Below, piece after piece: positions 1-47,324 of a stretch of DNA of 47,324 nt. The notes under the pieces were generated by a model, which was not told the DNA's origin, searched no databases, and saw nothing but the letters and a program-made list of their open reading frames with translations. The position numbers and the translations under genes were made by a program. This DNA is from Candidatus Nealsonbacteria bacterium (GTDB taxonomy: Bacteria > Patescibacteriota > Minisyncoccia > Minisyncoccales > RBG-13-36-15): positions 180,860 through 228,183 of the forward strand of contig DRFQ01000001.1 of NCBI GenBank assembly GCA_011050465.1, in the 5' to 3' direction. The number at the start of each line of letters is the position of its first letter. The stretch's first letter is position 1.

Positions 1-5
1 GTCAA

Positions 6-908
6 TTGAGCAATAATAAACTTTTTTTACATCAAGAGAAGGAACAGAAATTTGATTTTTCTCTTTTCAGTGTCTTACAAGGAAATGCCATGCTGGGTGT
101 TTCTACGCCGGTAAATATTTCTCCCCAAGTTTTAGGAGCTTTGGCAGAAGGAAATTCTAGCAGCTTGCCAGAGACAAGAGACGAAATTCTTGAATACATC
201 GTTCAGTCGGGCGACACCTTGTCTGGTTTGGCCGAAAAGTTTGATATTTCCTTAAATACCATCGTTTGGGCTAATGATCTTTTGAAGGATTCTAATCTTC
301 AAATTGGCCAAAAGCTGGTTATCTTACCGGTTTCTGGGTTAATCCATCACGTAAAAAAGGGAGAAACAATAAGCGGTATAACTGCATTGTATAAGGCGGA
401 AACTGACGCAATCATATTGTTGAACGATCTTTCTGGGGACGGAGATATTGTTGTGGGAGATATTTTAATTATTCCGAACGGCCAAAAGCCTTCTTTGTCA
501 AGCTATATACCAGTGCCTGCCCAGATGCCGTTAGCTTCAAGTTATTTTATCTGTCCCATTACATCTCCCTGCGGGATAAGCCAGGGACTTCATTGGTACA
601 ACGCCATAGACTTTACCAATGGACAATGCGGTGAACCAATTTATGCCGCAGCTCAGGGAACAGTATTAAAGGTAAAATATGGCTGGAACGGCGGGGCAGG
701 AAATTATGTAAGTCTTTTACATCTTAATGGGATAGTAACAATGTATGGCCACTTAGCTTCAATGTTAGTTAGCCCGGGGCAAGAAGTTTCGCAGGGTCAA
801 ATGATAGCGAAAATGGGCGGAAAGCCCGGAACACCCGGAGCCGGCACATCTACTGGCTGCCATGTTCACTTTGGAGTTCGTGGCGCCAGAAATCCGTTTA
901 GTAGATAG
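6..908 (+). CDS. LysM-repeat / M23-family (LytM-like) peptidoglycan endopeptidase; the true 5' end may lie upstream of the window
   Basis: Two LysM-like repeats (YIVQSGDTLSGLAEKFDISLNTIVWAN; HHVKKGETISGITALYKAETDAIILLN) followed by M23-type motifs (HWYNAIDF, MYGHL, CHVHFGV). The frame is open to the window edge. Confidence 0.85.
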   Translation: MSNNKLFLHQEKEQKFDFSLFSVLQGNAMLGVSTPVNISPQVLGALAEGNSSSLPETRDEILEYIVQSGDTLSGLAEKFDISLNTIVWANDLLKDSNLQIGQKLVILPVSGLIHHVKKGETISGITALYKAETDAIILLNDLSGDGDIVVGDILIIPNGQKPSLSSYIPVPAQMPLASSYFICPITSPCGISQGLHWYNAIDFTNGQCGEPIYAAAQGTVLKVKYGWNGGAGNYVSLLHLNGIVTMYGHLASMLVSPGQEVSQGQMIAKMGGKPGTPGAGTSTGCHVHFGVRGARNPFSR

Positions 909-964
909 GCATTAACCTTAATATCTTTTGCCAATGTAAAAAGCCGATAAACTCGGCCTTTTTT

Positions 965-2524
965 TTATCGCTCTTCTCTTATTCTATACATTAAAGCTTC
1001 AGCCACATGTTCAGTTAAAATATTTTTTGAATCTGCCAAATCGGCAATAGTTCGAGCTACTTTTAAAACCCGATGATAACCACGAGCTGAAAGCTGGCCC
1101 GAATCTACAGCCTTCCTTAGAAGATTGCCAGCCTTACTATCAACTTGACAATATTGTTTAATCTGAGGGATCCTTATTTCAGAATTAGTTATAACTCCAT
1201 CTTTGTTAAATCTTTCTTTTTGTAAAATTCTAGCCTTCTCGACCCTTTCTTTGATTTTAGAACTACTTTTTTCTGAATTTTCTTGGATTAGTTTTTCGTA
1301 CTTTAATTGAGGAACTTCAATAAAAAGATCTATTCTATCAATCAAGGGGCCCGAAAGTTTTCTTCGATATTTTTGGACCTGAGAACTTTGGCACTGACAT
1401 TCCTTTTCCGGGTCGTTTAAATAGCCGCAGGGACAAGGGTTGGAAGCTCCAACCAGAATAAAGTTGGCTGGGAGGGCTAAAGAATGTCTCGCCCTCAAAA
1501 TAGAAATTTCCCCTTCTTCAATCGGCTGCCGCAGGCTTTCCAAAACATCACGGTGGAATTCTGGGAATTCATCTAAGAATAAAACGCCCCGATGAGCCAG
1601 GGTTATCTCGCCTGGCCTTGGAGGATTACCACCGCCGATTAAAGCAGCCTCTGAAGAGGCATGATGAGGAGCGCGAAAAGGCGGTAAGTTTATTAAAGGT
1701 TTCTCTTGAGGTAGAATGCCAGTTATACTATAAATCTTAGTTACTTCTAAAGCCTCTTCAAAAGAAAGAGAAGGCAGAATTGAGGGAATAGCTTTGGCTA
1801 GTAGCGTTTTCCCGGCCCCAGGAGGGCCAATCATAAATAAATTATGAGCGCCAGCAGCTGCAATTTCTAAAGCTCGTTTGGCATATTCTTGGCCCTTAAT
1901 CCAGGCTAAATCAACCGGATAATCTATGTCTTTTGAAAGTCCCTCAATTCTTGTTTCGGTTGGCAAAATTTCTTTTCTTCCTTCTAAATAATCCACCGCT
2001 TCTTTCAAATTTTCTATTCCGATGACCTTTATTTTTTTTACTTTATTAGAGGTTGATTCTCTAGCGGGGTTCACCAGGGCTGCCTCTGCAGCGTTAGCTT
2101 TTGGCAAAATTATTTCTTTCCAACCCTGTTCTTTGGCCGTCAGGGCAATAGAAAGTACTCCCCTTGTCGGCCTTAATTTGCCATCTAAAGCTAATTCTCC
2201 AAGAAAAATTTTATTTTCAGGATTAAATTTAGTCTGTTTTGAAGCCAAAAGATAGCCCAAAGCAATAGGAAGGTCGTATAATGAGCCCTCTTTTTTTAAA
2301 TCAGCTGGAGCTAAATTAACTAAAATACGATGAGGTTGTTGATGGGGCGAAGAGAACTTAATGCTTTTTATTGCCGCCCCCACTCTTTCTTTTGATTCCT
2401 CTACTGCTTTGTCTGGCAAGCCGACAATACTAAAATTCCTTAACCCATAAGAAACATCTGTTTCTACTTCAACAATTTGTGCATCAAGTCCAACGATGGC
2501 TGCTGAATAAACTTTAGAAGGCAT
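965..2524 (-). CDS. YifB/ComM-family Mg-chelatase-like AAA+ ATPase
   Basis: Lon-like N-terminal domain, Walker A GPPGAGKT, Walker B LFLDEFPEF, a Cys-rich insert and the C-terminal helical domain typical of YifB/ComM. Confidence 0.9.
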   Translation of the reverse strand: MPSKVYSAAIVGLDAQIVEVETDVSYGLRNFSIVGLPDKAVEESKERVGAAIKSIKFSSPHQQPHRILVNLAPADLKKEGSLYDLPIALGYLLASKQTKFNPENKIFLGELALDGKLRPTRGVLSIALTAKEQGWKEIILPKANAAEAALVNPARESTSNKVKKIKVIGIENLKEAVDYLEGRKEILPTETRIEGLSKDIDYPVDLAWIKGQEYAKRALEIAAAGAHNLFMIGPPGAGKTLLAKAIPSILPSLSFEEALEVTKIYSITGILPQEKPLINLPPFRAPHHASSEAALIGGGNPPRPGEITLAHRGVLFLDEFPEFHRDVLESLRQPIEEGEISILRARHSLALPANFILVGASNPCPCGYLNDPEKECQCQSSQVQKYRRKLSGPLIDRIDLFIEVPQLKYEKLIQENSEKSSSKIKERVEKARILQKERFNKDGVITNSEIRIPQIKQYCQVDSKAGNLLRKAVDSGQLSARGYHRVLKVARTIADLADSKNILTEHVAEALMYRIREER

Positions 2525-2558
2525 TGATTTAATTATAACAGATACTAAATAGAAGGAA

Positions 2559-2583
2559 ACAAAAAAAGGCCCATCGCTGGGCA
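2559..2583 (-). terminator. Intrinsic terminator downstream of the 2652-3050 gene
   Basis: On the minus strand, GCCCA-gcga-TGGGC followed by CTTTTTTTG. Confidence 0.55.
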
Positions 2584-2651
2584 GCTTTTATTTAAAATAA
2601 GCTTGTTTTTTAAAGGTAAAAAAGTGATAGTTTTGAAGCTTTATATGATTA

Positions 2652-3050
2652 TTATAAATAAGACGTTCTTGCTCTTGGAGCGTGAGGAGGGTCAGGATTT
2701 CGTCTTGTGGTTATAACTCTATTTTTGCACTCAGGACATTCACCATAAGCAGGGTTACCTAAAGGATGCATTCTTATAGTATCCTTGTTTTTGTCCCAAC
2801 AACGAGAACAGAAAGGACCTTCTCTTTGATCATTGTCTTTTTTAACCCAATAACAATTATTTTCGTAAAACAAACTTTCTTTAATTCTCAGCTTTTCTTC
2901 TAAGTTTTTAATCTTTTCTTCTGAATTATTTAGTTCTTTTTGCATTTCCAAAAGTCTTTTTTGTGCTTCAAGGATTTGTTGATATTGTTCAATTTTTCCA
3001 GCTTCTTGAAGAACTTTCCCTATAGATTTTAATTCATCAAAAATTGCCAT
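2652..3050 (-). CDS. Hypothetical coiled-coil protein with a C-terminal 4-Cys zinc ribbon
   Basis: 132-aa ORF. The N-terminal half is heptad-like and E/K/L-rich. The C-terminus has CSRC...CPEC. Confidence 0.6.
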   Translation of the reverse strand: MAIFDELKSIGKVLQEAGKIEQYQQILEAQKRLLEMQKELNNSEEKIKNLEEKLRIKESLFYENNCYWVKKDNDQREGPFCSRCWDKNKDTIRMHPLGNPAYGECPECKNRVITTRRNPDPPHAPRARTSYL

Positions 3051-3074
3051 GTTTTTTATTAAATTCTTTTCTTT

Positions 3075-3083
3075 ATTCTACCA
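3075..3083 (-). promoter_or_regulatory. Extended -10 promoter element TGGTAGAAT (minus strand)
   Basis: TGGTAGAAT lies 24 nt upstream of the ATG at 3050. The identical 9-mer recurs upstream of the 3785-4171 gene. Confidence 0.45.
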
Positions 3084-3112
3084 AAAAACCGTCCAAAAGG
3101 CGATCAAACCCT

Positions 3113-3159
3113 CACCTCCATCTCAAATTTAAGGTAATTAGTAGACCACGGTACATGGC
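3113..3159. repeat. Miniature copy of the 5985-6215 element (shares both flanking arms, lacks the G+C-rich core)
   Basis: CACCTCC..TCAAATTTAAG and CCACGGTACATGGC match 6005-6022 and 6178-6194. They are 13 nt apart here versus about 155 nt in the large copy. Confidence 0.6.
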
Positions 3160-3170
3160 TTCTCCAAATT

Positions 3171-3779
3171 TTAACAACCGAAATCTCCTTCAATTGGACA
3201 TCCTTGAGAATTATCCTTTATTTTTGGAACACCCGGTTCTTTACCGCTTGCAATATAATCTTCAACATTTGTTGTATCCCACTCATGTTCGTGATTCCAT
3301 AAATTCCAAAAGTGTTTCCACTCATTCCAACCTATTCCAAGATGTTTTACATAAATACCATTTTCAGCGAGCAATTTCCCAATTTTTCTACCAGTCATAC
3401 ACGGCATACTATAGCAATAGACAATAATTTCTTTGTCCTTCGGCAGTTTTGAAAACTCCCCAAGAATTCTATCTATATCGCCATAAGCTGAGGTATCCGG
3501 GTCTTTGTAGGCAGGTATGTTTATTGCGCTCATTATATGTTCTTTTTCATATTCTTCTTGGCTTCTTAAATCAACAAGAACAAAGTCATTAATTCCTTTA
3601 TCCATTTTCCCTCGTAAGCCATGAGGACTGACATGAACCGCATTTTCAGTTAGATAAAAATCTTTTATAAGTTCATTTTGGCTCGGGGATTGATACTTTA
3701 AAACTAAAAATCCAGCTAACGCTCCGGATATTGCGCCAACAATTATTGCAAAAACTATGATTTGAGTTGATGGCCTCAT
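3171..3779 (-). CDS. Membrane-anchored rhodanese-domain sulfurtransferase-like protein
   Basis: N-terminal TM helix. Rhodanese fold motifs (VLVDLRSQEEYEKEHI, active-site loop CYSMPCMTGR). Confidence 0.75.
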   Translation of the reverse strand: MRPSTQIIVFAIIVGAISGALAGFLVLKYQSPSQNELIKDFYLTENAVHVSPHGLRGKMDKGINDFVLVDLRSQEEYEKEHIMSAINIPAYKDPDTSAYGDIDRILGEFSKLPKDKEIIVYCYSMPCMTGRKIGKLLAENGIYVKHLGIGWNEWKHFWNLWNHEHEWDTTNVEDYIASGKEPGVPKIKDNSQGCPIEGDFGC

Positions 3780-3784
3780 ATTTA

Positions 3785-4171
3785 TTATTTTAATTCACAA
3801 TCGCCATATTGACTTAATTGTTCAAGAGATAGCTTGCCCTCAATTTTTTGACCGTCTTGAAATTCCCAGGTTGGATAGGCCTTTACATTATTCTGTTGAC
3901 ATATAAGTTTTTGGCCAGCCTGATTGGGAAGCGAGCATTCAATATAATTTATATATTTCCAACTATTGCCGAATATTTCTTTCTGGTCATTGCAATAAGG
4001 GCACCAGTATGCACCATACATTTTTATCTCATTATCACTAAGACACTTCGCGAAGGCATCATATTTCCCAGGTTCATTATCCGTCCTGTTGAAAGCAAAA
4101 ATAGCCAAAAGAATTATGGCGACTATTATTCCGCTAATGAAAATTGATTTTGAAATTTTCATATATTTCAT
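3785..4171 (-). CDS. Membrane-anchored thioredoxin-fold protein (VKOR-partner-like Trx domain); an alternative start at 4162 is likely
   Basis: TM helix plus YGAYWCPYCNDQKEIFG (CxxC). The TAGAAT -10 box overlaps the first ATG, which favours the ATG at 4162. Confidence 0.75.
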   Translation of the reverse strand: MKYMKISKSIFISGIIVAIILLAIFAFNRTDNEPGKYDAFAKCLSDNEIKMYGAYWCPYCNDQKEIFGNSWKYINYIECSLPNQAGQKLICQQNNVKAYPTWEFQDGQKIEGKLSLEQLSQYGDCELK

Positions 4172-4178
4172 TCTACCA
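4170..4178 (-). promoter_or_regulatory. Extended -10 promoter element TGGTAGAAT (minus strand), probably giving a leaderless mRNA
   Basis: TGGTAGAAT-gaaatat-ATG(4162). No Shine-Dalgarno sequence. Confidence 0.45.
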
Positions 4179-4357
4179 AAAAATCGCCTTTTTACCCCCT
4201 AAAACTTTGTGGAATAAAACTTAGGAGGGCTTGACGATTTTGTTGGCTTTGATGATGAATGTGTCAAATCAGCTTTTAAACAATTATACGGTGAAACCAT
4301 CTGCTTTGACTTTCCAGGGATTGAAGCACTAAAACACGGGTAAATTTTTGTAAATAT

Positions 4358-5695
4358 TCATTGAAGAAGCTTTGCTAATTTTTGATTTTCTCTTGCAGAA
4401 GTAATAATCCTGGAAATAGATATTAAATTGGAAATTAAGGCAATTAATATTAATGTAGGAAATATTAAACCTGTTATTCCGGCGAACATAATAAGAAGAA
4501 GCCTTCCTGGTCTTTTAAATTTAGGCCCATACCACACAAGGTTACGATTTATTATGTCGCGATGTTTGGCAGGTAGATAATTAAGAAGCGCAAGCCCCAT
4601 GACCGTAAATGCTGCAATAGGCCAAACTAATGAATTTTGACTAATTGTCCAATAGCCGTAAGCCATGCCAATTACAATTAACATATCTATATAACGATCA
4701 AATACATCATCAAGCCAGGCACCAAATTTACTTGATAAAAACTTGAGCCTTGCAATTTCTCCGTCACAGCCGTCGGTAATCGAAGTCATCTGGGCCAATA
4801 TCCCTCCCATAAAGATCCAAGGGAAGCCCCCTTTCGCAAAAAGAAGGGCAGATGAAATTCCAAGCACTAAATTGAGTATAGAAATTTGATTAGGAGTAAG
4901 TCCGGTTTTTACTAAGTATTTTGAAATAAATATAGAAATTTTTCGATTAATTATTTTTGATACAATACCATCCTCGGATTTATTGAGATTTTTAAGAAGT
5001 TTGTTTTCTGCAAACTTAATATCTGCATAAGTATCACAGTCTGACCAAAATCTGCCCTTAATGTTAAACGCCCTCAATTTTCCTTCTTTTGCAATAACTC
5101 TCATTCCATTAGTCAATGAATTTTTATGATTCGAGATAGTTTCTCTTAGAACTTTAAAAATATAGGGAGAGCATAAAAACATTCCGGTATCGTAAGCGTT
5201 ATAGACATCAAGGCCCTTGTTTATTGAGGTAATTTTATTATTTTTAACTAAAACTTTTGTGGTATCATCTATGTCTAAAACAGAGTCCAAATTTTTATCT
5301 ATAACTAGAGCACATTCGTCTTTTTTTAATTTTATCCTTTTAAGCTTAAGGAGTGTCTGCCAGTCAAAGACGTGATCAGACATTAGAAGAATAAAATTTT
5401 CCTTAAAATAACCCTTCGCTTTAAAAACAGAGATTCCATTTGCCTTCTCCCATTTATTATTCTGAACATAAGTGATCGAAATACCAAAGCGACTTCCGTC
5501 ACCGATAGCTTCTTTAAGCTCTTTTCCTTTATAGCCAGTAATAATTACGAACTCAAAAATTCCCGCTGCTTTTGCCGCTAAAATTACTCTTTCAATAATT
5601 TTTAAACCAAGCAAATTCATTAGAGACTTATGTCTCCCGCGAGTTACTGGCTGCATTCTTGTGCCATTGCCGGCTGCAATAATTAATGCTTTCAT
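4358..5695 (-). CDS. Bifunctional sugar-phosphate nucleotidyltransferase / CDP-alcohol phosphatidyltransferase
   Basis: N-terminal MKALIIAAGNGTRM (NTP-transferase G-loop). C-terminal DGCDGEIARL...G..LDDVFDRYID (CDP-OH_P_transf motif) and multiple TM helices. Start moved to the MKAL methionine. Confidence 0.85.
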   Translation of the reverse strand: MKALIIAAGNGTRMQPVTRGRHKSLMNLLGLKIIERVILAAKAAGIFEFVIITGYKGKELKEAIGDGSRFGISITYVQNNKWEKANGISVFKAKGYFKENFILLMSDHVFDWQTLLKLKRIKLKKDECALVIDKNLDSVLDIDDTTKVLVKNNKITSINKGLDVYNAYDTGMFLCSPYIFKVLRETISNHKNSLTNGMRVIAKEGKLRAFNIKGRFWSDCDTYADIKFAENKLLKNLNKSEDGIVSKIINRKISIFISKYLVKTGLTPNQISILNLVLGISSALLFAKGGFPWIFMGGILAQMTSITDGCDGEIARLKFLSSKFGAWLDDVFDRYIDMLIVIGMAYGYWTISQNSLVWPIAAFTVMGLALLNYLPAKHRDIINRNLVWYGPKFKRPGRLLLIMFAGITGLIFPTLILIALISNLISISRIITSARENQKLAKLLQ

Positions 5696-5907
5696 GGTTT
5701 TTAAATCAAAAATAAAAAGGCTGAGAACACGCATTCAATTGGCCTAAACCGCTCTATCTATTATCCCGATCTTGGAGAAAAGTTACAGCACCCCTTCGAT
5801 TCATCGCCAGATTAATCGATCGTTATTCTCGCAAGGTGGGATTGGTTGGTCAACGAGCAGTTTGTGTCGTCCACTTGTTTGCTTGGTTCCCCAACCTAAT
5901 TCATTTC

Positions 5908-5936
5908 AATATAGCTTAAATTTGGATTTGTGTCAA
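5908..5936 (-). promoter_or_regulatory. Sigma-70-like promoter (TTGACA-17-TATATT) on the minus strand
   Basis: Reverse complement reads TTGACA caaatccaaatttaagc TATATT. It would give a leader of about 200 nt before the ATG at 5695. Confidence 0.5.
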
Positions 5937-5984
5937 TAGGAAACTCTACTGATAAATGGAGCAGTTTATCCTCTTAAACGAGAC

Positions 5985-6215
5985 TCGAACCCCAAAACTC
6001 TCGTCTTCACCTCAAATTTAAGCCAATGGTTCGGCGAGGGGTCTTGACTGAGCAGGTTCGTCTTGAGTTCACTGCCGAAGGGCTCGGCGAAGTCCTCACC
6101 ATAATCCCCTTCGACGGGCTCCCGCCCCTTCGGGGCGAGCCTCGCTCCTGCTGCCAGGGGCGGCAGCAAGTTTAATAGGCCACGGTACATGGCCTATTAA
6201 AGGGGGCAACTCTCT
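5985..6215 (-). other. G+C-rich, highly structured intergenic element (candidate ncRNA or mobile insert); strand uncertain
   Basis: Runs of strong hairpins (AATAGGCCA-tgtaccg-TGGCCTATT, GCTGCC/GGCAGC, GGCTCGCCCC-GAA-GGGGCGGGAGCC, GCCGA/TCGGC) and a degenerate T-arm-like GGGGTTCGAGTCTCG. It lies between a terminator and a promoter. Confidence 0.4.
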
Positions 6216-6220
6216 TTGGG

Positions 6221-6252
6221 AACAAAAAGGCCTCTGACTGGTGTCTGAGGCC
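6221..6252 (-). terminator. Intrinsic terminator of the 6306-6698 gene
   Basis: On the minus strand, GGCCTCAGAC-acca-GTCAGAGGCC followed by TTTTTGTT. Confidence 0.65.
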
Positions 6253-6305
6253 TGTGATGCGTATTGTTTCTGTGATGGATATGGTATGAAATACCGTATA
6301 TGAGA

Positions 6306-6698
6306 CTAGTACTTTCCTTTCAACCCGAATCCTTGTGTTAAGAAATCTCTTTCTTCTTTGATTCTTCTTTTTTCCTCTCCTGTTTTGGCTCGATGCTCTT
6401 CCATTCTCATCTTTTTAAGTTCACTTATGGCATTACTTCTTGAAATAAAGCCTCTATCTGTACTCCACGGAAATCTTTTATCTAACATTTGATCTATTTC
6501 CCGTTTTTTGTAATATTTGCTTCCGCTACCAGGAATTAAACGTGACTGGCTGAGCTTTTTTTTTGCGTTACCCTTTTGCCAATTTCTCTTTTCGTCAAAA
6601 AAACTTAGGGGACCAGAGGGTTTTTTCTGTTTTTTTACAGTAGGCCTTAAAACAGTAGGCCTCAAAAAAGATGGTTTTGATCCTAAGGTGTTCTTCAT
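6306..6698 (-). CDS. Hypothetical highly basic protein
   Basis: 130-aa ORF, K/R-rich, with no recognisable motif. Bracketed by a terminator and an intergenic region. Confidence 0.5.
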   Translation of the reverse strand: MKNTLGSKPSFLRPTVLRPTVKKQKKPSGPLSFFDEKRNWQKGNAKKKLSQSRLIPGSGSKYYKKREIDQMLDKRFPWSTDRGFISRSNAISELKKMRMEEHRAKTGEEKRRIKEERDFLTQGFGLKGKY

Positions 6699-6987
6699 GA
6701 TTTTGAATTACAACCAGTAAATTTTACCGATTGGCTTTAATTCTTTTTTGGGGTCATTTCTGAAATCAATCCTATGATCATTTGGTTATCCTATATTTAT
6801 TTTAACACAAAAACCGCTTTCTTGGCAATTTTTTAATACTAAGGCCGCTTGGTGAACCAGATTAGAACCTTTTGGGTGAATAAAAAGGCGACTCGAGAAG
6901 AATGAGAGCTACCTGCGACCTATATCTGTACGAGATGTTTTGGCTTCGCTTAGACTATAGAGAGACAGAACTACTTGACCAGTCGGC

Positions 6988-7015
6988 TTGACTTATTTTG
7001 AATAACGAGTATAAT
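6988..7015 (+). promoter_or_regulatory. Sigma-70-like promoter TTGACT-16-TATAAT
   Basis: TTGACT (6988-6993) and TATAAT (7010-7015). Confidence 0.55.
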
Positions 7016-7021
7016 GATACT

Positions 7022-7200
7022 AGACTTATAAGTCGAGTTATCTTAAAGTAAGTCTTTGATAGTTTCAAAGAATTAACGAGGGCTCAAATAAGTAGAGCGA
7101 CTTAAGAGTTATCCTTTGAGGCTTTGACTGAGATCAGCCGAAGTCCAGGCTCAGGATAATCCCGAGCAATATCGAAGGGTTATAAAGGTCGCTTTTTCTT
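7022..7200 (+). promoter_or_regulatory. Structured leader or small RNA upstream of the zinc-ribbon ORF (unclassified)
   Basis: A domain of about 90 nt is closed by AGCGACTT / AAGGTCGCT and followed by TTTTTCTTTT. It holds nested helices (TTATCCT/AGGATAA, AGACTTA/TAAGTCT). Confidence 0.35.
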
Positions 7201-7222
7201 TTAATATAATTTAATTCAATTC

Positions 7223-7405
7223 ATGGCTTTCAAAAAATTTGAATCCAATAGAGGAGATTTTCCCAGAAAAATGTATCAAGGGGATTGGAAATGTTCTGAA
7301 TGCGGCACCGCAATAACTGAGCTTCCATTTGAACCATCTGGAGATAGACCACTCTATTGTAGAGAGTGTCACGCTAAACGAAGAAACCAAAGCTTCGGAC
7401 GCTAA
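7223..7405 (+). CDS. Small CxxC...CxxC zinc-ribbon protein
   Basis: 60 aa with WKCSECG...LYCRECH and a basic C-terminus. Followed by a strong terminator. Confidence 0.65.
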   Translation: MAFKKFESNRGDFPRKMYQGDWKCSECGTAITELPFEPSGDRPLYCRECHAKRRNQSFGR

Positions 7406-7413
7406 TCTAGTAT

Positions 7414-7453
7414 AAAAAAAACCGAGCACATAGTTTATGTGCTCGGTTTTTTT
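7414..7453. terminator. Bidirectional intrinsic terminator
   Basis: AAAAAAAA-CCGAGCACAT-agttt-ATGTGCTCGG-TTTTTTT, between convergent genes. Confidence 0.8.
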
Positions 7454-7537
7454 ATTGATTCCCTTGGCCGACACAAAAAGACCGTAACAGATAACTTCCG
7501 GACCTTAATTCACATCCTGAGCATCACTACCTACGTC

Positions 7538-7906
7538 TTATTTCCTGCATTTTTGACAGGTCTTAGCTCCGGGATAAGCTTTTAGTCTTTCTAGGTCAAT
7601 AATTTTTTTGCATTTTTCGCATTTACCATAATTGCCTTTTTTTATTTTCTTTAAAGCTGAATTGACCGTCTGAAGCTTTAACTCAAGGCTGGCTTCTATT
7701 GGCAATAAAGTGACATATTCTTCAACTTCATCAGCCGCTTCTTCTAGTCTTTGGCCACCTGTTCCTCCGTTAAAATGCGGATATCGAGTGTTCCAGTTTT
7801 CGGCAGTTTTTTCATCTTTTTTGGCAAACGAAGACAGTTCTTTTTCAAGGTTTTCTTTATCTTTTTCTAATCGTTCTTTAAACTCTTGAATATTTTTTTT
7901 ATCCAT
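7538..7906 (-). CDS. DksA/TraR-family C4 zinc-finger protein
   Basis: Coiled-coil N-terminus and C-terminal CEKCKK...CQKCRK. Confidence 0.75.
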   Translation of the reverse strand: MDKKNIQEFKERLEKDKENLEKELSSFAKKDEKTAENWNTRYPHFNGGTGGQRLEEAADEVEEYVTLLPIEASLELKLQTVNSALKKIKKGNYGKCEKCKKIIDLERLKAYPGAKTCQKCRK

Positions 7907-10457
7907 TGTTACTAGTCAATGATTCCATTATTTCTTCTATTATATAAGTCATACTTTCAAAAGACGAAGTCCAAATTAAGAATTGGTCAGTAACCAAGTA
8001 ACAAATTCCTAAGTCATCTTTGGTAAAAGTTTGACAACGCGAAGCTATTCCCTTGTATTTTAAGTCAACAAAATAATCTCGACTGGCAGGTTCAGTTTTT
8101 CCCAATAACCTGAAAAGTTCTTCAAAGTTTTCCTCCATATCCGCCTCCCATAATCTTAATAAATTTTCCATTGCCTCTTTTTCTGTAATGTCAATTAGAA
8201 AACCAAATCTTTTGCCTTCTTTTTGAGTCCAGATGAAAAAGATTTCATTATTCGCTGTTTTTGAATAAAAGCCATCTAAAGGTTGAATTTGAAAGGCAGA
8301 AAAAAGATCAGCAAGATTCATTAATTGGCCGTTTTTCATATCTCTAAAGACAAGCCGGGTAAACTCCCCGTTTGTCAATTTCAACGTCAAAACCTTTTCT
8401 ATAAAAGAGGAAATTTCGTTAACCTCGAAAATTTCAAAAGTTTTTGTTTCACCGATAGAAAAAGGAGAAGGAGGAATGGTAATTTCTTCGCTGGCCGGAG
8501 TTTCTTCAGGAGGAACGATTTCTTCGGGGGGAGTGATCTTTTCGGGAGGAGGCGGCTTTCTTGTCAAAAGCCAGTAACCAAAGAAAAGGCTACCAACTAA
8601 GATTACCGAAAATGTAATTAAAACCAAGAATCGGATGAAGATTTTCTCATAAGAAGAAGGTCTTTTGGGAAGAGGCTTTAAGATTACAGAGGGTTCTCTT
8701 GCCGTTTTTATAGGTTCTTTTCCAATAGGCTCAGCCATTTTTTCTTTTCCAGCATCAATTCTTTCTAGAAATTCTCTTCTCTGCTTTTCGTCTGTTCTTC
8801 TCATTTCATCGGTTCTAATTTTTTTTCTAATTTTTCCACTTTCTTCTTTCTTAGGGATGGGTACAAATTTTTCTTCTTTTTCTTCTTTCGCCTCTTTTTC
8901 CTTTTTGAAAGATATTATTATTTTTTTGATTGGTTCTATTATCGATTTCTTTTCTTTTCTTTCCGGTTGAACAAGGGGTGGTATAAGTTTTTCTTCCGCC
9001 AGTTCTATTGCCGGTCTTCTCTCTTTTCCCGTTTCTTTCTTAGGGATGGGTACAAATTTTTCTTCTTTTTCTAGTCCCGTAGATTTAGTTCCATTTCTTA
9101 TTTTCTCTAATCTTTCTTGAGCTTTTTTGATAAGTTCTTCATCAGCTAATTCTTCTTTGGGTGATCCATTTTTTCTTTCTTTTGCCTTTTCTTTCGAGGT
9201 TTCTTCTTGTTCTGGAGGCTTTTCTTCTTTTCCTGAAACCATTTTTCGCCCCTCTTCTATTAAAATATTTTCAATTTCTTTTATTCTTTCTTTGATACGT
9301 TCTCCTTTATTTTTAATTCTTTGGTGCTTCAAGCTAGCTTCTTTTATCTGAAGGTCTATCTTGCTCTTTTTTTCTTCTATGTTCCACCTTTCTTTTTCTA
9401 TTTCTGTTCTTTCTTTTTCTGCCCCCCATCTTCCTTTCTCGATTTCCTTTCGTTCTTCTACCGAAGGAGACTTAGCTTCTCTTTCTTCAACAATTCTTAT
9501 TTCTTCTTCAATAGATTTTTCATCTCGGGCAATGTTGGCTAACTTCTCTTCCATTTTTTTTCTCCTTTCCGAAAGTCCGTCCAATTCTTCTTCTAAGGGT
9601 GTTTTTTCTTTCTGGATTCCCGCTAGTTCTTCTTCTAATTTAGTTTTCTCTTCCTCCAGAGCCATTTCTTTTTCTCTTTGAATAATCTCTTCCTGTCTTT
9701 TCTGCAGTTTTTTTTCTTCTAAAAAAATTATCTTTATTTCATTTTCTGTTGCTTTTATTTCCGTGTTTGTTTTCTCAATTGCTTCTTCTTCTGCCCATTT
9801 TCTTTCCTCAATTTTCTGCCTTTCCTGTTCAACCTGCCATCTTGTTTGTTCAGCTTCTCTCCTTTTCTCGGGCGTGGCTGCCTTCCTTTCTTTTATCTCT
9901 ATTTCTTTTTTTCTTCCTTCAATTTTCCTCTCCTGTTCCAAAATAGGCTGAAGACCTGATTTCAATTGTTCAATTTTCTCTAAAAAGTCCTTTTTTTCAT
10001 TTTGAAGAGGCCCTTTCTTTAGGGGGAGTTCTTGAAGCGAAACTTCAATTTGAGTTTTTTCCTTTTCTAAATTCTGTCTTTCTTTTTCTCGGGATAATAT
10101 TTTTTCTTTAATTGCTTTTTTCCTCTCTGTTTCTTCTTTCTCTCTTCTCTCTTTTTCTTCAAGCCATTTTCTTTCAATTTCTTCAACTAACTTTTTTTCT
10201 TCCTCTTCTTCTCTTTCTCGAACTCCTTCCCTTCTTGTTTTTATTTCTTCTTTAGGGCGTTCCTCTTTTTTTACTATTTCTTTCGCCTCTTTTCCCTTTT
10301 CTTTTTTTATCTCTATTCCGGTTTTTAGGACTGATACCCTCTCTCTTTCTTCTTTTGCTTGTTTTTCTTTTAGTCTTAAAAGATCTTTCTCCATGGTCCT
10401 AATATCTTCTCTTCGTAAAAATTCCTTTTTTTCTTTTTTATTTGATTTCTCCGGCAT
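7899..10457 (-). CDS. Large E/K-rich coiled-coil membrane protein (hypothetical)
   Basis: 852 aa. About 600 aa of low-complexity E/K/R repeats (EEKFVPIPKKE occurs twice), one TM helix (FLVLITFSVILVGSLFFGYWLL), a PPEE linker and a globular C-terminal domain. Confidence 0.7.
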   Translation of the reverse strand: MPEKSNKKEKKEFLRREDIRTMEKDLLRLKEKQAKEERERVSVLKTGIEIKKEKGKEAKEIVKKEERPKEEIKTRREGVREREEEEEKKLVEEIERKWLEEKERREKEETERKKAIKEKILSREKERQNLEKEKTQIEVSLQELPLKKGPLQNEKKDFLEKIEQLKSGLQPILEQERKIEGRKKEIEIKERKAATPEKRREAEQTRWQVEQERQKIEERKWAEEEAIEKTNTEIKATENEIKIIFLEEKKLQKRQEEIIQREKEMALEEEKTKLEEELAGIQKEKTPLEEELDGLSERRKKMEEKLANIARDEKSIEEEIRIVEEREAKSPSVEERKEIEKGRWGAEKERTEIEKERWNIEEKKSKIDLQIKEASLKHQRIKNKGERIKERIKEIENILIEEGRKMVSGKEEKPPEQEETSKEKAKERKNGSPKEELADEELIKKAQERLEKIRNGTKSTGLEKEEKFVPIPKKETGKERRPAIELAEEKLIPPLVQPERKEKKSIIEPIKKIIISFKKEKEAKEEKEEKFVPIPKKEESGKIRKKIRTDEMRRTDEKQRREFLERIDAGKEKMAEPIGKEPIKTAREPSVILKPLPKRPSSYEKIFIRFLVLITFSVILVGSLFFGYWLLTRKPPPPEKITPPEEIVPPEETPASEEITIPPSPFSIGETKTFEIFEVNEISSFIEKVLTLKLTNGEFTRLVFRDMKNGQLMNLADLFSAFQIQPLDGFYSKTANNEIFFIWTQKEGKRFGFLIDITEKEAMENLLRLWEADMEENFEELFRLLGKTEPASRDYFVDLKYKGIASRCQTFTKDDLGICYLVTDQFLIWTSSFESMTYIIEEIMESLTSNNG

Positions 10458-10462
10458 TTCAC

Positions 10463-12586
10463 TTAGTTTTTCTTAGACGCGGCCTGGCCATTGGCATCTT
10501 CAAGAGATAGGCCTATTTTCCCTTGCTCGTCGATGTTAATCACCTTAACCGGTAAAATATCGCCTATCTTTATCAATTCCTCAAGGTTGTTTACCCGCCA
10601 CGGTCTAAACCGAGAAATATGAATTAAACCCTCTTGACCAGGTAAAATTTCAACAAAAGCTCCAAAATTAACTATTTTTTTGACTTTTCCTTGAAAAACT
10701 TCACCAACTTTTACCTCTCTAGTTATATCCTTTATTCGGTCAACTGCTTTTTTAGCCGACTCTTCAGAGTCAGAGGTAACAAAGATTAAACCAGTTGGCT
10801 GGATATCAATTGCTGCCCCAGTATCAGCGATTATTTCGTTAATTATTTTTCCTCCTGGCCCCACCACGTCTCGAATTCTTTCTGGGTTAATTTGCAAGCT
10901 TAAAATTCTGGGAGCAAAAGAAGAAAGTTCTGGCCGAGGGTAAGGCAAAACTTTCGTCATTTTGTCTAGTATTTGGAGTCGAGCCTTTTTCGCCCGTTCC
11001 AGAGCCTCTTTAAATATTTTTTCCGTGATTCCTTTAATTTTAACATCCATTTGAATTATCGTTACCCCTTTTTTGGTTCCCGCCATCTTAAAATCCATTT
11101 CACCGTGAAAATCTTCTGGTCCTTGAATATCAGTCAGAATCTTATAACGGCCATTTTTATCTGTCATTAATCCGAGAGCAATACCAGCTGCTGGTCTTTT
11201 GATTGGCACTCCTGCATCCATTAAAGCCAGAGAAGAAGCAGAGACCGAAGCCATGCTGGTGGAACCGTTTGAAGAAAGAATTTCCGAAACCACTCTTATT
11301 GTGTAAGGGAATTCATCAAAGCCAGGGATTAAAGGTAAAAGAGATTTTTCCACCAATGCCCCGTGGCCAATGTCTCTTCTGCCCGGCCCTCTCATCGGTC
11401 TAATTTCTCCAACCGAATAGGGAGGAAAGTTATAATGATGCATAAACCTCTTTTTTCCAACAATTTCCATTCCTTCTAGTAATTGTTGGTCCTCGGGCGC
11501 TCCCAAGGTCAAGATAGATAAAGCCTTGGTTTGGCCTCGGCAGAAAAGAGCCGAACCATGAGTTCTAGGCAATAACCCAACTTCTATTGTAATTTCCCTT
11601 ATTTCATCTAGAGATCTGTCATCTGGTCTTTTTCCTTTCTGGAGAACATTTTGATGCATTAATTTTCCAATTTCTTTTTCAAAAAAATCTTTGGCATATT
11701 TTATTTTATCCTGATCAGAATATTTTTCTTCAACAAAACAAGAAAGATCTTTTCTGGTTTTATTCACGTTCTCCGTCCTTTCTGTCTTTTCTTCCTGGAA
11801 AAGAGCTTTTTCTAACTTATTACCTAAAAATTTATTGATTTCTTTTTCTAGCTCTAAATCAGGCATCGGAACTGAAAAAGTAATCTTTTCTTTGCCGATT
11901 TTTTTTCTAATTTCTTCTTGAAAATCAACAAGTTTTTTTAAATCAGCCAAGGCTGACTTGAAAGATTTTAAAATTAAATCTTCTTCTATTTCTTCAAAAC
12001 TGCCTTCAATCATGTTAATCAAAAACTCTTTCCCGGTTTTTCCTCCGGTAAGAATCAAATCCATTGGGCTCCCCCCCCTTTCTTCATAAGTAGGATTTAA
12101 AAGAAATTTGTCATTGATTTGACTTATCCTGACTGCCCCAATTGGGCCTGACCAGGGAATGTCGGATATTGAGAGAGCAACAGAAGCTGCAAGTAAGCCC
12201 AAAATATCTGGATCGTTCTGGCCATCCCAGGATAAAACAGTAACAACTATCTGAACCTCCCGGTTTAAGTGCTTAGGGAATAAAGGCCGAATAGTCCTGT
12301 CAATTAACCTGGCGTTACAAATTGCCTCGTCAGAGGGCCGACTTTCTCTTTTAATGTAGCGAGGACCTTTAATTTTACCGGCCGCATAATACCTTTCTTC
12401 ATAATCAACAATTAAAGGGAAAAAACCCAATCCTTCCTTTTCTTCTTTCGACATTACTGCCGTTACAAGAACCAAGGTATCTCCGCAACGAACCAAAACA
12501 TCGGCGTTGGCTTGTTCGGCTAAATGCCGAATTTCTACCTTAAGTTTTCGGTTACCAAATTCTGTTTGAAAAGTATAATTTTGCAT
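10463..12586 (-). CDS. pnp: Polyribonucleotide nucleotidyltransferase (PNPase)
   Basis: Two RNase PH domains, then KH and S1 domains. Start set at MQNYTFQ (ATG at 12586), one nt after the stop of the upstream gene. Confidence 0.92.
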   Translation of the reverse strand: MQNYTFQTEFGNRKLKVEIRHLAEQANADVLVRCGDTLVLVTAVMSKEEKEGLGFFPLIVDYEERYYAAGKIKGPRYIKRESRPSDEAICNARLIDRTIRPLFPKHLNREVQIVVTVLSWDGQNDPDILGLLAASVALSISDIPWSGPIGAVRISQINDKFLLNPTYEERGGSPMDLILTGGKTGKEFLINMIEGSFEEIEEDLILKSFKSALADLKKLVDFQEEIRKKIGKEKITFSVPMPDLELEKEINKFLGNKLEKALFQEEKTERTENVNKTRKDLSCFVEEKYSDQDKIKYAKDFFEKEIGKLMHQNVLQKGKRPDDRSLDEIREITIEVGLLPRTHGSALFCRGQTKALSILTLGAPEDQQLLEGMEIVGKKRFMHHYNFPPYSVGEIRPMRGPGRRDIGHGALVEKSLLPLIPGFDEFPYTIRVVSEILSSNGSTSMASVSASSLALMDAGVPIKRPAAGIALGLMTDKNGRYKILTDIQGPEDFHGEMDFKMAGTKKGVTIIQMDVKIKGITEKIFKEALERAKKARLQILDKMTKVLPYPRPELSSFAPRILSLQINPERIRDVVGPGGKIINEIIADTGAAIDIQPTGLIFVTSDSEESAKKAVDRIKDITREVKVGEVFQGKVKKIVNFGAFVEILPGQEGLIHISRFRPWRVNNLEELIKIGDILPVKVINIDEQGKIGLSLEDANGQAASKKN

Positions 12587-12587
12587 T

Positions 12588-13094
12588 CTATTTTTTAAAA
12601 AGATATTTATCTGGATTTTTGTCCAAATCAATAAATTCGTCAGCTACTTCTTTTAATTGCCCTGAAGCCGATCTGCCAAAAGCAATGACCTCTACTCTTT
12701 TGCCCTGATTCTTTAAATATTCCACCAAAGCAATAAAATCTCCGTCACCGGAAACTAAAACTATTACATCAACCGAAGGAGATGTTCTAATGGCATCAAT
12801 GACAATTCCGACATCCCAGTCCGCTTTCTTTGCTCCCCCAAAAAATTCTTGCAAATCTCTGATTCTCGTCTCAATACCTAATTTGGTTAAGGCTTCAAAA
12901 AACGGTTTTTCCTCTCCAGTTTTTGTCCTAACAACATAGCCAAAAGCCCTGATTAGTTTTCTTTGGCTAACGGCTGTCTTTAGTATTTCTTGAAAGTTAA
13001 CTCTGGCTCGGTAAAGATTTTTAGCCGAATGATAAAGATTCTGAGCATCAATGAAAATACTTACTCTTTGTTCTTTGTGTTTCATCGCTTTCAT
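12588..13094 (-). CDS. NYN-domain (LabA/DUF88-like) predicted RNase
   Basis: IFIDAQNLYHS..., DVGIVIDA, VLVSGDGDFIALVEYLKNQGKRVEVIAFG. Confidence 0.8.
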   Translation of the reverse strand: MKAMKHKEQRVSIFIDAQNLYHSAKNLYRARVNFQEILKTAVSQRKLIRAFGYVVRTKTGEEKPFFEALTKLGIETRIRDLQEFFGGAKKADWDVGIVIDAIRTSPSVDVIVLVSGDGDFIALVEYLKNQGKRVEVIAFGRSASGQLKEVADEFIDLDKNPDKYLFKK

Positions 13095-13360
13095 TATTTC
13101 TTAAGCCCCATTTTTTTTAAGATATTCTTATATCTTCTTGTACTTTCTTTTTTTAAATAACCTAAAAGGCTTTTTCTTTTAGCCACCATTTTCAAAAGGC
13201 CCCTCCTGGAATGGATATCTTTAGGATGTTTCTTTAAGTGCAAAAGCAGCTGTTTAATTTCTTCGGACAACAAAGCAATCTGAACTTCGGGTGAACCGGT
13301 ATCTACTCCGTGGAGCTTGTGTCTTGATATAATTTTTTCTTTTTCTTTGGGAGTTAACAT
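13094..13360 (-). CDS. rpsO: 30S ribosomal protein S15
   Basis: 88 aa with GSPEVQIALLSEEIKQLLLHLKKHPKDIHSRRGLLKMVAKRKSLLGYL. Confidence 0.92.
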   Translation of the reverse strand: MLTPKEKEKIISRHKLHGVDTGSPEVQIALLSEEIKQLLLHLKKHPKDIHSRRGLLKMVAKRKSLLGYLKKESTRRYKNILKKMGLKK

Positions 13361-13465
13361 AAACTCTTTCTCTTTTTATTGATTAAACCTGTCTTTTTCA
13401 ATTATAGACCTTTTTAGTCAAAAACAAAAGGCGGCCTTAACCCACCTTGAATTTTTGTATTCATG

Positions 13466-13538
13466 TGCACCCAGCAGGAATTGAACCTGCAACCTTGGGC
13501 TTAAGAGGCCCCTGCTCTACCTGTTGAGCTATGGGTGC
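13466..13538 (-). tRNA. tRNA-Lys (anticodon CTT)
   Basis: Hand-folded cloverleaf: GCACCCA/TGGGTGC acceptor, anticodon loop CTCTTAA, T-loop TTCAATT. No encoded CCA. Confidence 0.9.
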
Positions 13539-13556
13539 TGCTTTATGGATTCTGTT

Positions 13557-14027
13557 TTAAGTGTGAGTAATCTCGCAATCTATTATGAACCATCCTGTTG
13601 ATAGGCCCGTCCAATCAGCCACTCCAATGATCACAAGAAACATGTTCACAATTATCCAAGCGGCATAAATAATTATTAATCCAACAATCACAGAGGTAAT
13701 TACTGACTTTGCCTGAGTTAAAGCTCCAGGATTTCCGGCGGCGAGAAAGAACATTATTCCGCCAATAACCAGCATTAAAACGGCAACTATCGGAACCAGG
13801 GTAAACATAATAAAATCAACAATCCGGTCAAACATAATAAAAAAGTGACAAAGCTGACAAGGCTGGGATTCATCAATACCGCCAGTACTAGGATCGTCGC
13901 AATCTCTGCCGCAAGGAACTAATCCTCCTTCGGGACATCCAATTTGAGCCTGGACTTCTTGGGGAATTAACGAAAAAAAGGCGATTGGGAATGAAAGAAT
14001 TAAAATTACTAAAATTATTTTCTTCAT
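13557..14027 (-). CDS. Small secreted/membrane protein resembling CPR T4SS-pilin (TrbC/VirB2-like) proteins
   Basis: Signal peptide, Cys-rich segment (CPEGGLVPCGRDC...CQLC) and two TM helices. Start trimmed to MKKIILV because the longer ORF runs into tRNA-Arg. Confidence 0.55.
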   Translation of the reverse strand: MKKIILVILILSFPIAFFSLIPQEVQAQIGCPEGGLVPCGRDCDDPSTGGIDESQPCQLCHFFIMFDRIVDFIMFTLVPIVAVLMLVIGGIMFFLAAGNPGALTQAKSVITSVIVGLIIIYAAWIIVNMFLVIIGVADWTGLSTGWFIIDCEITHT

Positions 14028-14084
14028 GTTTAAAAAAAATTTATACCTTCGGCATGATTCACCCCGCACTATTTTTAAACTCTG

Positions 14085-14156
14085 TGTCCCTGGAGGGATT
14101 CGAACCCCCAACAACAGTTCCGAAGACTGTTGTGATATCCATTTCACCACAGGGAC
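14085..14156 (-). tRNA. tRNA-Arg (anticodon TCG)
   Basis: GTCCCTG/CAGGGAC acceptor, anticodon loop CTTCGGA, T-loop TTCGAAT. Confidence 0.9.
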
Positions 14157-14396
14157 AAAAAGTACGGGGTAAAAACCTTAATGATACTTGCCCCGCACCA
14201 AGTTTTGTTCCGATGTGCGGTTGCATTATACTACGAGGGCGTCTTTATTTTATCAAAATCATTGTCCTTCGGCAAGCTCAGGACAATCGTTCGACTGAGC
14301 TCACGACTCGAAGTCCTGAGTTAATCGAACGGATTGAAAAAAACAAGCTTTTGAATTAAGATTAAATTGTTGACATATGAGTTTAATGTAAATTAT

Positions 14397-15845
14397 ATGA
14401 AGATTCCAAAAGAAGTAAAATTTATTATTGATCAATTGAACAAAAGAGATTTCGAAGGTTATATTGTTGGGGGGTGTGTCCGGGATTTGCTTAGGAAAGC
14501 AGAACCTGAAGACTGGGACATAGCTACCAACGCTAAACCAAAAGAAATTAGCAAGGTTTTTTCAAAGAGTTTCGCTGATAACAAATTTGGAACAGTCACA
14601 GTCTTAACCGGATCTGAAAACCCGAAATTAAAGGAAATTGAAATTACTCCCTATAGAATTGATGAAAAATATACCGATAAAAGACATCCAGACTCCGTAA
14701 AATGGGCAAGGGGCATCAAAGAAGATTTGGCCAGACGAGATTTCACGGTTAACGCAATGGCCTTAAGCCAGAAAGCAGAAATTATAGATCCATTTGGCGG
14801 CCAGGAAGATCTTAAAAACAAGACGATTCGGACAGTCGGAAATCCTCAAGACAGATTTTTTGAAGATTCCTTGCGAATGATGAGGGCAGCAAGATTCGCC
14901 ACTACCCTGAATTTTAAAATTGAAAAGAAAGCCGCTCAGGCTATTCAGAAAAATGCCCCCTGGATCAGGGCTATTTCTAAAGAGAGAATTCGAGACGAGC
15001 TAATGAAAATTATTATGGCCCAGGAAGCTTCGAAAGGTATTGAGTTATTAAGGGAATTAAAGCTTTTAAAATATATTTTGCCAGAATTAGAAGAAGGATA
15101 CAGGGTATCTCAAAATAAGCATCATATCTATGACTGCTATGAGCATTCTATCTTTTCTTTGAAATATGCAGCAAAGAAAAATTTCAATAAATATGTTAGG
15201 CTAGCCGCTTTATTCCATGATATCGCTAAACCCCGGGTTAAAGAAGGAGAGGGACCTGATGCTACCTTCTATAGCCATGAAATTTTTGGGGCTAAAATGA
15301 CAGCTCAAATTTTAAACCGCCTGAAATTTTCCAAGAAAGAAATTGAAAAAATCAGTAAGCTCGTTAGATATCATCTTTTTTATTATAATGTTGACGAAGT
15401 TTCAGAAAGTTCAGTCAGAAGATTAGTTCGTCAAGTAGGACTCGAAAATATGGACGAATTGCTTCAGGTGAGAATGGCAGATAGAATAGGATCTGGCGTT
15501 CCCAAGGCTGAGCCTTATAAACTCCGCCATTTGAGGTATGTGATAGAGAAAGTTTCCCAAGACCCAATTGCAACCAGAACGTTAAAAGTTAACGGCAATG
15601 ATGTAATGAAGATTTTAGGATCAAAACCGGGACCCAAGATAGGTCAGATGCTCGATATTCTTTTAAGTTATGTTTTAGATGATCCCAAGAAAAATAAAAG
15701 AGAATTTTTAGAAAAAGAAACTAGAAAATTGGGTAAATTATCAGAAAAAAAACTGAAAAACTTAGCCCAAAAAGCTCGGGAAGAAAGAGAGAAGTTGGAA
15801 ATGAAAAGAGATAAAATGACCAAAAAGAAATATTGGGTGACTTAG
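14397..15845 (+). CDS. cca: CCA-adding tRNA nucleotidyltransferase (PolyA-pol head + HD domain)
   Basis: YIVGGCVRDLL, DWDIAT, RDFTVNAM, and the HD motif FHDIAKP. Start set at MKIPKEV. Confidence 0.88.
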   Translation: MKIPKEVKFIIDQLNKRDFEGYIVGGCVRDLLRKAEPEDWDIATNAKPKEISKVFSKSFADNKFGTVTVLTGSENPKLKEIEITPYRIDEKYTDKRHPDSVKWARGIKEDLARRDFTVNAMALSQKAEIIDPFGGQEDLKNKTIRTVGNPQDRFFEDSLRMMRAARFATTLNFKIEKKAAQAIQKNAPWIRAISKERIRDELMKIIMAQEASKGIELLRELKLLKYILPELEEGYRVSQNKHHIYDCYEHSIFSLKYAAKKNFNKYVRLAALFHDIAKPRVKEGEGPDATFYSHEIFGAKMTAQILNRLKFSKKEIEKISKLVRYHLFYYNVDEVSESSVRRLVRQVGLENMDELLQVRMADRIGSGVPKAEPYKLRHLRYVIEKVSQDPIATRTLKVNGNDVMKILGSKPGPKIGQMLDILLSYVLDDPKKNKREFLEKETRKLGKLSEKKLKNLAQKAREEREKLEMKRDKMTKKKYWVT

Positions 15846-15854
15846 TTCGGGAAC

Positions 15855-15906
15855 GCAATTAAGCAAACCAGTCGCTTCGCTTCTTGTAATTGCAGAGCAA
15901 TTAAGT
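15855..15906 (-). repeat. Copy of the 47-49-bp intergenic repeat (inverted orientation)
   Basis: GCAAACCAGTCGCTTCGCTTCTTGTAATTGCAGAGCAATTAAG matches the reverse complement of the 25196 unit. Confidence 0.75.
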
Positions 15907-15972
15907 AAGACACGCTCTGCTTTCCAGCGAGAAGCAAGCTCATTTCTTCGCGAGTTGCCCCGCACTAAAATT

Positions 15973-16046
15973 CGGAGCGTAGCGTAGCAGCCTAACGCGC
16001 CGCGTTCGGGACGCGGAGATCGCCGGTGCGAATCCGGCCGCTCCGA
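15973..16046 (+). tRNA. tRNA-Pro (anticodon CGG), atypical D/T loops
   Basis: C1:G72 acceptor CGGAGCG/CGCTCCG, anticodon loop TTCGGGA. T-loop is TGCGAAT and the D-loop AGCAGCCTA lacks GG. Confidence 0.85.
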
Positions 16047-16110
16047 TAAAAATCCATTTTACATTTCGAATTTTTAATTTCGGATTTAAACCCAGTCGTG
16101 CTGGACGTAT

Positions 16111-16184
16111 GGGCCTGTAGTTTAACGGCAAAATACCTCATTCGCATTGAGGAGATGGCAGTTCGATTCTGCCCAGGTCCACCA
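16111..16184 (+). tRNA. tRNA-Ala (anticodon CGC), CCA encoded
   Basis: G3:U70 in the acceptor GGGCCTG/CAGGTCC, anticodon loop TTCGCAT, ends ACCA. Confidence 0.9.
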
Positions 16185-16333
16185 CTTCGCCCCGCTAAGC
16201 CGCGGGGCTTCGCGTAGCTTTAGCGAAGGGTGCCAAGCACAGATATAAGAGCGAAGAAGTGTCCTCCGAAGCCCTCTTGTCCTCCGTAGCTTTATGCGAA
16301 GGAGGAGGCGGAGAAGGGCACCAGTTTTTAAAT

Positions 16334-16723
16334 ATGGGTTTTTCAACGAAAAAATTGGGAGATTTGGGAGAGAAAATCGCCATTGATTATTTGAAAACCA
16401 AAGGCTACCAAATTTTAGCTGAAAATTATATTCCCAGATGGGCTTCATTCGACAGAAAAGAAATTGACATTGTGGCTAAAAAAGCAGATACAATTATTTT
16501 TTTTGAAGTAAAAACCCTTCGGCAGGTTCAGGGCAAGCAATTTTTGCCAGAAGATAAAGTTAATTTTTTAAAACAAAAAAAGATAAAAAAAGCAGCTGAA
16601 AGTTTTCTTTTAGAAAAGAAAATTCCCTTAGACACAAAATGGCAGATTGATATAATTTCAATAAGAATTAATCCCATTTTAAAAAAAGCCAAAATTCGTC
16701 ATCTCCAAAATACGGTTAGCTAA
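16334..16723 (+). CDS. yraN: YraN-family (UPF0102) endonuclease-like protein
   Basis: GEKIAIDYLKTKGYQILAENY....EIDIVAKK...IIFFEVKT. Start set at MGFSTKK. Confidence 0.8.
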   Translation: MGFSTKKLGDLGEKIAIDYLKTKGYQILAENYIPRWASFDRKEIDIVAKKADTIIFFEVKTLRQVQGKQFLPEDKVNFLKQKKIKKAAESFLLEKKIPLDTKWQIDIISIRINPILKKAKIRHLQNTVS

Positions 16724-16736
16724 ACCTTAATTTTTC

Positions 16737-16764
16737 TTGACAAATTTTTTATTGGTGATATAAT
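16737..16764 (+). promoter_or_regulatory. Near-consensus promoter TTGACA-16-(TGA)TATAAT
   Basis: TTGACA at 16737-16742 and an extended -10 TGATATAAT ending at 16764. Confidence 0.6.
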
Positions 16765-16833
16765 TAAAAAACCGATGCGACAATAATAGGACCTTAACAA
16801 TTACTTATCATTCAGTAGAATAGGAGGAAGCTC

Positions 16834-17337
16834 GTGTTCTTTAGAAGGCCCAAGAGAAATAGAGTTCTTTTTTTGATAGATTTTGAAAATATCCTGAAGA
16901 ATCTTAAGCAGTTGCCTTCGCCAGAAGATCTTTCTTTTTTGGCGGGATTTGACCGGATTGTCAAAGAAATCGCCAGAGAAATAGGCGAAATTGTTGATGT
17001 CTTTATTTTTTTGCCGCCTCATCTGGCCAGCATCTATGGAGAGGACCTTTACCGGGCAGGCTTTTTCATTATAGTTTGTCCGAAAGTAAGAGACAAAGCA
17101 GGAGAACAAATAGACACAACGGACGAGACCTTGATCAGATTCGGTCAGAGAGCTATTGATGAGCTTAATATAACCCATCTATGCCTGGGGAGCGGAGACA
17201 AAGACTTTGGCCCTTTGGTTCGACGAGCCACCCGAAAAGGACTGAAAATCATTATTGCGACTGCTTCACAGCAATCATTAGCAACAGAACTGATCACGTT
17301 GGCCGACAGGATTTTCTTTTATTCACCCACTGAATAG
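16834..17337 (+). CDS. NYN-domain (LabA/DUF88-like) predicted RNase, second copy in the window
   Basis: GTG start 6 nt after AGGAGG. Motifs LFLIDFENI, DTTDETL, LGSGDKDFGPLVRRATRKGLKIIIA. Confidence 0.75.
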   Translation: MFFRRPKRNRVLFLIDFENILKNLKQLPSPEDLSFLAGFDRIVKEIAREIGEIVDVFIFLPPHLASIYGEDLYRAGFFIIVCPKVRDKAGEQIDTTDETLIRFGQRAIDELNITHLCLGSGDKDFGPLVRRATRKGLKIIIATASQQSLATELITLADRIFFYSPTE

Positions 17338-17364
17338 TGGGTATTTATAAATGCGTAGCAAGTA

Positions 17365-17397
17365 GGCAGCGAGAGCAATCTCGCTGCCCTTTTATTT
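17365..17397 (+). terminator. Intrinsic terminator after the NYN gene
   Basis: GGCAGCGAGA-gcaa-TCTCGCTGCC followed by CTTTTATTT. Confidence 0.8.
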
Positions 17398-17409
17398 ATA
17401 AAATTGCTC

Positions 17410-17437
17410 TTGACAAATTTCCTTATTTTGTTATAAT
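17410..17437 (+). promoter_or_regulatory. Near-consensus promoter TTGACA-16-(TGT)TATAAT for the G+C-rich orphan gene
   Basis: TTGACA at 17410-17415 and an extended -10 TGTTATAAT ending at 17437. Confidence 0.65.
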
Positions 17438-17516
17438 TATAATATTGTTCTTTTGCAATTCGCTGCGGGATTTACCATGTTTGTTTCATTTCTGTAAGGA
17501 AGAAAGGGAAAGTCAG

Positions 17517-18923
17517 ATGGCAAGACAAAAGGGTATTCGTCTCCATGAGCTAGACCCAGATCAGTTCGGCCCGGAAGAAGATCTCCCGGACAACTCCCGG
17601 CACGGTTCCAACGATGACTCCGTAGTCGAGGAGGAGGCGGGGTTGGTTCCCTCTCCTAAGCTGCCGGACGTCAGCAGCACCTTGCTCGCTGACGAGACGG
17701 TGGCCGACAAAGTCCGGGAGGGGGCCGAGAAGGTTAGAACCTGGGTAAAGGCCACTTTGGCCGCGTTGAGCCAGGTCGCCCGGGGTTCGCGGGAACTCCA
17801 GGAGATCAGAGCGCCAGCGGTGGCTGAGGCTGAGAGGAAGCTTAATCGTTTCCTCAAAGAGGAAGAAATGCCGGCTTACAGGCGGGCAGCCTGGCTCGGT
17901 CTCTTCGATTTTGAGTTCTCTCAAGAGCTCAAAAACCGGGAAGAGGTGAAGGGTCTTCTCTCTCGTTTGGTCGCAGAGGGTCGTCTCGTTGAGACGACCG
18001 ATGGCCCCATCAAGGGCTATAAGGATAAGGCCGATGAGCCAGAGCCGGCCTACGCCTTTTCCGACGAGGCCCAGTTCGGAGATCCAGAAATGTGGGAGGT
18101 TTCGAGCCTCTACCGGCAATGCCGGCAGAGGGCTTGGGAGGCCACAGGGAAGGCCCGGACCGACGAGGCCCGAGAGCTTATGAAGCAGAGCGAGCTCTCG
18201 GTGGAGGAGTTTCTCGAAGGCAAGCCCGGCATCTTCACGATCGGCATCCCGCCAGAGCCGATCGTGAACCTTACGACAGACAGTATTATAGCCTGGCGAG
18301 GTGGCGGCACTCTCCAGGTCAAGAGCGACGGCCAGAAGATTTTTCCTTTGGCCGCCACCGGTAATATCCAGGCGTCTGTTCAGGAGGCCAAGGAACTCAA
18401 GGTTCATCTCTTCAGGGATTTCCTGAGTTGGGAGACCCCTCCTTTCATCAAGGAGCTTCCCATAGAGATGGCCAAGAAGATTCAGCTTCTCTGGCACCTT
18501 TTGCAGCGCGGACTCCGTGCCGCGGAGGAGACACGGCAGCTTCAGGCCGTTAAGGATGAGATGGCCATCCTGGTAACCGTCACTCCCTCAGAGTTTTTCC
18601 TGGAGGACAAACCAGGCATCTGTCTGGCGGAGTACCGAGGGATCTGGGAGGAGCTGGTTCCAGACGAGGAGAAGGTTAACCGGCGTCCCAATCTGTTCTT
18701 CTCTGTAGAGAGGTTCAGTCAGGAGGGAGAAGAAGGTGACCAGATGTTCATTCGTCTGGTTCAGGTTCCTGATCACCTCGGAGACTTTTTTGAGGCTTGT
18801 TCTGGCGAGTATCCCGAGGGCGAGCAGTTCGGGGGTTGTCCGCAGCCTTTGCGGGCAGTTCTCCGGGCCATCTACGGGCAGACCATGAAGGCTGCCCAGC
18901 TCAACGGCAAAACCAACGGCTAG
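17517..18923 (+). CDS. G+C-rich orphan protein (468 aa) of unknown function, compositionally foreign
   Basis: ATG preceded by GGAAGAAAGGGAAAG. 468 uninterrupted codons at about 62% G+C (hand counts). Codon choice is GAG/AAG/CTC/GCC, unlike the neighbours. Has its own promoter and terminator. Confidence 0.8.
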   Translation: MARQKGIRLHELDPDQFGPEEDLPDNSRHGSNDDSVVEEEAGLVPSPKLPDVSSTLLADETVADKVREGAEKVRTWVKATLAALSQVARGSRELQEIRAPAVAEAERKLNRFLKEEEMPAYRRAAWLGLFDFEFSQELKNREEVKGLLSRLVAEGRLVETTDGPIKGYKDKADEPEPAYAFSDEAQFGDPEMWEVSSLYRQCRQRAWEATGKARTDEARELMKQSELSVEEFLEGKPGIFTIGIPPEPIVNLTTDSIIAWRGGGTLQVKSDGQKIFPLAATGNIQASVQEAKELKVHLFRDFLSWETPPFIKELPIEMAKKIQLLWHLLQRGLRAAEETRQLQAVKDEMAILVTVTPSEFFLEDKPGICLAEYRGIWEELVPDEEKVNRRPNLFFSVERFSQEGEEGDQMFIRLVQVPDHLGDFFEACSGEYPEGEQFGGCPQPLRAVLRAIYGQTMKAAQLNGKTNG

Positions 18924-18955
18924 TAGCTAACCATTGCAGACCCGCAGCGAAAAAG

Positions 18956-18996
18956 GCCCTGGCGTGGCACTCATCCATGCCAGGGCTCTTTATTTT
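18956..18996 (+). terminator. Intrinsic terminator after the orphan gene
   Basis: GCCCTGGC-(15 nt)-GCCAGGGC followed by TCTTTATTTT. Confidence 0.7.
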
Positions 18997-19082
18997 CCCC
19001 CACACCATAACGAGTTTCCATCAAGCCTTTAAAAGCTTGATGGCGAGCGGATTCGTTTCACGAATTTGCATATCCTCGTTTG
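18997..19082. mobile_element. MITE-like element with 18-bp terminal inverted repeats (copy 1, 86 bp)
   Basis: CCCCCACACCATAACGAG ... CTCGTTTGGTGTGGGGG. The same termini bound a 145-bp element at 22783-22927. Confidence 0.6.
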
Positions 19083-19168
19083 GTGTGGGGGTTTTCCTTG
19101 TCCCGGACCAGAAACTTCGTTTCGGTACGGGACTGTGCCCCGCAGCATGTTTTATTCTGATGCGGGGC

Positions 19169-19197
19169 TTGAAATTCGCTTTAATTTTTGCTATACT
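19169..19197 (+). promoter_or_regulatory. Promoter TTGAAA-17-TATACT placed for a leaderless ftsH mRNA
   Basis: The -10 ends 6 nt before the ATG at 19204. No Shine-Dalgarno sequence. Confidence 0.5.
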
Positions 19198-19203
19198 CGA
19201 GTT

Positions 19204-21123
19204 ATGAGAAATCACGGTGCAATTCAAAAGAACGCTATGAGAAAACTATTTCAAAATTTTCTTTGGATTATTCTTATTTTTGTGTTTATCTCAGCAGTTT
19301 TTACTTTATTTGTCCAACCCTTTGAAAAAAAAGAAGAAGTTTCTTTAAGCCAGTTGATCGAAGACATTAATCAGGAAAAGATTAAAAAAATTACAGTTAT
19401 TGGCAATAATGTTTCGATTTTATACAAAGATGGCGACTTAAAAGCTGAAACCAAAAAGGAGATAGAATCAGATTTATCCGGTACTTTAATCAACTTAGGA
19501 GTGAATCAGGAAAAGTTAGCTAAAGTTGAGATAGAGATAAAAGAGGATAGGGGAATTTTGTTCTGGCTGGGGCCTATCTCAATATTCTTATTCCCTCTTT
19601 TGTTATTTTTATTCTTTTTCTGGTTTATTTTCCGCCAGGCCAAAACAGGAGCAATGCAGGCTTTTGATTTCACCAAGGCTAAGGCCAGATTATTTGGAGC
19701 TGAAGGCCAGTCCAAAGAAAAAGTCACCTTCAAAGACGTGGCTGGCCTTCAGGAAGCCAAAGAAGAGCTGATAGAAATTGTTGATTTTTTAAAGCATCCC
19801 CAAAAATTTTTAAAGATGGGAGCAAAAATCCCCAGAGGGGTTTTGTTAATGGGGCCGCCGGGATCAGGAAAAACTTTACTTGCCAGGGCAGTGGCTTCTG
19901 AAGCCGGTGTTCCTTTCTTTTCGATCGCAGGATCAGAATTAGTTGAGCTTTTTGTCGGAGTGGGAGCAGCCAGAACAAGAGATCTTTTTGCTATGGCGAA
20001 AAAACGCCAGCCGAGTATTATTTTTATAGATGAATTAGATGCCATTGGCCGAGTTAGAGGGTCAGGAATCGGCGGAGGGCATGATGAAAGAGAACAGACT
20101 TTAAATCAAATTTTAGTAGAAATGGATGGATTCGAGAGAGAAAGTACGGTTTTAATCTTTGCAGCAACCAATCGCCCTGACGTCCTCGACCCTGCTCTCT
20201 TAAGGCCGGGCCGTTTTGATCGCAGAATAATTTTAGACCTACCGGACATTAATGACAGAGAAGAAATTTTAAAAATTCATTGTCGGGGGAAACCATTGGT
20301 TCCAGGCGTCAATTTAAGAGAAATTGCAGAACGCACTCCTGGCTTTTCAGGAGCCGACCTGGCTAATTTAGTTAATGAAGCTACTATTTTAGCTGCCAGG
20401 AGAGACAAGAACCAGGTCTATCAGCAAGAATTTTTAGAATCAATTGAAAAAGTGCTTTTAGGACCAGAAAGGAAAAGCCACGTTTTATCTAAAAAAGAAA
20501 AAAAAATCGCTGCTTATCACGAGATTGGCCATGCCTTAGTGTCAATTTCTCTGTCAGGGACAGATCCTATCAGAAAAATTTCAATTATAGCCAGAGGGAT
20601 AGCTGCAGGCTACATTTTAAAAATGCCAAAAGAAGAAAGGAGGATGAAGACTAAATCTGAATTTTTGGCCGATTTAGCATCTTTACTTGGAGGTTATTGC
20701 GCAGAGCAAGTAAAATTTAAAGAAATTACTACCGGCGCCAGCAATGACTTGGAAATGGCCTCTATGTTGGCCAGGAAATTAGTTAAAGAGTATGGGATGT
20801 CATCTTTTGGCCCTATTTCTTTCGGAGAAAAAGAGGAATTAATATTTTTGGGGAGAGAATTGGGCGAGCAGAGAAATTATTCTGAGGAAGTAGCGGCTAA
20901 GATTGATAAAGAAGTGGCAAAATTCCTTGAAGACGCTCAAAAAACAGCCAAAAAAATCCTGACCAGAAAGAGAAAATTATTAGATAGGCTCGCCGAGGCT
21001 TTGATTGAGAAGGAAACTATCGAAAAAGAAGAATTCGAACAATTAATCAAAGAAGGAGAAAAAAGAAGTAAAAAAGAGAAGAAGATTACAATTCCTCGTT
21101 TAAAAATAAAAGAAGTGAAATAG
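19204..21123 (+). CDS. ftsH: ATP-dependent zinc metalloprotease FtsH
   Basis: Two TM helices, Walker [12 protein letters not shown], and the HEIGH zinc motif. Start is 19204 or 19237; the longer track ORF crosses the MITE and the promoter. Confidence 0.92.
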
Positions 21124-21133
21124 ATAAAATTAA

Positions 21134-21208
21134 GCGCGTGTAGCTCAACTGGTTAGAGCTCCGAGCTTATACCTCGGCGGTTTCCAGGTTCGAGTCCTGG
21201 CACGCGCA
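21134..21208 (+). tRNA. tRNA-Ile (anticodon TAT)
   Basis: GCGCGTG/CACGCGC acceptor, anticodon stem CCGAG/CTCGG, loop CTTATAC. The variable region is 6 nt. Confidence 0.8.
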
Positions 21209-21330
21209 TGTTTTAGTATGGGGTTCGAGCCAGAGCACTGAAGTATTTTAGTGCTTCGGTGTCCTGGTCCACCCACGCGCACAACGGAAATAAGAAGTTT
21301 CCTTGGTGTTTATGTTGAGCGCAATGAGGA

Positions 21331-21404
21331 GGGCGTATAGCTCAACTGGTTAGAGCGTCTCGGTGACATCGAGAAGGTTTCCCGTTCGAGTCGGGATACG
21401 CCCA
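21331..21404 (+). tRNA. tRNA-Val (anticodon GAC)
   Basis: GGGCGTA/TACGCCC acceptor, anticodon loop GTGACAT, T-loop TTCGAGT. Confidence 0.9.
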
Positions 21405-21465
21405 CATTATTTCTTGGTTCTCTGGGATATCAGAGAATTTATTTCCGATCTATCAACGGTTAAAG

Positions 21466-22194
21466 ATGGAAAAAAGGAAGAAACTAAATATTATTTTTGA
21501 AGACAAGAATATTTTAGTGGTTGAAAAACCGCCCGGTCAGATAATAATTCCAGATGAGACTCATCGGCTCGGTACTCTTTTGGAAGATCTTTTGAATCTT
21601 TTTCCCGAACTTGAAAAAGTAAATGAAAGGGCCGGTATTTTACATCGTTTAGATAAAGATACTTCGGGCTTGATCTTGGTTGCGAGAAATAAAAAGAGCT
21701 TCGAATTTTTAAAAAAATCTTTCAAAGAGAGAAAAATTAAGAAAAAATATCTTGCCTTAGTTGTTGGAAAAATTAAAAATAATCAGGGAATAATCGAAAC
21801 TTTAATTGCAAGAGACCCAAAAGACAGAAAAAGGCAAAGAGCATTTTTAATGCACGAACCACAATCTAAAAGAAAAGGAATGAGAAGAGCAATTACTGAA
21901 TATAGAGTATTAAAAATCTTATCTGACGAGGCAAACAATTATACTTTAGTTGAGGTTTTCCCTGAAACCGGCAGAAAACATCAAATTCGAGTACATTTTG
22001 CTCATCTGGGCCATCCGGTTGCTGGTGATAAAATTTATGGATTCAAAAGACAACCAACTCCCCGGGGGCTCACTCGTCAATTTTTACACGCCAGTGACCT
22101 AAAAGTTAAATTACCCAGTGGTCAGATGAAAGAGTTTCATTTACCTTTAACCGAAGATTTAGAAAAAGTACTAGATAAGTTGAGCAATGCTTAA
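21466..22194 (+). CDS. RluA-family pseudouridine synthase (no S4 domain)
   Basis: HRLDKDTSGLILVA catalytic motif and KKYLALVVG. Confidence 0.85.
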   Translation: MEKRKKLNIIFEDKNILVVEKPPGQIIIPDETHRLGTLLEDLLNLFPELEKVNERAGILHRLDKDTSGLILVARNKKSFEFLKKSFKERKIKKKYLALVVGKIKNNQGIIETLIARDPKDRKRQRAFLMHEPQSKRKGMRRAITEYRVLKILSDEANNYTLVEVFPETGRKHQIRVHFAHLGHPVAGDKIYGFKRQPTPRGLTRQFLHASDLKVKLPSGQMKEFHLPLTEDLEKVLDKLSNA

Positions 22195-22234
22195 TTGGCT
22201 TGCCAAAATATAAAGTAATGATTAGAATTAAAAC

Positions 22235-22687
22235 ATGGAAAAATTAAAAACTGTTTTACAATCTTTTCTTAAGAAGAATTTACCAGATATTAGGCCGGGC
22301 GATACAGTTGCAGTTTATCAAAAGATAAAAGAAAAAGACCAAGAAAGAGTTCAAACTTTTGAAGGTTTGGTTTTGGCTAGAAAGCATGGAAAAGAAGCAG
22401 GGGCAACAATTACTGTTAGAAAAGTTGTTTCTGGTATTGGCGTAGAAAAAATTTTTCCCATTCATTCCCCCGCGATTGAAAAAATAGAGATTTTAAAAAG
22501 AGGAAAAGTTAGAAGGGCTAAGCTTTATTATTTGAGAGAAGCCAAAGGAAAGAAGGCAAGATTAAAGACGAAAGAGTTTACTGAAGTGATGCCGGAGGAA
22601 GAGCCATCTGAAGGGGTAAACGAAGAGAAAACAGCTGACAATAATCCCGGAGCAGAATCTAAAGCCGGACTCAAAAAAGAAGAATAA
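22235..22687 (+). CDS. rplS: 50S ribosomal protein L19 with an acidic C-terminal extension
   Basis: PDIRPGDTVAVYQKIKE....QTFEGLVLARKH....TITVRK; about 35 extra C-terminal residues. Confidence 0.9.
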   Translation: MEKLKTVLQSFLKKNLPDIRPGDTVAVYQKIKEKDQERVQTFEGLVLARKHGKEAGATITVRKVVSGIGVEKIFPIHSPAIEKIEILKRGKVRRAKLYYLREAKGKKARLKTKEFTEVMPEEEPSEGVNEEKTADNNPGAESKAGLKKEE

Positions 22688-22771
22688 GCCCAGGTGCTGG
22701 AACTGGTAGACAGGCTAGCTTGAGGTGCTAGTGAGCATTAGCTCGTGGGAGTTCAAATCTCCCCCTGGGCA
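22688..22771 (+). tRNA. tRNA-Leu (anticodon GAG), type II
   Basis: Starts immediately after the rplS stop codon. GCCCAGG/CCTGGGC acceptor, loop TTGAGGT, long variable arm. Confidence 0.88.
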
Positions 22772-22782
22772 CGAAATATGAA

Positions 22783-22927
22783 CCCCCACACCATAACGAG
22801 CTTTGTGCTTCGCACAGTGAATTATAGTATTGGGGATGAATTCAACAGAATAAATTAAACAACAGCGAGTAAAACTTTTAGGATGATGTTATTTTATCTT
22901 AAAATATAAGCTCGTTTGGTGTGGGGG
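22783..22927. mobile_element. MITE-like element with 18-bp terminal inverted repeats (copy 2, 145 bp)
   Basis: CCCCCACACCATAACGAG ... CTCGTTTGGTGTGGGGG. The internal sequence is unrelated to copy 1. Confidence 0.6.
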
Positions 22928-23343
22928 TGAAATTAGTCTCAGCTTGTCTTATTGGTGTAAATTGCCGATACGATGGGAAATCAAAACTTGATCGAAAATG
23001 TCTCAAGCTTTTTAAAAAAAGAGAGTTAATGCCAGTTTGCCCTGAACAACTCGGGGGACTATCTATTCCCAGAGAGCCGGCTGAAATTAAAAAATCGGGT
23101 AAAGTTTTAACAAAAAACGGAAAAGATGTAACCAAAAATTTTAATAAAGGAGCTAAAGAGGTTTTAAAAATTACCAAAAACTTAAAAATAAGAGAGGCAA
23201 TCCTGAAATCCAAAAGTCCTTCTTGCGGCTTAGGATTGGTATATGATGGGTCTTTTTCTGGGAAATTAATAAAAGGAAATGGAATAACAACAACTTTGTT
23301 GAGAAAGAATAAAATTAAGGTTATAACAGAAAAAGAATTATAA
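22921..23343 (+). CDS. DUF523-family protein (alternative GTG start at 22927)
   Basis: KLVSACLIGVNCRYDGKSK... is typical of DUF523. The start overlaps the right TIR of the element. Confidence 0.75.
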   Translation: MGVKLVSACLIGVNCRYDGKSKLDRKCLKLFKKRELMPVCPEQLGGLSIPREPAEIKKSGKVLTKNGKDVTKNFNKGAKEVLKITKNLKIREAILKSKSPSCGLGLVYDGSFSGKLIKGNGITTTLLRKNKIKVITEKEL

Positions 23344-23526
23344 TAAGGGCGTGCCCCGTTAGAAGTTGTGTGAAATTTGACTATTACTAAAGTTTTTTCG
23401 AAACTATTTTTCTATGGAAATTTCCTTAATTACCAGAACTTCTAACGGGGCGTGTAGCTCAACTGGTCTACCCGCCAAAATTTTGCGGAGCAAGACTTAG
23501 GCGGATTAAGAGCGCCCCGCCCTTTT

Positions 23527-23599
23527 GGGCAGCTAGCTCAATGGTTAGAGCGTTTGGTTTACATCCAAGAGGTTAGAGGTTCGAGTCCTCTGCTGCCCA
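23527..23599 (+). tRNA. tRNA-Val (anticodon TAC)
   Basis: GGGCAGC/GCTGCCC acceptor, loop TTTACAT, T-loop TTCGAGT. Confidence 0.9.
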
Positions 23600-23689
23600 T
23601 AAAAATAAAAGGGGCGGGAAGGTTTCGGGCCTGTCCCGTAGTCAACCGAAGGTTGTACTTCGGTGCTCTGATCCTGACACGTCCACCAG

Positions 23690-23762
23690 GCCGCGGTAGC
23701 TCATTGGTAGTAGCACTTCTCTGAAAAAGAAGGGGTAGTGGGTTCGATTCCCACCCGCGGCA
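23690..23762 (+). tRNA. tRNA-Phe (anticodon GAA)
   Basis: GCCGCGG/CCGCGGC acceptor, loop CTGAAAA, T-loop TTCGATT. Confidence 0.9.
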
Positions 23763-23808
23763 CCTCGTCGCTTCGCTCCTCGGTGTAAACTTTTACAAAA
23801 CTAAAAAT

Positions 23809-24066
23809 ATGGGCTGTTTTGTATATTGAATTCATTGCAAAGATGACTCTTTATATACAAAAATTACCTGGAGCTTAAAAAAACGAATTAATGAACACAA
23901 TTCAGAAAAAAAAGGCTTTACAAAGAATAAATTTCCAATAAGGTTGGTTTATTGGGAGAAATTTAAACCAAGAATAGAAGCAGCCCAGAGAGAAAAAGAA
24001 ATAAAAGAATGGCGGAGAGAAAAGAAAGAGAGACTAATCTTTCACTTCTTTCAAGGCAAATTCTAG
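23809..24066 (+). pseudogene. GIY-YIG (UPF0213-like) nuclease gene interrupted by an in-frame TGA at codon 7
   Basis: MGCFVY*IHCKDDSLYTKITWSLKKRINEHNSEKKGFTKNKFPIRLVYWEKFKPRIEAAQREKEIKEWRREKKERLI. TGA at 23827-23829. The YTG motif reads YTK. Confidence 0.65.
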
Positions 24067-24094
24067 TTTATACTGAGAAGATTATCTGCGAAGT

Positions 24095-24166
24095 GCGGGT
24101 GTCGTATAGTGGCCATTACACTGCCTTGCCAAGGCAGCGAGGTGGGTTCGACTCCCATCACCCGCT
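24095..24166 (+). tRNA. tRNA-Gly (anticodon GCC)
   Basis: GCGGGTG/CACCCGC acceptor, loop TTGCCAA, T-loop TTCGACT. Confidence 0.9.
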
Positions 24167-24357
24167 TATAAAGAAGGGGCGGGGGTTCTGTACCAATCCT
24201 GGGTTGTTGTATTGGAGTTACAACGGCTTGAGTCGATAGGCGGCTTCGCCTTACAGCCCCTAAAAATTCACAATACCTATCGGGATTGGTACGGGGTGAG
24301 CATTCCCATCACCCGCCCCAAAGACCAAAGGACTAACCACCAATCAAGCTAAAACCC

Positions 24358-24386
24358 TTGACAATCATTACAGGATAGGCTATTAT
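24358..24386 (+). promoter_or_regulatory. Promoter TTGACA-17-TATTAT
   Basis: Upstream of the 3D-domain gene. The leader contains a CCCCTTTAAGGGG hairpin. Confidence 0.55.
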
Positions 24387-24413
24387 GATACAACCCCTTT
24401 AAGGGGTTTTAAA

Positions 24414-24947
24414 ATGGATAAAAACTCAGAAAAACTTCCTATTTTAAGCAAAAAATTGATGGTAAATAGCCTGATTTTTCTAATAGTTATTTATTTATTA
24501 GGATTCTTTCCTTTATTGGCTAGTCAAAAAGACGAGGTTAACTTTAAAGCATCTTTAGAGGAAAATTTTGTTTTCTCTAAATCCACTATTATTCAAGGAA
24601 ATAGCCTTTTGCCGCCTGTAAATCCTCTTTTAGTTAGAGAAATTAAAGTGGCAAGGACAATAAAGGTTGTGGTTACAGCTTATTCAAGTTCTCCCTGGGA
24701 AACAGATGATACTCCTTATTTGACAGCTTCAGGATCTATGGTTAGAGATGGTATTGTGGCCACCAATATCTTGCCTTTCGGGACAAAAATTAGACTTTCT
24801 TCTCTTTATGGTGATAAAATTTTTGTTGTTGAAGATAGAATGAACCCTAGAAAAGGTTATCAGGTTGATATTTGGCATTCTTCTCATTGGGAGGCGAAAC
24901 AATTTGGCGTTAAGTTGGCTGAGATGGAGATAATCGAGGAAGGATAA
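24414..24947 (+). CDS. 3D-domain (MltA/RlpA-like) cell-wall protein
   Basis: TM anchor plus VVVTAYSSSPWETDDTPYLTASG....ATN..PFGTKI....VVEDRM....VDIW. Confidence 0.8.
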   Translation: MDKNSEKLPILSKKLMVNSLIFLIVIYLLGFFPLLASQKDEVNFKASLEENFVFSKSTIIQGNSLLPPVNPLLVREIKVARTIKVVVTAYSSSPWETDDTPYLTASGSMVRDGIVATNILPFGTKIRLSSLYGDKIFVVEDRMNPRKGYQVDIWHSSHWEAKQFGVKLAEMEIIEEG

Positions 24948-24965
24948 GAAGATTTTTTAATAAGA

Positions 24966-25000
24966 TAAAAAAGCCCGCACCACACGGTGCGGGTTTTTTT
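24966..25000 (+). terminator. Intrinsic terminator (GCCCGCACC-acac-GGTGCGGGT + T7)
   Basis: Perfect 9-bp G+C-rich stem followed by TTTTTTT. It shares its stem sequence with hairpins in the tRNA clusters. Confidence 0.85.
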
Positions 25001-25089
25001 GGTGCCGAGGGCGGGACTTGCACCCGCAAGGAGGGATTACCTCCACAAGATTTTAAGTCTTGCGTGTCTGCTAATTTCACCACCTCGGC
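25000..25089 (-). tRNA. tRNA-Leu (anticodon TAA), type II, CCA encoded, atypical D/T loops
   Basis: GCCGAGG/CCTCGGC acceptor, loop CTTAAAA. T-loop TGCAAGT; D-loop AATTAGCAGA lacks GG. Confidence 0.85.
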
Positions 25090-25098
25090 AAAACCTTG

Positions 25099-25171
25099 AG
25101 GCCTGGGCGGGAATTGCACCCGCGTATAAGGGTTTTGCAGACCCTCGCCTTAGCTACTTGGCTACCAGGCC
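25099..25171 (-). tRNA. tRNA-Cys (anticodon GCA), atypical D/T loops
   Basis: GGCCTGG/CCAGGCC acceptor, U73 discriminator, loop CTGCAAA. T-loop TGCAATT; D-loop AAGTAGCTAA lacks GG. Confidence 0.85.
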
Positions 25172-25195
25172 AACATTTATTTTAGTATTTTTTTA

Positions 25196-25293
25196 TTAAT
25201 TGCGGTAGCAATTACAAGGAGGAGCGAAGCGACGACTGGTTTGCTTAATTGCGGTAGCAATTACAAGGAGGAGCGAAGCGACGACTGGTTTGT
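25196..25293 (+). repeat. Tandem duplication (2 x 49 bp) of the intergenic repeat family
   Basis: TTAATTGCGGTAGCAATTACAAGGAGGAGCGAAGCGACGACTGGTTTGC twice; the last base differs. Confidence 0.9.
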
Positions 25294-25301
25294 ATTTTCT
25301 T

Positions 25302-25643
25302 TTAACCGTTTTTCTCAACTTTTTCTAAAAGCTCTTCAATTCTAGCTGCTTCTCGGGTTTTTTCCTCCTCAACGAATGTTATTTTCGGCACTTTTCTTAT
25401 AATTAATAGTTGATTAATTTTATTTTGAAGAAAAGAAACATTTTTGTTTAGTATCTGGAAAATCTTTGAAAAATATTTTTCCGGGATAACGCTAATATAA
25501 ATTTTGGCCTGACTTAAACCAGTTGAGATTTGAACCCTAGTGACAGTTACCAAAACATCTTTTGGAAATTCAATTTCTTTCAGTAGAAGCCGAGCAACCT
25601 CTCTCTTGACAAGTTCGTTAAGGCGTTGAATACGTTTAGACAT
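25302..25643 (-). CDS. rbfA: Ribosome-binding factor A
   Basis: 113 aa with RLNELVKREVARLL....VTVTRVQIS.....AKIYISV. Confidence 0.88.
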   Translation of the reverse strand: MSKRIQRLNELVKREVARLLLKEIEFPKDVLVTVTRVQISTGLSQAKIYISVIPEKYFSKIFQILNKNVSFLQNKINQLLIIRKVPKITFVEEEKTREAARIEELLEKVEKNG

Positions 25644-25645
25644 TT

Positions 25646-27166
25646 TTATAGTTCTCCCTTCTGCCTTTCTTCGGTATAAATTAACAGAATATCTCCACTC
25701 TCGACCTTAATATCTCCCTCAAACAGTATCCCGCATTCCTCTCCTCTTGCGCATTGGTCAATATCTTTTTTGTTTTTTTGAAGATTAAGTAATTTCCCCT
25801 TGCCAATTTTTTCTTCTTCTACACCTTTTCCCGCAGAGGTTGATCGAAAGACTTCAATTAGCCCTCCTTTTTTTACTTTCCCTTCGATTACTCTCCCGCC
25901 GATAATTTGACGATTCTTCTCTGTTTTGAAAACAATTAAAATCTTAACTTTTCCAAGGTCGGTTCTGATAGCCTTGGACTCTAATCGTCTTTCCATAACT
26001 TGTCTTATTCCTTGCGATAATTCATAAATTATTTCGAAATTCATAATTTTTATTTTCTCTCTTTCTGCCAACTGTTTTGCAATAGGATTTATTTTTATAC
26101 GGAAACCTAAAATTTTGGCCTTACTTGATTTAGCTAATTTGATATCAGACTCATGAATTTCTCCAACCTCTTTTTTTAGCATTCTTAGAATAACTTTCTC
26201 CTGAGGAAGATTTTTCAAAAGACCATCAATTGCTTCTAGAGAACCAACGGCGTCGGCCTTTAAAATTAAATTTAAAACCTTTTTTTCTGGAGTAATAAAA
26301 AATACGGGCGGTTCTTCTTTTTTCTTTTCTTTCTTTTTGAGATATTCTTGAGCTAACTCTATATTTGGAAATATTTTAAATTTTTCTCCCACCCGGGGAA
26401 CCTCTTCAAAACCCAAGATAATAACCGGCATTGAAGGAAAAGCTTCTGTGATTGGTCTGTTTCGGAAATCTTCCAAAATTTTAATTTTACCCAAAACAGA
26501 AGAAGTAGCAATATTATCACCTACCCTTAATACCCCATTGCTTAAAAGTAGAGTTGCCATCGGACCTCTCTGATTGTCTAAATAGGCCTCAATTACCATG
26601 CCTTCGGCTGATTTTCCTAAGTCTCCTTTTAATACTTCTATTTCAGCTATTAATAGAATTACCTCCAAAAGCTCTTCAATGTTCTGACCAGTTTTAGCAG
26701 ACAATTCGACCGAAGGAATTTTTCCTCCCATTGATTCAACTAAAACGCCTTCCTGAGATAATTCCCGTTTAACCTTTTCTGGATTCGCCCCAGGTTTATC
26801 GATTTTATTTAAGGCTATAATCATTGGAATGCTTGATTTTTTTATCCAAGAAAGTGCTTCTTTAGTTTGAGTCTTTATTCCTTCTGAGGCATCTATGACT
26901 AGAATAGCTAAATCAGCAACCCCGGCTCCTCTCGATCTCATAGCCGAAAAAGCTTCATGACCAGGAGTATCAATGAAAGTAATTTTTTTACCATCTTTTT
27001 CGATTTCGTAAGCTCCAATATGTTGAGTAATACCGCCTGCTTCTTTCTCGGCCACATGATCTTTGCGGATATAGTCTAAAATCGAAGTTTTGCCATGATC
27101 AACATGACCCAGAATAACCACTACTGGTGGGCGGGTTGTTAAATTTTCACTTTGTTTTTCAGTCAT
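25646..27166 (-). CDS. infB: Translation initiation factor IF-2 (short form lacking the N-terminal domains)
   Basis: GHVDHGKTS, DTPGHEAF, NKIDK. Start set at MTEKQSEN because the upstream ORF extension covers a repeat copy. Confidence 0.9.
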   Translation of the reverse strand: MTEKQSENLTTRPPVVVILGHVDHGKTSILDYIRKDHVAEKEAGGITQHIGAYEIEKDGKKITFIDTPGHEAFSAMRSRGAGVADLAILVIDASEGIKTQTKEALSWIKKSSIPMIIALNKIDKPGANPEKVKRELSQEGVLVESMGGKIPSVELSAKTGQNIEELLEVILLIAEIEVLKGDLGKSAEGMVIEAYLDNQRGPMATLLLSNGVLRVGDNIATSSVLGKIKILEDFRNRPITEAFPSMPVIILGFEEVPRVGEKFKIFPNIELAQEYLKKKEKKKEEPPVFFITPEKKVLNLILKADAVGSLEAIDGLLKNLPQEKVILRMLKKEVGEIHESDIKLAKSSKAKILGFRIKINPIAKQLAEREKIKIMNFEIIYELSQGIRQVMERRLESKAIRTDLGKVKILIVFKTEKNRQIIGGRVIEGKVKKGGLIEVFRSTSAGKGVEEEKIGKGKLLNLQKNKKDIDQCARGEECGILFEGDIKVESGDILLIYTEERQKGEL

Positions 27167-27204
27167 AATATTGGAATAAAAATCCGAAATTCTAATATCG
27201 AAAT

Positions 27205-27246
27205 ACAAACCACTCGCTTCGCTTGCTGTAATTGCCCTACAATTAA
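27205..27246 (-). repeat. Copy of the 47-49-bp intergenic repeat in the infB upstream region
   Basis: CAAACCACTCGCTTCGCTTGCTGTAATTGCCCTACAATTAA. Confidence 0.7.
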
Positions 27247-27345
27247 ACGAAACAAATTCAAAATTCAAATGTTCAAAACTCAAGACTCCTTTGTTCGTTT
27301 AAGTTTTTAATGATTTGATATTGTTTAGAATTTCGAATTTAGGAT

Positions 27346-27807
27346 TTAAGCCACTATGGCTTTTTGGATTGCCTCTTTTTCTTCTTCAGAAAGTGGATAT
27401 TCTGACTTTCCGTTATTCACCGATTTGGCATAAACCTGGTTTCCTTCTTGGCTATAAATTGAGGTTATGACAAAGCCGTTGTTGCCTAAATCAAGCAAGG
27501 CGATTGAAAAACTTTGATCACCTCCGATATTTTTAAAAGGATTAAATCTAACCAAGCTAATTTTTTGGAAACTTTTTTGGGACTGCCCTTTTAGTCTTGA
27601 AATCTCTTCGGAAATTTTTTTAATATCCTTTTCTTGTTCCTCTAATTTCTTCAATTGGCTCGCCAGAAGCTTTTCTAGGTCTTCTTCCCCTTTTTTAAAA
27701 AACAAATCAAACTTTTTCTTCAATTTAAAGCAATAAACAGTCAATCCAAAAACGAGAACTATCAAGAAACCAAGAACTATTAAAATGTAAATCAGAACAT
27801 CTTCCAT
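27346..27807 (-). CDS. DUF4446-family membrane protein
   Basis: TM helix, coiled coil, then VRFNPFKNIGGDQSFSIALLD...GFVITS......YAK. Confidence 0.75.
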   Translation of the reverse strand: MEDVLIYILIVLGFLIVLVFGLTVYCFKLKKKFDLFFKKGEEDLEKLLASQLKKLEEQEKDIKKISEEISRLKGQSQKSFQKISLVRFNPFKNIGGDQSFSIALLDLGNNGFVITSIYSQEGNQVYAKSVNNGKSEYPLSEEEKEAIQKAIVA

Positions 27808-27866
27808 TGGCTTTACATAGTAGTAAAATATAACTTATTTTTTCAATTTGGACGGCGAGAGAAGGA

Positions 27867-27952
27867 CCAGAGCACTAAAAGTTTTTAGTGCCAAAACACT
27901 AAAATACTTTAGTGCTCGGCCGAGCACATAAGATAAATTTTATGTGCTCTGG
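27867..27952. repeat. Inverted-repeat-bounded cluster of three hairpins (CCAGAGCAC ... GTGCTCTGG)
   Basis: GCACTAAAA-g-TTTTTAGTGC, CACTAAA-atac-TTTAGTG, GAGCACATAA-gataaatt-TTATGTGCTC. Shares CCAGAGCACT with 21230. Confidence 0.6.
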
Positions 27953-28008
27953 TTCGAACTCTTGATGACTTTTAACTATGGTGGTTTTTTTGCGACCCCG
28001 TAAGAAAG

Positions 28009-28096
28009 CGGTGGGGGTGAGATTTGAACTCACGGTAGCCTTCACGACTACAATGGTTTTCGAAACCATCTCTTTAAACCACTCAGACACCCCACC
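28009..28096 (-). tRNA. tRNA-Ser (anticodon CGA), type II
   Basis: GGTGGGG/CCCCACC acceptor, G73, loop TTCGAAA, long variable arm. Confidence 0.88.
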
Positions 28097-28244
28097 ATTT
28101 TTCTACGGTGTCACTTTGGCATCCCGCCGAATCTATCTAAAATACCACTTTTTTAATTGAAAATCAATCCTTTAACCAGCTTAGGATTAATACTGAGTTG
28201 TATTGAAGTATCAATGAAGCTTTTATGAAGCCGACGATTTTTCA

Positions 28245-29201
28245 TTAGATATTAAGCAAAAAGTCATTATCAATTGATATTTTTCGGGGCAAAAAGAAAG
28301 AAAAATTATTCCCGCCACGGAAAACCAGCGTTTTAGCAAGCTTGCCAAAGAAAATTTTTGGGAGGAAAAAAATACTGGCTTCACGGCGATATCTATCAAA
28401 ATCGGGGAAATTTTTTATTAGAATATTAGCCGCAGTTAACCCCCAAATTATTCCTCCTCCAGACCAAGGTTTGGTTAGGCCGGCAGCATCGCCGCAGAGA
28501 GTAATATTTTTATTTTTCGGTAAAATTAAACTCTGGGGAACTATGGCTGACTTCAATTCACTTTGGTGAAAATTTATTTTCTGGTTTTGACAAAATTTTT
28601 CAAATTTTTTCTTGATAGAATTCAAAGATCCCAAGGCCCCATATTCAACATGAGAACCTCGGGGAATTTTCCAAAAAAACCCTTCTTTTATCGGCCAAGC
28701 CCTGACATAATCTGAAGAGTCTTTGATTGGTAAAAAGAACTGAAGGCCGAGTCGGAAAAAGGGTTGCGATAAAGAAAGTTTTTTTCTTATTTTTGACAAA
28801 GCTCCATCGCAACCGATAACCTTATCAAACCCAGACGGAATTTCATTAACCGATTGATCTAATAAAATTTTTACTCCTGATTTTTGAGCAAGATCAAAAA
28901 GGAATTCAGTGAGTTTTCGGCGATTTATAACCAAATATGTCGGATTTAAATTTAAGGCTACAGTCTTTTTAGGAAAGTGAATAAGGCAAGCATTAATCTT
29001 GTTCTCAATTAAAGATTGGTTGAGGGGAAAGAAACTTCTTAATCTTTCAGATATTAACGATGAACAAATTTTTTCTTCGATTCCACTCTTTTTTTCAAGG
29101 ACAGTAACTTTATGGCCAATTTGAGACAATTGCCAGGCCAAATAAAGACCGATTATTCCTGCTCCAACAATAACAGTGTTCTGAGGTTTGTTTTGGCTCA
29201 T
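28245..29201 (-). CDS. FAD-dependent oxidoreductase (geranylgeranyl-reductase-like)
   Basis: N-terminal VIVGAGIIGLYLAWQLSQIGHKVTVLEKK Rossmann motif and GDAAG near the C-terminus. Confidence 0.8.
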   Translation of the reverse strand: MSQNKPQNTVIVGAGIIGLYLAWQLSQIGHKVTVLEKKSGIEEKICSSLISERLRSFFPLNQSLIENKINACLIHFPKKTVALNLNPTYLVINRRKLTEFLFDLAQKSGVKILLDQSVNEIPSGFDKVIGCDGALSKIRKKLSLSQPFFRLGLQFFLPIKDSSDYVRAWPIKEGFFWKIPRGSHVEYGALGSLNSIKKKFEKFCQNQKINFHQSELKSAIVPQSLILPKNKNITLCGDAAGLTKPWSGGGIIWGLTAANILIKNFPDFDRYRREASIFFLPKIFFGKLAKTLVFRGGNNFSFFLPRKISIDNDFLLNI

Positions 29202-29341
29202 TTAAGGTTTTTTAACTTTTGAATTTAATCCCGTCCTTCGCGAAACGGGGGCGGGGAAGCCTGTGGACTTGGGGGGAACTCGAACCCCCGATTCCGCACC
29301 AGAACAAGTTCGGTACGAGGCAACCTCTTCTTAAATTTCTA

Positions 29342-29412
29342 TGGACCCACGGGGAATTGAACCCCGGACTCGTCCATGCCATGGACGCGTGTTACCCCTA
29401 TACCATGGGCCC
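29342..29412 (-). tRNA. tRNA-Ala (anticodon GGC)
   Basis: GGGCCCA/TGGGTCC acceptor with G3:U70, loop ATGGCAT, T-loop TTCAATT. Confidence 0.82.
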
Positions 29413-29544
29413 ATGTGTCCCCGAAAGGAGTCCGAACTTAGGCCTTGCGCTAGAGCCAAGCTCAGTGCGGGGTAAAAGCCTCTTGCCTGCCGTGCACCAT
29501 ATCTTTATGTCTTCCCGGGAGGAGTTCTCACCCCGTCCTTTTTA

Positions 29545-29617
29545 TGCCCTCGGGAGGAATCGAACCTCCATTAGCGGCTTAGGAGTCCGCGGTTCTAATC
29601 CGTTGAACTACGAGGGC
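29545..29617 (-). tRNA. tRNA-Arg (anticodon CCT)
   Basis: GCCCTCG/CGAGGGC acceptor, loop CTCCTAA, T-loop TTCGATT. Confidence 0.88.
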
Positions 29618-29873
29618 AAAAGTGGCGGGGCGGGCTCCCCAACCTTCTCCTTAGGACGAAGCCGTTCTATTTGCCCCGCACCGAACTTGTTCTGGTGCGG
29701 GATCCAATTGAGCTGCGAGGAGATATTGGTGCGGATTGTTCTACTTGCCCCGCACTTAAATGCAAAGCATTTATAGTGTCGGGGTCCGTTGAACCATGGG
29801 GGGCAAATTCAAAATTATAATATCAAATTTCTTTCTTGTTGACAAGCTTTCTCTCTGTTATAATTGATGTGTA

Positions 29874-30902
29874 ATGTTAGAAAAATCTCCAATAATTGAA
29901 ATTGCAAAAAGGATTTGTCCAGCGGTGATTACCATTGTTGTTTCCAAAGACCTGCCAAAAATTGAAGGATTTTTTTTGATGCCTTATGGCGAAGGAGGAG
30001 TTATTATGCCGAAAATACAGAAAGGCAGGAAAGAAAGAACAAAAATTGGCGGGGGATCTGGTTTTGTCATTTCTTCTGATGGCCTTGTTTTAACTTCCCA
30101 GCATGTAGTTTCTGACCCCGAAGCTGAATATACCGTTGTTTTGGAACCGACCAAGAAATATTCAGCCAAGATTTTGGCTCGTGATCCAATTAACGACATT
30201 GCCATTTTAAAAATAAAGGCTAAAGAACTTCCTTGCTTGGAGCTTGGCGATTCAGGTAAAATTGAGCTCGGCCAGACAGTGGTAGCGGTAGGAAATGCCT
30301 TGGGAGAATTCCACGATACTATAAGCACCGGCATTGTTTCTGGTTTAAGCAGATATATTACAGCTTTTAGCGGTTTAGCTTCTCAGGCCGAAAGTTTGAG
30401 AGGATTAATCCAGACAGATGCTGCCATTAATCCTGGGAACTCAGGGGGACCTTTGGTTGATATTGAAGGAAAAGTTATTGGTATAAACACTGCCATGATT
30501 ATGGGAGCCCAGAATATTGGCTTTGCTATTCCTATTAATTGTGCTAAAAAAGACTTAGAAGAAGTTAAAAAATACGGAAAAATTATAATTCCATTTTTAG
30601 GAGTAAGATACATTATTTTAAGTAAAGAAATTTCTAAAAAAAATAAGCTGCCGGTAGATTATGGAGCCTTTGTAATGCGAGAAACTTTAGGGGAATCGCC
30701 AATAGTCAAAGGGTCTTCGGCCGATAAAGCCGGCATTCAGGAATTTGATATAATTTTGGAAATGGGAAATGAGAAAATCACAATGAAAACCCCCTTGTCA
30801 GGCATTCTACAGAAATCCAAAATAGGAGATGAAATAAATTTAAAAGTTTTAAGAAAAGGAAAAACAATAGCCATAAAGGTAAGGCTGGAAGAGAAAAAAT
30901 AA
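29874..30902 (+). CDS. HtrA/DegP-family serine protease with a PDZ domain
   Basis: GSGFVISSDGLVLTSQHV, DIAILK, GNSGGPLV, and a C-terminal PDZ-like segment. Confidence 0.88.
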   Translation: MLEKSPIIEIAKRICPAVITIVVSKDLPKIEGFFLMPYGEGGVIMPKIQKGRKERTKIGGGSGFVISSDGLVLTSQHVVSDPEAEYTVVLEPTKKYSAKILARDPINDIAILKIKAKELPCLELGDSGKIELGQTVVAVGNALGEFHDTISTGIVSGLSRYITAFSGLASQAESLRGLIQTDAAINPGNSGGPLVDIEGKVIGINTAMIMGAQNIGFAIPINCAKKDLEEVKKYGKIIIPFLGVRYIILSKEISKKNKLPVDYGAFVMRETLGESPIVKGSSADKAGIQEFDIILEMGNEKITMKTPLSGILQKSKIGDEINLKVLRKGKTIAIKVRLEEKK

Positions 30903-31159
30903 AGGAATAAAAATTAAAATCTTAAAAACTCGTCTAGATGGCGGGTTTTTTGATTCGGTCAATCAGGCCAGATTATTTGTCCGTCCGACTTGTCCGCCGA
31001 AAGTTTACCCCGCTAGAAAGCCCCACCCCTTGGGGTGGGAATGAATATAATCCCGCCACCTTGTTTTAAGAAAGGGCGGGGTTTAAAGTCCCCCTTTCTA
31101 ACGGGGTTTACTGAAGGTGGAAGTCTTGACGAAGGAGGACTTGTTCTTCCTTTAATACT

Positions 31160-31331
31160 AGGCTTGCCATTCCGTAGCCTTGGCTGAGGATGGGTCAGGT
31201 AATGGACGCAGCATTCAGAACCGTGGATTGGGTTAAGATTAGGGAAAGTCTTAGAGATTTGGAGCCTCTTATGGGTATTTATCTGACTCCTTTGGCTGGA
31301 CGGCGTTAGGACCTTGTTTTAGTCTAAAAAC
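31160..31331. repeat. Conserved module behind a paralogous surface-protein gene (copy 1)
   Basis: 31160-31311 is identical to 32553-32701 except for one 3-nt indel. Weaker similarity continues to the stop codon. Confidence 0.9.
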
Positions 31332-32492
31332 CTATTGAGATAAAGGTTTTTTCTCTATTATTTTCCCTGTTTTTGCATCAACTAATACTTTAAATGGTGG
31401 TGGTCCCTCAGCAAACGATACGGCTCTTGCCCAAAAAGAGCTTGAGCTTTCCCAGTATTCAAAAAAGATATTATAACCTTTTAATTCGGGGTTTTCATAT
31501 ATTAGAGATGTAAAGGGTTTTACGATAAGGTCACCCTTCTCATCTGCAATAACTAAAGTTAAATTATCACTTCCTCGAAGTTCTATTACAATATATTTTT
31601 TCTCACCAACTCCAGCAGATATAAATGGAGAATTACGAATATCAGAACCGACGATATCAATAATTTTAATCGCTGAATCCCAGGTTAGATTCCCGTCTGT
31701 TAAATAAATGGCTATCTGACCGTTTTCATCAAAAGTATTATAAACAAATATCTTTTTCTCAATTCTATTTGAGTCATAAAAAGAGACTAATTTTTCTATC
31801 TTTTCAGAATCAAATTTTTCTTCTATGGTTTTGTCAATAAACTTAAAAGCAGAAAGCATTTGGTCGAAAAGTTTTCTTGGAACAGTATCTTCTGGATTTT
31901 CCAAAGACCCAGCTAAATGTCGCTGAAGATGATATAAAATATTTCCATTCTTAAATACAGCATTATCCCCGCCACCACTTACGCCCCACCAATAAAATAT
32001 TGTTGCATCTGAACCAGCTATTATTTTATGTTCTATTTTTGAAGTCACCTCATTTTGAACACCAGAAACAATTTCCTCATCGCCTTTTTGCGATAATTGA
32101 ATCGGGGAAAAATTATCCTCTATCCAGTCTTTAACTGAAAGGTCAGTTTCATAAATTGAAATATTAATAAAAGGGTGGTTTGCTTGATAATTTTCCCATT
32201 TTTTGGATTCAAAAGTAATTTGTTTTTTATCGTCATACTCAACGAAGTAAAAATCAGAAGGATATTTCACCTCAAAGCCATATTCTTCATTTCTGTAAGT
32301 TTTCCAATTGACGGTTTCGTCTTCTGGCGGTTTTACCTCTGGCAGTTTTAATTCCAATTCAGCTAATTTAACTTCCAGCTCCTTTATCCAGGAATAGTAA
32401 TAACCCAAAATCCCACCACCAACAATAACAGCCAGAACAATAACAATTAAGATGTATGTTAAGTTAGTTTTACCTTGAGTAATGAAAGGCAT
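31332..32492 (-). CDS. Membrane-anchored secreted protein (hypothetical), paralogous N-terminus
   Basis: The MPFITQGKTNLTYILIVIVLAVIVGGGILGY anchor is shared with the next gene. NWKTYRNEEYGFEVKYP-type domain. Confidence 0.7.
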   Translation of the reverse strand: MPFITQGKTNLTYILIVIVLAVIVGGGILGYYYSWIKELEVKLAELELKLPEVKPPEDETVNWKTYRNEEYGFEVKYPSDFYFVEYDDKKQITFESKKWENYQANHPFINISIYETDLSVKDWIEDNFSPIQLSQKGDEEIVSGVQNEVTSKIEHKIIAGSDATIFYWWGVSGGGDNAVFKNGNILYHLQRHLAGSLENPEDTVPRKLFDQMLSAFKFIDKTIEEKFDSEKIEKLVSFYDSNRIEKKIFVYNTFDENGQIAIYLTDGNLTWDSAIKIIDIVGSDIRNSPFISAGVGEKKYIVIELRGSDNLTLVIADEKGDLIVKPFTSLIYENPELKGYNIFFEYWESSSSFWARAVSFAEGPPPFKVLVDAKTGKIIEKKPLSQ

Positions 32493-32552
32493 TAAATCAT
32501 TATACCTCCTTCCCTACAAAACAAAAACCCCGTCAATTAAGGCGGGGCAGGC

Positions 32553-32722
32553 AGGCTTGCCATTCCGTAGCCTTGGCTGAGGATGGGTCAGGTAATGGAC
32601 GCATTCAGAACCGTGGATTGGGTTAAGATTAGGGAAAGTCTTAGAGATTTGGAGCCTCTTATGGGTATTTATCTGACTCCTTTGGCTGGACGGCGTTAGG
32701 AGCTATTTTACTCTAAAAACCT
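32553..32722. repeat. Conserved module behind a paralogous surface-protein gene (copy 2)
   Basis: See copy 1. Followed on the minus strand by the terminator CCCCGCCTTAATTGACGGGG-TTTTTG. Confidence 0.9.
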
Positions 32723-32726
32723 AAAA

Positions 32727-33320
32727 TCAATCAGAGGGAGAAATAGTAGTAAGTATTTTTTCATAGATACTGTCTAATTCCGGAGAAAGATTAGTTTGTC
32801 TAATCTGTAGGATTCCATCTCTTTGGTGGGTTTCGAATACAAATATTTTTTCTATCTTTGTGCCCAAAAATATTCCAAAGAATTCTCTCCCTTTCACATT
32901 ATTTATTGTGCGTTCTTTCTCATACTCAAGTTCCGTAAATGAATTGCGAACTCCTTTTAGGCAGTCATCGTAATCTGTTCCGCATACGCGCGCGCGTTCC
33001 GTGCTATACCATCCTCCAGATCCAATAAACAAATCGTTTGAATAAGAACCATTCATACATACGGGATATCCCTCTGTTGGCCCACAAGGATAAGGCGAGG
33101 GGGGATACTTTATGTTCCAACCAAAGATTTCCACTGTCTCCCAATTGGCGGTTTCGTCTTCAATAATTCCTTCTGGTGGTTTTACTTCTGGGGGTGTAAT
33201 TTCCTGTTTTGGCATCCACAAATACTGATAACCCAAAATTCCTCCACCAACAATAATAGCCAGAATAATAACAATTAAGATATAAGTTAAATTAGTTTTA
33301 CCTTGGGTAATGAATGGCAT
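32727..33320 (-). CDS. Membrane-anchored secreted protein (hypothetical), paralogous N-terminus
   Basis: MPFITQGKTNLTYILIVIILAIIVGGGILGY anchor and an unrelated Cys-containing C-terminal domain. Confidence 0.7.
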   Translation of the reverse strand: MPFITQGKTNLTYILIVIILAIIVGGGILGYQYLWMPKQEITPPEVKPPEGIIEDETANWETVEIFGWNIKYPPSPYPCGPTEGYPVCMNGSYSNDLFIGSGGWYSTERARVCGTDYDDCLKGVRNSFTELEYEKERTINNVKGREFFGIFLGTKIEKIFVFETHQRDGILQIRQTNLSPELDSIYEKILTTISPSD

Positions 33321-33413
33321 ATATTTATTTTTTAGTTAGTTTATTATCTTTCCTCATTATACCTCCTTCCCTTCAAAACAAAAACCCCGCCAATTAAGGC
33401 GGGGAATAGCCTG

Positions 33414-33485
33414 GGTGGCTAAGCGGATTTGAACCGCCTCTAGCAATGCCACAGATTGCTGTGCTGCCGTTACACCATAGCCACC
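33414..33485 (-). tRNA. tRNA-His (anticodon GTG) with encoded G-1
   Basis: G-1 plus GTGGCTA/TAGCCAC acceptor, C73, loop CTGTGGC. Confidence 0.88.
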
Positions 33486-33517
33486 ATAAAATATTTCTCA
33501 CCTTGCATCACAATTTG

Positions 33518-33589
33518 TGCCCTCAGGAGGAATCGAACCCCCATTGCAGACTTAGAAGGTCCGTGTTCTATCCGTTGAACTATGAGGGC
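33518..33589 (-). tRNA. tRNA-Arg (anticodon TCT)
   Basis: GCCCTCA/TGAGGGC acceptor, loop CTTCTAA, T-loop TTCGATT. Confidence 0.88.
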
Positions 33590-33631
33590 AGTATTCGAAC
33601 CCTAATATTATAACTGAAATAATTCATTCGG

Positions 33632-33955
33632 TCAACGTTCTTCTTCGATAATGATTATTTTTGTAAACGGATCGGGGTATTTTTTTGTTTCGGTTTCTTC
33701 AAATTTTTTCTGTTTGTCTCTAGATTTCTCTAAAATTTTTTGGAAAAGTCCTTCATCAAATTGAAGAGAACTTTCTATTATTTCTGGCTGAGCCTTTTCC
33801 ACTAAAAAAATATATTTATAAAACAAGAAAGCGCCAAAAACTAAAAACACAACTAAAAGTCCTAAAAAAGTCAAAAAGACCTTTTCTCCTAAAATTCGGA
33901 GCAATTTTCCAAAAACAACCTTTATTTTATCAAATCTTATTTTTTTTATTTTCAT
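33632..33955 (-). CDS. Single-pass membrane protein at the end of the pilus operon (hypothetical)
   Basis: 107 aa with one TM helix. Its start overlaps the upstream stop by 4 nt. Confidence 0.55.
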   Translation of the reverse strand: MKIKKIRFDKIKVVFGKLLRILGEKVFLTFLGLLVVFLVFGAFLFYKYIFLVEKAQPEIIESSLQFDEGLFQKILEKSRDKQKKFEETETKKYPDPFTKIIIIEEER

Positions 33956-34464
33956 TTAACTAAAACAATTAATTCCAAATTAGCCGTAATGTTGTCCGAT
34001 GACTCTTGGGCGATTTTCCTTACATTTAAATTAGTGATTTCGATTAAATAAGGACTATTTTCTAATTTATCAATCAATTTTAAAAGGTTAGAAAAAGAAC
34101 CAGAGAATAAGATATTAAAAGAGAGGGCAGGTTCTGGTTCCGTTATTTCTTTGGTTAAAGAAATTTTTATTGAAGATTGAGAGTTAAGAATAGATTTTTC
34201 CAGGAAATCCATAAATTCAATTGGTAAGGTCGAATCAACAAAAAAATTATTAATTTTTTCTAAATTTTGCTGATGGGTTTTATATTTTTCCCGGAAATTT
34301 TCCAGGTTCTTTCTTCTTTGCTCAAATGAAATTAAATCTTTTTTCTGCAAAATTAATGCTTGGGAGCTTTTACTAATTTCTTGCAAAAGAAATAAAATTA
34401 ATATTAAAACTAAAATTACAACAATAATTCCGGAAATATAAATTTTTTTATTTGAAATTTTCAT
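33952..34464 (-). CDS. pilO: PilO-like pilus assembly protein
   Basis: TM anchor, coiled coil and position after pilM/pilN, with 4-nt coupling overlaps. Sequence similarity itself is weak. Confidence 0.55.
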   Translation of the reverse strand: MKISNKKIYISGIIVVILVLILILFLLQEISKSSQALILQKKDLISFEQRRKNLENFREKYKTHQQNLEKINNFFVDSTLPIEFMDFLEKSILNSQSSIKISLTKEITEPEPALSFNILFSGSFSNLLKLIDKLENSPYLIEITNLNVRKIAQESSDNITANLELIVLVK

Positions 34465-34997
34465 TGCCCGAAATCAATTTTAACTCCGGCAAAATCTATA
34501 TCAACGGGTTCAATCCAGTTTGAAGGAGGAAAATATATTGCTTGGAATTCTTCTTTTTGTTCAAGATTCTTTTTAAACTGGACTAATAAATCCCGCGAAG
34601 GAGAGAAACCGGCCAAAATGATTTGTGAGGAGGTTTTAGAATAAAAGAGGTCGGTAAGATATATTTCTTTAGGAACAGCTTGGATTAATTTTTCTAAAAT
34701 ATTTTCCAAACCGTATTTCTGCTCATAGAAATCGTTTATTTTTGCAAGTTTTTGATTAGAATTATCGATTTTTTCTTCAATAATCCGGGCCTCAGAATCT
34801 TCGCCCTTTTCTTTTATTGATTCCAGGACATTTTTTTGAAGATCAATTTGGATTAAAAGATATACTTTCAAAAAACCCAAGATTATTATTAAACAAAGTA
34901 GAGAGAGTAAAACGATAAGACCCAAGGTTATGGCCAACCTTTTTATCTCTTCGGCTAAAAGTTCTTTTCTCTCTTCTGGCGGTAAAAGATTTATCAT
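34461..34997 (-). CDS. pilN: PilN-like fimbrial assembly protein
   Basis: MINLLPPEERKE N-terminus typical of PilN, then a TM helix and coiled coil. Confidence 0.7.
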   Translation of the reverse strand: MINLLPPEERKELLAEEIKRLAITLGLIVLLSLLCLIIILGFLKVYLLIQIDLQKNVLESIKEKGEDSEARIIEEKIDNSNQKLAKINDFYEQKYGLENILEKLIQAVPKEIYLTDLFYSKTSSQIILAGFSPSRDLLVQFKKNLEQKEEFQAIYFPPSNWIEPVDIDFAGVKIDFGQ

Positions 34998-35030
34998 ATA
35001 CCACTAATGAATATAACGAATTTTGCGCTC

Positions 35031-35082
35031 TTAATTGCGAAGCAATTACAAGGAGTGGAGCGACTGGTTTGCATTATCACGA
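35031..35082 (+). repeat. Copy of the 47-49-bp intergenic repeat between pilM and pilN
   Basis: TTAATTGCGAAGCAATTACAAGGAGTGGAGCGACTGGTTTGC. Confidence 0.75.
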
Positions 35083-35119
35083 ATAAATAATTAGTGAGTA
35101 TTCGTAGGAAATTAGTGTT

Positions 35120-36250
35120 TTATTGGTGGATGTTTATTCCCCTCAGGGCCAAGCCCAAAGCAGTCGTAAAAGTCAACGATTTTTTATAAGATAATTCAGG
35201 AATTTCCTTTAAAGGAGTTTTTAGAATATTTGTCCAGGGGTTACCTAATTCTGCCGGCATTTTTAGAGCCAAAGAGAGAAATTCTGGCAACCCCTTGAGA
35301 TTGGCTCCTCCTCCACAAAGCAAAATTTTATTGATTTCCCCACTATCAGGTGCTAAATGTTCGTGGCGAATATGGGTTGGATAATAATCGAGACATTGCT
35401 TTATTTCTTTAACTAAATTAGTTAAAAGAGGAGCTATGATGTTTGACACTTTGCCTGAGATAATTTTCCTTTCGGTGCCATCTTTAATTTTTAACTGGTA
35501 TTCTTTTTCTAACCCAAATTTTATCTTCAACATCTCCGCCTCTCGAAAAGAAATATCTAGTCCACGAGAAATAGCTTTTGCGAATTCCCGAGAAGAAATA
35601 GGGATCGCGCGGGTAAATCTTAAAGAATAACCAGAGAAAATCATTAAGCTTGTTTTGTCGGCGCCAAAATCAATTAATAGAAGCGGACGAGGACTAAACT
35701 CATTTTTTATTAAAGCCCGGGCAATAGATAAAGATTCAATCTCTAAGGCCTGAGGCCGAAGGCCCGCTTTTTGAAGACAAGAAACATAAGAAGCAACAGT
35801 TTTTTTCGGCAGAACAGCGATTAAAACATCGGAATGGTTAAGATGATTATAAACCGGCCGGACGACCTGGAAGTCCAAATAAACCTCTTCAATTGATAAG
35901 GGAATATAATTTTCTGCTTCAAAATAAATAGCTTTTTTTAACTCTTCAGCTTTCATTTTGGGCATTTGGATGACTTCTAAAAATGCTTCTTCTTCCGGCA
36001 GAGAGGCTACTACATAATTTGTTTTTATCTTTTCTCCTTTCACCTCAATCAAAGCTTTTTTAATCATTTCAATTAAAGCTTCTTCGTCTTGTATCTCTCC
36101 TTTTTTGATTATTCCTGGAGTAATTTCCGTTTCTCCAAAAGAAGCCAAAGATAAAAATTTGTCCTTCTTCTTTAGCTTAACTATCTTCAAAGAGGAGTCA
36201 GATACATCTAAACCAAACGCCTCTGGTTTTAAAGTAAGAAATTCTAACAT
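35120..36250 (-). CDS. pilM: Type IV pilus assembly ATPase-fold protein PilM
   Basis: Actin-like fold motifs (GLDVSDSSLKIV, LLIDFGADKTS, LCGGGANLKGL). Confidence 0.85.
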   Translation of the reverse strand: MLEFLTLKPEAFGLDVSDSSLKIVKLKKKDKFLSLASFGETEITPGIIKKGEIQDEEALIEMIKKALIEVKGEKIKTNYVVASLPEEEAFLEVIQMPKMKAEELKKAIYFEAENYIPLSIEEVYLDFQVVRPVYNHLNHSDVLIAVLPKKTVASYVSCLQKAGLRPQALEIESLSIARALIKNEFSPRPLLLIDFGADKTSLMIFSGYSLRFTRAIPISSREFAKAISRGLDISFREAEMLKIKFGLEKEYQLKIKDGTERKIISGKVSNIIAPLLTNLVKEIKQCLDYYPTHIRHEHLAPDSGEINKILLCGGGANLKGLPEFLSLALKMPAELGNPWTNILKTPLKEIPELSYKKSLTFTTALGLALRGINIHQ

Positions 36251-36325
36251 TCTTGATTAACTTTAGCTATCTATTACATTCTAGCATTTTAATATTCAAC
36301 TAAGAACCTAAAAACTAGAGGTTAT

Positions 36326-38155
36326 TTATTCAGTTTCCTGCCAGCGTTGAACCTCCCAGGCTGCTCCGGGTCCAGCTGAAAATTGAGCGTCAACTAACCC
36401 TTGTTCATACTGGATCATTGCATTTTCCTTTAATTGAACTTTATAACCAACTATTTCAGAGATAATTACTCCATTATGAAGATAAATCAGACCATCTGTC
36501 GCATAAAATATGGCCCCGGTTGCGTTATTATGTATATCCATTGCCGCATTATGATGGGTGCAGGTCGATGTTTCTTCTCCCTGACAATCAGATGTCGTTA
36601 AAAGCATAAGATAGCTTCCAGGCTGCCCAGACCCTTGAAAAATTTTATTGTTTTTAACATGAATCCAACCATCAGAAATTACAATACAACTCAGTTCTTC
36701 ATAAGAGGTAGAGCATTTCATACCCGACTCAAGACTGGCACCACCTTCAATATCAATATTGCCTTGAACATAAACTGTACCCGTAATCTCTAAAAGCTGG
36801 CGATTGGTTAAATTAAGATTGCCGGTGATTGTTACTGGGCCCAAACTTGAAGTGCCAGGAGGTGGACTATAATCGCCTTCGATAAGACAGGGGGGGGTAG
36901 GAGGTTGTTGGCCGCATCCAGCTTCATCTTTCCATTCCTGAATGTTAGCATCGGAAACGGGCATGTCACCGACCGCCGGATCTGGAGAATCAGGATGAGC
37001 AGTACCCGGGCTTCCAGAATAATTATTTAACCAGTCAAGCGAACTTTGATCAATGAATTGATAATAAGCATCGCCCTGTATCTCGCTATTTAAAATAGTA
37101 TTGGCATAAGCATTCCCATAAATTCTTACTTCCTCAATAGAGGTAATAATACCCCCAAGCCAAATTTTGATATTGAGGTCACCGGTTATTTGAGTCCAAC
37201 TTGGATTATCATCGTTCCAATCAGGACTATATTTAGCCACCCCATTACCATATCCTTCATTTTGATCCTTACACCAAATCCAGTATTTATTACTATCGGC
37301 TTTTGTATCTACTATTAACCAATAAAAAGTATTGGCGGTTAAAAGAGGAGGGTTAGGAATGGCGACATTAATCCAGCCATAAGTGTCAGTTACTTTAGAA
37401 GCATCTAAAGTGGCGGACGTTAAAACTGTTGTACTGGGTGAACCGTTATCGTCAGTTAGAATTCTAAGAGTCCGATTCTTTGGATTCCCGTTTTTTTCCA
37501 GATAAAGGCTGACTTGAACTAAGCGTTCGGTTTTGTTGGTTTTGAAGCTTTGAGCTAAATCTAATACTGGTGAACTTTGACCAAAAACTTGGTCATTGTT
37601 ACAAACGGCCCACTGCTGGTTAAGATCCGTGCCCGAAGCTACAAAAACATCGCCAGTGATTGTGGCACCAGGATCACCATCAATGTTGCCATTAGAGTAA
37701 ACATTGCCAATCACGCCACCAATACCCTCAATCCGACTATTATTTTCCATTTTTAGTCCTCCTTCGCCAATCTGAGCACCGTAATAAAAAGCAGGGGTGG
37801 TTGTATTAAGTTTGAGTACAGTAGTTATAGTCCGTAAAATATTATTAAGATTACCCTGAGAAGTGACTGTTTTTTGAGTTGGGCTACCAGAAATATTAAT
37901 ATCCGCACTTGCTCCATTAATACTCAAAGTATTGTCAGCAACATAAAGCTTGCCTTTCTGAATTCTTAAAAGACTGTCTTCTATTCCAGCTTCAGCTGCA
38001 TAATAAGCTTGGTTTGATTTGGTAATATTGGCAGAAATTATTTGTTGCCCTAGAGTTAGAATGGCAACGCTTATTCCAATGGCAAAAATTAGAGCCAGAA
38101 TTATAATGGTAAAAAATAGGGCAGCAAAACCTTCTTGACGAGTTAATTGATTCAT
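36326..38155 (-). CDS. Large PilX-N-like minor pilin / pilus-tip protein
   Basis: N-terminal QEGFAALFFTIIILALIFAIG hydrophobic segment, then about 570 aa rich in G/N/T (beta-helix-like). Confidence 0.65.
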   Translation of the reverse strand: MNQLTRQEGFAALFFTIIILALIFAIGISVAILTLGQQIISANITKSNQAYYAAEAGIEDSLLRIQKGKLYVADNTLSINGASADINISGSPTQKTVTSQGNLNNILRTITTVLKLNTTTPAFYYGAQIGEGGLKMENNSRIEGIGGVIGNVYSNGNIDGDPGATITGDVFVASGTDLNQQWAVCNNDQVFGQSSPVLDLAQSFKTNKTERLVQVSLYLEKNGNPKNRTLRILTDDNGSPSTTVLTSATLDASKVTDTYGWINVAIPNPPLLTANTFYWLIVDTKADSNKYWIWCKDQNEGYGNGVAKYSPDWNDDNPSWTQITGDLNIKIWLGGIITSIEEVRIYGNAYANTILNSEIQGDAYYQFIDQSSLDWLNNYSGSPGTAHPDSPDPAVGDMPVSDANIQEWKDEAGCGQQPPTPPCLIEGDYSPPPGTSSLGPVTITGNLNLTNRQLLEITGTVYVQGNIDIEGGASLESGMKCSTSYEELSCIVISDGWIHVKNNKIFQGSGQPGSYLMLLTTSDCQGEETSTCTHHNAAMDIHNNATGAIFYATDGLIYLHNGVIISEIVGYKVQLKENAMIQYEQGLVDAQFSAGPGAAWEVQRWQETE

Positions 38156-38703
38156 TGTTGATATTGCCGAAGAGAGGCGGCTGATTTTAAATTAACTGAA
38201 GCCTGATATTCTGTTCGACCACTTGAATCCTTATAATTGATTATCAAATCAATCTGAACCGAAGGAATTTGATTTGTAATAATTTGGCGAAACACCAAGT
38301 TTGTGATTTCTACTCTTTCTGAGGTTAAAACAATAGGATCTTGCGACTCTTTTTTAAAACAAAGATGAGTACCGCAGATATAAAAATCTATATAAGTTGA
38401 GTTTTCTCCGGTTGGTAAATGATTGCTTGTTTTTAGAGAAAGTTGGCCGGGATGAGCATTAAAGATACTAGTCGGTTCATAAATATTTTCTGCTTCTTTG
38501 ACTTCGTAAACTATTACTTCCATAACTCTTCTGGCATTGTCTAAAGTTTCTCTCATGACCCGTGTTTTTATATTGATTTCGATCGCCCAAATTAAAAAAG
38601 AAAAAATAACAACAATCACGGTTGCCAAAATAGCAATATAAACCAAAACTTCTATTAGCGTAAAACTTTTTTGTTGGCTACGGTTCATTATTATCATCGC
38701 CAA
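38152..38703 (-). CDS. Prepilin-type N-terminal cleavage/methylation-domain pseudopilin
   Basis: QQKS-FTLIEVLVYIAILATV motif. Confidence 0.8.
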   Translation of the reverse strand: MAMIIMNRSQQKSFTLIEVLVYIAILATVIVVIFSFLIWAIEINIKTRVMRETLDNARRVMEVIVYEVKEAENIYEPTSIFNAHPGQLSLKTSNHLPTGENSTYIDFYICGTHLCFKKESQDPIVLTSERVEITNLVFRQIITNQIPSVQIDLIINYKDSSGRTEYQASVNLKSAASLRQYQQ

Positions 38704-39176
38704 TTGGTAAGATAAGTAGTAATCTCTACATTTTTATCTTGCCAAGAAACAGTTACTGTTATTTTCCTTGTTTCGGGATCATCTGTTCCTCCGCTCTCGA
38801 CAATGTTATCGTTAGCATCCCTGTCTACACTTTCAAAAATAACCTTACGTAAAAATCCATTGATTATTTCTTCTCCTAAAGCCAATGTCCACTGTGGGGG
38901 GGTGTCCCCGATTTGTTCTTGGTGGTAAGCAACTTCGGTAGTTAAAGTTCCAAGTCCGTCCACGTTCCACGTAGTTCCATCTCTAAAATTGCGAACAGCC
39001 TCGATTGTTTCTTGGGCTAAGAAATTAGCCAGAGTAGTTTCTTTAATTGAATGAGAAGTTTTTAGAGAAAAAACCAATATACCAAAAATTCCGATAAAGG
39101 ATATTAACAAAACAGCAATAGCTACTAAAATTTCTATTACAGAAATTCCTTTTTGATTATTGATGGTTGTTGACAT
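38694..39176 (-). CDS. Prepilin-type pseudopilin
   Basis: NQKG-ISVIEILVAIAVLLISF motif. Confidence 0.75.
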   Translation of the reverse strand: MSTTINNQKGISVIEILVAIAVLLISFIGIFGILVFSLKTSHSIKETTLANFLAQETIEAVRNFRDGTTWNVDGLGTLTTEVAYHQEQIGDTPPQWTLALGEEIINGFLRKVIFESVDRDANDNIVESGGTDDPETRKITVTVSWQDKNVEITTYLTNWR

Positions 39177-39187
39177 AGATTAAAGTT

Positions 39188-40072
39188 TTATTGTATTTCT
39201 TTGGTTCCTCCATATGGCCCTTCGGTTACCGAATCATTGACGTCAGCTAAATAGTGAGCAATCTCCTTATCTACTCCGCCCTCTACGATATAGATTATGA
39301 CTTCTTGGTTAGTTCTCCCTTGATTACGATCACGATGGATACAAAGATTAAAAGTATCAAGAGAGTGGGTATGAACTTGGAATGTTTGATCAATCCCATC
39401 GACAATAAATATTCCTGCCCAATCAAATTCTGTTTTATCAGCATTGAAATAATCAGCCATATCAACTTGTTCTGTCTGAGGAATATCGGGAAAATAAAAC
39501 TTTAACAAGGTTGCACTTTGAATACTCCATCCCAAATCAAAATGAACGTGGCGAGAATCTTTTATTCTTGCTGCATCAGAAGGAGTAGAGGGACTTGTTA
39601 GTCCAACTTGGCCAGAGTTTTCAATATAGACGGTCTTTGTTTTTGTTGGATTATCTTTCAGTCTTATAATTAGAGATCCGAATTGAGAAGTTGTTCCTGA
39701 AATTCGATCGAAAATTATTTCTGACTCGCCTCCATTTAAACTTATATCGGATATTTCAACGGATTTTGGCAATTTATGAATTTTATCAAATGAGCTGTTT
39801 CTTGAGGCATAATCATTTCCTTTAAATAAGGTGTACTGATGAGGAGAAGTAGTTTGATCGAAATAGACTCCGTACTGGCTGGCTCCTTCAGAGGCCAAGG
39901 TCTTATTTTGAGCTATTCTTAAAGTATTAATAATTTCTTCGGTGGAATTATTTAGATCTAATTCATTTTGGAAGGAACGATAAGCAGGGAGAGCCAAAAC
40001 CATCAGAATAACCATAATTCCAATAATTACCAATACTTCAATTAAAGTAAAACTTTTCATCATTAAAGCCAA
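39188..40072 (-). CDS. Prepilin-type pseudopilin (GspH/FimT-like size)
   Basis: MKS-FTLIEVLVIIGIMVIL motif. Confidence 0.78.
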   Translation of the reverse strand: MALMMKSFTLIEVLVIIGIMVILMVLALPAYRSFQNELDLNNSTEEIINTLRIAQNKTLASEGASQYGVYFDQTTSPHQYTLFKGNDYASRNSSFDKIHKLPKSVEISDISLNGGESEIIFDRISGTTSQFGSLIIRLKDNPTKTKTVYIENSGQVGLTSPSTPSDAARIKDSRHVHFDLGWSIQSATLLKFYFPDIPQTEQVDMADYFNADKTEFDWAGIFIVDGIDQTFQVHTHSLDTFNLCIHRDRNQGRTNQEVIIYIVEGGVDKEIAHYLADVNDSVTEGPYGGTKEIQ

Positions 40073-40094
40073 GAAATATTTATCCTTAAAGCTT

Positions 40095-41321
40095 TTATTG
40101 TATTGCTCCCAACATGCTGTACATAGGTTGAATCATTGAGATGGCAAAAAAACCAACTGCTCCACCAACTAGAAGCATTAATAATGGTTCCATTATTGCC
40201 GAAAGGTTTTTGGTATGATTCGTTACTTCTTCTTCATAAAAATCAGCCAACTTGGCTAAGATTTCTGACGTCTGGCCTGTTTCTTCCCCGATCTCAATCA
40301 TCTGAATAACCATCGGAGGATAAAGATCTTGATAGGGCGTTAAAGCCAAAGAAAGTTTTTCTCCTTTCTGAATCTTTTCTATCGCACTGATCATTGCTTC
40401 TTTAAAATAAATATTCCCTAAAGATCCAGAAACAATCCTTAAGGCTCTAACAAGAGGAATACCAGAGACAATAAGAGAACTTAGGGTTCTCAAAGTTTGA
40501 GCTGAATTGGTCTTTTTAATGATCGGAGAAATAATAGGAATTTTTAAGGTTATACTATCCAAAATCTTTTTTCCTCTCTTTGTTTTCAAAGCGTTTTTAA
40601 GAAGAAAAAATAAAACAAAAACTATAATTAAGAATAAATACCATTTTGTAGCTAAAAATTCTCCAAGACCAATTACAAAACGAGTAGTAAGAGGAAGATC
40701 AATCTCTAGCTCTCTAAAAGTTTCTGCTAGTTTAGGTATAACCATAATAAGCATCAAGACTCCAATACCTACCATGGCAAAAATAATTACGGCAGGATAA
40801 ACCATTGCCCCTATTATCTTTGATCTTAAGTCGTGCTCTTTTTCCATTTGGTAAGCCAAATTTTTTAGAACATTTTCCAGAGTGCCGGATTCCTCTCCAG
40901 CTTTAATCATACTGACAAAAAGCTCAGAGAAAATTTCAGGATATTTTTTTAAGCTTTCAGACAAGCTTTTTCCCTTATTTACTGCTTCTAAAATTTCAGC
41001 AAGAGCTTTTTTGAATTTTGGATTTTTACTTTGAGTTGATAAAATTGACAAACTTCGAGGAAGAGAAACGCCGGCCGAAACCATTACCCGAAGATTTCTG
41101 GTAAACATCATTTTTTCGGTCAGAGAAACCTTCCCAAAAAAAGACAGAGATATTTCAAATTTATTTTTTTTATCCTTAATTTCAAGTTCGGCTTCGGCTC
41201 TAATCAAAACATATCCTTCTTGGTGAAGGATTTTTGACAGCTCTTTTTTGGTTCCAGCTTCTAGAGTTCCTGTCTCGATCTCTCCTTTAAAAGATTTTGC
41301 GGTATAAAAATATTGAGGCAA
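40095..41321 (-). CDS. pilC: Type IV pilus platform protein PilC (GspF family)
   Basis: Two GspF repeats, three TM segments, 408 aa. Confidence 0.9.
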   Translation of the reverse strand: MPQYFYTAKSFKGEIETGTLEAGTKKELSKILHQEGYVLIRAEAELEIKDKKNKFEISLSFFGKVSLTEKMMFTRNLRVMVSAGVSLPRSLSILSTQSKNPKFKKALAEILEAVNKGKSLSESLKKYPEIFSELFVSMIKAGEESGTLENVLKNLAYQMEKEHDLRSKIIGAMVYPAVIIFAMVGIGVLMLIMVIPKLAETFRELEIDLPLTTRFVIGLGEFLATKWYLFLIIVFVLFFLLKNALKTKRGKKILDSITLKIPIISPIIKKTNSAQTLRTLSSLIVSGIPLVRALRIVSGSLGNIYFKEAMISAIEKIQKGEKLSLALTPYQDLYPPMVIQMIEIGEETGQTSEILAKLADFYEEEVTNHTKNLSAIMEPLLMLLVGGAVGFFAISMIQPMYSMLGAIQ

Positions 41322-41350
41322 ATGAAAAAATAATTATTAAAAAATAGTTA

Positions 41351-43099
41351 TCAGGAAATGATTACCCTTAAAACTTCCTCAATTGAAGTGATTCCCTGGG
41401 AGGTCTTTAAAAATCCATCTTCAACCATTGTTCTCATGCCTTCTTTTTGGGCCTGTTCTTGAATTTTGTCGGCACTTGTTCTTCTGATAATAAGCTCTTT
41501 AATTGATTCAGTGGCCAGCAAGACTTCATAAATTCCAATTCTTCCTTTATATCCTTCTGGGCAGTTCTTTGAGGGTTTTGGACGGTAGAATTCAATATTG
41601 GGCCAATCATCTTTCTTCTTAACAATTTTCTCTTTTTTGATAATTTCTAAAATTCTATTTAAATCGCAATTTTTTTCTAAATTTTTAATCTCTGTCTTTC
41701 CAAGTTTATATTTTAACTTTTCTGGGCATAATTTTCTGACCAATCTTTGGGCTAAAATAACATTTAAAGTTGAAGAAATCAGAAAGGGTTCAGCCCCCAT
41801 ATCAATTAGGCGGGGGATGGCGCCAGCTGCTGTATTGGTGTGGATGGTAGATAAAACCAAATGACCCGTTAAGGCAGCATTGATTGCCAACGAAGCTGTT
41901 TCTTTATCTCGAATTTCTCCGATCATTAAAATGTCTGGATCTTGTCTGACCAAAGCCCGCAGGCCGGAAGCGAAAGTAAGCCCGATTTTAGGGTTGACCT
42001 GAGTTTGATTGATTCTGGGCATTCGGTATTCAATCGGATCTTCAATAGTAGCAATATTTACATCAGGAGTATTGAGAATTTCTAACATTGAGTAAAGAGT
42101 AGTTGTTTTTCCAGAGCCCGTGGGCCCCGTGACCAATATCATTCCGACCGGTTTTCTTAAATTATCTTGAATTTTTTCCAAAGCTTCTCCCCGTAAGCCC
42201 AATCCCTCTAAGGTGAAAGCCTTGGCAGTTTCAGACAATAATCTCATCACAATTTTTTCACCGTTAAAGACCGGTAAAATCGAAACCCTAATAGAATATT
42301 TATAATCTTCTGTTTCGGCCTTAAATCTTCCGTCTTGGGGCAAACGATGTTCATCGAGCTTTAAATTGGAAAGAACTTTAATTCTGGCCACAATCCCAGA
42401 TCGTACAACTTTTGGCAAGGTCATAGCGTCTCTTAAGATTCCATCAATTCTATAACGGACGATTACTTCTTTTTCTGTTGGTTCAATATGAATATCAGAA
42501 GCTCTTTGCAAAATCGCGTGTTTTAACAGAGTTTCGACAATTCGAATTATTGGTAATTCTTCAGCCGCTTTTAGGAGTTCGGCTTTTTCTTCAACTACCT
42601 TTCTTTCTTTAATTGATTTAATTCCCTTTGTTTCTCTTTTAATAATTTCTCCAAATTCAGCCTCTAAAGTCTTTTGATATTGAGATAAAACATTTTTGAT
42701 GCCTTCCGGAGTAGTTAATCGTGGCAATATTTTTAAATTAGATTTTTTTCTAATAAACTCAATAGTTCTTAAATCTTCTGGATCAAGCATAGCCACTTCT
42801 AAGTTTTGTTCCTTTTTTCTGAAAGCAACGATATTATGAGATTTAGCAATTGGCTCAGGAATAATTTTTAAAATTTCTGGTGAAACCTTCTCTTTTTCTA
42901 AATTGATGAAAGGGATACCTAAAATATAAGCTTCAAGCTTTATTAATTCTTCCTGAGTGATTGTTCCCTCAGAAACCAAAACGTCGCCAACTTTTTGGTT
43001 AGTTTTTTGAGCCTTTTTTTGAGCCTGACTAAATTTAGCTTCGGTCACTAAACCCGAATCCAAGAGAAAGGCTTTTAACCGTTTTGGTTCAATTTTCAT
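41351..43099 (-). CDS. pilB: Type IV pilus assembly ATPase PilB (GspE family)
   Basis: T2SSE N-domain, Walker A GPTGSGKTT, Asp and His boxes, and a Cys-containing zinc-site region. Confidence 0.92.
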   Translation of the reverse strand: MKIEPKRLKAFLLDSGLVTEAKFSQAQKKAQKTNQKVGDVLVSEGTITQEELIKLEAYILGIPFINLEKEKVSPEILKIIPEPIAKSHNIVAFRKKEQNLEVAMLDPEDLRTIEFIRKKSNLKILPRLTTPEGIKNVLSQYQKTLEAEFGEIIKRETKGIKSIKERKVVEEKAELLKAAEELPIIRIVETLLKHAILQRASDIHIEPTEKEVIVRYRIDGILRDAMTLPKVVRSGIVARIKVLSNLKLDEHRLPQDGRFKAETEDYKYSIRVSILPVFNGEKIVMRLLSETAKAFTLEGLGLRGEALEKIQDNLRKPVGMILVTGPTGSGKTTTLYSMLEILNTPDVNIATIEDPIEYRMPRINQTQVNPKIGLTFASGLRALVRQDPDILMIGEIRDKETASLAINAALTGHLVLSTIHTNTAAGAIPRLIDMGAEPFLISSTLNVILAQRLVRKLCPEKLKYKLGKTEIKNLEKNCDLNRILEIIKKEKIVKKKDDWPNIEFYRPKPSKNCPEGYKGRIGIYEVLLATESIKELIIRRTSADKIQEQAQKEGMRTMVEDGFLKTSQGITSIEEVLRVIIS

Positions 43100-43156
43100 T
43101 GTTCAATAAACAGAAAATAGTAAATAAAAAAAACATAATTCTTTGAGCTCCGTTTC

Positions 43157-43525
43157 TTATTCGTCGAGGATTTTCTTAATTTTTTTTACTATTTCTTCTA
43201 AACTGTAATTTTCCTTTACTAAATACGTAGTAGCTCCCAATTCAAGAGCTTTTTCAATATCTTCCATGTCTTCCAAATTAGTCAAAACAATAACTGGAAT
43301 TTGTTTAGTTTGATGATCTTTAGCTAATTGTTGAAGTACCTCAAAACCATGAAGCTTGGGTAAGATTAGGTCTAACAGAATTAAGTCGGGCTTTTGATTT
43401 TTAGCTAATTCTAATCCGACTTCTCCGTCTAAGGCCGAGATCATTTGGTAGCCCTCTTGTTTTAAAATCTCGCCCAAAGTTTTTTGAAGGGCTGATTCAT
43501 CTTCGATAAATAGAATACGCTTCAT
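43157..43525 (-). CDS. Stand-alone response-regulator receiver domain (CheY-like)
   Basis: DLILLDLILPKLHG phospho-acceptor region and a conserved K near the C-terminus. Confidence 0.85.
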   Translation of the reverse strand: MKRILFIEDESALQKTLGEILKQEGYQMISALDGEVGLELAKNQKPDLILLDLILPKLHGFEVLQQLAKDHQTKQIPVIVLTNLEDMEDIEKALELGATTYLVKENYSLEEIVKKIKKILDE

Positions 43526-43608
43526 TGCTACATTGTTTCATTGTTTCATTGTTAAATTGATTTTAAATGTCTCAATATAACAATTTAGCAATTTAACAGT
43601 TTAACAAT

Positions 43609-44595
43609 TTATTTTACTGGGAGGGTAAACCAGAAGGTGGTTCCTTTACCCTCTTTTGATTTGAAACCCATTTTGCCTCCCGCTTGATCAATAATTGATT
43701 TGGTAATATAGAGGCCTAATCCCGTGCCTTGGGTTCTGTATCTTAAAATATTTCGAGCTCTAAAAAATTTTTGGAAAATGTATTTTTTGTCCCGGACAGG
43801 AATTCCCACTCCATTGTCTTTTACCTCAAAATAGATATTGTTTTCCCGTCTTTTAAGATTGATCTCAACCGTTCCTTTGTCTTTTACATAACGAATAGCA
43901 TTATCTATAAGATTCTCAATAATTAATTTTAGTTGAGAAGGGTCAATGAAAATTTTTGGTAAATTTTCTTCGATGTCTAATTGTATCTCTACGTTAGAAG
44001 CTTTGGCAAAAGGTTTAAGATTAGAAATTAAATTTTTAACCGAATCAACCAAGGAAACTTCTACTTTCTGGGAAGGGAGCCTGCCTTGCTCAATTCGGGA
44101 AACAATTAGAAGATCTTTGACTAATTCTCCCATTCGAGCACTGTTTTCTTTTAAGATTCGGAAGTATTCCAGTTGAGGTTCTTCAATTGTTCCCAATCTT
44201 CCCGACATTAAAAGCTCAATTGTCCATCTCAAATTGGAAAGAGGAGATCTGAGCTGATGAGAGACAATACTGACAAATTCTGATTTTAAACGACTAGCCT
44301 CAGCCAACCTCTCAAAACTTTGGGTAATAGTGAAGGTAACAATTAATAAAAGTGCCGAGAGGACAAGGACGACTAGAATTACAATTTCCGGTTCCTCAAC
44401 AAACTGAATGCCAACAGCATAGGCGGTCAGAATGATCGCAATGGTAATGATCCCCATGACTAAGAAAATAAATTGAGGATATTGCCAAGGGGGAATGCCA
44501 TATTTCCGACTTTGTTTAAAGATGTTGAGTTGTTTAAGTCCTCCTAAGTTTTTCTTTAAGAAATTTGGGAGGGTAAGAATTTTCTTGAAATCCAT
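43609..44595 (-). CDS. Membrane sensor histidine kinase
   Basis: Two TM helices, H-box FVSIVSHQLRSPL, N box DNAIRY, and G boxes DNGVGI / GTGLGL. Confidence 0.88.
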   Translation of the reverse strand: MDFKKILTLPNFLKKNLGGLKQLNIFKQSRKYGIPPWQYPQFIFLVMGIITIAIILTAYAVGIQFVEEPEIVILVVLVLSALLLIVTFTITQSFERLAEASRLKSEFVSIVSHQLRSPLSNLRWTIELLMSGRLGTIEEPQLEYFRILKENSARMGELVKDLLIVSRIEQGRLPSQKVEVSLVDSVKNLISNLKPFAKASNVEIQLDIEENLPKIFIDPSQLKLIIENLIDNAIRYVKDKGTVEINLKRRENNIYFEVKDNGVGIPVRDKKYIFQKFFRARNILRYRTQGTGLGLYITKSIIDQAGGKMGFKSKEGKGTTFWFTLPVK

Positions 44596-44657
44596 AATTT
44601 TATTATATCATATCATAAATTGACCGAAAGGGAATAAGTTGATATAAAGATTATGAA

Positions 44658-44730
44658 CGGGGCATGGTGTAATGGCTAACATTTGCGCTTTGGGAGCGTA
44701 AGATTCTGGGTTCGACTCCCAGTGCCCCGA
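44658..44730 (+). tRNA. tRNA-Pro (anticodon TGG)
   Basis: C1:G72 acceptor CGGGGCA/TGCCCCG, loop TTTGGGA, T-loop TTCGACT. Confidence 0.88.
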
Positions 44731-45014
44731 AATTTAGGCGGGTGAAGGAGCGCTTGGCCCGAGCCCGCCCCGCACCAATTTTGCCTTTTCAAGCTACACT
44801 TTAGTTTAAATAATTAAGAGAAGCGGAATTAAGCTTTTGAGACACATATTACACGAATAGTGTGGTCCGCCTTCGGCGGACTGGGCTATTCGTCCACCGT
44901 GTGTCGTTACTGAATAGATGGCGAAATTGGTGCGGGGTGAGAAATCTCGGCATCCCGAAAGTTGATTTTTAGTGCGGGGCGGGAAGTCCGGGAATTACGA
45001 CTGAGAATTCCGGT

Positions 45015-45085
45015 GCGGGTATCGTATAGTGGTATTACCTGGCCCTTCCAAGGCCATGACAGGGGTTCGACTCCCCTTACCCGCT
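45015..45085 (+). tRNA. tRNA-Gly (anticodon TCC)
   Basis: GCGGGTA/TACCCGC acceptor, loop CTTCCAA, T-loop TTCGACT. Confidence 0.88.
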
Positions 45086-45092
45086 TTTAATA

Positions 45093-45125
45093 GAAAACGG
45101 CTCTAACGAGCCGTTTTCTAATTTT
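45093..45125 (+). terminator. Intrinsic terminator after tRNA-Gly
   Basis: GAAAACGGCTC-taac-GAGCCGTTTTC followed by TAATTTT. Confidence 0.75.
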
Positions 45126-45172
45126 CAATTTTTTCGCATTTAACTATATTTAACACTCGACGTTAAACATGG

Positions 45173-46702
45173 TTATTTGGCGTATTCAACCACCCGGGTT
45201 TCTCTAATTACATTGATTTTAATTTCACCTGGATATCTTAATTCTGACTGTACTTTTTCTGCAATTTCGTGGGCCAATTTTTTGGCTGCAAGATCGTCAA
45301 TCTCTTCCGGCTTAACAAAAATTCTTATTTCTCTACCGGCTTGCAGGGCCCAGGCTTTTTCAATTCCAGGAAAGGCCAGAGCTGTTGCTTCCAGGTCAGC
45401 CAATCTGTTCAGATAGTTCTCAACCGTATCTTTTCTGGCCCCAGGTCTTGCTCCTGAAATTTGGTCAGCCACCTGAACAATTACTGATTCTAAAGTTTCG
45501 TAAGGATATTCTTCATGATGGGCCTTCATGGCTGTAATGACTTCTTTCTCCATTTCAAATTTTTCTAAGACTTTAATCCCAATATCTACATGGGAACCCT
45601 GGATCTGGTGGTCTATTGCCTTGCCAATATCGTGAAGGAGACCTGCTTTCTTGGCAATTATAGGATCAGCTCCCAATTCTGAAGCTAAAGTTGCAGCTAA
45701 GTGGGAGACTTCAATTGAGTGTAAAAGGACATTTTGGCCAAAACTCGTTCTAAAATTTAATCTTCCCAAAAGCTTAATAATTTGGGGAGGAAGGCTAGCA
45801 ATACCTACCTCATAAAGTGCTTGTTCGCCAGCCTCTTTTATTTTTTTGCTAATCTCTGTTTCTGCTTTCTGAACCTGTTCTTCTATTCTGGCCGGCTGGA
45901 TTCTGCCGTCAGAAATTAATTTTTCCAAAGCTATTTTCGCAATCTGGCGGCGAATTGGATCAAAGCCTGAAATTACTACTGCTTCCGGGGTATCGTCAAC
46001 AATAATCTCTACTCCGGTTAATCTCTCCAAGGTCTTGATATTTCTGCCTTCCTTGCCAATGATCCTCCCTTTGATTTCATCAGAAGGAAGAGAAACTGTA
46101 GTAGTAGTTAATTCCTGGGTTTGAGAGATAGTGCATCTTTGGATAGTTGTGGCTAATATTTCTTTTGCTTTTTCTTGGAATTTTTCTGTCCCCTCTTTTT
46201 CTAATTTTCGCATTCTTTCCAGGATCTCTACTTGATACTCTTCTTCTAAATTTTGAAACAGTTCTTTTTTGGCTTCTTCTTTGGAAAGCTTCGAAACATT
46301 TTCCAGTTTTTTTAGGGTTTTTTCCTTGAGATCGTCCAGATTTTCCTTTATCTGTTTTAATTTTTTGACTTTCTGTTCAAATTCTTTCTCTTTTTCTTCC
46401 AAAAGAGAAAATTTATTGTCTAAACTGGTTTCTCTCTTCAATGATAGCTGTTCAGATCTTAATAATCCTTTCTGTCTTTCCTCGAAATCTCTTCTAGTTT
46501 TTCCTAAAAACCGGGAGGCTTTTTCCTTAGCTTCGGTTAAGATTGATTGAGCCTCATCTCTGGTTTTAGCAATTTTTTTCTGGAGTCTTTCCTCTAAAGT
46601 GCCTGCTTGTTTTCTGGCGATGGACTGCCGGGCATAATAACCCAAAACTGAACCCATGACCAAGGTTAATATCCCTACAATAAGTAGAACAAATTGATTC
46701 AT
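45173..46702 (-). CDS. rny: Ribonuclease Y
   Basis: N-terminal TM helix, long coiled coil, KH domain (GRIIGKEGRNIK) and HD domain (LLHDIGKA). Confidence 0.92.
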   Translation of the reverse strand: MNQFVLLIVGILTLVMGSVLGYYARQSIARKQAGTLEERLQKKIAKTRDEAQSILTEAKEKASRFLGKTRRDFEERQKGLLRSEQLSLKRETSLDNKFSLLEEKEKEFEQKVKKLKQIKENLDDLKEKTLKKLENVSKLSKEEAKKELFQNLEEEYQVEILERMRKLEKEGTEKFQEKAKEILATTIQRCTISQTQELTTTTVSLPSDEIKGRIIGKEGRNIKTLERLTGVEIIVDDTPEAVVISGFDPIRRQIAKIALEKLISDGRIQPARIEEQVQKAETEISKKIKEAGEQALYEVGIASLPPQIIKLLGRLNFRTSFGQNVLLHSIEVSHLAATLASELGADPIIAKKAGLLHDIGKAIDHQIQGSHVDIGIKVLEKFEMEKEVITAMKAHHEEYPYETLESVIVQVADQISGARPGARKDTVENYLNRLADLEATALAFPGIEKAWALQAGREIRIFVKPEEIDDLAAKKLAHEIAEKVQSELRYPGEIKINVIRETRVVEYAK

Positions 46703-47017
46703 ATTTCAAGATAGAAATTTGGCTGTTTTTCATTAAATAAAATCACCAATAAAGACCACTAATAGAACACTAATTCAACATAAATACTCACTAATAACGT
46801 CTTCGTGATAATTAGTGAGAAGATTCGTGATATTATTCGTGGACCAAAATTCCATAATTAATTAACTTTACTGATTTAAGTTTAGCAAATATTTTTAGAG
46901 ATGTCAAAAACCATCTTAAAAGAGGGTTTGTATGCGATAATCAGACATTTACAGTATAAAACTCGTCACAATAAAGCTGTCAGAGGACGGGCCTCTGTAA
47001 GTTCTACTATTCTTTCA

Positions 47018-47054
47018 GAAAACAAAGCCCACCCAAAAGGGCGGGCTTTGTTTT
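47018..47054. terminator. Bidirectional intrinsic terminator
   Basis: AAAACAAA-GCCCACCC-aaaa-GGGCGGGC-TTTGTTTT. Confidence 0.75.
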
Positions 47055-47068
47055 AATTATTAGGGAGA

Positions 47069-47323
47069 TTAAGCCTGGAAAAAACTAAAAATGGAAGCCC
47101 AGAATTTTTCCAATAAGCCGGTGGGGGAAATTTCCCTCCATTCAGGAAGAGGGGAGCCGGTAGTCAAAGTCTGTTGAATCGAGCAACTACCGTCACTATC
47201 TACCGCTATTAACTCTACTATATAATCTCCAGACACTGAGTAAGAATGAGTTGGATTTTGTTCGATTGAATCTGTCCCCCCATCACCGTCAAAATCCCAC
47301 TCCCAGCCTGGACTTGTACCATA
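47069..47323 (-). CDS. C-terminal end of a PKD-domain surface protein (5'-partial, continues beyond the window)
   Basis: My own translation: ...GWEWDFDGDGGTDSIEQNPTHSYSVSGDYIVELIAVDSDGSCS...LPEWREISPTGLLEKFWASIFSFFQA*. The PKD signature is WDFGDG...H.Y...G.Y. Confidence 0.7.
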   Translation of the reverse strand, partial: YGTSPGWEWDFDGDGGTDSIEQNPTHSYSVSGDYIVELIAVDSDGSCSIQQTLTTGSPLPEWREISPTGLLEKFWASIFSFFQA

Positions 47324-47324
47324 A

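Follow-up and report, generated by a model that had tools for sequence, protein, structure and literature searches.

What holds the G+C content of bacterial genomes higher than A+T-biased mutation alone would set it is debated, with selection and biased gene conversion as the two candidates. The effects examined to date are spread over whole genomes and are tiny, and for that reason difficult to measure. In 2012, Raghavan, Kelkar and Ochman reportedly demonstrated by experiment a 'selective force favouring increased G+C content in bacterial genes'. Single loci of deviant composition are also known. The vlsE expression site of Borrelia, G+C-rich within an A+T-rich genome, is a locus of antigenic variation whose composition has been connected with gene conversion. 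NYN RNases, which are of interest here because of a neighbouring gene, can have LOTUS/OST-HTH partner domains, as in MARF1. The large G+C-rich (lgr) genes of Protochlamydia amoebophila have a G+C content of 41-43% against 34.7%, are multi-copy, show genome-like codon usage and have been read as foreign (PMC2216083).

We analysed a 47-kb window (the whole stretch of 47,324 nucleotides presented here) containing a gene, designated X, that resembles each of these systems only in part. Like the lgr genes it is lineage-specific, functionally uncharacterised and richer in G+C than its A+T-rich genome, but it is single-copy and syntenic, lies about 20 points above its genome, has a flipped codon usage and bears no sign of foreign origin. 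Like vlsE it evolves fast and is rich in G+C inside an A+T-rich genome, whereas X lacks a signal peptide or lipobox and an excess of G-runs, and is situated in a chromosomal housekeeping block. Using tblastn and blastn, no silent cassettes or partial copies of X were found in the window. The force described by Raghavan et al. and bacterial GC-biased gene conversion (gBGC) both favour G+C against A+T-biased mutation irrespective of codon optimality, as is observed in X; they are, however, genome-wide and small, while in X one transcription unit is affected, by +0.3 to +0.4 in GC3, throughout a deep lineage. Translationally selected codon bias has in common with X a gene-specific usage at equilibrium, what appears to be a very strong promoter, a bias of about 1.6, which is of the usual size, and a 5' end of lower G+C. 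X differs from it in that the usage runs in the opposite direction to the rest of the genome and is not found in L19, in that first positions and amino acids are affected without enrichment at conserved residues, and in that the protein is fast-evolving. The same kind of force is apparently concentrated here on one 1.4-kb gene, where it is very large, sharply bounded and repeated across dozens of lineages that evolve independently. Since the effect is large, bounded and replicated, with neighbouring genes as built-in controls, it makes the question of bacterial G+C content directly testable. We found no description of the X family, or of its compositional phenomenon, in the literature.

Composition and transcription signals of gene X

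The features of X and of the NYN gene preceding it are as follows.

16737..16764, + strand: predicted promoter of the NYN gene, perfect consensus (TTGACA-16-TATAAT with TG)
16834..17337, + strand: NYN-domain gene (PF01936, Pfam E = 7e-11), GC3 0.42, mildly G+C-enriched and fast-evolving
17365..17388, + strand: predicted intrinsic terminator of the NYN gene, 10-bp stem (7 G-C pairs) before a T-run; retained in L003 and L008
17410..17437, + strand: predicted promoter of X, TTGACA-16-TGTTATAAT, 12/12 matches and an extended -10 TG; identical in L003 and L008
17496..17512, + strand: purine-rich Shine-Dalgarno region of X, AAGGAAGAAAGGGAAAG, as read from the sequence; conserved in L003
17517..18923, + strand: CDS of X, 468 aa, 52.7 kDa, pI 4.9, without a TM segment, G+C 0.58, GC3 0.69; the stop codon is a double TAG-TAG
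18955..18996, + strand: predicted intrinsic terminator of X (hairpin and T-run 18955-18987), 13-bp stem (9 G-C pairs) before a T-run; L003 and L008 have the identical sequence

The CDS has GC1/2/3 values of 0.65/0.40/0.69 and an overall G+C of 0.581, against 0.374 for the remaining window and a GC3 of 0.31 +/- 0.07 for the other ORFs of the window. In a 200-nt profile, G+C steps up at the start codon from 0.36-0.41 to 0.58-0.65. The preliminary description, made by reading the sequence, had reported a sharp G+C boundary at both ends of X. This holds at the start codon; on the 3' side, G+C remains at 0.45-0.53 for about 250 nt beyond the stop codon, owing to the terminator and to a structured element of 170 nt distinct from it (18998-19166). 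The ATG at 17517 was assigned as the start on the basis of the orthologue alignment and of the promoter and terminator lying inside a longer, GTG-started frame of 528 aa. The only other 'G+C-rich ORF' of the window (29219-29776) is a spurious frame over two tRNA genes.

Codon counts confirmed the flip in codon choice noticed earlier, which extends to nearly every amino acid. Glu and Lys codons end in G at a frequency of 0.81 in X and 0.22 elsewhere, the flips being strongest for Lys, Glu and Gln (G-ending 0.81-0.88 vs 0.22-0.42); Leu CTN reaches 0.87 against 0.31 and Arg CGN 0.68 against 0.29, and TTA, TCA and AGA are almost absent from X. The two-fold pyrimidine codons (F, Y, N, H, D) stand at 0.65 in X vs 0.26, and the amino-acid composition is shifted as well, with R/(R+K) at 0.52 against 0.38. 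In lineages where the contrast is weak, the codon shift has the same direction. At the 5' end of the CDS, GC3 climbs from 0.45 to 0.6-0.7, the first ~10 codons having the lower values; it is 0.71 in a disordered insert against 0.70 in the folded core. Just 3' of the promoter, the non-template strand has a positive G+C skew.

That the 468-codon frame is truly coding, as had been proposed, is borne out by its substitution pattern (pos3 > pos1 > pos2) and a dN/dS of ~0.3. The opposite strand carries an ORF of 315 aa from its first start codon, lying inside a 345-codon stop-free run. The same frame is stop-free for 91-199 codons in seven orthologues, and the run falls to 162 codons in the one among them that is 81% identical, which identifies it as a shadow of the G+C-rich frame, in agreement with the preliminary description. 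An antisense gene over X was rejected since the frame is not conserved in orthologues.

The promoter of X had been described as near-consensus and its terminator as clean; the predicted sigma-70 promoter in fact matches at all 12 positions (TTGACA-16-TATAAT with TG), and the predicted terminator consists of 13 pairs followed by a T-run. Only two 12/12 promoters occur in the window, those before the NYN gene and X, where 0.08 are expected by chance per window, and X is preceded by one in 16 of 20 non-redundant loci. About half of the other loci have a terminator-like hairpin 3' of X. As the NYN terminator lies between the two genes, NYN and X are predicted to be two transcription units, and the sequence signals define X as a unit of its own, with a maximal-consensus promoter and an intrinsic terminator. 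Judging from the promoter consensus, X is probably among the most heavily transcribed genes of the cell. Its 5' UTR of ~70 nt is A+T-rich. In 8/8 loci checked, the 100 nt 5' of the start have a G+C of 0.26-0.38, and G+C drops again within 100-300 nt past the stop.

Conservation of the locus and maintenance of its composition

X had been taken for an orphan; its family, however, comprises at least 393 representative clusters, and these are confined to Patescibacteria. A second profile search returned no further named relatives. Metagenomes were scanned as well, with a 26-sequence alignment. X belongs to a conserved housekeeping block, (GyrA-MBL-S1)-NYN-X-FtsH-RluD-L19, of which the slot NYN-X-FtsH-RluD-L19 is kept in essentially every locus with flanks present, in about two dozen lineages and down to ~25% identity. 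The NYN gene is directly 5' of X in nearly all loci that include the left flank. The ORF is intact in all sampled members; apparent in-frame stops in L012 and L015, considered as marks of pseudogenes, proved to be alignment overhangs. Inverted-repeat elements were considered as systematic flanks of X and rejected, being present in two lineages only. X truly encodes a protein, is inherited vertically and is restricted to a lineage of Patescibacteria.

The G+C contrast is conserved together with the locus. The difference between gene and flanks ranges from +0.04 to +0.23 in 23/23 loci, and the mean GC3 of X over 25 loci is 0.56 against 0.26-0.36 for its neighbours. L19 has a GC3 of 0.20-0.40 (mean 0.29), showing that X does not share the preferred codons of this ribosomal-protein gene. 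Distant members display the same contrast (0.61 vs 0.20-0.33 and 0.76 vs 0.38-0.44), and among ~119 ORFs X was the only consistent GC3 outlier. No high-G+C host locus carrying X was found among 31 loci. The preliminary description was to count as refuted if the gene were the norm at this locus across the lineage, with no GC3 contrast. X is indeed the norm there, but the GC3 contrast is kept, and its retention at a conserved locus makes the case stranger, not more ordinary.

Third positions of X are saturated between lineages and GC3 is nevertheless retained. Polarised substitutions gave W>S : S>W ratios of 61:80 overall and 28:40 at third positions, the latter departing from the 1:5 expected under amelioration (p = 1.8e-6). 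Synonymous saturation combined with near-balanced AT->GC and GC->AT changes establishes that the composition of X is an actively maintained equilibrium, held in every lineage by a G+C-favouring force which is confined to the X transcription unit. The earlier label of a foreign composition is therefore withdrawn: the slot and the G+C contrast are the same across lineages, synonymous sites are saturated and there is no decay to host composition. A practical lesson is that composition alone would mislabel this core gene as horizontally transferred.

The population-scaled bias required for the G+C content of X is ~1.6. The force acts uniformly on synonymous third positions, on synonymous first positions (Leu, Arg) and on amino-acid choice, and equally on conserved and variable residues. 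Akashi's test gave a Mantel-Haenszel odds ratio of 1.15, with a GC3 of 0.58 at conserved and 0.55 at variable sites, and on this ground selection for translational accuracy was rejected. Isoacceptor-specific codon selection is likewise not supported, the shift being generic.

Evolutionary rates were compared in a close trio of genomes, where dS was 0.33 / 0.85 / 0.93 for X, 0.34 / 0.57 / 0.65 for NYN and 0.09-0.27 for YraN and FtsH. In this one trio, and with NG86 estimates that are sensitive to composition, X exceeds FtsH ~3x in dS and ~14x in dN. For the other pairs, every gene has a saturated dS. X has the highest dN in its block, and its distances, which are saturated, correlate with those of FtsH with a Spearman coefficient of 0.28.

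The X protein and its message

The product of X is a fast-evolving, acidic, soluble protein of ~50 kDa. An AF2 model has a pLDDT of 83 over the full length and of 87 for the C-terminal half, and the following parts were distinguished.

17517..17642, + strand: residues 1-42, acidic, disordered N-terminus (pLDDT <50), part of it a lineage-specific insert seen as an alignment gap in most members; GC3 0.71
17691..18059, + strand: residues 59-181, N-terminal helical domain with an invariant AYRRAAW motif, then a small beta hairpin
18072..18431, + strand: residues 186-305, repeat module 1, with a long helix, an EFLxGKxG motif and a 5-stranded sheet with an invariant WRGGGxL hairpin
18450..18851, + strand: residues 312-445, repeat module 2, with a long helix (KKxQLLWHLL), an EFFLExxPG motif, a 5-stranded sheet and the conserved Cys428

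Both the acidic, probably disordered N-terminus and the internal duplication suspected in the preliminary description were recovered, the latter by profile-profile comparison of module 2 with module 1 (HHalign probability 90%, E = 1.7e-6). In the translation of the distant member L038, a third copy of the motif is apparent by eye. The absence of a recognisable motif was likewise upheld by the profile and structure searches. X has no family match in Pfam, NCBIfam, PHROGs or PADLOC; when 65 members were scanned, no family matched more than one of them and the single-member matches were marginal, and 8 long members had no family match at all. Profile searches of the PDB using 14- and 65-sequence profiles gave best E values of 0.013 and 0.15, both sub-threshold. 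Foldseek searches of the PDB gave a best E of 0.18 with the full model and of 0.6 with the C-terminal half, and the full model reached 0.02 against BFVD, with query-normalised TM-scores <=0.16. Sequence and fold thus gave no match in PDB or BFVD, and the product appears to adopt a confidently predicted fold without detectable known relatives. No signal peptide or lipobox was found in X.

Comparison with NYN RNases that have LOTUS/OST-HTH partners is instructive. As in those systems there is a conserved pairing with an NYN domain (PF01936), X is a repeat protein, and winged-helix-like matches occur, although for the N-terminal domain of X these hints are sub-threshold only. X differs in having no Pfam OST-HTH match at E <= 1 and no Foldseek match to a solved structure, and its module contains a 5-stranded sheet and not a classical winged helix. 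Because of the conserved pairing with the NYN RNase gene and the RNA-metabolism neighbourhood, our guess is that X might be a nucleic-acid- or RNase-associated factor. The family is undescribed and widespread in Patescibacteria, has what is probably the strongest promoter of its neighbourhood and is paired with the NYN gene in nearly all loci; taken together, these properties make it a good candidate for a cellular component that is both major and peculiar to the lineage.

Over its 1.4 kb, the X mRNA folds with a predicted minimum free energy of -634 kcal/mol, where neighbouring genes of equal length reach ~-320 to -370. Compared with synonymous-codon shuffles, folding was in excess in 8/8 orthologues (z = -4.3 to -8.0; the orthologues are not independent), while 16 control genes had a median z of -1.0, two of them reaching ~-4.2 to -4.5 (Mann-Whitney p = 6e-5 vs X orthologues); the shuffling used in this test also removes local heterogeneity and codon-boundary dinucleotides. 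RNAalifold gave a consensus energy of ~0 in all windows across 21 orthologues of the X CDS, less than the structure score of the FtsH control, and so any selected structure would have to be generic in kind and not position-specific. X had no Rfam match at the gathering score or at E <= 1, and it showed no recurrent k-mer motif, no excess of G-runs and no G-quadruplex potential.

Possible causes of the maintained G+C content

We tentatively favour the explanation that the G+C content of X is kept up by selection on its mRNA, X being presumably one of the cell's most heavily transcribed genes: a G+C-rich, A-poor and strongly self-pairing message may be longer-lived and, in an A+T-rich cell, less exposed to A/U-directed RNases and to Rho, so that more product would be made per transcript. 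An A+T-rich 5' UTR, followed by ~10 codons of lower GC3, would hold the ribosome-binding site open. L19 and FtsH are presumably well expressed and do not show the G+C shift, indicating that high expression alone is insufficient. Highly expressed proteins usually evolve slowly, whereas X is the fastest-evolving gene of its block. Constant synonymous selection would moreover be expected to reduce dS. In the only close trio, X instead has a dS ~3x as high as FtsH and YraN, and on this point a mutational or recombinational process fits better. It is possible, if doubtful, that the force operates at the nucleotide level, does not reach beyond the transcription unit and has nothing to do with protein constraint or known translational selection, and that the nucleic acid of X has a selected physical property. 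If this were true, the gene could represent, for example, a message of ultra-small symbiotic bacteria that is exceptionally stable, is stored or resists nucleases, and that is linked in function to the NYN RNase next to it; the gene would in addition encode a protein with a previously unseen fold.

The main rival to selection on the transcript is a recombination hot spot, in which X, and to a lesser degree NYN, would be a fast-diversifying locus, swapped again and again between related cells via the conserved flanks, and biased repair of heteroduplexes would lift G+C at every position. Gene conversion with such a bias has been documented in bacteria (PMC4450053). The raised dS of X and NYN (~3x YraN and FtsH), found alongside promoter and terminator DNA that is nearly identical within the trio, speaks for this process, as do the highest dN in the block, the indifference of the shift to codon position and protein constraint, and the weaker, gradient-like version of the same shift in NYN. 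Conversion tracts should however spill into the flanks, and the boundary lies sharply at the start codon in every lineage, next to an unusually A+T-rich 5' UTR; the raised dS is confined to a single trio and estimated by the composition-sensitive NG86 method. The GC3 offset of +0.3 to +0.4 is also far above the effects of gBGC reported in bacteria, which amount to a few percent, and we regard a hot spot as unlikely. Codon-based insulation or regulation of translation is known from bldA/TTA control and from 'modification-tunable transcripts'. In X, codons read by isoacceptors little used by the A/T-ending proteome could make translation independent of the overall demand on tRNAs or of their modification state, as under starvation or stress. 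The flips being strongest at Lys, Glu and Gln, the window's tRNAs with C34 or G34 (Lys-CUU, Pro-CGG, Ala-CGC, Ser-CGA, Arg-CCU and Leu-GAG) and a bias of a size typical for codon selection would all suit such a scheme. It is rendered rather improbable by the equal shift at two-fold pyrimidine codons, which are read by one tRNA, by the shift at synonymous first positions and in amino-acid composition, and by the lack of enrichment at conserved sites.

Selection on the transcript must also be set against explanations in which the message plays no part. A DNA-level function is conceivable, with coding secondary, for a 1.4-kb G+C-rich duplex past a maximal promoter: it might serve as a barrier to strand opening or to the diffusion of supercoils, form an R-loop or exclude A+T-binding nucleoid proteins. 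Neither codon position nor protein constraint indeed matters to the force, the non-template strand has a positive G+C skew just past the promoter, and the protein is weakly constrained (dN/dS ~0.3). We nevertheless consider this very unlikely, since the invariant motifs, the confident fold and the intact ORF in all sampled members mean that X is clearly selected as a protein; there is also neither an excess of G-runs nor a recurring motif, and G+C changes at the start codon and not at the transcription start. Recent horizontal acquisition from a G+C-rich donor, implicit in the preliminary description, would account for an atypical, sharply bounded composition and codon usage, and is highly improbable given that X occupies the same syntenic slot in all lineages to ~25% identity without patchy absence, with the contrast present throughout and synonymous sites saturated without loss of GC3. 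S>W changes are not in excess (28:40 against 1:5), the 31 loci include no high-G+C host, X has no relatives on phages, plasmids, viral or IMG/VR contigs, and its flanks are housekeeping genes without mobility genes. An artefact or a non-protein feature, be it a chimera, an antisense gene or a structured non-coding RNA with a frame open by chance, could draw on the long antisense ORF and the very stable predicted folding, but is barely credible in view of the unconserved antisense frame, the coding pattern of substitutions and the consensus RNA energy of ~0 over 21 orthologues with no Rfam match at E <= 1. The chimeric assembly that the preliminary description had wished to exclude is refuted by an independent contig, which is 99.91% identical over 6.7 kb and runs across both boundaries of X.

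Composition, signals and coding status of gene X

The window resembles part of a Patescibacteria (CPR) chromosome and carries 19 tRNA genes together with PNPase, CCA-adding enzyme, YraN, two NYN proteins, FtsH, RluD and L19. G+C outside X (17517-18923, + strand) is 0.374. X itself reaches 0.581, with GC1/2/3 of 0.65/0.40/0.69, and GC3 lies near 0.31 in all other real ORFs of the window. The 200-nt G+C profile steps from 0.36-0.41 to 0.58-0.65 at the X start codon, and codon choice within the gene is reversed for nearly all amino acids. Profile, GC3, codon usage and signal positions thus confirm the jump, framed by promoter and terminator, that had been noted in the preliminary description. Beyond the stop codon G+C holds near 0.5 for ~250 nt, an effect of the terminator and of a distinct structured element. 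A second "G+C-rich ORF" (29219-29776) proved to be a spurious frame over two tRNA genes.

Signals around X in the window:
17365-17388, + strand: terminator of the upstream NYN gene, preceding the X promoter
17410-17437, + strand: X promoter, a perfect TTGACA-16-TATAAT with extended -10 TG
18955-18987, + strand: X terminator, a 13-bp stem after a double stop codon

The perfect consensus and the 13-bp stem bear out the host-type promoter and clean terminator ascribed to X. Of 20 non-redundant lineages, 16 have a 12/12 -35/-10 pair ahead of X, mostly with the TG extension, and the remaining four score 10-11/12. Only two perfect 12/12 promoters, those of NYN and X, occur in the 47-kb window, where chance predicts 0.08; elsewhere the X promoter is usually the sole such site of its locus. 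Promoter and terminator DNA is near-identical between genomes sharing just 62-81% X protein identity.

Substitutions between X orthologues were most frequent at third, then first, then second codon positions, with dN/dS ~0.3, and X is a real protein gene. The antisense ORF, 315 aa long when read from its first start codon and part of a stop-free run of 345 codons, had been regarded as a shadow of a GC3-rich gene; the run shrinks to 162 codons in an 81%-identical orthologue, so the shadow reading was upheld and an antisense gene rejected. RNAalifold consensus energies were ~0 throughout a codon alignment of 21 orthologues guided by their proteins, giving no conserved RNA structure in X (an FtsH control scored higher), and Rfam returned no match for X even at E <= 1. 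A chimeric join was excluded by a 9-kb contig assembled independently from a different sample, which matches at 99.91% identity over 6,746 nt and crosses both composition boundaries. Artefact and non-coding RNA readings of X are effectively refuted.

Vertical inheritance of X

A word-indexed search with X retrieved 14 relatives, every one metagenomic or from Patescibacteria, and an exhaustive profile search raised this to 393 representative clusters, of which 179 score below E = 1e-30; the gene is therefore not the orphan that had been supposed. All names given in the databases read "hypothetical protein". The order NYN-X-FtsH recurred at nearly all loci that had flanks, for a total of 31 loci, not all of them from separate lineages, and was usually extended to (GyrA-MBL-S1)-NYN-X-FtsH-RluD-L19. 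This slot is kept in members down to ~25% identity and in a 638-aa member that apparently has an extra repeat module.

The compositional contrast accompanies the slot. X exceeded its flanks in G+C in all 23 metagenome loci, by 0.04 to 0.23, and mean GC3 was 0.56 for X, 0.36 for NYN, 0.31 for FtsH, 0.26 for RluD and 0.29 for L19. X was the sole consistent GC3 outlier among ~119 ORFs in ~190 kb. In two distant members the GC3 of X was 0.61 against 0.20-0.33 in neighbours, and 0.76 against 0.38-0.44; the offset thus adds onto each genome's own level.

Synonymous sites are saturated between lineages in all genes (pS 0.62-0.85), so the high GC3 of X cannot be a leftover. Polarised substitutions in the closest trio gave AT->GC to GC->AT ratios of 61:80 over all positions and 28:40 at third positions, the latter deviating from the 1:5 predicted by decay toward host composition (p = 1.8e-6). 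We found no X relatives in phages, plasmids or viral contigs, no mobility genes flanking X, and no high-G+C host locus in the sampled loci. The foreign origin suggested earlier does not survive the shared slot and contrast, the saturation and the lack of decay; horizontal transfer is effectively refuted, and X is vertically inherited and lineage-specific. The high G+C of X is an equilibrium that is actively maintained.

A force confined to the X transcription unit

Maintaining a GC3 of 0.69 against a background equilibrium of 0.31 requires a population-scaled bias of ~1.6. The shift is generic across site classes. G-ending codons of K, E and Q rise to 0.67 in X from 0.22, and two-fold codons that end in C and are served by one tRNA go to 0.65 from 0.26; at four-fold sites it is mainly C that goes up and A that goes down. 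Synonymous first positions behave likewise (Leu CTN 0.87 vs 0.31, Arg CGN 0.68 vs 0.29 in other genes), as does amino-acid choice, with R/(R+K) of 0.52 vs 0.38. Low-contrast lineages are shifted in the same direction, more weakly. The effect is not stronger at conserved residues (odds ratio 1.15), GC3 being 0.71 in a lineage-specific disordered insert and 0.70 in the folded core. No recurring k-mer motif and no excess of G-runs was found in X. In all eight loci checked, the 5' UTR is unusually A+T-rich (G+C 0.26-0.38), and the enriched zone opens with the start codon and closes within 100-300 nt past the stop. GC3 is 0.45 over the first ten codons of X and then climbs to 0.6-0.7. The force is confined to the X transcription unit, blind to codon position and protein constraint, and conserved family-wide.

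X also evolves rapidly. In the closest trio its dS was 0.33, 0.85 and 0.93 (NYN 0.34, 0.57 and 0.65), ~3-fold that of FtsH and YraN, and its dN was ~14-fold that of FtsH; across more divergent pairs the highest dN values of the block belong to X and NYN. Predicted folding of the X mRNA is about twice as stable as that of equal-length neighbouring genes, and 9-12% more stable than that of its own synonymous-codon permutations in 8 of 8 orthologues (z = -4.3 to -8.0), against a median z of -1.0 in 16 control genes, two of which reach about -4.2 to -4.5 (Mann-Whitney p = 6e-5); the orthologues are non-independent and the shuffle also erases local heterogeneity. The strongest control, at 40095-41321 (- strand), was 14% more stable than its shuffles (z = -4.5).

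The explanation we tentatively favour, at somewhat short of an even chance, presumes very heavy transcription of X and selection acting on its transcript; the folding excess supports it without being decisive. Such selection would favour a stable, A-poor, self-paired mRNA able, in an A+T-rich cell, to withstand Rho and A/U-directed RNases, and its 5' UTR and first codons would stay open for translation initiation. The main rival, a hot spot of recombination and GC-biased gene conversion at X, would explain why dS and dN are elevated, why the shift ignores codon position and why NYN is affected more weakly, but it does not account for the sharp boundary at the start codon or for the effect size, and we consider it unlikely. 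Of two minor alternatives, isoacceptor insulation appears improbable, and a DNA-level physical role more improbable still.

Compositional bias of individual genes is already known as a phenomenon. X stands apart in direction, which is opposite to the genome and to a ribosomal-protein gene, and in size (~20 points), in its uniformity over site classes, its deep-lineage conservation and its occurrence in a fast-evolving protein without known relatives. We found no description of the X family or its compositional phenomenon in the literature, and regard the phenomenon as solid and surprising.

The X protein and its neighbourhood

X encodes 468 aa (52.7 kDa, pI 4.9) with no hydrophobic segment or signal peptide. 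In an AlphaFold2 model (14 sequences, pLDDT 82.9), residues 1-42 are acidic and predicted disordered, as had been expected, and are followed by a helical domain with an invariant AYRRAAW motif. Two repeat modules come next, each combining a ~33-residue helix with the motif (E)EFLxGKxG and a sheet of five strands; the first contains an invariant WRGGGxL hairpin. HHalign of module against module (probability 90%, E = 1.7e-6) supports the suspected internal duplication. The absence of a recognisable motif also held: X matched no Pfam, NCBIfam, PHROG or PADLOC family, and no family matched more than one of 65 members scanned. A PDB sequence search gave no significant match, and Foldseek found nothing in PDB for the full model or its C-terminal half (pLDDT 87), nor in BFVD. 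Sub-threshold matches recur on winged-helix proteins (Fic C-terminal domain, YceH, DEP), a resemblance that is a lead, not a result.

The upstream NYN gene (16834-17337) and its orthologues show milder X traits: a 12/12 promoter in the window and in the related locus L001, GC3 of 0.36-0.51, above neighbours, raised dS, and the second-fastest evolving protein of the block. A second NYN gene (12588-13094) has none of these traits. Many of the tRNA genes in the 47 kb have C34/G34 anticodons for G/C-ending codons rare in the genome (e.g. Lys-CUU, Pro-CGG, Ala-CGC, Ser-CGA, Arg-CCU, Leu-GAG), tRNA-Pro(CGG) and tRNA-Ala(CGC) lying 1.4 kb upstream of X.

An inverted-repeat element recurs in the window and in two other X loci, L003 and the distant member L038.

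Sites of the element:
window 18997-19166 and 22783-22927
L003 2904-3075
L038 about 5780-5914, 8046-8188 and 13518-13535

Identical 17-18-nt arms, CCCCCACACCATAACGAG ... CTCGTT(A)TGGTGTGGGGG, enclose unrelated ~60-110-nt inserts. Together with two adjoining hairpins 3' of its arms (to 19166), the copy past the X terminator has a folding energy of -89.9 kcal/mol (z = -9.5); that of the copy past tRNA-Leu is -53.9 kcal/mol (z = -6.9). The element has no Rfam match and is a clean indel relative to the related locus L008. The exact arm occurs in a genome whose X is just ~25% identical, and is absent from the other ~20 lineages sampled. The element resembles a MITE-like mobile element or a family of stem-bracketed small RNAs.

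The ftsH promoter (within window 19169-19206; TTGAAA-17-TATACT with TG) ends only 6 nt short of the ATG at 19204, so the ftsH mRNA may be leaderless; L003 and L008 share the sequence TATACTCGAGTTATG without change. In another X locus, L033, the FtsH match is in two parts (6399-7364 and 8595-9470) ~1.2 kb apart, which suggests an insertion (intein, intron or mobile element) or gene disruption. An 852-aa ORF (window 7899-10457, - strand) has no Pfam match, and the strand asymmetry of its region is extreme, with an AT skew of about -0.57 and a GC skew of about -0.38; its product is probably low-complexity or repetitive. Directly 3' of ftsH, ARAGORN called a tRNA-Ile with anticodon UAU (window 21134-21208). 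In many bacteria tilS adjoins ftsH, and this tRNA would make TilS dispensable for AUA reading in the lineage.

Follow-up and report, generated by a model that had tools for sequence, protein, structure and literature searches.

A decayed MITE-like hairpin within a probable rearrangement scar behind tRNA-Gly(GCC) in a Candidatus Nealsonbacteria genome

The MITEs and palindromic intergenic repeats of bacteria include Correia/NEMIS in Neisseria, ERIC in the enterobacteria and RUP in Streptococcus pneumoniae. A hairpin that lies behind a tRNA-Gly(GCC) gene of a Candidatus Nealsonbacteria bacterium belongs to a family, here called R1, that resembles these elements in several ways: R1-type elements are about 100-150 bp long and non-coding, their inverted termini fold into a long rod, they are accompanied by short target duplications, and their many intergenic copies show nesting and a patchy distribution. 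R1 differs from Correia/NEMIS, ERIC and RUP in that our searches found neither a transposase nor a full-length element for it, in that its apical 22 nt are conserved better than its termini, in the mini-hairpins of ~27 nt, made of the termini only, that seem to be self-moving, and in the size of the host genome, which is 0.77 Mb. The abundance of short GC-rich intergenic palindromes and the presence of a RAYT-like Y1_Tnp gene in the host genome are also reminiscent of REP/BIME and RAYT, although R1 copies, unlike REP/BIME, carry target-site duplications.

The position of the hairpin behind a tRNA gene invites comparison with the elements bounded by attL and attR, among them genomic islands and tycheposons. 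In the outline given by the preprint on tycheposons (bioRxiv 10.1101/2020.12.28.424599), these are integrated elements flanked by partial tRNAs, and degenerate elements leave scattered partial tRNAs behind. At tRNA-Gly(GCC) there is likewise an intact tRNA, foreign DNA and a displaced partial copy of the 3' end, and the host genome also has a 17/18-nt repeat of tRNA-Gln around a 2.5-kb island. The tRNA-Gly segment departs from such elements in being only 138 bp long, in having a repeat of just 13 bp, in holding no integrase or cargo, and in that no empty form was seen among the strain contigs compared.

The window, by which we mean the whole stretch of 47,324 nucleotides that was analysed (assembly GCA_011050465.1, contig DRFQ01000001.1, positions 180,860 to 228,183), comes from a genome of 772,214 bp in 10 contigs that is 97.85% complete, has 37% G+C and encodes tmRNA and 46 tRNA genes. 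The features of the locus are collected in Table 1.

Table 1. Coordinates of the features at and downstream of tRNA-Gly(GCC), counted from the first letter of the window.
Feature	Position	Strand	Basis
tRNA-Gly(GCC), intact, without encoded CCA	24095..24166	+	ARAGORN; Rfam tRNA model, 57.8 bits
Direct-repeat copy 1: T-stem 3' strand and acceptor 3' strand within the functional tRNA-Gly	24153..24165	+	Repeat search
Left spacer, 19 nt: discriminator base, then A/T-rich run, then G-rich run; contains GGGGCGGG	24166..24184	+	
Outer 5' arm, GGGGCGGG	24176-24183	+	Inverted-repeat search
R1, decayed copy of a ~112-nt palindromic MITE-like element	24185..24296	+	Covariance model R1, 67.3 bits, E 3e-13
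P1 stem of the R1 copy	about 24186-24200 with 24282-24296	+	
R1 apex, near-invariant: GATAGGCGGCTTCGCC then TTA; two small adjacent hairpins	24235..24253	+	Family alignment
Right spacer, 7 nt, from R1 to the displaced repeat	24297..24303	+	
Direct-repeat copy 2: displaced tRNA-Gly 3'-end remnant	24304..24316	+	Repeat search
Outer 3' arm, CCCGCCCC: end of direct-repeat copy 2 plus 24317-24319	24312-24319	+	
Sigma-70-like promoter (TTGACA, 17 nt, TATTAT), outside the element; the non-coding stretch ends here	24358..24386	+	11/12 matches
ORF downstream, served by the sigma-70-like promoter at 24358..24386	24414-24947		

From the letters alone, an earlier note on this DNA had described a 12-nt repeat of the tRNA-Gly 3' end on either side of a long imperfect hairpin. 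The repeat is indeed present and is one base longer than noted, with 13/13 nt identical (100%), a distance of 151 nt from start to start, and an end that coincides with the last acceptor base. Both of the inverted repeats named there are perfect as well, the inner one (24190-24199 with 24283-24292) over 10 nt and the outer one (24176-24183 with 24312-24319) over 8 nt, each 100% complementary. The long hairpin also holds: the + strand of 24167-24325 folds at -66 kcal/mol, compared with -47.3 +/- 3.8 in 200 shuffles (z -4.87), and none of the 200 shuffles folds as well, while the - strand of the same segment gives a z of -2.84. As an estimate of chance, a match of at least 13/14 to a 14-nt tRNA tail occurs in 4 of 2070 non-cognate pairings of a tRNA with a downstream region. 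Exact matches to the 3' 25-mer of this tRNA-Gly occur in genome contigs of 46 unrelated genomes, mostly Clostridia, so the tRNA end itself is a common one.

The 13-mers enclose a segment of 138 bp, 112 of which are the R1 copy. The R1 model matches no further than 24185 on one side and 24296 on the other, which places the 13-mer repeat and the 8-bp outer stem of GGGGCGGG and CCCGCCCC outside R1; neither is part of the family. This outer stem, which partly reuses the tRNA-derived CCCGC, is explained neither by the insertion of R1 nor by a rearrangement of the tRNA end; GGGGCGGG is found 25 times in the host genome, often near tRNAs or at the ends of hairpins. Only short ORFs of 46-76 aa, without family support, cross the R1 copy in the window. 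A search of 24167-24320 against Rfam 15 gave no match at gathering scores or at E values up to 10, Rfam gave no match at the R1 paralogue described below, and no terminator-like site was found between tRNA-Gly and the element.

A BLAST search of the host genome with the hairpin interval identified a paralogue of R1 on contig C9 at 172847-172961, which is 85% identical over 62 nt. A covariance model built from 8 copies scored this paralogue at 75.1 bits, above the window copy, and gave a third, weak match in the host genome with an E value of 0.87. Among 61 related genomes, five besides the host proved to have the R1 core, each at 2-3 places. An even sampling of the order, comprising 151 genomes, contained R1 in 21 of them, and the number of distinct copies ranged from 1 to about 7; the model had no match in a genome of the same genus (78% complete) or in two genomes of the same family. 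A search for the exact 22-nt apex gave 108 metagenome stretches but no viral contig, and the metagenomes yielded 69 non-redundant copies of R1. A literature search that paired Patescibacteria with miniature inverted-repeat elements suggests that the R1 family may be undescribed.

The members of the family share one design, consisting of a 5' CCCC, an outer stem of 15 bp, two shorter stems, a near-invariant apex and a 3' GGGG. The apex was invariant in all nine of the first copies collected and is largely so across 29 copies, in which it is better conserved than the termini. Paired cells in these 29 copies hold standard pairs in 95.5% of cases over the 21 pairs counted, a value reached by 0 of 500 shuffles, and 12 of the 15 pairs of the outer stem vary on both sides. 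Covariation of the stem does not by itself show that R1 is an RNA, because covariation of the same kind would be expected of terminal inverted repeats that a single transposase binds. Among 480 cells of the outer stem there are 38 G-U against 7 A-C combinations, and these G-U pairs come mostly from one conserved position, the closing pair of the outer stem, which is U-G in 26 of the 29 copies. Six of the 29 sequences have A-U in place of a C-G pair in the first apical mini-hairpin, the loop of which takes the form of different GNRA-like tetraloops.

R1 is mobile DNA. With target-site duplications scored from fixed element boundaries, direct repeats of at least 4 nt abut the termini in 18 of 30 copies, compared with 8.9% of 868 mismatched control pairs (binomial p 3.5e-12). 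The commonest duplications are TCAA and TTGA, and TAAA, TGAA, TTTA, CAAG, CCAA and CGAG also occur. Metagenome loci include insertions of R1 within R1, mini-hairpins of ~27 nt that consist of the termini only and are inserted with a 4-bp duplication of their own, and some insertions into a TTGACA -35 box that interrupt it but restore it in full at their right end. The family is small and non-coding and has terminal inverted repeats, target-site duplications and dispersed copies, as MITEs do.

R1 also belongs to a superfamily of hairpin repeats with which the intergenic regions of the 0.77-Mb genome are filled. If a CCCC...GGGG hairpin locus is defined as one of at most 300 nt whose arms match at 10 or more of 11 positions, the host genome has 53 such loci, compared with 4 in the reversed genome and 0 in the shuffled genome; the hairpins have several types of terminus and unrelated interiors, and five of the 53 loci fall in the window. 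A related strain provides an empty site for one of these sister hairpins, at 23354-23450: its contig skips 101 nt (with 7 ambiguous letters) and so precisely lacks both the hairpin and one of the two 4-bp duplication copies. The same 97-nt hairpin, with its 4-bp duplication, splits a tRNA 5' fragment at about 23347-23470, which shows that not every piece of tRNA debris in this region stems from integration at a 3' end. Hairpin repeats of this kind also break assemblies; a single 98-nt repeat contains four contig ends.

The enzyme that might move R1 was sought in several ways. DDE_Tnp_1, the sole transposase family searched for, is absent from the host genome and from five R1-rich genomes, and the R1 loci examined contain no long element bounded by terminal inverted repeats with matching flanks that could serve as an autonomous partner. 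An all-against-all BLAST of the ORFs neighbouring R1 gave a few housekeeping pairs (ribosomal protein S1, a T2SSE ATPase, pilin-like proteins), and no protein was found to recur beside R1 copies, the neighbouring genes being housekeeping genes. The idea that R1 is aimed at tRNAs was rejected: a tRNA lies within 150 nt in 5 of the 69 metagenome copies when 2.0 are expected (p 0.047), and within about 100 nt in 4 of 30 copies at genome loci.

The copy of R1 in the window is old and now immobile. It is read as decayed because it has no flanking target-site duplication and its 5' CCCC has degenerated, the terminus being TTCT where the family has CCCC. Its inverted repeats retain 10 bp of perfect pairing, followed by four more pairs that are only G-U or C-G, and the C-to-T changes at the 5' terminus still pair with the 3' GGGG as G-U. 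In a strain from another study a single contig spans 23300-24839 and contains the whole arrangement, with 18 other letters and 5 gaps over that span; this strain has C at 24187, which is one step nearer to the CCCC consensus. The contigs of another strain end near 24166 and 24302, with no contig that bridges the two. This strain comparison rests on contigs only, and the joints 23605/23689 and 23710/24094 and two others were left out of it (short sides of 21-31 letters, 82% likeness; they may belong to other organisms).

The insert is absent from two genomes of the same family and shared by one close strain. The strain contigs gave no empty site for the 138-bp segment, and the single close strain that bridges it has the same arrangement. 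In the two same-family genomes the Leu-Val-Phe-Gly(GCC) cluster of tRNA genes is kept, without the hairpin and without a repeat of the tRNA 3' end, and both the tRNA-Gly sequence and the downstream gene are different there. The lack of repeat and hairpin in these two genomes suggests that the structure as a whole is young and lineage-specific.

Displaced 3' ends are found behind other tRNA genes of the host as well. We compared the 14 nt before the last base of each tRNA with the 250 nt downstream of it, masking other tRNAs and counting matches of at least 11/14. Repeats of this kind were found for 4 of the 46 tRNAs when 0.47 were expected (Poisson p 0.0014), namely Gly-GCC (13 of 14), Ser-GCT (14), Ile-TAT (11) and Ser-GGA (11); the same threshold was reached in 21 of 2070 non-cognate pairings, and no cognate upstream region rose above 10/14. 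The genome-wide enrichment on which the earlier note had staked its proposal is thus real, but small. The tRNA-Ser(GCT) repeat is an 18-mer that lies 91 nt downstream. In addition, the 3' end of tRNA-Gln(TTG) recurs with 17 of 18 nt on the same strand 2.5 kb downstream, where it flanks an accessory island encoding a DUF5343 protein, a DpnII/MboI-like endonuclease and an unknown protein, which is the classical picture of DNA integrated at the 3' end of a tRNA. The enrichment and this island together indicate that some process has acted repeatedly at tRNA 3' ends. In this respect the recurrent process proposed in the earlier note stands; the hairpin, which the note had included in it, is neither a product of that process nor specific to tRNAs. 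A recombinase elsewhere in the genome, which the note had also envisaged, was found only in the form of two Xer-like PF00589 genes, which are on contig C9 and do not adjoin the locus; no dedicated integrase was found in the host genome.

It had further been claimed that the region downstream of tRNA-Ile has the same architecture as that downstream of tRNA-Gly. This claim holds only in part. The 8-mer found at 21201-21208 does come back at 21274-21281, along with pieces of the T arm; the best ungapped match of the tRNA-Ile tail is 11/14. The hairpin comes from a different repeat family, and the two cases are therefore not the same architecture in detail. The family behind tRNA-Ile has the arms GAGCAC/GTGCTC, with a T-loop-like GTTCGA before them and CTGGTCC after them; it is also found behind tRNA-Ser(CGA), tRNA-Ser(TGA) and tRNA-Thr(TGT) in the host genome and, of the 61 genomes searched, in five others.

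We think that the structure behind tRNA-Gly(GCC) is probably a composite of two DNA-level events, an old copy of R1 and a rearrangement scar at the 3' end of the tRNA. R1 in this reading is a non-autonomous palindromic element of ~112 bp whose inverted CCCC/GGGG termini pair as a 15-bp stem when single-stranded, and its insertion produces 4-bp target duplications with a preference for TTGA/TCAA-like sites. The 13-bp direct repeat would be the scar of the rearrangement, for which the most likely cause may be a site-specific integration of the attL/attR type that restored the tRNA and displaced the original 3' end; the integrated DNA would since have been whittled down to little besides the MITE. 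Less likely, the 13-mer could be the remnant of a partial duplicate of tRNA-Gly. The data show that the hairpin belongs to R1, that the family has moved, that this copy has decayed and that 3'-end repeats are enriched; the integrase-type origin of the repeat and any order of the events are what we infer. Within the 138 nt that separate the 13-mers, nothing but the hairpin element is present, and no integrase, cargo or arm-type sites were found there.

The origin from a partial duplicate can be stated as an explanation in its own right: local duplication would have given a second, partial copy of tRNA-Gly, the MITE would have inserted at or close to the T loop of that copy, and deletions would then have eroded it, all without site-specific integration. 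Fragments of tRNAs that arose in other ways do get hit, as the hairpin-interrupted tRNA 5' fragment in the same 2-kb stretch shows. By eye, T-arm-like pieces with hairpins can be seen behind Ile-TAT, Ser-CGA, Ser-TGA and Thr-TGT, and likewise behind Ala-GGC, Ile-GAT, Leu-TAG and Ser-GGA, and 6 occurrences of the heptamer GGTTCGA fall within 250 nt downstream of tRNAs when 0.48 are expected. However, the controls for this heptamer are also raised, at 4 upstream and 3 in antisense, because the tRNAs cluster. The bases to the left of the hairpin do resemble a T-stem followed by TTC, but given the CCCC consensus and the C at 24187 in the related strain, this T-loop-like GGTTC is most simply R1's own end after C-to-T decay. 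The shared stretch, moreover, is just 13 nt and ends at the last acceptor base, with no remnant of a D arm or an anticodon arm. We regard a partial duplicate as somewhat unlikely. Mere coincidence, in which the repeats and the hairpin would result from a G+C-rich patch in an A+T-rich genome, is hardly credible. G-rich and C-rich octamers are strongly over-represented, and the 25 occurrences of GGGGCGGG make the 8-bp outer pairing less surprising; against this stand the rarity of 13/14 tail matches among the non-cognate pairings, the failure of every shuffle to fold as well, and the homologues of the core in 21 genomes and 108 metagenome stretches. These homologues refute coincidence for the core hairpin, and it is possible for the outer stem alone.

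It is quite improbable that 24176-24319 is a functional structured RNA co-transcribed with tRNA-Gly, such as an element for processing or stability in the 3' trailer, or a small RNA, in which the tRNA-like 3' strand would mimic the acceptor stem or compete with it. Several observations would suit such an RNA: the fold is stronger on the strand of the tRNA, the way to the element is free of terminator-like sites, the changes at the 5' terminus preserve pairing as G-U, the near-invariant apex is joined by GNRA-like loop variants and one compensatory swap, and tRNA-Val(TAC) is followed, after 10-11 nt, by a G-rich block of similar sequence. On the other hand, the structure is absent at the syntenic tRNA-Gly of the same-family genomes, and R1 has a patchy distribution (21/151 genomes), occurs in multiple copies that can sit inside one another and has target duplications at its flanks, with only 5 of 69 copies near a tRNA. 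The strand of the apex is antisense to co-directional flanking ORFs in 13 cases and sense in 4, by crude ORF calls, and Rfam, even at E values up to 10, gives no match. As candidates for known RNAs, tmRNA, SRP RNA, 6S RNA, Y RNA and an intron-containing or split tRNA were dropped, given the paralogue and the multicopy family.

A different proposal keeps R1 as a mobile hairpin and makes its apex a functional single-stranded module carried on it, that is, a putative RNA or ssDNA signal or a putative regulatory RNA. We consider this rather doubtful. An apex that is more conserved than the termini is uncommon for a simple MITE, and a functional motif of RNA or ssDNA would fit it. The apex, two adjacent mini-hairpins with GNRA-like loops, is borne on a stem that covaries freely and has the conserved U-G pair. 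In one version, the apex could be a putative RNA or ssDNA signal recognised by RAYT-like Y1 (HUH) proteins. Matches to RAYT-like Y1 proteins were found in 78 of the 151 genomes of the order, with up to 22 in one genome, and such genes are present in 17 of 21 R1-positive genomes versus 61 of 130 R1-negative genomes (Fisher p 0.004, with kinship ignored). The Y1 protein of the host genome scores 38 bits, where the NCBIfam cut-off for REP_Tyr_transpos is 80, and CCCC...GGGG hairpins do not flank the Y1_Tnp genes of the host genome or those at 6 other loci; the link between RAYT and R1 is a co-occurrence hint only. In the other version, R1 could carry a putative regulatory RNA that is planted beside promoters, given the insertions of R1-type elements that split TTGACA -35 boxes and restore them. 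If the apex is indeed such a functional module, then the transcript of tRNA-Gly would include an RNA that is still active, namely the R1 copy at this locus, with a stem maintained through changes that preserve pairing as G-U.

Our preferred reading of the locus, as an old R1 copy and a rearrangement scar, takes a structure that looks like a tRNA-linked RNA and explains it by two common processes at the DNA level, and it matters mainly as housekeeping. R1 is a MITE-like element of known kinds, and the locus is an ordinary kind of genomic scar; only the conserved apex of R1 and its link to -35 boxes could raise the finding above routine annotation. For the biology of the organism, it means that dozens of mobile hairpin repeats, at 53 loci in 0.77 Mb, are present in a genome that is streamlined and very small, and that the tRNA genes of this genome are hot spots of rearrangement debris.

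Two further hairpin elements are found near tRNA sequences in the window, besides the decayed copy of R1, the approximately 112-nt palindromic MITE-like element (coordinates are collected in the table). One of them, a 97-nt CCCCGTTAGAAG-type hairpin at 23354-23450 flanked by a 4-bp duplication (CGTG), interrupts a tRNA 5' fragment that consists of the acceptor strand and D-loop and resembles tRNA-Val/Ile. One contig of a related strain lacks exactly 101 nt at this element, and this skip is its empty site. The other lies directly behind tRNA-Leu(GAG), is flanked by a TGAA/TGAA duplication and has the termini CCCCCACACC...GGTGTGGGGG, identical to those of R1-type copies elsewhere. Its interior is A+T-rich and unrelated, indicating that one set of termini carries differing interiors.

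Coordinates of tRNA-associated features and hairpin elements in the window and elsewhere in the genome (G000; C5, C8, C9 and C10 are its contigs)
Feature	Location	Strand	Position
tRNA-Ile, anticodon TAT	window 21134-21208	+	
GAGCAC-armed family copy	window 21220-21282	+	
145-nt element	window 22783-22927	+	directly behind tRNA-Leu(GAG)
tRNA 5' fragment interrupted by hairpin element	window 23347-23470	+	
Small GIY-YIG nuclease ORF	window 23809-24066	+	between tRNA-Phe and tRNA-Gly
GAGCAC-armed family copy	window ~27860-27945	-	
GAGCAC-armed family copy	G000:C10 (locus L047, ~1447-1545)		
GAGCAC-armed family copy	G000:C9:292469-292554		
2.5-kb islet (L110)	G000:C9:216210-218760		behind tRNA-Gln(TTG)
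Two 147-nt direct repeats (L112)	G000:C9:49900-51700		around one gene
tRNA-Asp/Trp/Ser(GCT) downstream-motif loci	G000:C9:5732-, C9:267894-, C10:23112-		
98-nt hairpin repeat	C5 37550-37647; C8 10-107; C8 41819-41916; C9 26-123		contig ends

At four metagenome loci (L138, L139, L189 and L201) R1 copies lie inserted in a -35 box (TTGACA), at its TTGA, and the duplication restores TTGACA, with a 17-nt spacer and TATAAT, directly to the right of R1. A 98-nt hairpin repeat of the CCCCGC(C/T)CCTA type is common to four contig ends of G000, which shows that the assembly breaks at such elements. RAYT-like Y1_Tnp proteins of approximately 240-260 aa occur in 78 of the 151 genomes sampled from the order, with up to 22, 18 and 15 matches in single genomes of 0.6-0.8 Mb (for example G094, G135 and G136).

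Repeats of tRNA 3' ends, or of pieces like them, also bound larger segments. The islet behind tRNA-Gln(TTG) is edged by a repeat of the tRNA 3' end that matches at 17 of 18 nt. It carries genes for a DUF5343 protein, a DpnII/MboI-like endonuclease and an unknown protein of 268 aa, and its layout is cassette-like, with one 16-nt motif repeated behind the tRNA and behind every gene block. The L112 direct repeats (97% identical) are built from pieces that resemble tRNA 3' ends, among them a 17-mer from the end of tRNA-Gln, and enclose a single gene whose 352-aa product, judged by eye, looks like a putative polyprenyl synthase.

A second repeat family lies behind tRNA-Ile(TAT), Ser(CGA), Ser(TGA) and Thr(TGT) in G000. 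Its members run from a T-loop-like GTTCGA(A/G)CC through one to three hairpins with GAGCAC/GTGCTC arms to CTGGTCC and a C-rich tail. Pieces are also present in five compared genomes (G001, G003, G029, G033 and G047), that in G003 being behind tRNA-Leu(TAG). An att arm, tRNA debris and an RNA are all candidates for the nature of this family. Directly behind each of tRNA-Asp, tRNA-Trp and tRNA-Ser(GCT) in G000 is ACTTCGAC ... CTCAGTG(C/T)(A/G)A; GCGGGGTGAA or ACGGGGTGAG is found downstream of tRNA-Arg(TCG) and tRNA-Arg(CCT), at 7-17 nt, and of tRNA-Arg(CCG), at about 100 nt.

The GIY-YIG ORF matches Pfam PF01541 (E 3.6e-11 for 23830-24063) and contains an in-frame TGA at 23827-23829, directly after the start MGCFVY. 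In contigs of two related strains position 23828 is T, so that TTA (Leu) replaces TGA and the gene is intact. The gene is missing in G002 and G003, where tRNA-Phe and tRNA-Gly(GCC) stand side by side.

G000 yielded only two tRNAs with a CAT anticodon (C9:5305 and C9:5428). Together with the presence of tRNA-Ile(TAT), this suggests that AUA may be decoded in this organism by a UAU anticodon and not by a lysidine-modified CAU tRNA.

What the first reader, a model, noticed from the sequence alone, without database searches (positions are those of the whole stretch)
29268..29805. Two intact tRNAs nested among tRNA fragments and copies of a CCCGCACC/GGTGCGGG hairpin
Read on the minus strand, the region starts with a tRNA 5' fragment, GCCCCCCATGGTTCAACGGA (29785-29804; compare GCCCTCGTAGTTCAACGGA of tRNA-Arg), fused to the hairpin CCCCGACACT...AGTGCGGGG. 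A second 5' fragment follows, CTCCTCGCAGCTCAATTGGAT, fused to the hairpin CCCGCACC-agaacaagttc-GGTGCGGG.

Next come tRNA-Arg(CCT), a 130-nt G+C-rich spacer and tRNA-Ala(GGC). Then comes a degenerate copy of the same hairpin whose 21-nt core is identical and in inverted orientation (29294-29314 is a perfect reverse complement of 29680-29700). The region ends with a T-arm/acceptor-like 3' fragment, GGGGGTTCGAGTTCCCC-CCAAGTC (about 29268-29293).

In both 5' fragments the break falls right after the D-loop GG. This could be the scar of repeated insertion and recombination at tRNA genes, or an unrecognised kind of disrupted or split tRNA organisation.
Basis: partly seen in the sequence, partly recalled or inferred. 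Interest (0 to 1): 0.65.

Follow-up and report, generated by a model that had tools for sequence, protein, structure and literature searches.

The report
Nested dead tRNA genes, palindromic element
In this ultra-small (CPR/Parcubacteria) bacterium, a working tRNA-Arg gene sits inside the broken remains of two older tRNA-Arg genes, and every break is filled by a 33-base palindromic repeat that is scattered through many CPR genomes, even inside essential protein genes.

Summary
The region is one tRNA transcription unit on the minus strand, with a promoter at 29845-29817.

In four relatives the same promoter is followed directly by tRNA-Arg(CCT) and tRNA-Ala(GGC). Here that resident tRNA-Arg gene ("shell b") is broken. 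Inside it lies a second dead tRNA-Arg(CCT) ("shell c"), and inside c lies the live tRNA-Arg(CCT). Most of the "130-nt spacer" is the 3' remainder of the two shells.

Every break holds a copy, or the two separated arms, of one GC-rich palindromic element, PE. Its consensus is CCCCGCACC-AGAACAAGTTC-GGTRCGGGG-YARR, 33 nt. Its 21-nt core occurs in more than 120 metagenome contigs, about 60% of them inside open reading frames, for example as an exact 11-residue insertion in ribosomal protein uL3.

The same layout, a cognate tRNA nested in a tRNA shell bounded by PE arms, recurs in Ryanbacteria, Terrybacteria, Moranbacteria and other CPR contigs.

Best reading: these are scars of a small mobile palindrome that sometimes carries a tRNA gene. 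A functional split tRNA is not supported. How the element moves is unknown.

The parts
29817..29845 (-). Promoter-like site TTGTCA-17 nt-TATTAT with TG (extended -10). It is the same promoter that directly precedes tRNA-Arg(CCT) in relative L007.
29785..29804 (-). Shell b, 5' piece (acceptor 5' strand, D-stem 5' strand and D-loop up to GGA). It is the orthologue of the resident tRNA-Arg(CCT) of relatives L007/L009 (17/19 identical).
29744..29784 (-). PE1: an empty palindromic element in the D-loop of shell b, CCCCGACACT..AGTGCGGGG plus tail CAAG.
29736..29743 (-). Shell b continues with TAGAACAA (D-stem 3' strand and positions 26-27), 8/8 identical to L007/L009.
29723..29735 (-). PE2 left arm TCCGCACC plus AATAT. 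It opens the insertion that holds shell c and the live tRNA-Arg.
29702..29722 (-). Shell c, 5' piece CTCCTCG-CA-GCTC-AATTGGAT.
29670..29701 (-). PE3: a canonical empty PE (CCCGCACC-AGAACAAGTTC-GGTGCGGGG-CAAA) in the D-loop of shell c. Its 21-nt core is shared with more than 120 metagenome contigs.
29636..29669 (-). Shell c body: D-stem 3' strand TAGAAC, anticodon arm GCTTC-GTCCTAA-GGAGA (anticodon CCT), variable AGGTT, T-stem 5' strand GGGGA.
29618..29635 (-). GCCCG, PE4 left arm CCCCGCCAC and TTTT leader, inside the T-loop of shell c.
29545..29617 (-). Live tRNA-Arg(CCT).
29524..29544 (-). Trailer TAAAAAG, PE4 right arm GACGGGGTG, then AGAAC.
29510..29523 (-). Shell c 3' end: T-stem 3' strand TCCTC, acceptor 3' strand CGGGAAG (pairs 6/7 with CTCCTCG), then A.
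   Evidence: (D3)
29486..29509 (-). CATAAAGATAT, PE2 right arm GGTGCACGG and tail CAGG. It closes the insertion in shell b.
29416..29485 (-). Shell b 3' remainder: CAAGAGGCT; a solo PE arm TTTACCCCGCACT (29476-29464) where the anticodon should be; GCTCTAG; a decayed T-arm; and the acceptor 3' strand CGGGGAC plus A. It ends 3 nt before tRNA-Ala, as in relatives.
   Evidence: (score 57 vs null 37+-5, 0/300 for L009; 7/300 for L007)
29342..29412 (-). Live tRNA-Ala(GGC), with G3:U70.
29293..29323 (-). PE6: a copy of the same PE in inverted orientation (TTGC-CTCGTACC-GAACTTGTTCT-GGTGCGGA). Close strains carry the canonical arm at 29315 and 29318.
29264..29289 (-). Relic 3' end of a tRNA-Ala-like gene (T-arm GGGGG-TTCGAGT-TCCCC plus CCAAGTCCA). 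Its 5' partner was not identified.
   Evidence: (D2)

Best explanation
The region is a single tRNA operon of a Parcubacteria (CPR) bacterium. Its resident tRNA-Arg(CCT) gene has been overwritten twice, which leaves a Russian-doll arrangement: shell b [ shell c [ live tRNA-Arg(CCT) ] ], followed by tRNA-Ala(GGC).

The two "5' fragments" are the 5' parts of two dead tRNA-Arg(CCT) genes. Their 3' parts make up most of the "spacer". Each break in a shell falls in a part of the tRNA cloverleaf that is normally unpaired: the D-loop, the junction at position 26/27, the anticodon loop, or the T-loop. Each break is occupied either by a whole copy of a 33-nt GC-rich palindromic element (PE) or by its two arms with other DNA between them.

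Shown:
- the tiling of the locus;
- the orthology of shell b with the plain gene of relatives;
- the PE family and its wide dispersal, including in-frame copies in essential genes;
- the recurrence of cognate tRNA-in-tRNA nests bounded by PE arms in other CPR lineages.

Inferred:
- PE is a small non-autonomous mobile palindrome.
- Copies whose arms flank a tRNA gene move that gene as cargo.
- An insertion that destroys an essential tRNA gene survives only if the cargo is a working tRNA of the same identity. This would explain why outer and inner genes are always cognate.
- The shells then decay. Recombination between shell and inner copies can remove one side, leaving lone 5' or 3' relics such as the Ala-like piece at 29264-29289.

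The two live tRNAs are presumably released from the roughly 560-nt precursor by the ordinary RNase P and 3'-end pathways. The PE arms form leader-trailer helices that may be incidental.
For: - **Orthology.** Relatives L006-L009 keep the synteny HtrA | tRNA-Arg(CCT), tRNA-Ala(GGC) | FAD-oxidoreductase. They have plain genes and at most one PE motif in 36 kb. L007 has the same promoter followed directly by GCCCCCATAGTTCAACGGATAGAACAAGAG.... The window has the same pieces split by insertions.
- **Shell b 3' remainder.** It aligns to the relatives' tRNA above null (0/300 and 7/300 shuffles) and ends 3 nt before tRNA-Ala, as in relatives.
- **Shell c.** It has an anticodon loop with CCT, a T-stem GGGGA/TCCTC that brackets the live gene, and acceptor strands pairing 6/7.
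- **PE is a dispersed element.** There are more than 120 contigs with the exact 21-mer and 108 unique contexts. Conservation ends sharply, giving a 33-nt unit with no stop codon in any frame. 65 of 108 copies lie in stop-free spans of at least 150 aa. One copy is an exact 11-residue insertion in uL3 relative to solved structures. Others lie in ValRS, HolA, IspG, TopA and a MiaB-like gene.
- **Cognate nests elsewhere.**
  - L011 outer tRNA-Asp becomes a perfect ARAGORN tRNA-Asp(GTC) once its two insertions are removed in silico.
  - L011 Met and L099 Leu have 7/7 outer acceptor stems.
  - L131 (Ryanbacteria) carries a nest at the syntenic tRNA-Arg(CCT).
  - L139 (Terrybacteria) carries one at tRNA-Arg(TCG), like window 14040-14245.
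  - L140/L142 carry Phe and Pro nests, and L132 a Pro nest.
- **Relaxed constraint.** A close-strain contig has 16 differences over 29132-29693 and none in the 144 nt of the two live tRNAs (binomial P about 0.009).
- **No lone-hairpin tRNAs.** Removing single PE-like hairpins (123 candidates) never recreates a tRNA, so there is no sign of tRNA genes interrupted only by a hairpin.
- **Alleles are diverged.** b, c and the live gene differ in acceptor and anticodon stems, so they are not fresh local duplicates.
Against: - No transposase or recombinase is linked to PE. None is annotated within 10 kb of the locus.
- No target-site duplication is evident.
- No presence/absence polymorphism of a PE was seen among close strains.
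- The arms assigned to PE2 and PE4 are degenerate, at 6/8 and 6/7 pairs.
- The leader layout is very regular across distant lineages: acceptor-like 7-mer, D-arm, hairpin ending GGGGCAAG, then CCCCGCAC a few bases before the tRNA.
- Window locus a and Terrybacteria L139 differ by two double compensatory changes in the outer acceptor helix. This could mean selection for structure rather than decay.
- Nearly all shells carry a D-loop hairpin, which is more regular than random secondary hits would predict.
- The live tRNA-Arg(CCT) is closest (85%) to the genome's own tRNA-Arg(TCT). This fits a local origin as well as an imported cassette.
- The 3' relic at 29264-29289 has no identified 5' partner.
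Confidence: 0.55

Rival explanations
1. Local duplication and recombination only. Tandem or partial duplications of the tRNA genes, driven by slippage or template switching at the GC hairpins, followed by random loss, produced the nested fragments. No tRNA-carrying mobile unit is involved.
For: - The live tRNA-Arg(CCT) is 85% identical to the genome's own tRNA-Arg(TCT), closer than to any Arg(CCT) of relatives.
- The shell c 3' end resembles the 3' end of the live gene (D3).
- No transposase was found.
Against: - b, c and the live gene differ in acceptor, anticodon and T stems, so they are old or foreign alleles.
- Every junction coincides with PE arms of conserved sequence. The same junction motifs are found in distant lineages with other tRNAs.
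- Ryanbacteria L131 has the c-type piece outside and the b-type gene inside, the reverse of the window.
Confidence: 0.2
2. Functional precursor architecture. The tRNA-like shells and the leader-trailer helices (CCCCGCAC/GTGCGGGG) are selected parts of the pre-tRNA. They would act as a natural tRNA scaffold or as processing and stability stems, for example for RNase III, RNase P or exonuclease protection.
For: - The arms lie 2-15 nt from the mature ends, with U-rich and A-rich linkers that extend the acceptor helix.
- Arm variants stay complementary: CCCCGTCACC/GGTGACGGGG, CCCCGTTAAAT/ATTTAACGGGG, CCCCGCCC/GGGCGGGG.
- There are two compensatory changes in the outer acceptor helix between the window and L139.
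- The predicted fold of the transcript is much more stable than shuffles (z = -6.2) and pairs the PE3 region with the PE6 region.
Against: - Four close relatives express the same tRNAs without any of it.
- The outer helices are decayed in L140 and L142.
- The shells lose loops and vary between close strains.
- The same element sits inside protein-coding genes, where a role in pre-tRNA processing makes no sense.
Confidence: 0.15
3. A true split or intron-containing tRNA. The fragments would be exons joined after the hairpins and nested genes are removed, as in archaeal intron-containing, split or permuted tRNAs.
For: - The breaks fall in loops.
- The outer tRNA-Asp of L011 is perfect once its two insertions are removed in silico.
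Against: - The organism is a bacterium: IF-2, RbfA, bL19, FtsH and type IV pilus genes are present.
- The junctions start directly with the hairpin stem, with no 3-nt bulge / 4-bp helix / 3-nt bulge (by inspection).
- Shell b lacks an anticodon and shell c lacks a T-loop.
- ARAGORN finds no tRNA in spliced versions of shell c (shell b was not spliced because its anticodon is gone).
- An intact cognate gene is always nested inside.
- There is no group I intron signal in Rfam.
Confidence: 0.03
4. An invertible DNA switch. The two inverted PE copies (29290-29323 and 29671-29704) would be crossover sites for a recombinase that flips the 347-bp segment carrying both tRNA genes relative to the promoter.
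For: - The two copies share a perfect 21-bp core in inverted orientation.
- PE is a near-perfect palindrome around a central AA, like the sites of serine invertases.
- In L029 a large serine recombinase gene lies between two inverted PE-bearing repeats.
Against: - No strand-changing joints were seen in eight runs, although only contigs were available.
- There is no recombinase near the locus.
- Most PE copies are solitary.
Confidence: 0.03
5. Chance similarity or assembly artefact.
For: The sequence is GC-rich and of low complexity, and metagenome assemblies can be chimeric.
Against: - Independent assemblies agree.
- Motif enrichment has P about 9e-9.
- There is a 34-nt repeat at 91%.
- The same architecture occurs in named genomes.
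Confidence: 0.01

Closest known systems
Rickettsia palindromic elements (RPE) (own knowledge; reviewed in PMC10969869 and PMC1779305, which were listed but not read)
   Same: Short palindromic repeats that spread through a reduced genome, insert in frame into protein-coding genes without stop codons, and also land in RNA genes.
   Different: PE is far shorter (33 nt against roughly 100-150 bp). It has an unrelated sequence, occurs in CPR bacteria, is shared across many lineages, and here brackets whole tRNA genes. Sequence relatedness to RPE was not tested.
REP/BIME elements mobilised by RAYT (Y1) transposases (PMC3733652; own knowledge)
   Same: GC-rich imperfect palindromes of 20-40 bp with many copies, occurring in both orientations and as facing pairs. 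Some PE variants end in CTACGGGG, which recalls the GTAG tag.
   Different: REPs are extragenic, whereas about 60% of PE contexts are inside open reading frames. No RAYT gene was looked for or found, and the canonical PE lacks a GTAG/CGTC head.
MITEs and mobile insertion cassettes (terminal inverted repeats flanking a passenger gene, no transposase) (PMC10969869; own knowledge)
   Same: Conserved inverted termini, variable interior, non-autonomous. "Loaded" PEs look like cassettes with a tRNA as passenger.
   Different: No target-site duplication and no partner transposase have been identified. The termini are only 9 nt, and the empty form is a bare hairpin.
tRNA-Thr fragment plus mobile element plus replacement tRNA in Caldiarchaeum subterraneum (PMC3293823, abstract read)
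   Same: A 5' fragment of a tRNA gene lies upstream of an intact cognate tRNA gene, with mobile DNA between them. [quoted passage not shown]
   Different: That case is archaeal, with a 1.8-kb element encoding a recombinase and tRNAs carrying spliceable introns. Here the organism is bacterial, the elements are 33-250 nt with no enzyme gene, both halves of the old gene are retained, and the nesting is repeated.
Archaeal and algal disrupted tRNA genes: non-canonical introns, split and permuted tRNAs (PMC4090602, PMC3218864, PMC3978253; listed, not read; own knowledge)
   Same: Interruptions at the D-loop, anticodon loop and T-loop, and related intervening sequences at different sites.
   Different: Those depend on bulge-helix-bulge junctions and a splicing endonuclease and yield functional tRNAs. 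Here there is no such motif, and the interrupted genes look dead.
Integrative elements that target tRNA genes and leave a duplicated tRNA segment (attL/attR) (own knowledge)
   Same: An intact tRNA with a partial copy of its 3' end nearby, such as the Ala-like relic here and the relics after tRNA-Gly(GCC) and tRNA-Ile(TAT).
   Different: There is no integrase and no island. 5' relics are also present, and complete genes are nested.

Membership tests
Archaeal-type intron-containing / split tRNA | Bulge-helix-bulge motif at each exon-intron junction | tested here: not met
   By inspection of the junctions, the hairpin stem starts at the junction. No 3-nt bulges flank a 4-bp helix.
Archaeal-type intron-containing / split tRNA | Joined exons give a complete cloverleaf with an anticodon | tested here: not met
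   Spliced versions of shell c are not called by ARAGORN. Shell b was not spliced because it has no anticodon. The feature is met only for L011 outer tRNA-Asp, in another genome.
Archaeal-type intron-containing / split tRNA | Host encodes a tRNA splicing endonuclease | not tested
   The organism is bacterial by gene content. The rest of the genome was not available.
Group I intron in a bacterial tRNA | Insertion of at least about 200 nt in the anticodon loop with a conserved catalytic core | tested here: not met
   There is no Intron_gpI match in Rfam, even at E up to 10. The insertions are 32-41 nt hairpins or contain tRNA genes.
tmRNA (3' fragment) | Match to the tmRNA covariance model; tag reading frame | tested here: not met
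   Only an 8.4-bit local T-arm match against a gathering score of 47. ARAGORN finds no tmRNA.
REP/BIME | Imperfect palindrome of 20-40 bp in many copies | tested here: met
REP/BIME | Extragenic location | tested here: not met
   65 of 108 copies lie in stop-free spans of at least 150 aa. There are insertions in uL3, ValRS, TopA and other genes.
REP/BIME | GTAG or CGTC tag and a cognate RAYT transposase | tested here: inconclusive
   The canonical PE has no tag. The variants in L011, L132 and L139 have GTAG..CTAC next to the CCCC/GGGG ends. RAYT was not searched for.
MITE / mobile insertion cassette | Conserved terminal inverted repeats around a variable interior or passenger | tested here: met
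   Termini CCCC(G)../..CGGGG-YARR are shared by hairpins with different interiors and by units that enclose tRNAs.
MITE / mobile insertion cassette | Target-site duplication | tested here: inconclusive
   Clean junctions against the uninterrupted relatives show none for PE1. There is a possible CAA repeat at PE2.
MITE / mobile insertion cassette | Insertion polymorphism or a partner transposase | tested here: inconclusive
   The element is present at orthologous loci in some lineages and absent in closer relatives. No polymorphism was seen among close strains. The only nearby enzyme seen is a large serine recombinase in L029.
RPE-like in-frame palindromic element | Insertion in protein genes that keeps the reading frame open | tested here: met
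   33 nt equals 11 codons, with no stop in 6 frames and all three forward frames used. There is an exact 11-residue insertion in uL3.
RPE-like in-frame palindromic element | Sequence relatedness to Rickettsia RPE families | not tested
   No RPE sequences were at hand. Size and host differ.
Integrative element at a tRNA gene | Integrase gene and direct repeats of the tRNA 3' segment bounding an island | tested here: not met
   No integrase or recombinase family appears among the genes within 10 kb. The relics bound only tens to hundreds of bases.

The most novel reading that the evidence does not exclude
PE-bracketed tRNA genes may be mobile cassettes that are tolerated only when they land in the resident gene of the same identity, or that home to it. 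CPR bacteria would then repeatedly overwrite and exchange tRNA alleles, possibly across lineages. The Russian-doll shells would be a readable record of successive replacements. The same 33-nt palindrome would be a translatable selfish element that invades essential protein genes of these minimal genomes.
Probability: 0.35. Interest if true: 0.8.

Novelty: new variant of a known kind. Interest (0 to 1): 0.62.

Why it matters
CPR bacteria have tiny genomes, usually with one copy of each tRNA gene. If small palindromes can break such genes, and the damage is rescued by a tRNA carried between the element's arms, that would be an unreported route of tRNA gene turnover and perhaps of horizontal tRNA exchange.

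The 33-nt element also adds 11 residues to ribosomal protein uL3, ValRS, topoisomerase I and other core proteins. This matters for annotation, for protein structure models, and for ideas about selfish DNA in reduced genomes.

There are practical consequences too. Gene callers annotate a spurious 185-aa ORF across this locus. tRNA finders do not report the shells, so tRNA pseudogene content in CPR genomes may be under-counted.

Tried and rejected
- **ARAGORN with introns allowed.** It found no intron-containing tRNA in the locus. The six extra calls elsewhere have poor stems and are taken as false positives.
- **tmRNA or two-piece tmRNA for the 3' fragment.** Rejected: 8.4 bits, and no tag frame was seen by inspection.
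- **Trans- or cis-splicing through the 21-nt complementarity, as in Nanoarchaeum.** Rejected: the joined product lacks an anticodon arm and the acceptor strands do not pair.
- **Terminator/antiterminator leader.** A U-run follows the second hairpin only in some loci, and the scan found no terminator-like site.
- **Phage origin.** The 21-mer is absent from viral contigs.
- **tRNA genes interrupted only by a hairpin.** 123 candidates were deleted in silico and none gave a tRNA.
- **Literature.** No paper in the library prints the 20-mer, and keyword searches found nothing on CPR palindromic elements or nested bacterial tRNAs. This does not prove the phenomenon is unpublished.
- **RNA evidence.** One metatranscriptome (X13) has contigs across the spacer and across the promoter. 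They cannot be told from DNA carry-over.
- **A 5' partner for the relic at 29264-29289.** GCTTGG at 29461-29456 pairs 6 bp with it, but a match of that size is expected by chance. The question was left open.
Full report
**1. What is in the sequence**

ARAGORN and Rfam call tRNA-Arg(CCT) at 29545-29617 and tRNA-Ala(GGC) at 29342-29412, and nothing else reaches any Rfam threshold.

The repeat finder gives a 34-nt inverted repeat, 29290-29323 against 29671-29704, at 91% with a perfect 21-nt core. It also gives direct similarities of fragment 1 to the 5' end of tRNA-Arg and of the 3' fragment to the T-arm of tRNA-Ala.

The octamer GTGCGGGG/CCCCGCAC occurs 9 times in 47 kb against 0.27 expected. 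All 9 copies lie within 160 nt of a tRNA gene (P about 9e-9).

The locus is identical in JGI, ENA, NCBI and Logan assemblies. Strains at 95-99% identity keep the architecture.

**2. Organism and relatives**

The neighbouring genes are IF-2, RbfA, bL19, FtsH, type IV pilus genes, HtrA and DUF4446. They are bacterial, and homologues of the flanking FAD-oxidoreductase are labelled Parcubacteria or Nealsonbacteria.

Four relatives (60-72% protein identity) keep the synteny HtrA | tRNA-Arg(CCT), tRNA-Ala(GGC) | oxidoreductase. Their genes are plain, with no fragments and no hairpins. They hold one copy of the octamer in 36 kb.

In L007 the promoter ttgtcaacaag..tattataat.. is followed directly by GCCCCCATAGTTCAACGGATAGAACAAGAGACTCCTAAGCTCTAG.... 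In the window the same promoter (TTGTCA-17-TATTAT with TG) is followed by GCCCCCCATGGTTCAACGGA, a 41-nt hairpin, and then TAGAACAA. Fragment 1 is therefore the orthologue of the resident tRNA-Arg(CCT).

**3. Tiling of the locus**

The following pieces cover 29804-29264 without gaps.

| Piece | Coordinates | Content |
|---|---|---|
| Shell b, 5' | 29804-29785 | Acceptor 5' strand, D-arm up to GGA |
| PE1 | 29784-29744 | Hairpin plus CAAG |
| Shell b | 29743-29736 | TAGAACAA |
| PE2 left arm | 29735-29728, then 29727-29723 | TCCGCACC, then AATAT |
| Shell c, 5' | 29722-29702 | CTCCTCG-CA-GCTC-AATTGGAT |
| PE3 | 29701-29670 | Canonical hairpin |
| Shell c body | 29669-29636 | D-stem 3' strand; anticodon arm with loop GTCCTAA (anticodon CCT); AGGTT; T-stem 5' strand GGGGA |
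| PE4 left arm | 29635-29618 | GCCCG, CCCCGCCAC, TTTT |
| Live tRNA-Arg(CCT) | 29617-29545 | |
| PE4 right arm | 29544-29524 | TAAAAAG, GACGGGGTG, AGAAC |
| Shell c, 3' | 29523-29510 | T-stem 3' strand TCCTC, acceptor 3' strand CGGGAAG, A |
| PE2 right arm | 29509-29486 | CATAAAGATAT, GGTGCACGG, tail CAGG |
| Shell b, 3' remainder | 29485-29416 | See below |
| Spacer | 29415-29413 | CAT |
| Live tRNA-Ala(GGC) | 29412-29342 | |
| Linker | 29341-29324 | 18 nt |
| PE6 | 29323-29293 | Inverted copy |
| Linker | 29292-29290 | ATC |
| Ala-like 3' relic | 29289-29264 | |

Pairing checks give shell c acceptor 6/7, T-stem 5/5 and anticodon stem 4/5. Shell b gives D-stem 4/4, anticodon stem 4/5 and acceptor 5/7.

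I masked the cargo of PE2 and aligned the L009 and L007 tRNAs to the remaining pieces, allowing free long gaps. The scores were 57 and 48 against nulls of about 36 +/- 5, reached by 0/300 and 7/300 shuffles. The aligned blocks were CAAGAGGCT, GCTCTAG, GTTC and GACTCCTTTCGGGGACA. The last of these ends 3 nt before tRNA-Ala, as in the relatives.

Most of the "130-nt spacer" is thus the 3' end of shell c plus the 3' two-thirds of shell b. In shell b the anticodon has been replaced by a solo arm, TTTACCCCGCACT.

**4. The hairpin is a dispersed element**

It is absent from viral contigs.

Over 108 unique contexts, conservation starts and stops sharply. The unit is CCCCGCACC-AGAACAAGTTC-GGT(A/G)CGGG(G/A)-(C/T)A(A/G)(G/A), which is 33 nt or 11 codons, with no stop codon in any of the six frames.

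Sixty-five of the 108 copies lie in stop-free spans of at least 150 aa. Examples are ValRS, HolA, IspG, topoisomerase I, uL3 and a MiaB-like protein. Against solved ribosome structures, the uL3 copy is an exact 11-residue insertion, PRTRTSSVQGK. All three forward frames are used.

Fifteen of 123 copies lie within 300 nt of a tRNA gene, often about 50 nt downstream.

Variants with other interiors share the ends CCCC.. and ..CGGGG-CAAG. In the window, the terminator of tRNA-Leu(TAA) uses the same stem.

**5. The nested arrangement recurs**

All of the following nests are cognate, meaning the outer shell and the inner gene have the same tRNA identity.

- **Window, tRNA-Arg(TCG), 14245-14040.** GCCCTCGTAGTATAATGCAA, a hairpin, CAAG, TTTTTACCCCGTACT, TTTT, the tRNA, an A-rich stretch, GTGCGGGG, a degenerate T-arm and CGAAGGT.
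- **Terrybacteria L139, same tRNA.** The same layout, with outer acceptor strands GCGCCTG/CGGGCGC.
- **Window, tRNA-Val(TAC).** It sits in a Val-like shell, GGGCGTG../..CACGTCC-A-CCA.
- **Ryanbacteria L131.** At the syntenic tRNA-Arg(CCT) it has a c-type leader plus PE plus CCCCGCACC in front of a b-type gene, the reverse order of the window.
- **L011.** It has an outer tRNA-Met around an inner tRNA-Met (acceptor 7/7). It also has an outer tRNA-Asp whose two insertions, once removed in silico, leave a perfect ARAGORN tRNA-Asp(GTC). The larger insertion splits the anticodon and contains an intact tRNA-Asp between CCCCGCACC and GGTGCGGGG.
- **Others.** L099 (Leu), L132 and L142 (Pro), and L140/L142 (Phe) follow the same plan.

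**6. Interpretation**

The simplest account is that PE is a small mobile palindrome. Some copies enclose a tRNA gene between their arms. An insertion into a single-copy tRNA gene persists only when the cargo replaces the lost function. In this locus that happened twice.

Supporting the view that the shells are dead:
- they have lost their loops;
- spliced versions of shell c are not recognised as tRNAs;
- deleting single hairpins never recreates a tRNA in 123 trials;
- a close-strain contig shows 16 differences over 560 nt with none in the two live tRNAs.

Lone relics can be explained by recombination between a shell and its inner copy. Examples are the Ala-like piece here and the 3' pieces after tRNA-Gly(GCC) and tRNA-Ile(TAT).

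The mobility itself, its enzyme and its target choice are inferences. No transposase is nearby, no target duplication is evident, and no polymorphism was seen among close strains. A large serine recombinase lies between inverted PE-bearing repeats in L029, which is only a lead.

**7. Rivals**

- **A functional processing scaffold** is not excluded. The arms flank the mature ends closely and arm variants stay complementary. The window and L139 differ by two compensatory pairs in the outer acceptor helix. The predicted fold pairs the PE3 region with the PE6 region (z = -6.2). Against it, relatives do without all of this, and the same element sits inside proteins.
- **Purely local duplication** fits the 85% identity of the live tRNA-Arg(CCT) to the genome's tRNA-Arg(TCT). 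It does not explain the conserved junction motifs across lineages.
- **A spliced split tRNA, an invertible switch and an artefact** are all unlikely, for the reasons given in the rival entries.

**8. Comparison with what is known**

- In behaviour PE resembles Rickettsia palindromic elements and MITEs.
- It fails the "extragenic" criterion of REPs.
- The nearest precedent for a tRNA fragment plus mobile DNA plus a replacement tRNA is archaeal: Caldiarchaeum tRNA-Thr (PMC3293823).
- I found no report of a 33-nt CPR element or of nested cognate bacterial tRNA genes in the library. This does not prove there is none.

I rate the finding as a new variant of a known kind.

Noticed in passing
window 14040-14245 (-): tRNA-Arg(TCG) lies inside a tRNA-like shell with a D-loop hairpin and CCCCGTAC/GTGCGGGG arms. 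Terrybacteria L139 has the same layout at the same tRNA, and its outer acceptor helix differs by two compensatory pairs.
   Followed up: partly
window 23436-23688 (+); L008 8579-8669 (-): tRNA-Val(TAC) is nested in a Val-like shell whose 3' part (about 90 nt, with CCA encoded) lies between tRNA-Val and tRNA-Phe. Relative L008 has a homologous 90-nt segment at the same place, with a hairpin that changed on both sides (CCGAAG/CTTCGG against CCGGTG/CACCGG).
   Followed up: partly
window 24167-24325 (+): After tRNA-Gly(GCC) there is a roughly 150-nt long hairpin, GGGGCGGGGG..CCCGCCCC. It ends with a 13-nt copy of the tRNA's own 3' end, TCCCATCACCCGC.
   Followed up: no
window 21209-21290 (+) and 27920-27965: A second hairpin family, AGAGCAC..GTGCT(T/C)CGG, sits in T-loop-like relics after tRNA-Ile(TAT) and after tRNA-Ser(CGA). 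The Ile relic repeats the acceptor 3' strand CACGCGCA.
   Followed up: no
window 44731-45014 (+): Between tRNA-Pro(TGG) and tRNA-Gly(TCC), a roughly 150-nt structured segment (44777-44927) lies between CCCCGCACC and GGTGCGGGG. It has no Rfam match at the gathering threshold. Two more GTGCGGGG copies follow.
   Followed up: no
window 24970-24995 (-): The terminator of tRNA-Leu(TAA) is CCCGCACC-GTGT-GGTGCGGG followed by TTTTTT. It uses the same stem as the palindromic element.
   Followed up: no
window 17337-18923 (+): A 528-aa ORF at about 58% G+C sits in a 38% G+C genome and has no Pfam family. It follows a NYN-domain gene and looks foreign.
   Followed up: partly
window 29219-29776 (+): A 185-aa ORF is called by gene finders in public assemblies across the tRNA locus. 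It exists only because the tRNAs and the element lack stop codons, and it is almost certainly spurious.
   Followed up: partly
L029 3597-5463: A large serine recombinase (Resolvase, Recombinase and zinc-ribbon domains) lies between two inverted repeats of about 150 bp that carry the element. tRNA-Ser(GCT) lies about 60 nt beyond one repeat. No tRNA is called beside the other repeat, which is followed only by a short sequence resembling the reverse complement of a tRNA 3' end. The 3' end of the gene reads through the element.
   Followed up: partly
L087, L015, L082, L057, L010/L027, L049: The 33-nt element is inserted in frame in uL3, ValRS, topoisomerase I, IspG, the DNA polymerase III delta subunit and a MiaB-like protein of various CPR contigs. 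In orthologous HolA genes that have diverged, the element is conserved while its flanks are not.
   Followed up: partly
window 29545-29617 vs 33517-33589: The live tRNA-Arg(CCT) is 85% identical to the genome's own tRNA-Arg(TCT). It is closer to that than to any tRNA-Arg(CCT) of relatives (75-79%). This suggests a paralogous origin, a common donor or gene conversion.
   Followed up: partly
window 25190-25300, 15880-15945, 23765-23785: Another short repeat, ..CAGTCGTCGCTTCGCTCCTCC..TGTAATTGC..GCAATTAA.., recurs next to tRNA genes and is tandemly duplicated upstream of tRNA-Cys.
   Followed up: no
window 21134-21208 (+): A tRNA-Ile with anticodon TAT is encoded, which is uncommon in bacteria. 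The window holds 19 tRNA genes in 47 kb, many with C at the wobble position and most (about 16 of 19) without an encoded CCA.
   Followed up: no
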